7,524 bases of DNA from a virus. Lineage: Duplodnaviria > Heunggongvirae > Uroviricota > Caudoviricetes. This document shows, piece by piece, positions 1-7,524 of the stretch (within the stretch, counting starts at the first letter, position 1; the number at the start of each line of letters is the position of its first letter). The notes under the pieces were generated by a model that did no database searches, was not told where the DNA came from, and worked only from the letters and a program-made list of their open reading frames with translations. The DNA lies in IMG/VR virus record IMGVR_UViG_2778260995_000017, positions 1 to 7,524 of that record. One strand, written 5' to 3'. The translations under genes and the position numbers were made by a program.

Positions 1-288
1 TTAACGGATCAACAGCCAGACCAGCAGACACGCCACCACCGGCACAGCAAAATCCATCAGGCTTGCCACATCCCAAGCACGCGGATCAAAACCGCCCCAC
101 CACGGCATATTCATTCGCTTGCCATGCCCGAACATTTCAATCCAGCGATATTCTGCCTGGGTATGTTCACGAGCGATGAAGAATGTACAACCAGCTATCG
201 CACCGTAAGCCCAGTTTCCGGTAAAAAGACCAACCAGTACCTGCGCAGCCACAGCACAAAGTGCATGAAGTAAGGGGCTTATATCCAT
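1..288 (-). CDS. Hypothetical small membrane protein (95 aa, two or three predicted transmembrane segments)
   Basis: ATG at 286-288 is preceded by a strong AGGAGG Shine-Dalgarno (minus-strand reading AAAGGAGGAGTAATG), 13 nt after the stop of the 233-aa gene. Hydrophobic N-terminal stretch (LLHALCAVAAQVLVGLFTGNWAYGAIAGCTFFIA) and C-terminal stretch (LMDFAVPVVACLLVWLLIR) flank a Trp/Arg-rich loop. Stop TAA at 1-3, exactly at the window edge. Confidence 0.55.
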   Translation of the reverse strand: MDISPLLHALCAVAAQVLVGLFTGNWAYGAIAGCTFFIAREHTQAEYRWIEMFGHGKRMNMPWWGGFDPRAWDVASLMDFAVPVVACLLVWLLIR

Positions 289-301
289 TACTCCTCCTTT
301 A

Positions 302-1003
302 TCAGATATCGTTTCGGGAAGTTGATAACAACTTTAATTCTGACTGAAGTTCATCAACTCTTTCTGTCAGTTTCTGGATATGGTGAATCAGTGGAACAAC
401 CAGACGTTCGTACATTACACCTTCGGCAACAAGGCCATTGCTGGAAATAGCTTCCGGTGCATCATCTTCGTTAGCTGGTCGCCAGTGTACAAACTGAGGG
501 GCAATTTCTCCTACTTCCTCGGCAATCAATCCGTAGAATCCCCAGTCACGCCTGTCATTTTCGCATTGCGACCTGTACCACACAGGGCGCATCTTGAAAA
601 TGAGATCGGCGTGCTCTGAATCTATCGTCTCTACTGAATGTTTATAGCGAATAGACGATGTTGACCGCAGTACAGACGAAATTGCGGGGTCAGGATTAAG
701 ATAAAGGTTTGCCGCCGCTGTAGTCGTGGCCAAATTCCATAAATAAAACGCTTCTCGACCTGTCAGCGGGTAAAAATCACCGCCATAACGACCGCTTTCC
801 AGATCGTTCGCTTCCACTTTGTTTTTCAGCTTATTATCAACTTCAGTTTTTGTGTATCTGGTGCTGATATCCTGCTTTGCACTGGTCATATCAGTCTGAA
901 GCGTTGATACTTTTCCGTTAATTGAGGAAATATCTTCCTTAGCTTTACTGACATCTCCCTTTAGCGTGGTAATGTCTCCCGGAATTACTGTCGATGTAGC
1001 CAT
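302..1003 (-). CDS. Coiled-coil protein (233 aa) with a C-terminal peptidase S74-like intramolecular chaperone domain (tail-fibre / endosialidase C-terminal chaperone type)
   Basis: ATG at 1001-1003 with a GAGGAAG ribosome-binding site in the 9-bp gap after the upstream stop. The N-terminal half is repeat-like and coiled-coil-like (DITTLKGDVSKAKEDISSINGKVSTLQTDMTSAKQDIS). The C-terminal half carries motifs I recognise from S74 chaperone domains: SSIRYK (the S-D-x-R-L-K-type site holding the nucleophilic Ser and the Lys), GLIAEEV, NGLVAEGVMYERLVVPLIHHIQKL, and a terminal coiled coil. Stop TGA at 302-304. Confidence 0.7.
   Translation of the reverse strand: MATSTVIPGDITTLKGDVSKAKEDISSINGKVSTLQTDMTSAKQDISTRYTKTEVDNKLKNKVEANDLESGRYGGDFYPLTGREAFYLWNLATTTAAANLYLNPDPAISSVLRSTSSIRYKHSVETIDSEHADLIFKMRPVWYRSQCENDRRDWGFYGLIAEEVGEIAPQFVHWRPANEDDAPEAISSNGLVAEGVMYERLVVPLIHHIQKLTERVDELQSELKLLSTSRNDI
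329..658 (-). other. Peptidase S74-like (intramolecular chaperone, auto-processing) domain within the 233-aa protein
   Basis: Spans roughly aa 116-225 of the 233-aa protein, from the putative nucleophilic Ser in SSIRYK to the C-terminal helix. Boundaries are approximate and based on motif positions only. Confidence 0.55.
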
Positions 1004-1012
1004 TTTTCTTCC

Positions 1013-1294
1013 TCACATCCAGCCACGAAGTTGATGCTCAACAGCAACCACGTATTCATCGAATAATGACAGTGTTTTCACATCATTAATGATGCGCACG
1101 TTTACAAAATATCCGTCTTCCTTAACACATACCGGTTCGCCATCTTCATTCAGTTCTCCGGTTTCTTTGTACACGTTACCTATCACGTCAATAAGAATAT
1201 CATCCTGCATCGACTCATCATTATAATAGCCAATACTTCCCATAAAGGCCGAAAAGTCGACCCTGTCGGCAAATTTGAGTGTTAAATCTTTCAT
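1013..1294 (-). CDS. Hypothetical small acidic protein (93 aa), translationally coupled to stf; possible fibre-specific assembly factor
   Basis: Its ATG (1292-1294) overlaps the stf stop (1291-1293) as ATGA. A G-rich Shine-Dalgarno (GGGGGAGAG) lies upstream inside the stf 3' end. No recognisable similarity to lambda Tfa. Stop TGA at 1013-1015. The coding call is supported by the coupling and the ribosome-binding site; the function is inference. Confidence 0.55.
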   Translation of the reverse strand: MKDLTLKFADRVDFSAFMGSIGYYNDESMQDDILIDVIGNVYKETGELNEDGEPVCVKEDGYFVNVRIINDVKTLSLFDEYVVAVEHQLRGWM

Positions 1295-3678
1295 TTAATA
1301 CTCTCCCCCATTTGCGCATCAGTTAATTCTTTATGCCATATTCTGAAATTCCTGATGTGTCCAAACAAATGCCTCGTTCCGGCAGTTGTCTGCCCTCCTA
1401 TTCTTATTGCCGTTGATTTTATAGCACCACCCCATGAAGTACTGACTTTTGATGAAATGTTACCATTCAGCGACGCTGCTAAGCCGCCATCTTTGTCTAT
1501 TTTAACTCCATATATTCCAGTGTTTACAACTTCATTGTTACCAGTTCCTCTTGACGGGGAACCAACGCTAACATATGCCGATCCAGGAAGAACTGTTGAT
1601 GTCGGCCCTCGGAATGCAAATATAAAAGACTCTTCAGCGAATGATGATGTTGCGTTCAGGTCAAAAATTCTTGGTGCTCCGTTTGGCACAATATCCCAAT
1701 TCTTATTAACTTCAATAAGAACACTGATAGGTTGTTTATAAATATTGTTTCTTGCGGGAATAGTTACCATATCACTTGCACGGGTCGCCGCCGTCGTTCC
1801 TGATATAATAAAAGATGATACACAAGCCCCATTCTCTACTTGTGGGGTAGCCAGATAAATATAGTCACCTGATACGGTTGCCCCGCCCTGCTTAGGTGAA
1901 TACTGTATCTGAGAGCCTATTTTTAACTCACCATCAATTGCCTGAATTGTTGCCTCAGCAAAAATCCATCCTGTAGTTTCATCCTTCCTGACTCGTGCCG
2001 TAATTCTACCGGAAGCACCACCTGTCATATTAATTTCAAGCGTTTGCGTATCAATATACGCATCACCAAGAAAAGTTGTTGCACTACCGTCATATTTATC
2101 AAATCGGATACGCAACCTTACCTGCAGTTCTGTTTTAAAACGACATGATGTTGTCACGTACTTATTATCGCCTGAGACATCAACTGACTTTGTTGCAGCA
2201 ATTGATGCCATATTAATGGCTGAGGTTTGCCCAATCAGAGAATCGTTGCAGACAAACTTTCCATAGGTAAAACCAAAACTATCCGTCCCGGTTTCGGGAA
2301 CATCCATATTTGACGATCGCCCCCAACTGGCAGGGTTTTCCGAATTGAGCATGTAGTTTGTTCTTTGCCCCTCAATAAGCAGACCATCACGTTCAAATCG
2401 TGGCTCGTCAATGGCAGCCTCTGTCAGCACACCAGATTTATTAATATAGGTTGCTTTCGACGCTCGTTTAAATTTAACAATCTTGTCGCCAGGCATCGTT
2501 ATTTCATCGTCACCAATAACAATTCTTTTATATGATGGCGAAAAGCCCGTAATCATATCCAGTGAATCGTTAAATGGTATCCACACATCAGGCAGCGGCT
2601 GTAAGACATATTTATACGGCTCTGCTGCCTGGCTTGCATACTCTCTGGCTGCGTCTTCACTTGCTTTTGCAGCCGTCTGGCTTGCTGCCGATGCTTTCGC
2701 CGAGTTCGCCGCCGCTGTTTCGCTCGCCTTTGCGTTGGTTTCACTGGTTTTTGCTGCTTTTTGACTGTTAGCTGATGCAGTGGCAGAAGCAGCCGCCGCG
2801 CTTGCAGAACCAGCTGCAGCACTCTCGCTTTCGGCTGCTGCATCCTGACTGCTTTTCGCCGCAGTTTCGCTGGCTTTTGCATTCGTTTCGCTGGTCTTCG
2901 CTGCCGTCTGACTGGACTTTGCGTTAGTTTCACTCGTCTTCGCGGCTTTCTGGCTGTTAGCCGCAGCAGTTGCTGATCCAGCTGCTGAAGTCGCAGAACC
3001 GGCTGCCGCGCTCTCGCTTTCGGCTGCTGCATCCTGACTGCTTTTCGCCGCAGTTTCACTGGCTTTGGCATTCGTTTCGCTGGTTTTCGCTGCCGTCTGG
3101 CTGGACTTTGCGTTGGTTTCGCTCGTCTTTGCGGCTGTCTCGCTGTTTTTCGCGTTGGTTTCTGATTTTTTGGCTGCTGTCGCGGAGTTTGCCGATGCAG
3201 TCTGCGAGGACGCTGCCGCCTGTGCGCTGTTAGCTGCATTCGTTTCTGAGGTTTTCGCCGCGTTCTTCGATGAAGCCGCTGCAGTTTCGGATTTCTTTGC
3301 CGCCGCTGCGCTCTGAGAGGCGGCTTCGGCGTTGCGTGCCGCTTCTTCCACCATTTCCTCAAAACGGCGCAATGCCTCCGGCATAACATCCTCTTCCGTC
3401 ATGGCACCGAGAAAATCATTCAGCGTACCTGGTCTGGAACCTTCATAGACGGTAATGGTCCCGGCATGTGAAGGCGGAAAACCTTCAACTAGCAGGGTGA
3501 CGCTGTACTGGCCATACTCAACATCCATGCTGTAACGCCCGGCTTCATCCGGATTTTCAGAGGCCACCGTGTTCACCAGTACCGTGGTGCTGTTACGCTT
3601 TGCCTTCAGTTGAATAGTGCAGTTCTGTATTGGTTTTCCCGCACCATCTTTCAGCACACCTGAAATCTGTACTGCCAT
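1291..3678 (-). CDS. stf: Side tail fibre protein (Stf-like): lambda-Stf-type N-terminal domain, Ala/Ser/Thr-rich repetitive shaft, and a distal domain of about 440 aa unlike lambda's
   Basis: ATG at 3676-3678 is preceded by GGAG (minus-strand reading TGGAGTGAGTATG). The ORF track starts two codons earlier at a GTG (3682-3684); I prefer the ATG because MAVQISGVLKDGAGKPIQNCTIQLKAKRNSTTV...RYSMDVEYGQYSV...GFPPSHAGTITVYE aligns with the lambda Stf N-terminus (MAVKISGVLKDG...) as I recall it. The C-terminal tail ...TRHLFGHIRNFRIWHKELTDAQM resembles the end of concanavalin A-like / laminin-G-type lectin domains, which is a tentative reading. Stop TGA at 1291-1293. Confidence 0.85.
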   Translation of the reverse strand: MAVQISGVLKDGAGKPIQNCTIQLKAKRNSTTVLVNTVASENPDEAGRYSMDVEYGQYSVTLLVEGFPPSHAGTITVYEGSRPGTLNDFLGAMTEEDVMPEALRRFEEMVEEAARNAEAASQSAAAAKKSETAAASSKNAAKTSETNAANSAQAAASSQTASANSATAAKKSETNAKNSETAAKTSETNAKSSQTAAKTSETNAKASETAAKSSQDAAAESESAAAGSATSAAGSATAAANSQKAAKTSETNAKSSQTAAKTSETNAKASETAAKSSQDAAAESESAAAGSASAAAASATASANSQKAAKTSETNAKASETAAANSAKASAASQTAAKASEDAAREYASQAAEPYKYVLQPLPDVWIPFNDSLDMITGFSPSYKRIVIGDDEITMPGDKIVKFKRASKATYINKSGVLTEAAIDEPRFERDGLLIEGQRTNYMLNSENPASWGRSSNMDVPETGTDSFGFTYGKFVCNDSLIGQTSAINMASIAATKSVDVSGDNKYVTTSCRFKTELQVRLRIRFDKYDGSATTFLGDAYIDTQTLEINMTGGASGRITARVRKDETTGWIFAEATIQAIDGELKIGSQIQYSPKQGGATVSGDYIYLATPQVENGACVSSFIISGTTAATRASDMVTIPARNNIYKQPISVLIEVNKNWDIVPNGAPRIFDLNATSSFAEESFIFAFRGPTSTVLPGSAYVSVGSPSRGTGNNEVVNTGIYGVKIDKDGGLAASLNGNISSKVSTSWGGAIKSTAIRIGGQTTAGTRHLFGHIRNFRIWHKELTDAQMGESIK
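2750..3140. repeat. Direct tandem duplication of a 189-bp unit (63 codons) inside stf, within a longer Ala/Ser/Thr-rich low-complexity stretch (about 2620-3340)
   Basis: Two near-identical adjacent DNA copies: for example CTCTCGCTTTCGGCTGCTGCATCCTGACTGC occurs at about 2822 and again at about 3011, and TTAGC...GCAG at 2768 and 2957. At protein level the unit KTSETNAKSSQTAAKTSETNAKASETAAKSSQDAAAESESAAAGSA...ANSQKAA occurs twice in frame. Flanking sequence holds degenerate partial copies. Confidence 0.85.
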
Positions 3679-3688
3679 ACTCACTCCA

Positions 3689-3717
3689 CAAATAAAAAAG
3701 GCGCCATTTCTGGCGCC
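3689..3717 (-). terminator. Rho-independent terminator-like hairpin plus T-tract immediately downstream of J
   Basis: Minus-strand reading GGCGCC-AGAAAT-GGCGCC followed by TTTTTTTATTTG. Plus-strand stem arms are 3700-3705 and 3712-3717, and the A-run is 3691-3699. Lies between the J stop (3739) and the stf ribosome-binding site. Confidence 0.6.
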
Positions 3718-3738
3718 CGTATTGGGGTTATAAATATT

Positions 3739-4200
3739 TCAACGGATACTGATACCGGAAGCAGCTTTTTTGGTCACAATTACCGTACAGTCTGTGATGT
3801 TACCTGCGCCCTGATTGCCTTTCTGGAAAATCTTAAACTCCAGAGTGACGCTACCACCACCACTCGGCATATCAATAACCGCACTGTAACTACCGGGAAT
3901 GGCTCCTTTAGTTTCTCTGGATGCGATTAATACGCCGTTTTTGCGAACTTCAAAACCATAACCCGTATATCGCGTACCTCCCGGGTTATTACCGCTCCCC
4001 GGATCGTCATACGCCATACCGTTAAAAATAATGGGCGGAATAATAATCTGGCGGTCAAAGTTATGATCATCGTAAATGGTGACTGTAACCGTCCCGTTTG
4101 GTGTTTCCGTGTTACCCCACGTACCAGCCTGTTTCGGGAATGATTTGGATACAGTTTTAACGAAGTCACCTCTGACCTGGTTCGCCTCCAGCATGCCCTT
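3739..4200 (-). other. Divergent C-terminal (putative receptor-binding) segment of J
   Basis: Roughly the C-terminal 150 codons of J. The protein sequence departs from the lambda-like body here, and the DNA becomes visibly more AT-rich than the GC-rich J body upstream (about 4300-7150). Boundary is approximate. Confidence 0.55.
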
Positions 4201-7152
4201 AATCGTACAGTTTTCATTTATCGTGACGTTGTTGAGCGTCCCGGAGTTCGCATTCACGTTACCGCTGATATCGGCATTTTTCGCCGTCAGCCGCCCGTCC
4301 GGTGTCAGGGAAAATACCGGCGGATTGCCGCCGCTGGTAATGGTGGGAGCCGTCAGATACTTCAGGAACACTTCGTTCATGAATATCTGGTTGCCCTGCG
4401 CCACAAACATCGGCGTTTCATTCCCGTTTGCCGGGTCAATAAACGCAATACGGTTAGCGGCAACCAGGAACTGGCTCAGTTTGCCTTCCTCCGTATCCTC
4501 CATGCTGAGGCCAAGCCCCGCGACATAATGCCTACCGTCTTCGGTCTGCTCAATTTTGACGCCCCACATGGCATTCCATTTATCGTTGGCGTCTTTCCAC
4601 TCTTTCGAAAACTGATCCAGTCTGCTGGCGTTATCCTCCGTCAGGTCGACTTTTTCCAGCAGTTCCTTGCCGAGATGGGATTCGGTTATCTGGCCTTTGA
4701 AAAAATCCAGGTAACCTTCCGCATCATCGCTCGCCCGACCGACGGCCTCCACGAATGCCGATTTGCCAACAGTATTCACACTGCGGATATAAAAATAATA
4801 ATCATGGCCCGGTTTGATATTGATACTGGCAGCTATCCAGTACAGCGCCGTGCCAAGATAGCGGGCTGTGGTTTCAACCTGCCTGATATCCGCAATCCGC
4901 TTTTCCGAGAACCAGAACTCAAACTGTACCGTCGGGTCATAAACGGCAAGATGCGGCGTGGCGGTGATCTGAAAATAGCCCGGCGTCAGCTCAATCCGCG
5001 ACGGTGCTGCCGGTGCGGCAATCCGGAACGATACCGATGCCGGATCGCCCTGCTGCCCCCAGGCATTTGCCGCCCGGACTGTCAGCCTGTAATTTCCCAG
5101 CGCCAGTTGCCTGAAGCGGTATGTGGTTTCCGTCGTCCGGGTCGTGCTGACCAGCCGCTCACTGCCGTCATCCGCTGCCACGGTCAGGCGAAGCATAAAG
5201 CTCACCCCCTTCACCACCTTCGGCGTATCCCAGCGCGCCAGCACCTGGTATTCCCCACTGTCTGCGGTGACTTCGGCAGTCAGGTGCTGCACCGCTGGCG
5301 GCGTGACACCATTCATCGTGCCGCTCTGGTCGCCGTCAAAGTGCGCCCCGTTATCCACAATGGCTTCTTTTTCCGGGACATGCTGCACGGCAGTGATGGC
5401 ATACGTGCCGCCATCGTTCTCACGGATACTCACACAACGGAACAGGCGCTGGCGCAGCGTCGGCAGCTTCAGCCCCCACACGCTGTACTCGGCAACGCCG
5501 TCAGGAACCCGGCTCACTTTCACCTTCACGCCGTCGGTGACGGACTGGACCTCCACGCTGACCGGATTCCCCTGTCCGTCAACCAGGCTTATCAGCGCGG
5601 TGCCGGAGGATGGCAGCGTGATTTCACGGTCGAGCGTCAGTGTCCGGGTCTGGCTGTTCACCGCCAGCACGCGCCCGCCGATGCTGATCCCCGCATAGTC
5701 ATCATCACAGATTTCAATGACATCACCCGGTACATGGCGAAGCCCTTCGGCCCCCACGCTGAAGTCCACGGTCTGCGTTTCCAGCAGTTCCGTTTTAATC
5801 AGCCACAGCCCGGCGCGGTGCGCCTGCCCCCGGCTGGTACAGCCAAAGGCATCCATCTTCGTGACGTTACGACCGTAACGGGCAATGGCCTGCGTATCTT
5901 CAACAAGCTCTGTCGCCGTCTCCCAGCCGTTGTTCGGGTCAATCCAGTTCACCTCAACGGCATTATGGCGGTCCTTCAGGGCGCTGAAGCTGTAGCGGAA
6001 CGGCGCGCCATCATCCGGCATCACCACATTACTGCGGTTATAGGTCCACACCTTATCTGATGGTCGGTCCTGCACGAACGTCAGCGTCTGCCCGTTCCAT
6101 ACCGGCATACAGCGCATCGCCGAGCAGAAATCACTGAGCACATCCCACGCCTTACGCTGCGTGGTCAGCCAGGCATTACAGGTGATGCGCGGCTCCGTGC
6201 CGCCAAAACCGTCCGGCACTGACTGGTCGCAGTACTGGCCGATGACATACAGCGCCCATTTATCCACATCCGCCGCACCAAGACGTTTCCCCATGCCGTA
6301 GCGCGGGTGGGTCAGCATATCCCACAGACACCAGGCCGGGTTGTTGCTGTATGCCGGCTTAAACGTTCCGTCCCAGATACCGCTGTATTGCCGCGTCTGC
6401 GGGTTATAGTTCGACGGCACCTGCAGAATGCGCCCGCGAAGATGATAATTACGGCTCACCTGCTGGCTGCCGAACTGCTCCGAGTCCACCTGCACGCCGA
6501 CCAGTGCCGTGTTCGGGTAGCACTGTTTCACATCGATGATTTCGGTGTATGACGACCAGAGCGTTTTGTTCTGCAGCTGGTCTGTGGTGCTGTCCGGCGT
6601 CATCCTGCGCATCCGGATATTAAACGGGCGCGGCGGCAGGCTACCCACCACCACCGAGGCCAGATACTGCGAGGTGGTTTTGCCCTTAATGGTGATGTCT
6701 TTTTCCGTCACCCAGCCACCGTTACGTTGTATCTGAACCAGCAGACGGACTTCCGACGGATTCCTGTCACCCTTTGAGGAGGTTTCCACCAGTGCCTGTA
6801 CACCGAAGGTAAAGCGCAGACGGTCGATGTTTGCAGACGTAATGGTGCGGGTGATCGGCGTGTCATATTTCACTTCCGTACCCAGCACCGTCTCGGAGCC
6901 GGAGGATTCAAACCCCTCCGGCGGTGTCTGCTCCTGCTCACCGGCACGGAACACCACCGTGACACCGGAGATGTTGGTATTCCCCTCAGTGTCCAGCACC
7001 GGCGTACTGTTCAGCAGCACGCTTTTTAATCCATCCACCGGACCTTCAACCGGCCCTTCGCTGATGGCATCGATCACACTCAGCAACTGCGTGGACTTCA
7101 GGTTATCCTTCGCTTCGCGCGGGGTATGCCCCTTACTGCTTCCTTTACCCAT
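3739..7152 (-). CDS. J: Host specificity protein J (central tail fibre / tip attachment protein, lambda gpJ family), 1137 aa, with a non-lambda C-terminal receptor-binding region
   Basis: ATG at 7150-7152 is preceded by GAGGA (minus-strand reading CGTGAGGAATG). The N-terminus [34 protein letters not shown]... and most of the body are near-identical to lambda gpJ as I recall it, and the length is close to lambda's. The last roughly 150 aa ([22 protein letters not shown]...[10 protein letters not shown]) do not match my recollection of the lambda LamB-binding C-terminus. Stop TGA at 3739-3741. Confidence 0.95.
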
Positions 7153-7174
7153 TCCTCACGCTCCATAAATGACA

Positions 7175-7194
7175 AAACCGCCCGCAGGCGGTTT
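7175..7194 (-). promoter_or_regulatory. Intergenic stem-loop between I and J (8-bp GC-rich stem AAACCGCC / GGCGGTTT, 4-nt loop)
   Basis: Perfect inverted repeat read directly from the sequence, in the 60-bp gap between the I stop (7213-7215) and the J start (7150-7152). The flanking T-runs are short and interrupted on both strands, so this is more likely an mRNA stability or attenuation element than an efficient terminator. Confidence 0.3.
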
Positions 7195-7212
7195 CACATA
7201 AAACATTTTGCA

Positions 7213-7524
7213 TCAGCGACCAATCACCACAACCTGACCACCGTCCCCTTCGTCTGCCGTGCTGATCTCCTGAGAAACCACGCGTGACCCCACGCGCATT
7301 TCCCCGTACAGAACAGGCAGAACATTGCCCTGGGCAACCATGTTATCCAGTGAGGAGAAATAGGTGTTCTGCTTACCGTTATCCGTTGTCTGTGTACGGG
7401 GAGTTCTGGCTTTCGGTGCCAGCATCTGCGCCACACCACCGAGCACTATACTGGCACCGAGAGAAAACAGGATGCCGGTCATACCACCGGCCCCAATGGC
7501 TGCCCCCCATGCTGCAAGGGTGGC
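7213..7524 (-). CDS. I: Tail assembly protein I (lambda gpI family), C-terminal portion only; the 5' end lies beyond the window edge
   Basis: The minus-strand frame is open from the window end (7524) to a stop at 7213-7215. Translation ...ATLAAWGAAIGAGGMTGILFSLGASIVLGGVAQMLAPKARTPRTQTTDNGKQNTYFSSLDNMVAQGNVLPVLYGEMRVGSRVVSQEISTADEGDGGQVVVIGR matches the C-terminus of phage lambda gpI as I recall it, with a few substitutions. The Met at 7480-7482 used by the ORF track is internal, not the true start. Sits directly upstream of J, as in lambda. Confidence 0.85.
   Translation of the reverse strand, partial: ATLAAWGAAIGAGGMTGILFSLGASIVLGGVAQMLAPKARTPRTQTTDNGKQNTYFSSLDNMVAQGNVLPVLYGEMRVGSRVVSQEISTADEGDGGQVVVIGR

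Follow-up and report, generated by a model that had tools for sequence, protein, structure and literature searches.

In lambda, the side tail fibre gene stf is followed by tfa. In the stretch of caudoviricete DNA analysed here (the window: 7,524 nt, IMG/VR record IMGVR_UViG_2778260995_000017, positions 1 to 7,524), an stf-like gene is followed by three small genes instead, which raises the question of what these genes do there and whether they belong together. A sequence-only reading had taken them for one co-translated unit, either an undescribed fibre maturation system or a moron cassette. We consider it likely that the locus is a lambdoid version of a two-component lateral fibre of a known kind, and that the membrane-protein gene behind it is unrelated. 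The relevant features are the following:

1 to 288, minus strand: g95, a 95-aa three-helix membrane protein of PHROG 1443 (from profile match and AF2 model)
302 to 1003, minus strand: g233, a 233-aa putative short distal fibre protein (PHROG 3299 and Peptidase_S74)
305 to 658, minus strand: S74 chaperone domain of g233, aa 116-233 (PF13884, S116/K121)
908 to 1003, minus strand: N-terminal anchor of g233, aa 1-32, MATSTVIPGDITTLKGDV..., the sole part common to all alleles of the slot after g93
1013 to 1294, minus strand: g93, a 93-aa acidic protein of PHROG 1361, in ATGA overlap with stf
1291 to 3684, minus strand: stf-like gene, 797 aa (from the ORF list)
1294 to 2619, minus strand: Stf distal domain, aa 356-797, a predicted lectin-like (ConA/LamG/galectin-type) receptor-binding module
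3699 to 3718, minus strand: terminator-like hairpin in the J/stf interval, with an 8-pair stem (6 G-C) followed by a T-run

Layout and distribution of the three genes

The ORF list, together with profile and fold searches, bears out that three small non-Tfa genes (93, 233 and 95 aa) stand after stf in lambda's tfa position. Searches of Pfam (E up to 1; Tfa-type family Caudo_TAP) and of NCBIfam matched none of their products to a Tfa-like or tail-assembly-chaperone family, and a PADLOC search of all three gave no matches. They are real genes, each kept in hundreds of Escherichia contigs, and their dN/dS values against phage IdasGreatGrand (0.37 for g93, 0.39 for g233, 0.10 for g95) come from few substitutions. 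The tight packing that had been noted, with a ribosome-binding site for every gene, can be read directly from the DNA. The ATGA at 1291-1294 contains both the stop codon of stf and the start codon of g93, an overlap present in 88 of 92 loci; g93 and g233 are separated by 9 nt (1004-1012; GAGGAAG at 1008-1014), and g233 and g95 by 13 nt (289-301; AAGGAGG at 293-299). The hairpin at 3699-3718 lies upstream of the fibre operon. On the coding strand of positions 1-1300, where the window stops at the g95 stop codon, we found no promoter-like or terminator-like sites. With no promoter-like site inside it, the cassette seems not to be a self-contained moron in this phage.

The whole block had also been described as AT-richer than J. 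This is true of the distal part of stf (aa 356-797; GC 0.42), g93 (0.40) and g233 (0.45), compared with 0.57 in J, but the AT-rich tract, which begins within stf at the distal domain and spans g93 and g233, excludes g95 (0.52), whose composition is not foreign-looking.

Besides the packing and the ribosome-binding sites, the close E. coli prophage relatives favour a single co-evolved cassette, a maturation system or moron acquired together with the Stf distal domain: the order of g93, an ORF with the g233 anchor, and g95 is near-constant among them, and only two of the loci with several kb of downstream sequence (L022 and L043) miss g95. Beyond close relatives, however, the trio separates in every combination. 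g93 occurs without g233 or g95 in two contigs (L008 and L009), and with g95 but without g233 in phage 21; g93 and a g233-type gene occur without g95 in Drexlerviridae, T5-like and 9g-like phages; and g95 is found without g93 or g233 in ordinary chromosomal surroundings or behind unrelated tailspikes. The alleles of the Stf distal domain (42-98% identity) also assort independently of those of g233, which are of a 233-aa or a 346-aa type, and the base composition of g95 differs. The neighbourhood survey thus contradicts the claim that the trio is one unit: because they are found independently of each other, the three genes are separate units in evolution and not one co-adapted whole, and we give a single cassette very little credence.

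The system had further been called undescribed. Classical phage 21 (Jouyvirus), which is lambdoid, carries stf-g93-g95 (CPT_21_22 to CPT_21_24), with homologues of g93 (53% identity) and g95 (97%) and without a distal-fibre gene between them; its record has a terminator annotated at the J/stf junction, the place of the hairpin here, and no tfa. Many 'Lambda_ev' and mEp460-type phages share this arrangement. Proximal-plus-distal lateral fibres, including IrisVonRoten Gp22/Gp24, are described in the BASEL papers (PMC11990801). The architecture is therefore already known, and neither rare nor undescribed.

The lectin-like fibre and its 93-aa partner

[quoted passage not shown] Its residues 3-133 match Pfam PF08400 (phage_tail_N; E 6.7e-67), and residues 3-96 match PDB 9e7m, 'Tail fiber protein' (E 1e-48). 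In the distal domain, residues 436-636 match NCBIfam NF048003 (GTA_spike_fiber; E 2.9e-13), and Pfam Laminin_G_3 is present in homologues. Among 89 loci this domain falls into 21 alleles at <90% identity, with aa 353-452 and 778-797 conserved and the centre variable. Its homologue in IrisVonRoten has been called galectin-like (PMC11990801). Judging from these similarities, the target of the lectin-like domain is probably a surface glycan.

The product of g93 is acidic, as had been noted (pI 4.19; 19 D+E against 8 K+R). Its model gave no Tfa-like fold match and a fold without functional clue; with neither a profile nor a fold match, membership in Tfa was ruled out. A telomerase-associated protein matched g93 in a profile search against PDB sequences (E 0.005), a weak and implausible hit that we took as chance. 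g93 nonetheless takes the same position as the chaperone genes of lambda Stf-Tfa, Mu S-U and P2 H-G, translationally coupled to the fibre gene, and, like those of Tfa-type chaperones, its presence co-varies with one fibre C-terminal domain. Its tie to that domain and its position are those of a Tfa-type protein as a functional analogy only: the known chaperones are twice its size and have no sequence or fold similarity to it.

In every case examined (181 phage records, 80 IMG/VR loci, and contigs L008 and L009), the g93 homologue comes directly after a fibre gene whose lectin-like distal domain is homologous to that of Stf. This pairing spans lambdoid, T1-like, T5-like, 9g-like, Dhillonvirus and P2-like phages, and holds with or without g233 and g95. 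For example, g93 follows a Laminin_G_3 fibre in the siphovirus contig L008 and a fibre with 34% identity over 440 aa in the P2-like contig L009, both lacking g233- and g95-like genes. This constant association marks g93 as a partner dedicated to that domain, which would act either as an assembly factor or as a junction adaptor. The adaptor reading is weakened by the fact that g93 is kept without a distal fibre in phage 21, L008 and L009, and a factor for assembly or stabilisation seems to us slightly more probable.

The 92-aa protein of IrisVonRoten, Gp23, gets no discussion in the paper that describes its neighbours (PMC11990801), and the gut-editing lambda paper makes no mention of fibre accessory genes. 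In the T5-like phage mar004NP2, a proteomic analysis of virions recovered the large fibre protein only (PMC6563131); as LtfB itself was missed, these data allow no inference on a g93-type protein in particles.

The slot after g93 and its putative short distal fibre

In 86 of 90 loci, g93 is succeeded, mostly 9 nt downstream, by an ORF of 189-574 aa that carries the anchor motif. The motif reads M.T.T.IP.DI..LK in g233, and its residues M1, T3, T5, I7, P8, D10, I11, L14 and K15 are invariant in lambdoid, T1-like, 9g-like and T5-like proteins that are otherwise divergent. Alleles of 346-574 aa carry clear receptor-binding domains; one of them is IrisVonRoten Gp24, whose N-terminus starts with the same motif. 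A 460-nt block that runs from the 3' end of stf through g93 into the 5' end of g233 has 90% identity with the virulent Nonagvirus ESCO3 while its flanks diverge, which marks the junction as a conserved, exchanged unit.

From its N-terminus, g233 itself consists of the anchor, a coiled coil, a small tip (~50 aa) and, at the C-terminal end, an intramolecular chaperone. This agrees with the coiled-coil and S74-like parts recognized earlier: residues 116-172 match Pfam PF13884 (Peptidase_S74) from profile position 1 and above the cut-off (27.5 bits against 22), and the coiled-coil-type matches, at residues 7-65, are weak. Further tail-fibre PHROGs also match the protein, which PGAP labels 'tail fiber domain-containing protein'. 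Ser116 (codon 656-658) is the predicted self-cleavage site, and the mature product would be ~115 aa. Like fibre and spike proteins with a C-terminal S74 chaperone such as K1F endosialidase and T5 pb1, g233 has a Ser at the cleavage site and a Lys five residues on: S116 and K121 are invariant in both g233-type alignments (A1 and A7), and their spacing equals that of Ser911/Lys916 in endoNF. The g233 stretch STSSIRYK aligns with TSGIEYK of DT57C LtfA (PDB 8hqz_d) and with STSDIRMK of JakobBernoulli Gp36. The latter, an O16-binding protein, was rejected as a member of the g233 slot; it is a single 741-aa fibre that has only the chaperone domain in common with g233. Together, these features suggest a short distal fibre that would cleave itself through its S74 domain.

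Two other explanations of g233 compete with this reading. It could be a non-functional remnant of a longer distal fibre, either the 346-aa allele or a 1,385-aa protein of the PHROG 3299 type, given that longer alleles occupy the same slot and that g233 (residues 1-227) aligns to just the last 240 positions of that profile (1147-1384 of 1385). The short form, however, is found full-length (~206-231 aa, 56-60% identity) in ~43 virulent Drexlerviridae records and several lambdoid phages. The Ser/Lys catalytic pair, the start codon and the ribosome-binding site are all intact, and the dN/dS of 0.39, few as the substitutions are, also argues against a remnant, which we find highly improbable.

Alternatively, g233 could be a free-standing S74 chaperone acting in trans on the Stf trimer, with g93 as co-chaperone and both replacing Tfa. 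Existing annotations point this way ('putative lateral tail fiber chaperone' in PeterMerian and KarlJaspers, 'chaperone of endosialidase' in SECphi27 and Jahat_MG145), as do the tight coupling of stf, g93 and g233 and the mere ~115 aa that precede the S74 domain. Yet S74 chaperone domains are known to act in cis on their own polypeptide, and the same slot and motif hold the longer, clearly receptor-binding alleles. The part of g233 before the cleavage site (aa 1-116) is conserved as well, at ~50% identity across Drexlerviridae. Moreover, Stf and g93 are maintained without a g233-type gene in phage 21, L008 and L009, and Stf folding is therefore independent of g233. We regard a chaperone acting in trans as unlikely.

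A distal fibre, the reading that we prefer, has its counterpart in IrisVonRoten (Bas32, Tequintavirus), where order and spacing are the same: a fibre gene, a 92-aa ORF overlapping its stop, and a distal fibre gene 9 nt further on. Gp22 is 47% identical to Stf over 748 aa (E-value 0), a stretch that takes in the 'galectin-like' distal domain; Gp23 is homologous to g93 (39% identity); and Gp24 resembles g233 in having the anchor motif at its N-terminus and a chaperone domain at its C-terminus. In contrast to g233, with its coiled coil and ~50-aa tip only, Gp24 is a T-shaped protein of 574 aa with two receptor-binding domains, and IrisVonRoten is a virulent T5-like siphovirus with another fibre N-terminal attachment domain and no g95. 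The BASEL authors' AlphaFold-Multimer model attaches Gp24 to the proximal fibre Gp22 (PMC11990801).

The Drexlerviridae PeterMerian (bas05_0031-0029) and KarlJaspers (bas06_0037-0035) have a lateral fibre gene, a g93 homologue (45-51%) and then a full-length g233 homologue (225-231 aa, 56-59% identity). These phages are virulent and T1-like, and their locus lies amid replication genes rather than after J, without g95. In T5-like DT57C, LtfA and LtfB form a branched, L-shaped fibre of two proteins in which the distal one attaches to the proximal one (PMC4728585, PMC10713586). Both carry a self-cleaving S74 chaperone domain, and g233 aligns to the shaft motif and cleavage region of LtfA; LtfA, however, ends in S74 and not in a lectin-like domain, and a g93-type gene is not reported. 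The earlier suggestion that the first two genes are fibre-related is thus upheld, as they belong to a widespread two-piece tail-fibre module of many coliphages.

By homology, Stf would attach to the tail tip with its N-terminal domain and carry the lectin-like distal domain. g93, which would be made together with Stf through the ATGA overlap, may act on the conserved base of the distal domain or stay bound to it. g233 would trimerise through its C-terminal S74 chaperone and cut itself at Ser116, as suggested by its homology to IrisVonRoten Gp22/Gp24. The mature protein (anchor, coiled coil and small T5-like tip) could then dock by its conserved N-terminus on the conserved end of the Stf/g93 junction, in line with the published prediction for its homologues, and provide a second, exchangeable receptor-binding tip.

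The membrane protein g95 and the meaning of the locus

The product of g95 is hydrophobic (GRAVY 0.58), in keeping with the membrane protein that had been proposed, and three-helical, with long helices at 4-23, 26-53 and 74-94 in the AF2 model (pLDDT 96). It matches PHROG 1443, of unknown function (E 1e-57), and its family has 18 invariant columns among 60 sequences, centred on REhtQAEYRW...G.R..P..GGF. This family ranges over gamma-, beta- and alpha-proteobacteria and Desulfovibrio. No relatives were found in PDB, PADLOC, Pfam or NCBIfam, and g95 has no sequence match to described superinfection-exclusion or defence families; a fold search returned generic helical bundles and designed proteins only, and was uninformative.

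Homologues of g95 follow several unrelated receptor-binding genes: a P22-like tailspike, a Tail_spike_N protein, a pectate-lyase spike with S74, a LamG fibre and, in Halomonas, a gene for tail-fibre assembly. In the P22-like Gally and 611R6 the homologue lies between tailspike and int, and in Halomonas phiHAP-1 it separates the tail-fibre assembly gene from the sheath gene; others are solitary in Aeromonas and Sphingomonadales chromosomes. The Gally homologue is preceded by a terminator-like hairpin and a promoter-like site (consensus matches only), whereas in this window g95 is tightly joined to g233 and lacks a promoter-like site that is its own. Cargo genes are known beside receptor-binding genes, such as fun(Z) between G and FI in P2, gtrABC between tailspike and int in P22, and gp15 in HK97. 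The g95 homologues occupy the same kinds of positions but have no sequence kinship with these genes. As is typical of morons, the distribution of g95 is independent of the neighbouring structural genes, and the earlier impression of a cargo-like last gene is borne out: g95 is an independent, cargo-like gene, unrelated to the fibre module. It would be an inner-membrane protein, and not a fibre part, that has repeatedly landed beside receptor-binding genes. We speculate that its most likely target is the cell envelope, where it might for instance serve superinfection exclusion or receptor masking.

A broader and more tentative interpretation, on which we remain doubtful, is that g93 represents a new class of small fibre partner which, in at least six phage lineages, replaces Tfa where the lateral fibre is of the lectin type. 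With the conserved C-terminal end of the fibre, it might form a universal socket for interchangeable chaperone-tipped distal fibres, and g95 might be a proteobacteria-wide membrane protein with cellular homologues that phages have captured time and again beside receptor-binding genes to alter the envelope or block superinfection.

g93 is present in 181 sequenced phages and unstudied, and g95 is very conserved; the questions that they raise do not overturn the current understanding of tail fibres. For the biology of these prophages, the 'tfa slot' of many E. coli prophages would hold a second, swappable receptor-binding protein, and one should therefore handle stf, g93 and the gene with the anchor motif as a single module when predicting host range or engineering lambda-type particles. 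Their conserved block (3' end of stf, g93, anchor) may be a natural splice point at which either the lectin domain or the distal tip could be exchanged.

Gene layout and base composition

In the ORF listing, every long gene of the window lies on the minus strand; these genes and a strong terminator-like hairpin are as follows.

Genes and terminator-like site of the window
3739-7152, minus strand: J, 1137 aa
3699-3718, minus strand: strong terminator-like hairpin, GGGCGCCAGAAATGGCGCC with a T-run, in the 54-nt J-stf gap
1291-3684, minus strand: Stf-like gene (side tail fibre), 797 aa
1013-1294, minus strand: g93, 93-aa ORF
302-1003, minus strand: g233, 233-aa ORF
1-288, minus strand: g95, 95-aa ORF

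The sequence-only reading described g93, g233 and g95 as an acidic, an S74-like and a membrane protein unlike Tfa, the lambda tail fibre assembly chaperone, and our analysis bears this out. g93 has a pI of 4.19, Peptidase_S74 matches residues 116-172 of g233 over the Pfam cut-off, and g95 is hydrophobic, with three helices in a very-high-confidence model; Pfam and NCBIfam searches gave no Tfa-like profile match for any of the three. We also recovered the tight junctions: the stf stop and g93 start share ATGA, 9 nt separate g93 from g233 (GAGGAAG spanning the stop), and 13 nt containing AAGGAGG separate g233 from g95. The proposed AT-richness of the whole block holds for distal stf, g93 and g233 (GC 0.42, 0.40 and 0.45) but not for g95 (0.52); the drop in GC sets in within stf, at its distal domain.

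A sequence scan of the coding strand found no promoter-like or terminator-like sites within the cassette. Because of the hairpin in the J-stf gap, a junction at which the phage 21 record also annotates a terminator, expression of the fibre operon may depend on antiterminated late transcription. Compared with L001 (9554-10153), this gap (3685-3738) is without a lom/ail gene; a Lom/Ail outer-membrane protein gene occupies the spot in IdasGreatGrand and in the best E. coli match (FG92-1). At the 3' end of J (3739-4400), GC drops from about 0.60 to 0.46-0.50 across the last ~200 codons, which suggests that the receptor-binding region at the C-terminus is mosaic and distinct from the remaining J. 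The 510-aa ORF antisense to J (4528-6060, plus strand), within its high-GC part, is most likely a compositional artefact.

The three are genuine genes and recur widely. Close copies with about 94% DNA identity, covering 95-98% of the query, are present in the lambdoid phages IdasGreatGrand and PhiR49_1, another in PhiR55_1 spans two thirds of it, and 59 complete E. coli genomes carry close copies across most of window 1-4000. Escherichia contigs encode hundreds of close relatives of each protein, all of them either nameless or annotated 'tail fiber domain-containing protein'. Relative to IdasGreatGrand, dN/dS is 0.37 for g93, 0.39 for g233 and 0.10 for g95, with few substitutions behind each value.

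Proximal and distal fibre genes

Siphovirus lateral fibres may consist of one polypeptide or of two or more proteins (earlier BASEL paper). Gp22 of Tequintavirus IrisVonRoten is 47% identical to Stf over 748 aa and is followed by the 92-aa Gp23, a g93 homologue, and by Gp24. AlphaFold-Multimer models dock the distal fibre Gp24, which ends in an intramolecular chaperone, on the proximal fibre Gp22, whose C-terminus carries a 'galectin-like' domain; that paper does not comment on the small protein in between (PMC11990801). Docking of a distal onto a proximal fibre is supported experimentally for the related DT57C LtfA/LtfB (PMC4728585, PMC10713586).

The lectin-like distal domain of Stf (aa 356-797) matches the NCBIfam 'head spike fiber' domain and would be predicted to bind glycans. 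Across 89 loci it forms 21 alleles below 90% identity, with conserved edges (aa 353-452, 778-797) and a variable centre, as would be expected for a lectin-like receptor-binding module carried on a constant scaffold. The stf shaft (2728-3147) contains a 189-nt tandem repeat (2.2 copies, 86% match) whose Ala/Ser/Thr-rich unit of 63 aa produces spurious long ORFs in other frames, e.g., 278 aa at 2553-3389.

g233 is best read as the short version of a distal fibre that exists in exchangeable alleles. The initial 32 residues (MATSTVIPGDITTLKGDV...) of g233 are common to a 346-aa 'tail fiber protein' of lambdoid Tritos and a 351-aa 'endosialidase chaperone' of Nonagvirus ESCO3, while the middle parts are unrelated; the anchor motif M.T.T.IP.DI..LK also starts 231-aa Drexlerviridae proteins and the 574-aa Gp24 of IrisVonRoten. 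Of the 90 loci that carry a g93 homologue, 86 have an anchor-motif ORF beginning ~9 nt past it, and complete ORFs measure 233/234 aa (25 loci), 345/346 aa (40 loci) or otherwise 189 to 574 aa. Ser116 and Lys121, the predicted catalytic pair, are invariant in alignments of homologues, and STSSIRYK aligns to the cleavage regions of DT57C LtfA and JakobBernoulli Gp36. N-terminal to the cleavage site, g233 shows trimeric coiled-coil-like matches to Lpp and P22 gp26 and a shaft motif common to DT57C LtfA, and this part keeps ~50% identity in Drexlerviridae. We infer that g233 docks on Stf and cleaves itself. The last 240 positions of PHROG 3299, a 1,385-position profile, align to all of g233, a hint that such a unit may be fused to a long fibre in some phages.

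The small gene between the two fibres

Virulent ESCO3 matches the window with 90% DNA identity only at 939-1398, a stretch that takes in the stf end (last ~100 nt), the whole of g93 and the g233 start (first 65 nt). In E. coli prophages the distal part of Stf, whose alleles are 42-98% identical to that of the window, sorts independently of the 233-aa and 346-aa distal-fibre alleles, and g93 stays at about 90% identity. The junction therefore behaves as a constant piece between two exchangeable receptor-binding parts.

The g93 family is small: of 1.84 billion representative proteins, searched exhaustively, only 49 came back as relatives, many of them fragments. Annotated phage genomes gave homologues in 181 records, from lambdoid phages (including classical phage 21), Drexlerviridae, Dhillonvirus, Queuovirinae and T5-like Markadamsvirinae, with a partial match in rV5-like myoviruses; among the matches listed, all annotated rows place it at the end of a gene that is labelled a lateral or side tail fibre, a tail fibre or a tail protein. 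The ATGA overlap with stf is retained in 88 of 92 loci, and for a distant family member in a P2-like contig (L009) the fibre ahead of the g93 homologue is 34% identical to Stf over 440 aa. In Lambda_4C10 (L004 6738-9154), an insertion sequence of three 'mobile element protein' genes splits the normally overlapping pair. The g93 model is a small alpha/beta fold (pLDDT 85.9) for which a fold search returned no informative structural neighbours. At the locus of another distant member (L008), J is followed by a 622-aa fibre with a weak Laminin_G_3 match and a 94-aa g93 homologue, and no related gene comes after it. Because g93 thus persists without any distal fibre, our slight preference is for g93 as a factor that helps to assemble or stabilise the lectin-like domain, with a structural adaptor less favoured.

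The membrane-protein gene

g95 is a separate entity from the fibre genes. Phage 21 has stf, g93 and g95 without a distal fibre, and Drexlerviridae, T5-like and 9g-like phages have fibre genes without g95. Its family, with 18 invariant columns among 60 sequences and a striking loop motif (REhtQAEYRW...G.R..P..GGF), ranges over Escherichia, Leclercia, Pantoea, Aeromonas, Halomonas, Comamonas, Acidovorax, Sphingomonadales, Devosia and Desulfovibrio. We found no match to a known family, defence model or solved structure in Pfam, NCBIfam, PADLOC or PDB.

Settings of g95 homologues
Comamonas: downstream of a giant J-like gene
Salmonella phage-like contig (160 kb): flanked by tailspike genes
Leclercia: downstream of a Tail_spike_N protein
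Desulfovibrio: downstream of a spike with pectate-lyase and S74 domains
Chelativorans: downstream of a Laminin_G_3 fibre
P22-like Gally (L164 3289-3500) and 611R6 (L166 1905-3788): between tailspike (or OafA acetylase) and integrase
Halomonas phiHAP-1: between tail-fibre assembly gene and sheath gene
Aeromonas, Sphingomonadales: beside housekeeping genes

The tailspike-integrase gap of P22-like phages is the usual site of lysogenic conversion genes. By consensus matches, a terminator-like hairpin and a promoter-like site precede the Gally homologue; that of 611R6 directly follows an O-acetylase of the OafA type and a 38-aa fragment of a 'tail fiber protein'. Homologues with 45-58% identity in Aeromonas rivipollensis (L006 6001-6309) and Sphingomonadales (L126, L137, L139, L157) are lone chromosomal genes beside Pirin, DAHP synthase, PNPase and DNA ligase, which shows that the family has cellular as well as phage-borne members. 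Phage 21 (L013 4677-8126) and L004 (2445-5894) carry the iron/manganese transporter operon sitABCD directly past the g95 homologue, on the other strand, so cargo evidently inserts where the fibre operon ends. The most economical guess is that g95 is a candidate envelope-directed cargo, for example for superinfection exclusion. The cassette as a whole is a lambdoid member of a known two-component kind of lateral tail fibre, with an unrelated membrane-protein gene after it.

What the first reader, a model, noticed from the sequence alone, without database searches (positions are those of the whole stretch)
302..1003. Stand-alone small protein carrying a peptidase S74-like intramolecular chaperone domain
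S74 chaperone domains (as in K1F endosialidase and T5 pb1) are normally the C-terminal, self-cleaved part of large trimeric fibre or tailspike proteins. Here the domain sits in a separate 233-aa gene behind only about 115 aa of coiled-coil sequence, while the adjacent large fibre protein appears to lack it. Possible explanations are a trans-acting chaperone for Stf, a small trimeric coiled-coil product released after autoproteolysis (cleavage predicted just before the Ser of SSIRYK, near aa 116), or a remnant of a split fibre gene. A trans-acting S74 chaperone would be mechanistically unusual.
Basis: partly seen in the sequence, partly recalled or inferred. Interest (0 to 1): 0.6.

Follow-up and report, generated by a model that had tools for sequence, protein, structure and literature searches.

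The report
Small self-chaperoned accessory tail fibre
This 233-residue gene in an E. coli lambda-like prophage most likely makes a short second tail-fibre subunit that folds with its own cleavable chaperone domain, not a helper for the big neighbouring fibre; it is common and fairly ordinary.

Summary
The ORF at 302-1003 (minus strand, 233 aa) carries a Peptidase_S74 intramolecular-chaperone (IMC) domain above Pfam's threshold, and Ser116 and Lys121 are invariant. The neighbouring 797-aa Stf has no such domain.

The trans-chaperone interpretation is not supported. The gene fills a conserved slot (Stf-type fibre, then a 93-aa ORF, then this gene) found in lambdoid prophages, Drexlerviridae, a Nonagvirus and a P2-like myovirus.

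All occupants of the slot share an N-terminal anchor (MATxTxIPxDIxxLK) but have different bodies:
- **Allele A** (this one): six heptads of coiled coil, a roughly 50-aa tip, then the IMC.
- **Allele B** (345 aa): a beta-rich body, then the IMC.
- **Two alleles with no S74 domain:** these are typical gp34/gp37-type fibres, each followed by its own Tfa (Caudo_TAP) chaperone gene.

The S74 alleles assort freely with Stf receptor-binding types. Phage-21-type loci have a homologous Stf and no S74 gene. The whole gene is under purifying selection (dN/dS about 0.15). Coiled-coil length differs between relatives only in multiples of seven residues.

Best reading: a small accessory fibre subunit with a cis-acting IMC, analogous to LtfB of phage DT57C. 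Autoproteolysis, virion location and receptor are untested. I classify it as a new member of a known kind, of modest interest.

The parts
302..1003 (-). Complete gene for the 233-aa S74-domain protein (allele A of the second-fibre slot); the stop codon is at 302-304
   Evidence: ORF list. Pfam and PHROG hits. Homologues of 221-269 aa in E. coli prophages and Drexlerviridae.
908..1003 (-). Conserved N-terminal anchor, aa 1-32 (MATSTVIPGDITTLKGDVSK...). It is shared with alleles whose bodies are otherwise unrelated.
   Evidence: Only this segment aligns with the 345-aa allele B, at 66-74% identity. The same motif heads two non-S74 fibre alleles. dN/dS is 0.12.
848..973 (-). Six-heptad coiled-coil stalk, aa 11-52 (a positions I11, V18, I25, V32, M39, I46; d positions L14, A21, I28, L35, A42)
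   Evidence: Heptad register read directly from the sequence, and length differences between relatives of -14, -7, 0 and +21 residues only. AF2 predicts a helix at 11-47. Weak similarity to the P22 gp26 needle coiled coil.
659..808 (-). Short beta-rich tip, aa 66-115, directly upstream of the cleavage site; the presumed passenger that the IMC folds
   Evidence: Predicted strands at 77-114, from a low-confidence model. Homologous to the pre-IMC segment of long prophage fibres (GGFAIWDIGTTTSGANMYIDPNPG...RSTSS). dN/dS is 0.14.
641..658 (-). Predicted autoproteolysis motif S116-S-I-R-Y-K121 (Ser116 codon at 656-658, Lys121 codon at 641-643); the cleavage is inferred to fall between Thr115 and Ser116
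   Evidence: Translation. Ser116 aligns to Pfam S74 profile position 1. S116 and K121 are invariant. They align to the TSGxxxK motifs of DT57C LtfA and LtfB. The cleavage itself is inferred from knowledge of the family.
305..658 (-). Intramolecular chaperone (IMC) domain, aa 116-233, ending in a C-terminal helix at aa 198-232
   Evidence: Pfam PF13884 at aa 116-172. A profile of the family aligns profile positions 116-239 to DT57C LtfA residues 948-1074, reaching its C-terminal helix. Helix 198-232 in the AF2 model is the best-scoring part of that model.
1013..1294 (-). The 93-aa ORF (p93) that always lies between the Stf-type fibre gene and the second-fibre slot; function unknown
   Evidence: PHROG 1361, unknown function. 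Present in all loci examined. No Pfam or NCBIfam hit. The AF2 model is unusable.
1291..3684 (-). Stf side tail fibre (797 aa), with a phage_tail_N anchor, Ala/Ser/Thr-rich repeats and a lectin-like C-terminal body; it has no S74 domain

Best explanation
The gene encodes a small accessory (second) tail-fibre subunit that carries its own cis-acting intramolecular chaperone. It is transcribed with stf, p93 and the downstream membrane-protein gene.

Proposed mechanism: three 233-aa chains are brought together by the C-terminal IMC (aa 116-233). The IMC templates folding of the short beta tip (aa 66-115) and zips up the six-heptad coiled coil (aa 11-52). Ser116, assisted by Lys121, then cuts the chain just before Ser116 and the IMC is discarded. 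What remains is a mature trimer of aa 1-115: an anchor, a coiled-coil stalk roughly 6 nm long (my estimate from 42 helical residues), and a small tip.

The conserved N-terminal anchor then docks the mini-fibre onto the horizontally mobile distal fibre module, meaning the Stf C-terminal body and/or p93. This would give a branched side fibre with a second, exchangeable tip.

Shown here: the domain, the Ser-Lys motif, the modular slot, purifying selection, the heptad constraint, and independence from the Stf type. Inferred: trimerisation, cleavage, the docking site, and any receptor binding.
For: S74 domain above Pfam threshold, with S116 and K121 invariant.

The slot is conserved. In the 80 loci with window-type p93, every contig that extends past p93 carries an S74 gene next, as allele A (233/234 aa) or allele B (345/346 aa).

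The anchor pattern MATxTxIPxDIxxLK heads 106 complete ORFs in IMG/VR. Of these, 60 are A-like, 44 are B-like and 2 have no S74. The two without S74 carry Gp34_trimer, gp37_trimer and Gp53-like_C tail-fibre domains, and each is followed by a Caudo_TAP gene. A cis IMC and a trans Tfa therefore appear as alternative solutions for the same fibre slot.

The module (Stf distal body, p93, anchored fibre) occurs on four virion platforms whose primary-fibre N-termini differ: lambdoid, Drexlerviridae (KarlJaspers), Nonagvirus (ESCO3) and a P2-like myovirus (L251). This points to a docking site inside the module rather than on the tail.

dN/dS is 0.12-0.16 for the anchor, the tip and the IMC. Against KarlJaspers, synonymous sites are saturated (pS 0.85) while pN is 0.24.

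Coiled-coil length differs between relatives only in multiples of 7 residues.

The gene is tightly spaced with good ribosome-binding sites, and no terminator-like site falls in or between p93, this gene and the downstream gene.

Precedent: the DT57C LtfA/LtfB branched fibre, in which both subunits carry pfam13884 (PMC4728585). The tail-fibre atlas also describes a fibre class with an N-terminal coiled coil and a C-terminal S74 domain (bioRxiv 10.1101/2024.10.28.620165).
Against: There is no direct evidence that the protein is in virions, that it cleaves itself, or that it binds Stf, p93 or any receptor.

The mature part is very small (115 aa, of which about 50 aa form the tip), so a receptor-binding role is uncertain.

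The AF2 monomer model is poor (pLDDT 55) and gave no meaningful fold matches.

The N-terminal anchor has no similarity to that of LtfB, so the LtfB comparison is an analogy only.

Presence of the S74 gene tracks the p93 type: window-type p93 goes with an S74 gene and 21-type p92 goes without one. This could be simple linkage or an unexplained functional link.

The BASEL authors annotated the KarlJaspers homologue as 'putative lateral tail fiber chaperone'.
Confidence: 0.68

Rival explanations
1. Trans-acting chaperone: the 233-aa protein, or its IMC, assists folding or trimerisation of the neighbouring Stf, which has no IMC of its own. The coiled-coil part would serve only as a scaffold.
For: The gene lies two genes downstream of stf in the same operon. 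Stf has no S74 domain. The passenger is unusually short. The KarlJaspers homologue is annotated 'putative lateral tail fiber chaperone'. In DT57C, LtfA appeared unstable without LtfB (PMC4728585), so accessory subunits can stabilise a primary fibre.
Against: Alleles A and B, whose IMCs are only weakly similar, pair with the same Stf C-terminal clusters, and each allele pairs with several clusters. Fifty-one loci with phage-21-type p92 have a homologous Stf and no S74 gene, and the KarlJaspers fibre tail (S74 present) is at least 80% identical to the phage 21 tail (S74 absent). The slot also holds non-S74 fibres that carry their own Tfa. The pre-cleavage region is conserved and heptad-constrained. 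As far as I know, all characterised IMCs act on the chain they are fused to (my own knowledge of the K1F endosialidase and T5 pb1 work, not checked here). The Stf C-terminus is a lectin-like body, a fold not known to me to depend on an IMC.
Confidence: 0.1
2. Independent appendage: the mature coiled-coil trimer attaches somewhere other than Stf, for example at the tail tip or as a neck or collar whisker. It could act as a fibritin-like sensor or assembly aid rather than as a branch of the side fibre.
For: Its architecture (N-terminal anchor, trimeric coiled coil, C-terminal folding nucleus) resembles T4 fibritin in outline (my own knowledge). No docking site on Stf or p93 could be identified. 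In DT57C, weak density possibly corresponding to LtfB was seen folded back on the tail tip (PMC10713586).
Against: The anchor stays conserved while the virion platform and the primary-fibre N-terminus change completely across lambdoid, T1-like, 9g-like and P2-like phages. Only the distal fibre module and p93 travel with it.
Confidence: 0.15
3. Non-functional remnant: a leftover distal piece of a longer fibre gene that was split or truncated and is now decaying in prophages.
For: PHROG 3299, a profile 1385 positions long, aligns the whole protein to its C-terminal end. The tip plus IMC is about 55% identical to the C-termini of long prophage fibres. Some allele-B copies are frameshifted or truncated (L008, L009, L011, L083).
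Against: dN/dS is about 0.15 over the whole gene. All 26 allele-A copies examined were intact. The gene is conserved at 56-60% identity in about 45 virulent Escherichia and Shigella phages, which cannot carry dead genes for long. Indels keep the heptad register. It has its own start codon and ribosome-binding site.
Confidence: 0.03

Closest known systems
LtfB of T5-like phages DT57C and DT571/2 (second subunit of a branched lateral tail fibre; also phiEco32 gp15)
   Same: It is a separate fibre gene downstream of the primary fibre gene. It has its own C-terminal pfam13884 IMC, and the TSGxxxK motif aligns to S116 and K121. A short N-terminus is thought to dock it on the primary fibre, and the arrangement is spread by horizontal transfer (PMC4728585).
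   Different: LtfB is 788 aa with a large receptor-binding body, whereas this protein leaves only 115 aa after cleavage. There is no N-terminal similarity. A 93-aa ORF sits between the two fibre genes here. The primary fibre here has no IMC, whereas LtfA has one.
C-terminal intramolecular chaperone domains of K1F endosialidase, T5 pb1 and GA-1 gp12 (MEROPS S74, Pfam PF13884)
   Same: Pfam match above threshold, Ser-x4-Lys at the start of the domain, and a C-terminal helix after the core.
   Different: In those proteins the IMC follows a passenger of several hundred to more than 1000 residues; here the passenger is 115 residues. Sequence profiles of this family reached only DT57C LtfA in the PDB, not the K1F or T5 chains.
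BASEL / INPHARED 'putative lateral tail fiber chaperone' or 'chaperone of endosialidase' genes of Drexlerviridae (e.g. KarlJaspers bas06_0035, PeterMerian, Jahat_MG145, SECphi27)
   Same: These are true homologues over the full length (56-60% identity, 221-231 aa), in the same three-gene arrangement of Ltf, a 92-aa ORF and the S74 gene.
   Different: The coiled coil is two heptads shorter. They sit in virulent T1-like phages whose Ltf has a different N-terminal anchor. The name 'chaperone' is an annotation, not a tested function.
Tfa / gpK-type tail fibre assembly proteins (Pfam Caudo_TAP), the established trans-acting fibre chaperones
   Same: They are encoded just downstream of the fibre gene they serve.
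   Different: No sequence relation. In this slot Caudo_TAP genes accompany only the alleles without S74. That makes the IMC their functional alternative acting in cis, not an equivalent acting on Stf.

Membership tests
Peptidase S74 / intramolecular chaperone domain (PF13884) | Match to the Pfam model above its gathering score | tested here: met
   27.5 bits against a cut-off of 22; aa 116-172 match profile positions 1-57 of 58. Allele B scores 52.3 bits and the KarlJaspers homologue 22.4 bits.
Peptidase S74 / intramolecular chaperone domain (PF13884) | Conserved Ser and Lys five residues apart at the start of the domain (the catalytic dyad) | tested here: met
   S116 and K121 in TSSIRYK. Both are invariant in 23 sequences down to 31% identity. 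They align to the TSGIEYK and TSGRDFK motifs of DT57C LtfA and LtfB.
Peptidase S74 / intramolecular chaperone domain (PF13884) | C-terminal position in the polypeptide, ending in a helical coiled-coil segment | tested here: met
   The domain runs from aa 116 to the C-terminus. Predicted helix at 198-232 with pLDDT about 77-81. It aligns to the C-terminal helix of LtfA.
Peptidase S74 / intramolecular chaperone domain (PF13884) | Trimeric IMC fold | tested here: inconclusive
   The AF2 monomer model has a mean pLDDT of 54.9, and Foldseek against the PDB gave no hit with E<1. No multimer prediction was available.
Peptidase S74 / intramolecular chaperone domain (PF13884) | Autoproteolytic release of the domain after folding | not testable with these tools
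   Needs expression followed by SDS-PAGE and mass spectrometry. The 116-aa database 'proteins' that end at RSTS are contig-end artefacts, not evidence of cleavage.
Second subunit of a branched lateral tail fibre (LtfB-like arrangement) | Separate gene in the fibre operon downstream of the primary fibre gene | tested here: met
   The order stf, p93, S74 gene was found wherever the contig extended far enough among 80 loci, and also in KarlJaspers, ESCO3, 2G7b and IdasGreatGrand.
Second subunit of a branched lateral tail fibre (LtfB-like arrangement) | Short N-terminal segment conserved across alleles whose bodies differ (an attachment module) | tested here: met
   Aa 1-32 are shared with allele B and with two gp34/gp37-type fibres that lack S74.
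Second subunit of a branched lateral tail fibre (LtfB-like arrangement) | Sequence homology of the N-terminus to LtfB or phiEco32 gp15 | tested here: not met
   BLASTP against DT57C LtfB aligns only the IMC (27% identity). The LtfB N-terminus, MSRPLMPKSGAMAPYVV..., is unrelated. phiEco32 gp15 was not retrieved.
Second subunit of a branched lateral tail fibre (LtfB-like arrangement) | Physical attachment to the primary fibre and its own receptor specificity | not testable with these tools
   Attachment is inferred only from co-transfer of the module across four virion platforms.
Trans-acting tail fibre chaperone (Tfa/Caudo_TAP-like, or the proposed 'lateral tail fiber chaperone') | Homology to a known fibre-assembly chaperone family | tested here: not met
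   No Caudo_TAP or other chaperone family appears in the Pfam, NCBIfam or PHROG results.
Trans-acting tail fibre chaperone (Tfa/Caudo_TAP-like, or the proposed 'lateral tail fiber chaperone') | Co-variation with, and requirement by, the C-terminal domain of the client fibre | tested here: not met
   Alleles A, B and 'absent' all occur with Stf C-terminal cluster 0. Both A and B occur with clusters 3, 4, 5 and 6. Cluster 1 occurs with the gene (KarlJaspers) and without it (phage 21 type).

The most novel reading that the evidence does not exclude
The 115-aa coiled-coil trimer may not be a receptor-binding branch at all. It could be an assembly or regulatory element of the side fibre, released by an IMC. 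For example, it might be a fibritin-like clamp that works together with p93 to mount or retract Stf, or the IMC might also act in trans on Stf. In that case the strict link between p93 type and presence of the gene would reflect a p93-mini-fibre complex.
Probability: 0.12. Interest if true: 0.6.

Novelty: new member of a known kind. Interest (0 to 1): 0.3.

Why it matters
Side-fibre modules decide which E. coli strains lambdoid and T1-like phages, and phage-derived delivery particles, can adsorb to. This work suggests the module holds a second, separately exchangeable fibre slot. The slot has a portable N-terminal anchor and at least four body types. That offers a simple handle for retargeting, and it explains why this gene is so common: at least 80% of window positions 1-1300, which hold this gene and its two neighbours, is found in 723 of 5426 complete E. 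coli genomes.

It also corrects a misleading annotation ('lateral tail fiber chaperone' or 'chaperone of endosialidase') that is spreading through phage genome records.

The protein would be among the smallest IMC passengers I am aware of, which makes it a convenient minimal system for studying IMC-driven trimer folding. None of this changes the current understanding of how IMCs work.

Tried and rejected
1. AF2 on the 233-aa protein with a 23-sequence alignment gave a mean pLDDT of 54.9. This is expected for an intertwined trimer modelled as a monomer. Foldseek against the PDB returned only noise, so the fold evidence was dropped.

2. AF2 on p93 with a shallow alignment gave pLDDT 42 and was unusable.

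3. HMMER of aa 1-60 against 1.8 billion representative proteins gave 531 hits. Almost all were multi-stretch matches to generic heptad repeats (DISTLQSDVSTAQ...) inside long fibre-like or surface proteins, so they are not specific to the anchor.

5. The 116-aa database entries ending exactly at ...RSTS looked like natural 'pre-cleaved' genes. They are ORFs cut by contig ends.

6. A profile search of the PDB reached only DT57C LtfA, not the K1F or T5 IMC structures.

7. I looked for an Stf segment that distinguishes loci with and without the S74 gene. None was found beyond the hypervariable patch. Only the p93 type tracks presence of the gene, and that may be linkage.

8. Literature searches found no experimental study of this protein. 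One search was badly framed and returned irrelevant phosphosite papers, and the Eligo lambda-Stf engineering paper does not mention the gene.

9. The genome-contig scan found full-length relatives in only three records. One is an Escherichia genome. The other two are short contigs filed under Collinsella and Corallococcus, which are probably contamination.

Full report
**What the window is.** All genes are on the minus strand. In order they are the end of a gpI-like gene, a 1137-aa gpJ (3739-7152), a terminator-like hairpin (3699-3718), a 797-aa Stf (1291-3684), a 93-aa ORF called p93 here (1013-1294), the 233-aa ORF of the finding (302-1003), and a 95-aa ORF (1-288) that is annotated as a membrane protein in phage 21. 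Megablast places the region among lambdoid Escherichia phages. 2G7b and IdasGreatGrand are about 93% identical over roughly three quarters of window positions 1-3700. In the complete-genome set, 723 of 5426 E. coli genomes hold at least 80% of window positions 1-1300. The genes are tightly packed with good ribosome-binding sites: GAGGAAG sits before the 233-aa ORF, 9 nt after the p93 stop. No terminator-like site falls in or between p93, the 233-aa ORF and the 95-aa ORF.

**Checking the observation.** Pfam Peptidase_S74 (PF13884) matches aa 116-172 to profile positions 1-57 of 58, at 27.5 bits against a gathering score of 22. The motif T115-S116-S-I-R-Y-K121 was confirmed by translation. S116 and K121 are invariant in a 23-sequence alignment that reaches 31% identity. 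They align with the TSGIEYK and TSGRDFK motifs of DT57C LtfA and LtfB. Stf has phage_tail_N at its N-terminus and no S74 domain. Its C-terminal body matches NCBIfam GTA_spike_fiber, and its homologues give sub-threshold Laminin_G_3 hits.

One refinement is needed. The 115 residues ahead of the domain are not uniform coiled coil. Aa 11-52 form six clean heptads, with a positions I, V, I, V, M, I and d positions L, A, I, L, A. Aa 66-115 are predicted beta strands, though the model is low-confidence. That segment is homologous to the stretch that precedes the IMC in long prophage fibres and in PHROGs annotated as tail fibre.

**The gene belongs to a mobile three-gene module.** The order is the same in several phage groups: a fibre with this Stf-type C-terminal body, then p93, then the S74 gene. 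It is seen in lambdoid phages (2G7b, IdasGreatGrand), in the virulent Drexlerviridae phage KarlJaspers, and in the Nonagvirus ESCO3. The N-terminal parts of the large fibre are unrelated between these groups, while roughly the last 430 residues are homologous. tblastn finds the 233-aa protein at 55-60% identity over its full length in about 45 virulent Escherichia and Shigella phages. There it is annotated variously as hypothetical, 'chaperone of endosialidase', 'tail fiber protein' or, in the BASEL phages, 'putative lateral tail fiber chaperone'.

**The slot holds interchangeable alleles behind a common anchor.** I fetched 80 IMG/VR loci through window-type p93. Wherever the contig continues past p93, the next gene is an S74 gene. 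It is either allele A (233/234 aa, the window type) or allele B (345/346 aa, the 2G7b type). A and B align only over their first roughly 32 residues (MATSTVIPxDIxTLKxDVSK, 66-74% identity) and weakly over the IMC.

I then scanned IMG/VR with a degenerate DNA pattern for the anchor (M-A-T-x-T-x-I-P-x-D-I-x-x-L-K). This returned 106 complete ORFs: 60 A-like, 44 B-like and two of a different kind. Those two are L245 (330 aa) and L251 (340 aa). They sit in the same position after a Stf-type C-terminus and a p92 gene. They have no S74 domain and instead carry Gp34_trimer, gp37_trimer and Gp53-like_C tail-fibre domains. Each is followed immediately by a Caudo_TAP (Tfa) gene. L251 lies in a P2-like myovirus, with Baseplate_J and Tail_P2_I genes upstream.

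The slot therefore encodes a small tail-fibre subunit. Its tip is folded either by a fused IMC or by a separate Tfa. This is the strongest argument that the window's IMC serves its own polypeptide.

**Tests of the trans-chaperone idea.**
- I clustered the last 170 residues of the large fibre at 80% identity and cross-tabulated the clusters against the occupant of the slot. Cluster 0 pairs with A (3 loci), B (35) and no S74 gene (1). Clusters 3, 4, 5 and 6 each pair with both A and B. A chaperone tuned to the Stf head would be expected to co-vary with it, and this one does not.
- Fifty-one loci fetched through the phage-21-type p92 were examined. All but one outlier carry that p92 type, and none has an S74 gene; wherever the contig extends, p92 is followed after 12 nt by the membrane-protein gene. 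The KarlJaspers fibre tail (S74 gene present) falls in the same 80% cluster as the phage 21 tail (S74 gene absent). L109 combines a window-like Stf up to about aa 640 with a 21-type distal end and has no S74 gene.
- The only feature that tracks presence of the gene is the p93 type. Because the two genes are adjacent, this may be linkage, and I could not resolve it.

**Tests of the 'remnant' idea.** I compared 17 distinct allele-A nucleotide sequences. dN/dS is 0.12 for aa 1-30, 0.14 for aa 66-115, 0.13 for the IMC and 0.16 overall. Aa 31-65 show too few changes to judge. Against KarlJaspers, synonymous sites are saturated (pS 0.85) while pN is 0.24 in every region. The length of the coiled-coil segment differs between family members by -14, -7, 0 or +21 residues only, so the heptad register is preserved. 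All allele-A copies examined were intact, whereas four allele-B copies were frameshifted or truncated. The pre-cleavage part is thus a selected structural element.

PHROG 3299 and several prophage fibres show that the same coil-tip-IMC unit also occurs as the distal end of long single-chain fibres. This parallels the T5 Ltf versus DT57C LtfA/LtfB situation described in PMC4728585 and noted for small siphoviruses in PMC8594841.

**Most likely mechanism.** The steps that are inferred are marked as such in the Best explanation section. The IMC trimerises three chains and templates the short beta tip and the coiled coil. Ser116, assisted by Lys121, cuts before Ser116. The IMC leaves. A trimer of aa 1-115 then docks by its N-terminal anchor on the distal fibre module. 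The docking site is inferred from the fact that the anchor stays constant while the virion platform and the primary-fibre N-terminus change, with only the Stf distal body and p93 travelling along. Whether the tiny tip of allele A binds a receptor is open. Allele B and the gp37-type alleles have bodies large enough to be plausible receptor-binding domains.

**Comparison with what is known.** The closest functional analogue is LtfB of DT57C, which is a separate fibre gene with its own pfam13884 IMC and is thought to attach through the primary fibre (PMC4728585, PMC10713586). It is not a sequence relative outside the IMC: identity is 27% there, and the N-termini are unrelated. The tail-fibre atlas preprint describes a fibre class with an N-terminal coiled coil and a C-terminal S74 domain, and reports that S74 domains are absent from mature virion maps (10.1101/2024.10.28.620165). 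I found no experimental work on this protein family.

**Verdict.** The feature is real, but the unusual reading is not supported. It is a widespread, conserved, minimal member of the IMC-bearing accessory tail-fibre class, sitting in a modular second-fibre slot that had not, to my knowledge, been described as such. Interest is modest (0.3). About 0.12 probability remains for a non-canonical assembly or regulatory role involving p93.

Noticed in passing
window 1013-1294 (-): The 93-aa ORF (p93, PHROG 1361, no known function) always sits between the Stf-type fibre gene and the second-fibre slot. At least four sequence types exist, about 50% identical to one another. The window type is always followed by an S74 gene, and the phage-21 type never is. 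It stays 89-96% identical while the Stf head varies widely, so it does not co-vary with the receptor-binding patch.
   Followed up: partly
window about 1405-1764 (-), Stf aa 641-760: This is a hypervariable patch in the Stf C-terminal body. Identity to other alleles (2G7b, phage 21, ESCO3, L109) is only about 20%. It is flanked by segments that are 90-100% identical and by a conserved last roughly 37 residues (...RNFRIWHKxLTDxQ...). It is probably the receptor-binding surface and a recombination cassette; L109 has a crossover near aa 640.
   Followed up: partly
window 2728-3147: Stf contains a 189-nt (63-aa) tandem repeat, 2.2 copies at 86% identity, nested with 42-nt and 21-nt sub-repeats that encode KTSETNAK/SSQTAAK motifs. 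The region has a strong AT skew (-0.57). Stf length differences between loci map here.
   Followed up: no
window 3699-3718 (-) and 3685-3738: A strong terminator-like hairpin (GGGCGCCAGAAATGGCGCC followed by a T run) lies between J and stf, as annotated in phage 21. There is no lom gene between J and stf here, whereas 2G7b and IdasGreatGrand carry lom at that position. Stf is listed with a GTG start, and the related phage 21 Stf begins at the Met two codons downstream.
   Followed up: no
window 1-288 (-): A 95-aa ORF (PHROG 1443) ends the operon in the lambdoid loci that extend that far, whether or not an S74 gene is present; in two loci (L014, L035) a different ORF follows allele B. It is annotated in phage 21 as a membrane protein with two transmembrane segments. 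It is absent from the Drexlerviridae version of the module. It may be a moron or exclusion gene.
   Followed up: no
L137-L140 (metagenome and MAG contigs): Several independent assemblies break exactly at the first codon of the IMC, producing 116-aa 'proteins' that end in ...RSTS. This suggests the IMC-coding DNA is a repeat shared between fibre genes of co-resident prophages and a likely recombination point.
   Followed up: partly
L142 (Collinsella MAG) and L143 (Corallococcus exercitus), short contigs: These contigs, 2.8 kb and 441 bp long, are 96-97% identical to this E. coli prophage gene but are filed under unrelated organisms. This is almost certainly contamination in those assemblies.
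   Followed up: no
L001 1769-2067 (phage 2G7b): Two small fragments annotated as tail fibre assembly protein lie downstream of the module in 2G7b. They look like vestiges of a lambda-type tfa gene left behind when this Stf module replaced a Tfa-dependent one.
   Followed up: no
L064 6292-7017: One allele-A copy carries an in-frame 7-aa duplication (IAEEVGE) inside the most conserved IMC motif. Its effect on function is unknown.
   Followed up: no

Follow-up and report, generated by a model that had tools for sequence, protein, structure and literature searches.

The question raised by this locus is whether the tail-tip protein J of a lambda-like phage has had its receptor-binding end exchanged for that of another phage and, if so, which porin that end recognizes. 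The window analyzed here is the whole stretch of 7,524 nucleotides (positions 1 to 7,524 of IMG/VR record IMGVR_UViG_2778260995_000017). Its largest open reading frame is an intact, full-length J gene (tail tip attachment protein, or central tail fibre; 3739–7152, minus strand) specifying 1,137 amino acids followed by a stop codon, exactly the length of the J protein of phage 434. The C-terminus of J sets host specificity (PMC3509688; PMC11101478). An initial annotation had held that J follows lambda gpJ closely except for its last roughly 150 residues, that these had been replaced by recombination, and that the phage probably uses a receptor other than LamB. We consider it very likely that this is a lambda-family J with the phage 434 allele of the C-terminal receptor-binding domain, for which the OmpC porin is the most probable target.

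The six Pfam domains of gpJ (FNIII-A_GpJ, Phage-tail_3, Ig_J, Ig_J_second, Phage_Tail_Tip and Ig_GpJ_C) are present in order, each above its cut-off. The last of these, PF12421, described in Pfam as "C-terminal receptor binding domain", covers residues 1001–1136 (window 3745–4152, minus strand) with a score of 88.5 bits (E = 5e-25) against a curated cut-off of 26.2, and corresponds to the Ig-like receptor-binding domain proper. A protein identical to J is encoded in two NCBI assemblies. On those contigs the gene order is Tape_meas_lam_C, Phage_min_tail, Phage_tail_L, a K-like gene, Lambda_tail_I, J and phage_tail_N (stf), and in both the upstream tail genes H-M-L-K-I and the downstream stf are intact. 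J is a complete lambda-family tip attachment protein, as both its domain series and its position in the tail block fit. The conserved body (residues 1–982; 4207–7152, minus strand) was delimited from its ~96% identity to lambda and from the Pfam matches; it comprises the hub, FNIII/Ig domains, helical shaft and beta-prism fibre, these names being taken from the lambda structure paper (PMC11101478). From its likeness to the solved lambda protein over these residues, J is predicted to form a trimeric tail-tip fibre.

Over its full length J is 88% identical to lambda gpJ (NC_001416; 1002/1142 identities by BLASTP). The identities are almost continuous through residue ~982, which bears out the claim that the body tracks lambda, and then become sparse and gapped. 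The last 155 amino acids (window 3742–4206) share 57 of 160 aligned positions (36%) with the last 150 of lambda, with 17 gap positions that form four indels at loops; the early estimate of roughly 150 divergent residues was thus a good one. A lambda-type LamB-binding module would resemble gpJ residues ~983–1132, loop lengths included, and at 36% identity this tip does not.

The break is equally evident at the DNA level. In a codon-level alignment with lambda, 120-nt windows are 84–100% identical up to J nt ~2880, 74% at nt 2881–3000 and 39–51% beyond, while the mismatches per 30 nt rise from 0–6 to 10–30 at J nt ~2970 (window ~4183). DNA identity falls from ~90–95% to ~45% over ~40 nt (window ~4222–4183), and we place the junction zone at 4183–4222 (minus strand; J nt ~2931–2970, residues ~978–990), where the collapse coincides with a drop in the G+C content of third codon positions (GC3). 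In the protein the zone lies at the foot of the beta-prism fibre, directly ahead of the Ig-like domain. The interval originally given for the divergent region, 3739–4300, covers the tip but takes in some 95 nt upstream that are still conserved relative to lambda. Identity drops in identical alignment windows whether lambda is compared with 434 or with this J. Since lambda and 434 part at the same junction, the difference is an old allelic polymorphism and no recent event in this phage.

The initial annotation had also described a shift from a GC-rich J body to an AT-rich 3' end, which is correct only in part. The G+C content is 60.0% for J nt 1–2150, 52.9% for nt 2151–2940 and 47.0% for nt 2941–3414, the corresponding GC3 values being 73%, 64% and 47%. 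Change-point analysis places the dominant change at J nt ~2209 (window ~4943), the main step from ~60% to ~53% lying at 4943–4977, where it precedes the junction by about 750 nt. Both lambda and 434 have its counterpart at nt 2175 and, being common to them, this large step has no bearing on the exchange of the module. A further change point, at nt 2931, coincides exactly with the break in identity but is non-significant for total GC (LLR of 2.3 versus a shuffle 95th percentile of 4.2), as is the drop in total GC at the junction (Fisher p = 0.07). GC3 on the other hand falls across the junction from 64.1% to 47.1% in this J (p = 7e-4) and from 63.0% to 47.7% in 434 (p = 0.003), whereas in lambda there is no such drop (63.7% to 62.7%, p = 0.83). 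A compositional signature of the module therefore exists, but it is smaller than first implied and lies elsewhere than the big step.

The J of phage 434 (OL657226; UMO75286.1) is of equal length and aligns with this J free of gaps, 1093 of the 1137 residues (96%) being identical; within the tip the figure is 144 of 155, again with zero gaps. The two genes also agree in the position of the junction relative to lambda, in the GC3 drop within the tip and in the type of terminator 3' of the gene. Gap-free identity, same junction and same terminator type together assign the tip, by sequence, to the 434-type (h434) class. The 434-type receptor-binding module comprises residues 983–1137 plus the stop codon (3739–4206, minus strand), has a GC3 of 47%, and is 36% identical to lambda, 93% to 434 and 98% to phages PhiR11_1 and Tritos. 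There are 44 substitutions in total between this J and that of 434, of which 11 fall within the tip (N991T, T1000A, S1004A, Q1008K, A1009V, N1019D, Y1027S, M1046I, I1108V, Q1110H and G1115R). Phage 434 differs in having a lom-like gene after J, where in the window stf follows directly, and in the fibre segment upstream of the junction (J nt 2760–3000), the DNA of which is only 82–88% identical to that of this J.

The nearest relatives of this J are those of PhiR11_1, Tritos and HannyBb, which at the DNA level are 96% identical over J and the start of stf, and 97–98% in the tip. Their tip proteins are 98% identical to this one; that of PhiR11_1 matches at 152 of 155 residues, the three substitutions being Q1008K, M1046V and S1101N. 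All three phages have the order J, terminator, stf without lom, as in the window, although the genes downstream of stf differ.

The distribution of tip types among phages was surveyed using tblastn against 50,697 phage records. Seventy-four records have tips at least 90% identical at the protein level, none lies between 60 and 90%, and 169 are below 60% (36–48%). This strictly bimodal distribution indicates that J tips exist as discrete alleles rather than as a continuum. At the DNA level the tip is 91–98% identical to 74 phage records, which include 434, mEp460, cdtI and many long-tailed Stx phages. A search for homologous proteins with the tip returned mostly truncated J fragments from draft assemblies, and served only to show how identities are distributed and to supply the input for structure prediction. 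The abrupt break in identity, the discrete tip classes and the identity of the tip with the 434 allele all uphold the proposal of a recombinational swap.

Directly 3' of the J stop codon is a terminator-like hairpin (GGGCGCC-AGAAAT-GGCGCC, window 3718–3699) followed by a T-run, the element as a whole occupying 3689–3718 on the minus strand. It matches the hairpin of 434 save for a single compensatory exchange in the stem (a G:C to an A:T pair), and the 434 record carries a terminator annotation at the corresponding position after J; the lambda terminator is unrelated in sequence. Because the hairpin is 434-like while that of lambda differs, it is part of the exchanged cassette, which consists of tip module, stop codon and terminator stem as one exchangeable unit. 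Near-identical fibre sequence bounds this cassette upstream, and homologous recombination could thereby move tips between lambdoid phages. The tip is a known and very common allelic module moved by homologous recombination, and in that sense there is little new in it.

The gene for the side tail fibre, stf (1291–3678, minus strand; the ATG at 3678 fits the alignment with lambda Stf), adjoins J directly with no lom gene between them. It is a second, independent host-range determinant.

By sequence and by predicted structure the tip is a diverged member of the gpJ C-terminal Ig-like fold. Among proteins in the PDB its best match, in sequence and in predicted fold, is the A8 gpJ chimera (9wca/9wcb; PMC11338833, Brodel et al. 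2024), an OmpC-binding J tip of natural origin, the complex of which with this porin has been solved. The sequence matches are to 9wca ("A8 gpJ 713", E = 1e-58) and to lambda gpJ (8xcj, E = 2e-48; 8iyk, E ~ 1e-48). The AF2 model of residues 961–1137 (pLDDT 77) is an all-beta Ig-like domain, for which Foldseek gave strong structural matches only to 9wcb (A8 gpJ in the open state with OmpC), 8xcj (lambda gpJ with LamB), 9wca and 8xck. The A8 tip is homologous but, at ~46–47% identity with indels (Foldseek), it falls into a different tip class from this J. Lambda gpJ (8iyk, 8xcj, 8xck) has an identical architecture and a homologous C-terminal Ig-like domain of the same Pfam family, though its tip is only 36% identical, has a GC3 of 63% against 47% here, and is followed by a different terminator. 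An unrelated, non-homologous C-terminal domain was also considered, and is ruled out by the Pfam, PDB and fold matches to the Ig-like domain of gpJ.

The literature names OmpC as the receptor of 434 J, a protein that confers on lambda the classical h434 host range. According to two papers, lambda carrying 434 J in place of its own binds OmpC, the receptor of 434 (PMC3509688; PMC11101478). As the tip is of the 434 type, the porin that it recognizes is most probably OmpC and not LamB. By analogy with 434, OmpC is thus the probable receptor of this J, and the suggestion of a receptor other than LamB gains support from the identity with the 434 allele and from the literature on OmpC use by 434. 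OmpC is likewise the receptor for other natural J tips when these are fused to lambda; two of the chimeras, A8 and 1A2, accept different OmpC variants (PMC11338833). A further divergent J tip using OmpC is described in a paper on Gifsy-1, which makes no comparison to 434. The receptor of the phi330 tail fibre was shown to be OmpC by knockout and complementation (PMC12502783). This long-tailed EHEC phage has a lambda-like J with a homologous tip that is only 43% identical to the present one, i.e. it belongs to another class, and its use of OmpC indicates that there is no one-to-one correspondence between receptor and sequence class. A 2026 preprint on receptor prediction deals with GpJ of the Drexlerviridae type and states that the lambda tip is not comparable. 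No assignment of an outer-membrane receptor was found in the literature on PhiR11_1, other ECOR-derived phages, Tritos or HannyBb.

How binding might be transmitted can be outlined from lambda, in which four loops of the Ig-like domain enter the extracellular lumen of the porin and the three domains move away from one another; newly formed hydrogen bonds then make the beta-prism more compact and twisted, with a flip of the helical shaft and opening of the hub (PMC11101478). Judged from the solved structures of the homologous lambda and A8 proteins, J would be a trimeric central fibre, the last ~150 residues of which form an Ig-like domain with distal loops that may reach into the mouth of a trimeric porin on its extracellular side. 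On porin binding the domains would spread, the beta-prism fibre would twist and the tail tip would open for DNA ejection. Since residues 1–982 are ~96% identical to lambda, the signalling and hub machinery should work as it does there, the chain of transmission presumably being the same with OmpC as the trigger.

The most serious alternative to OmpC recognition of the 434 kind is that the 11 substitutions in the tip have shifted its specificity, either to another porin such as OmpF or to certain OmpC alleles only, so that OmpC would be wrong or incomplete as an assignment. Relative to lambda, the indels of this tip lie at about lambda residues 1012, 1048, 1077 and 1107, and coincide with the four hot spots for indels by which natural lineages of J are defined (Maddamsetti et al., PMC6646904). 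Residues 1012 and 1107 were critical in the laboratory shift of lambda to OmpF, and four J substitutions suffice for added OmpF use (PMC6646904). Of the eleven differences in 155 residues, seven (N991T, Q1008K, A1009V, N1019D, M1046I, Q1110H and G1115R) are located in or beside regions of lambda host-range changes (cf. PMC6646904), and several adjoin the hot spots for loops and indels. The differing OmpC preferences of the A8 and 1A2 chimeras, and the use of OmpC by phi330 despite its dissimilar tip, likewise count in favour of a shift. Against this, the tip is 93% identical to that of 434 and free of indels. Its codon differences from 434 number 17 synonymous to 11 non-synonymous, with no excess over the adjacent fibre segment (32 to 16), and the 434-type class occurs in E. 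coli genomes at 90–98% DNA identity, which resembles ordinary allelic drift. We therefore regard such a shift as unlikely. The related suggestion that the PhiR11_1/Tritos sub-type of the 434 tip, including this J, differs from 434 in its range of OmpC alleles or uses a second porin is in our view similarly improbable. A functional difference from 434 is conceivable because Q1008K, A1009V, N1019D, Q1110H and G1115R are situated beside the loops homologous to lambda 1012 and 1107; if it were real, the window would represent a naturally occurring variant in host range within an otherwise known class.

A second alternative, that the window derives from a defective prophage in which the tip is no longer used and its difference from lambda is without functional meaning, is very unlikely. 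Many E. coli prophages are cryptic, and the sequences most similar to the window are prophage regions of chromosomes. J is nevertheless intact and exactly of 434 length, the neighbouring genes H, M, L, K, I and stf are undamaged in the source contigs, and near-identical J genes are found in PhiR11_1, HannyBb and Tritos, which plate on E. coli. The prophage is presumed to be functional.

Lastly, divergence of the tip in place from a lambda-like ancestor, through point mutation sped up by selection on host range and with no exchange of a pre-existing module, would accord with the homology of the two tip domains and with the fast evolution of the receptor-binding region under diversifying selection (PMC6646904), but deserves almost no credence, since it is effectively refuted by the sharpness of the junction (~90% to ~45% DNA identity over ~40 nt, synonymous sites included), the 17-point change in GC3 at the same place, the recurrence of the same tip at 91–98% DNA identity in many otherwise different phages, the absence of intermediates at 60–90% among phage records, and the 434 type of the non-coding terminator 3' of J.

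We are left with the 434 allele on a lambda-family J, and the abundance of this allele bears on how it should be described. Of 5426 complete E. coli genomes, 2107 contain DNA that matches the tip (window 3739–4215) at 90–98% identity; the equivalent lambda segment was found in 98 of the 5426, in every case at 99% identity or higher, and the five of these 98 genomes that were listed are laboratory strains (K-12, B and DE3). In natural prophages the 434-type tip is the common form and that of lambda a rarity, the former being about twenty times more frequent in complete E. coli genomes. The initial description of the tip as "replaced" is accordingly apt insofar as it differs from lambda, but only relative to lambda, the 434 type being the commoner natural form.

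That lambdoid phages exchange J tips, and that the tip of 434 is specific for OmpC, is textbook phage genetics. A catalogue of natural J-tip lineages already exists, and two tip-porin complexes have been solved. For annotation the value of the finding is that this prophage should be predicted as needing OmpC, not LamB. With OmpC as the predicted receptor, mutations in the maltose regulon or in lamB would not protect the host. More broadly, since the 434-type tip is far commoner, taking lambda as the default is a poor way to predict the receptors of lambdoid prophages.

The body of the tip attachment protein gene J (window 5050-7152, J nt 1-2100) is, judged from its profile of identity to related phages, itself mosaic. 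Over J nt 1-1300 the identity to lambda is 95-100%, and lambda is mostly equally close or closer than phage 434 or PhiR11_1, the latter being one of the nearest phage relatives of this J. From nt ~1320 to 2100 the identity to lambda is 87-94%, and in parts of this segment (nt ~1560-1680 and ~1860-2100) PhiR11_1 is clearly closer than lambda, at 96-98%. A putative 510-amino acid ORF lies antisense to J on the plus strand (4528-6060), within a stretch having a GC3 of >70%. Where GC3 is above 70%, long antisense ORFs arise by chance.

Downstream of the J stop at 3739 lie a terminator-like hairpin (3718-3699, minus strand) and, immediately after it, the start of stf, the side tail fibre gene; no lom gene is present between J and stf (3678-3739). 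Lambda and 434 both carry a lom/Ail-family gene after J, whereas PhiR11_1 has the same lom-less J-stf arrangement as the window. The hairpin is unrelated in sequence to the lambda post-J terminator. Its stem, GGGCGCC/GGCGCC, differs from that of 434 (GGGCACC/GGTGCC) by one pair and, since this change is compensatory, the comparison suggests that the hairpin is under selection.

In the ORF listing stf begins at GTG 3684. The alignment with lambda Stf starts at ATG 3678, which is preceded by GGAG, and the product is therefore likely to be the 795-amino acid protein initiated at this ATG; the source assemblies call a product of the same length. Tandem DNA repeats of period 189 (2.2 copies) and period 42 occur inside stf at 2728-3181, and specify Ala/Ser/Thr-rich 'AAKTSETNAKSS' repeats in the shaft of the fibre, similar to those of lambda Stf. 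The coding of these repeats accounts for a pronounced AT skew (-0.5 to -0.7) as well as for the G+C plateau of 56% found at 2550-3450.

Downstream of stf two small minus-strand ORFs of 95 and 93 amino acids (1-288 and 1013-1294), matching PHROG families of unknown function (phrog_1443 and phrog_1361), flank a 233-amino acid ORF (302-1003, minus strand) with an S74-type intramolecular chaperone domain. The 93-amino acid ORF occupies the position expected for a tail-fibre assembly chaperone. For the 233-amino acid ORF the matches are to very long fibre proteins, of which only the C-terminal end is covered (positions 1147-1384 of 1385 in phrog_3299), and the ORF has only its first 27 residues in common with the PhiR11_1 gene in the equivalent position. 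From these comparisons it looks like another exchanged fibre-tip module, and it may be either a short fibre in its own right or a fragment.
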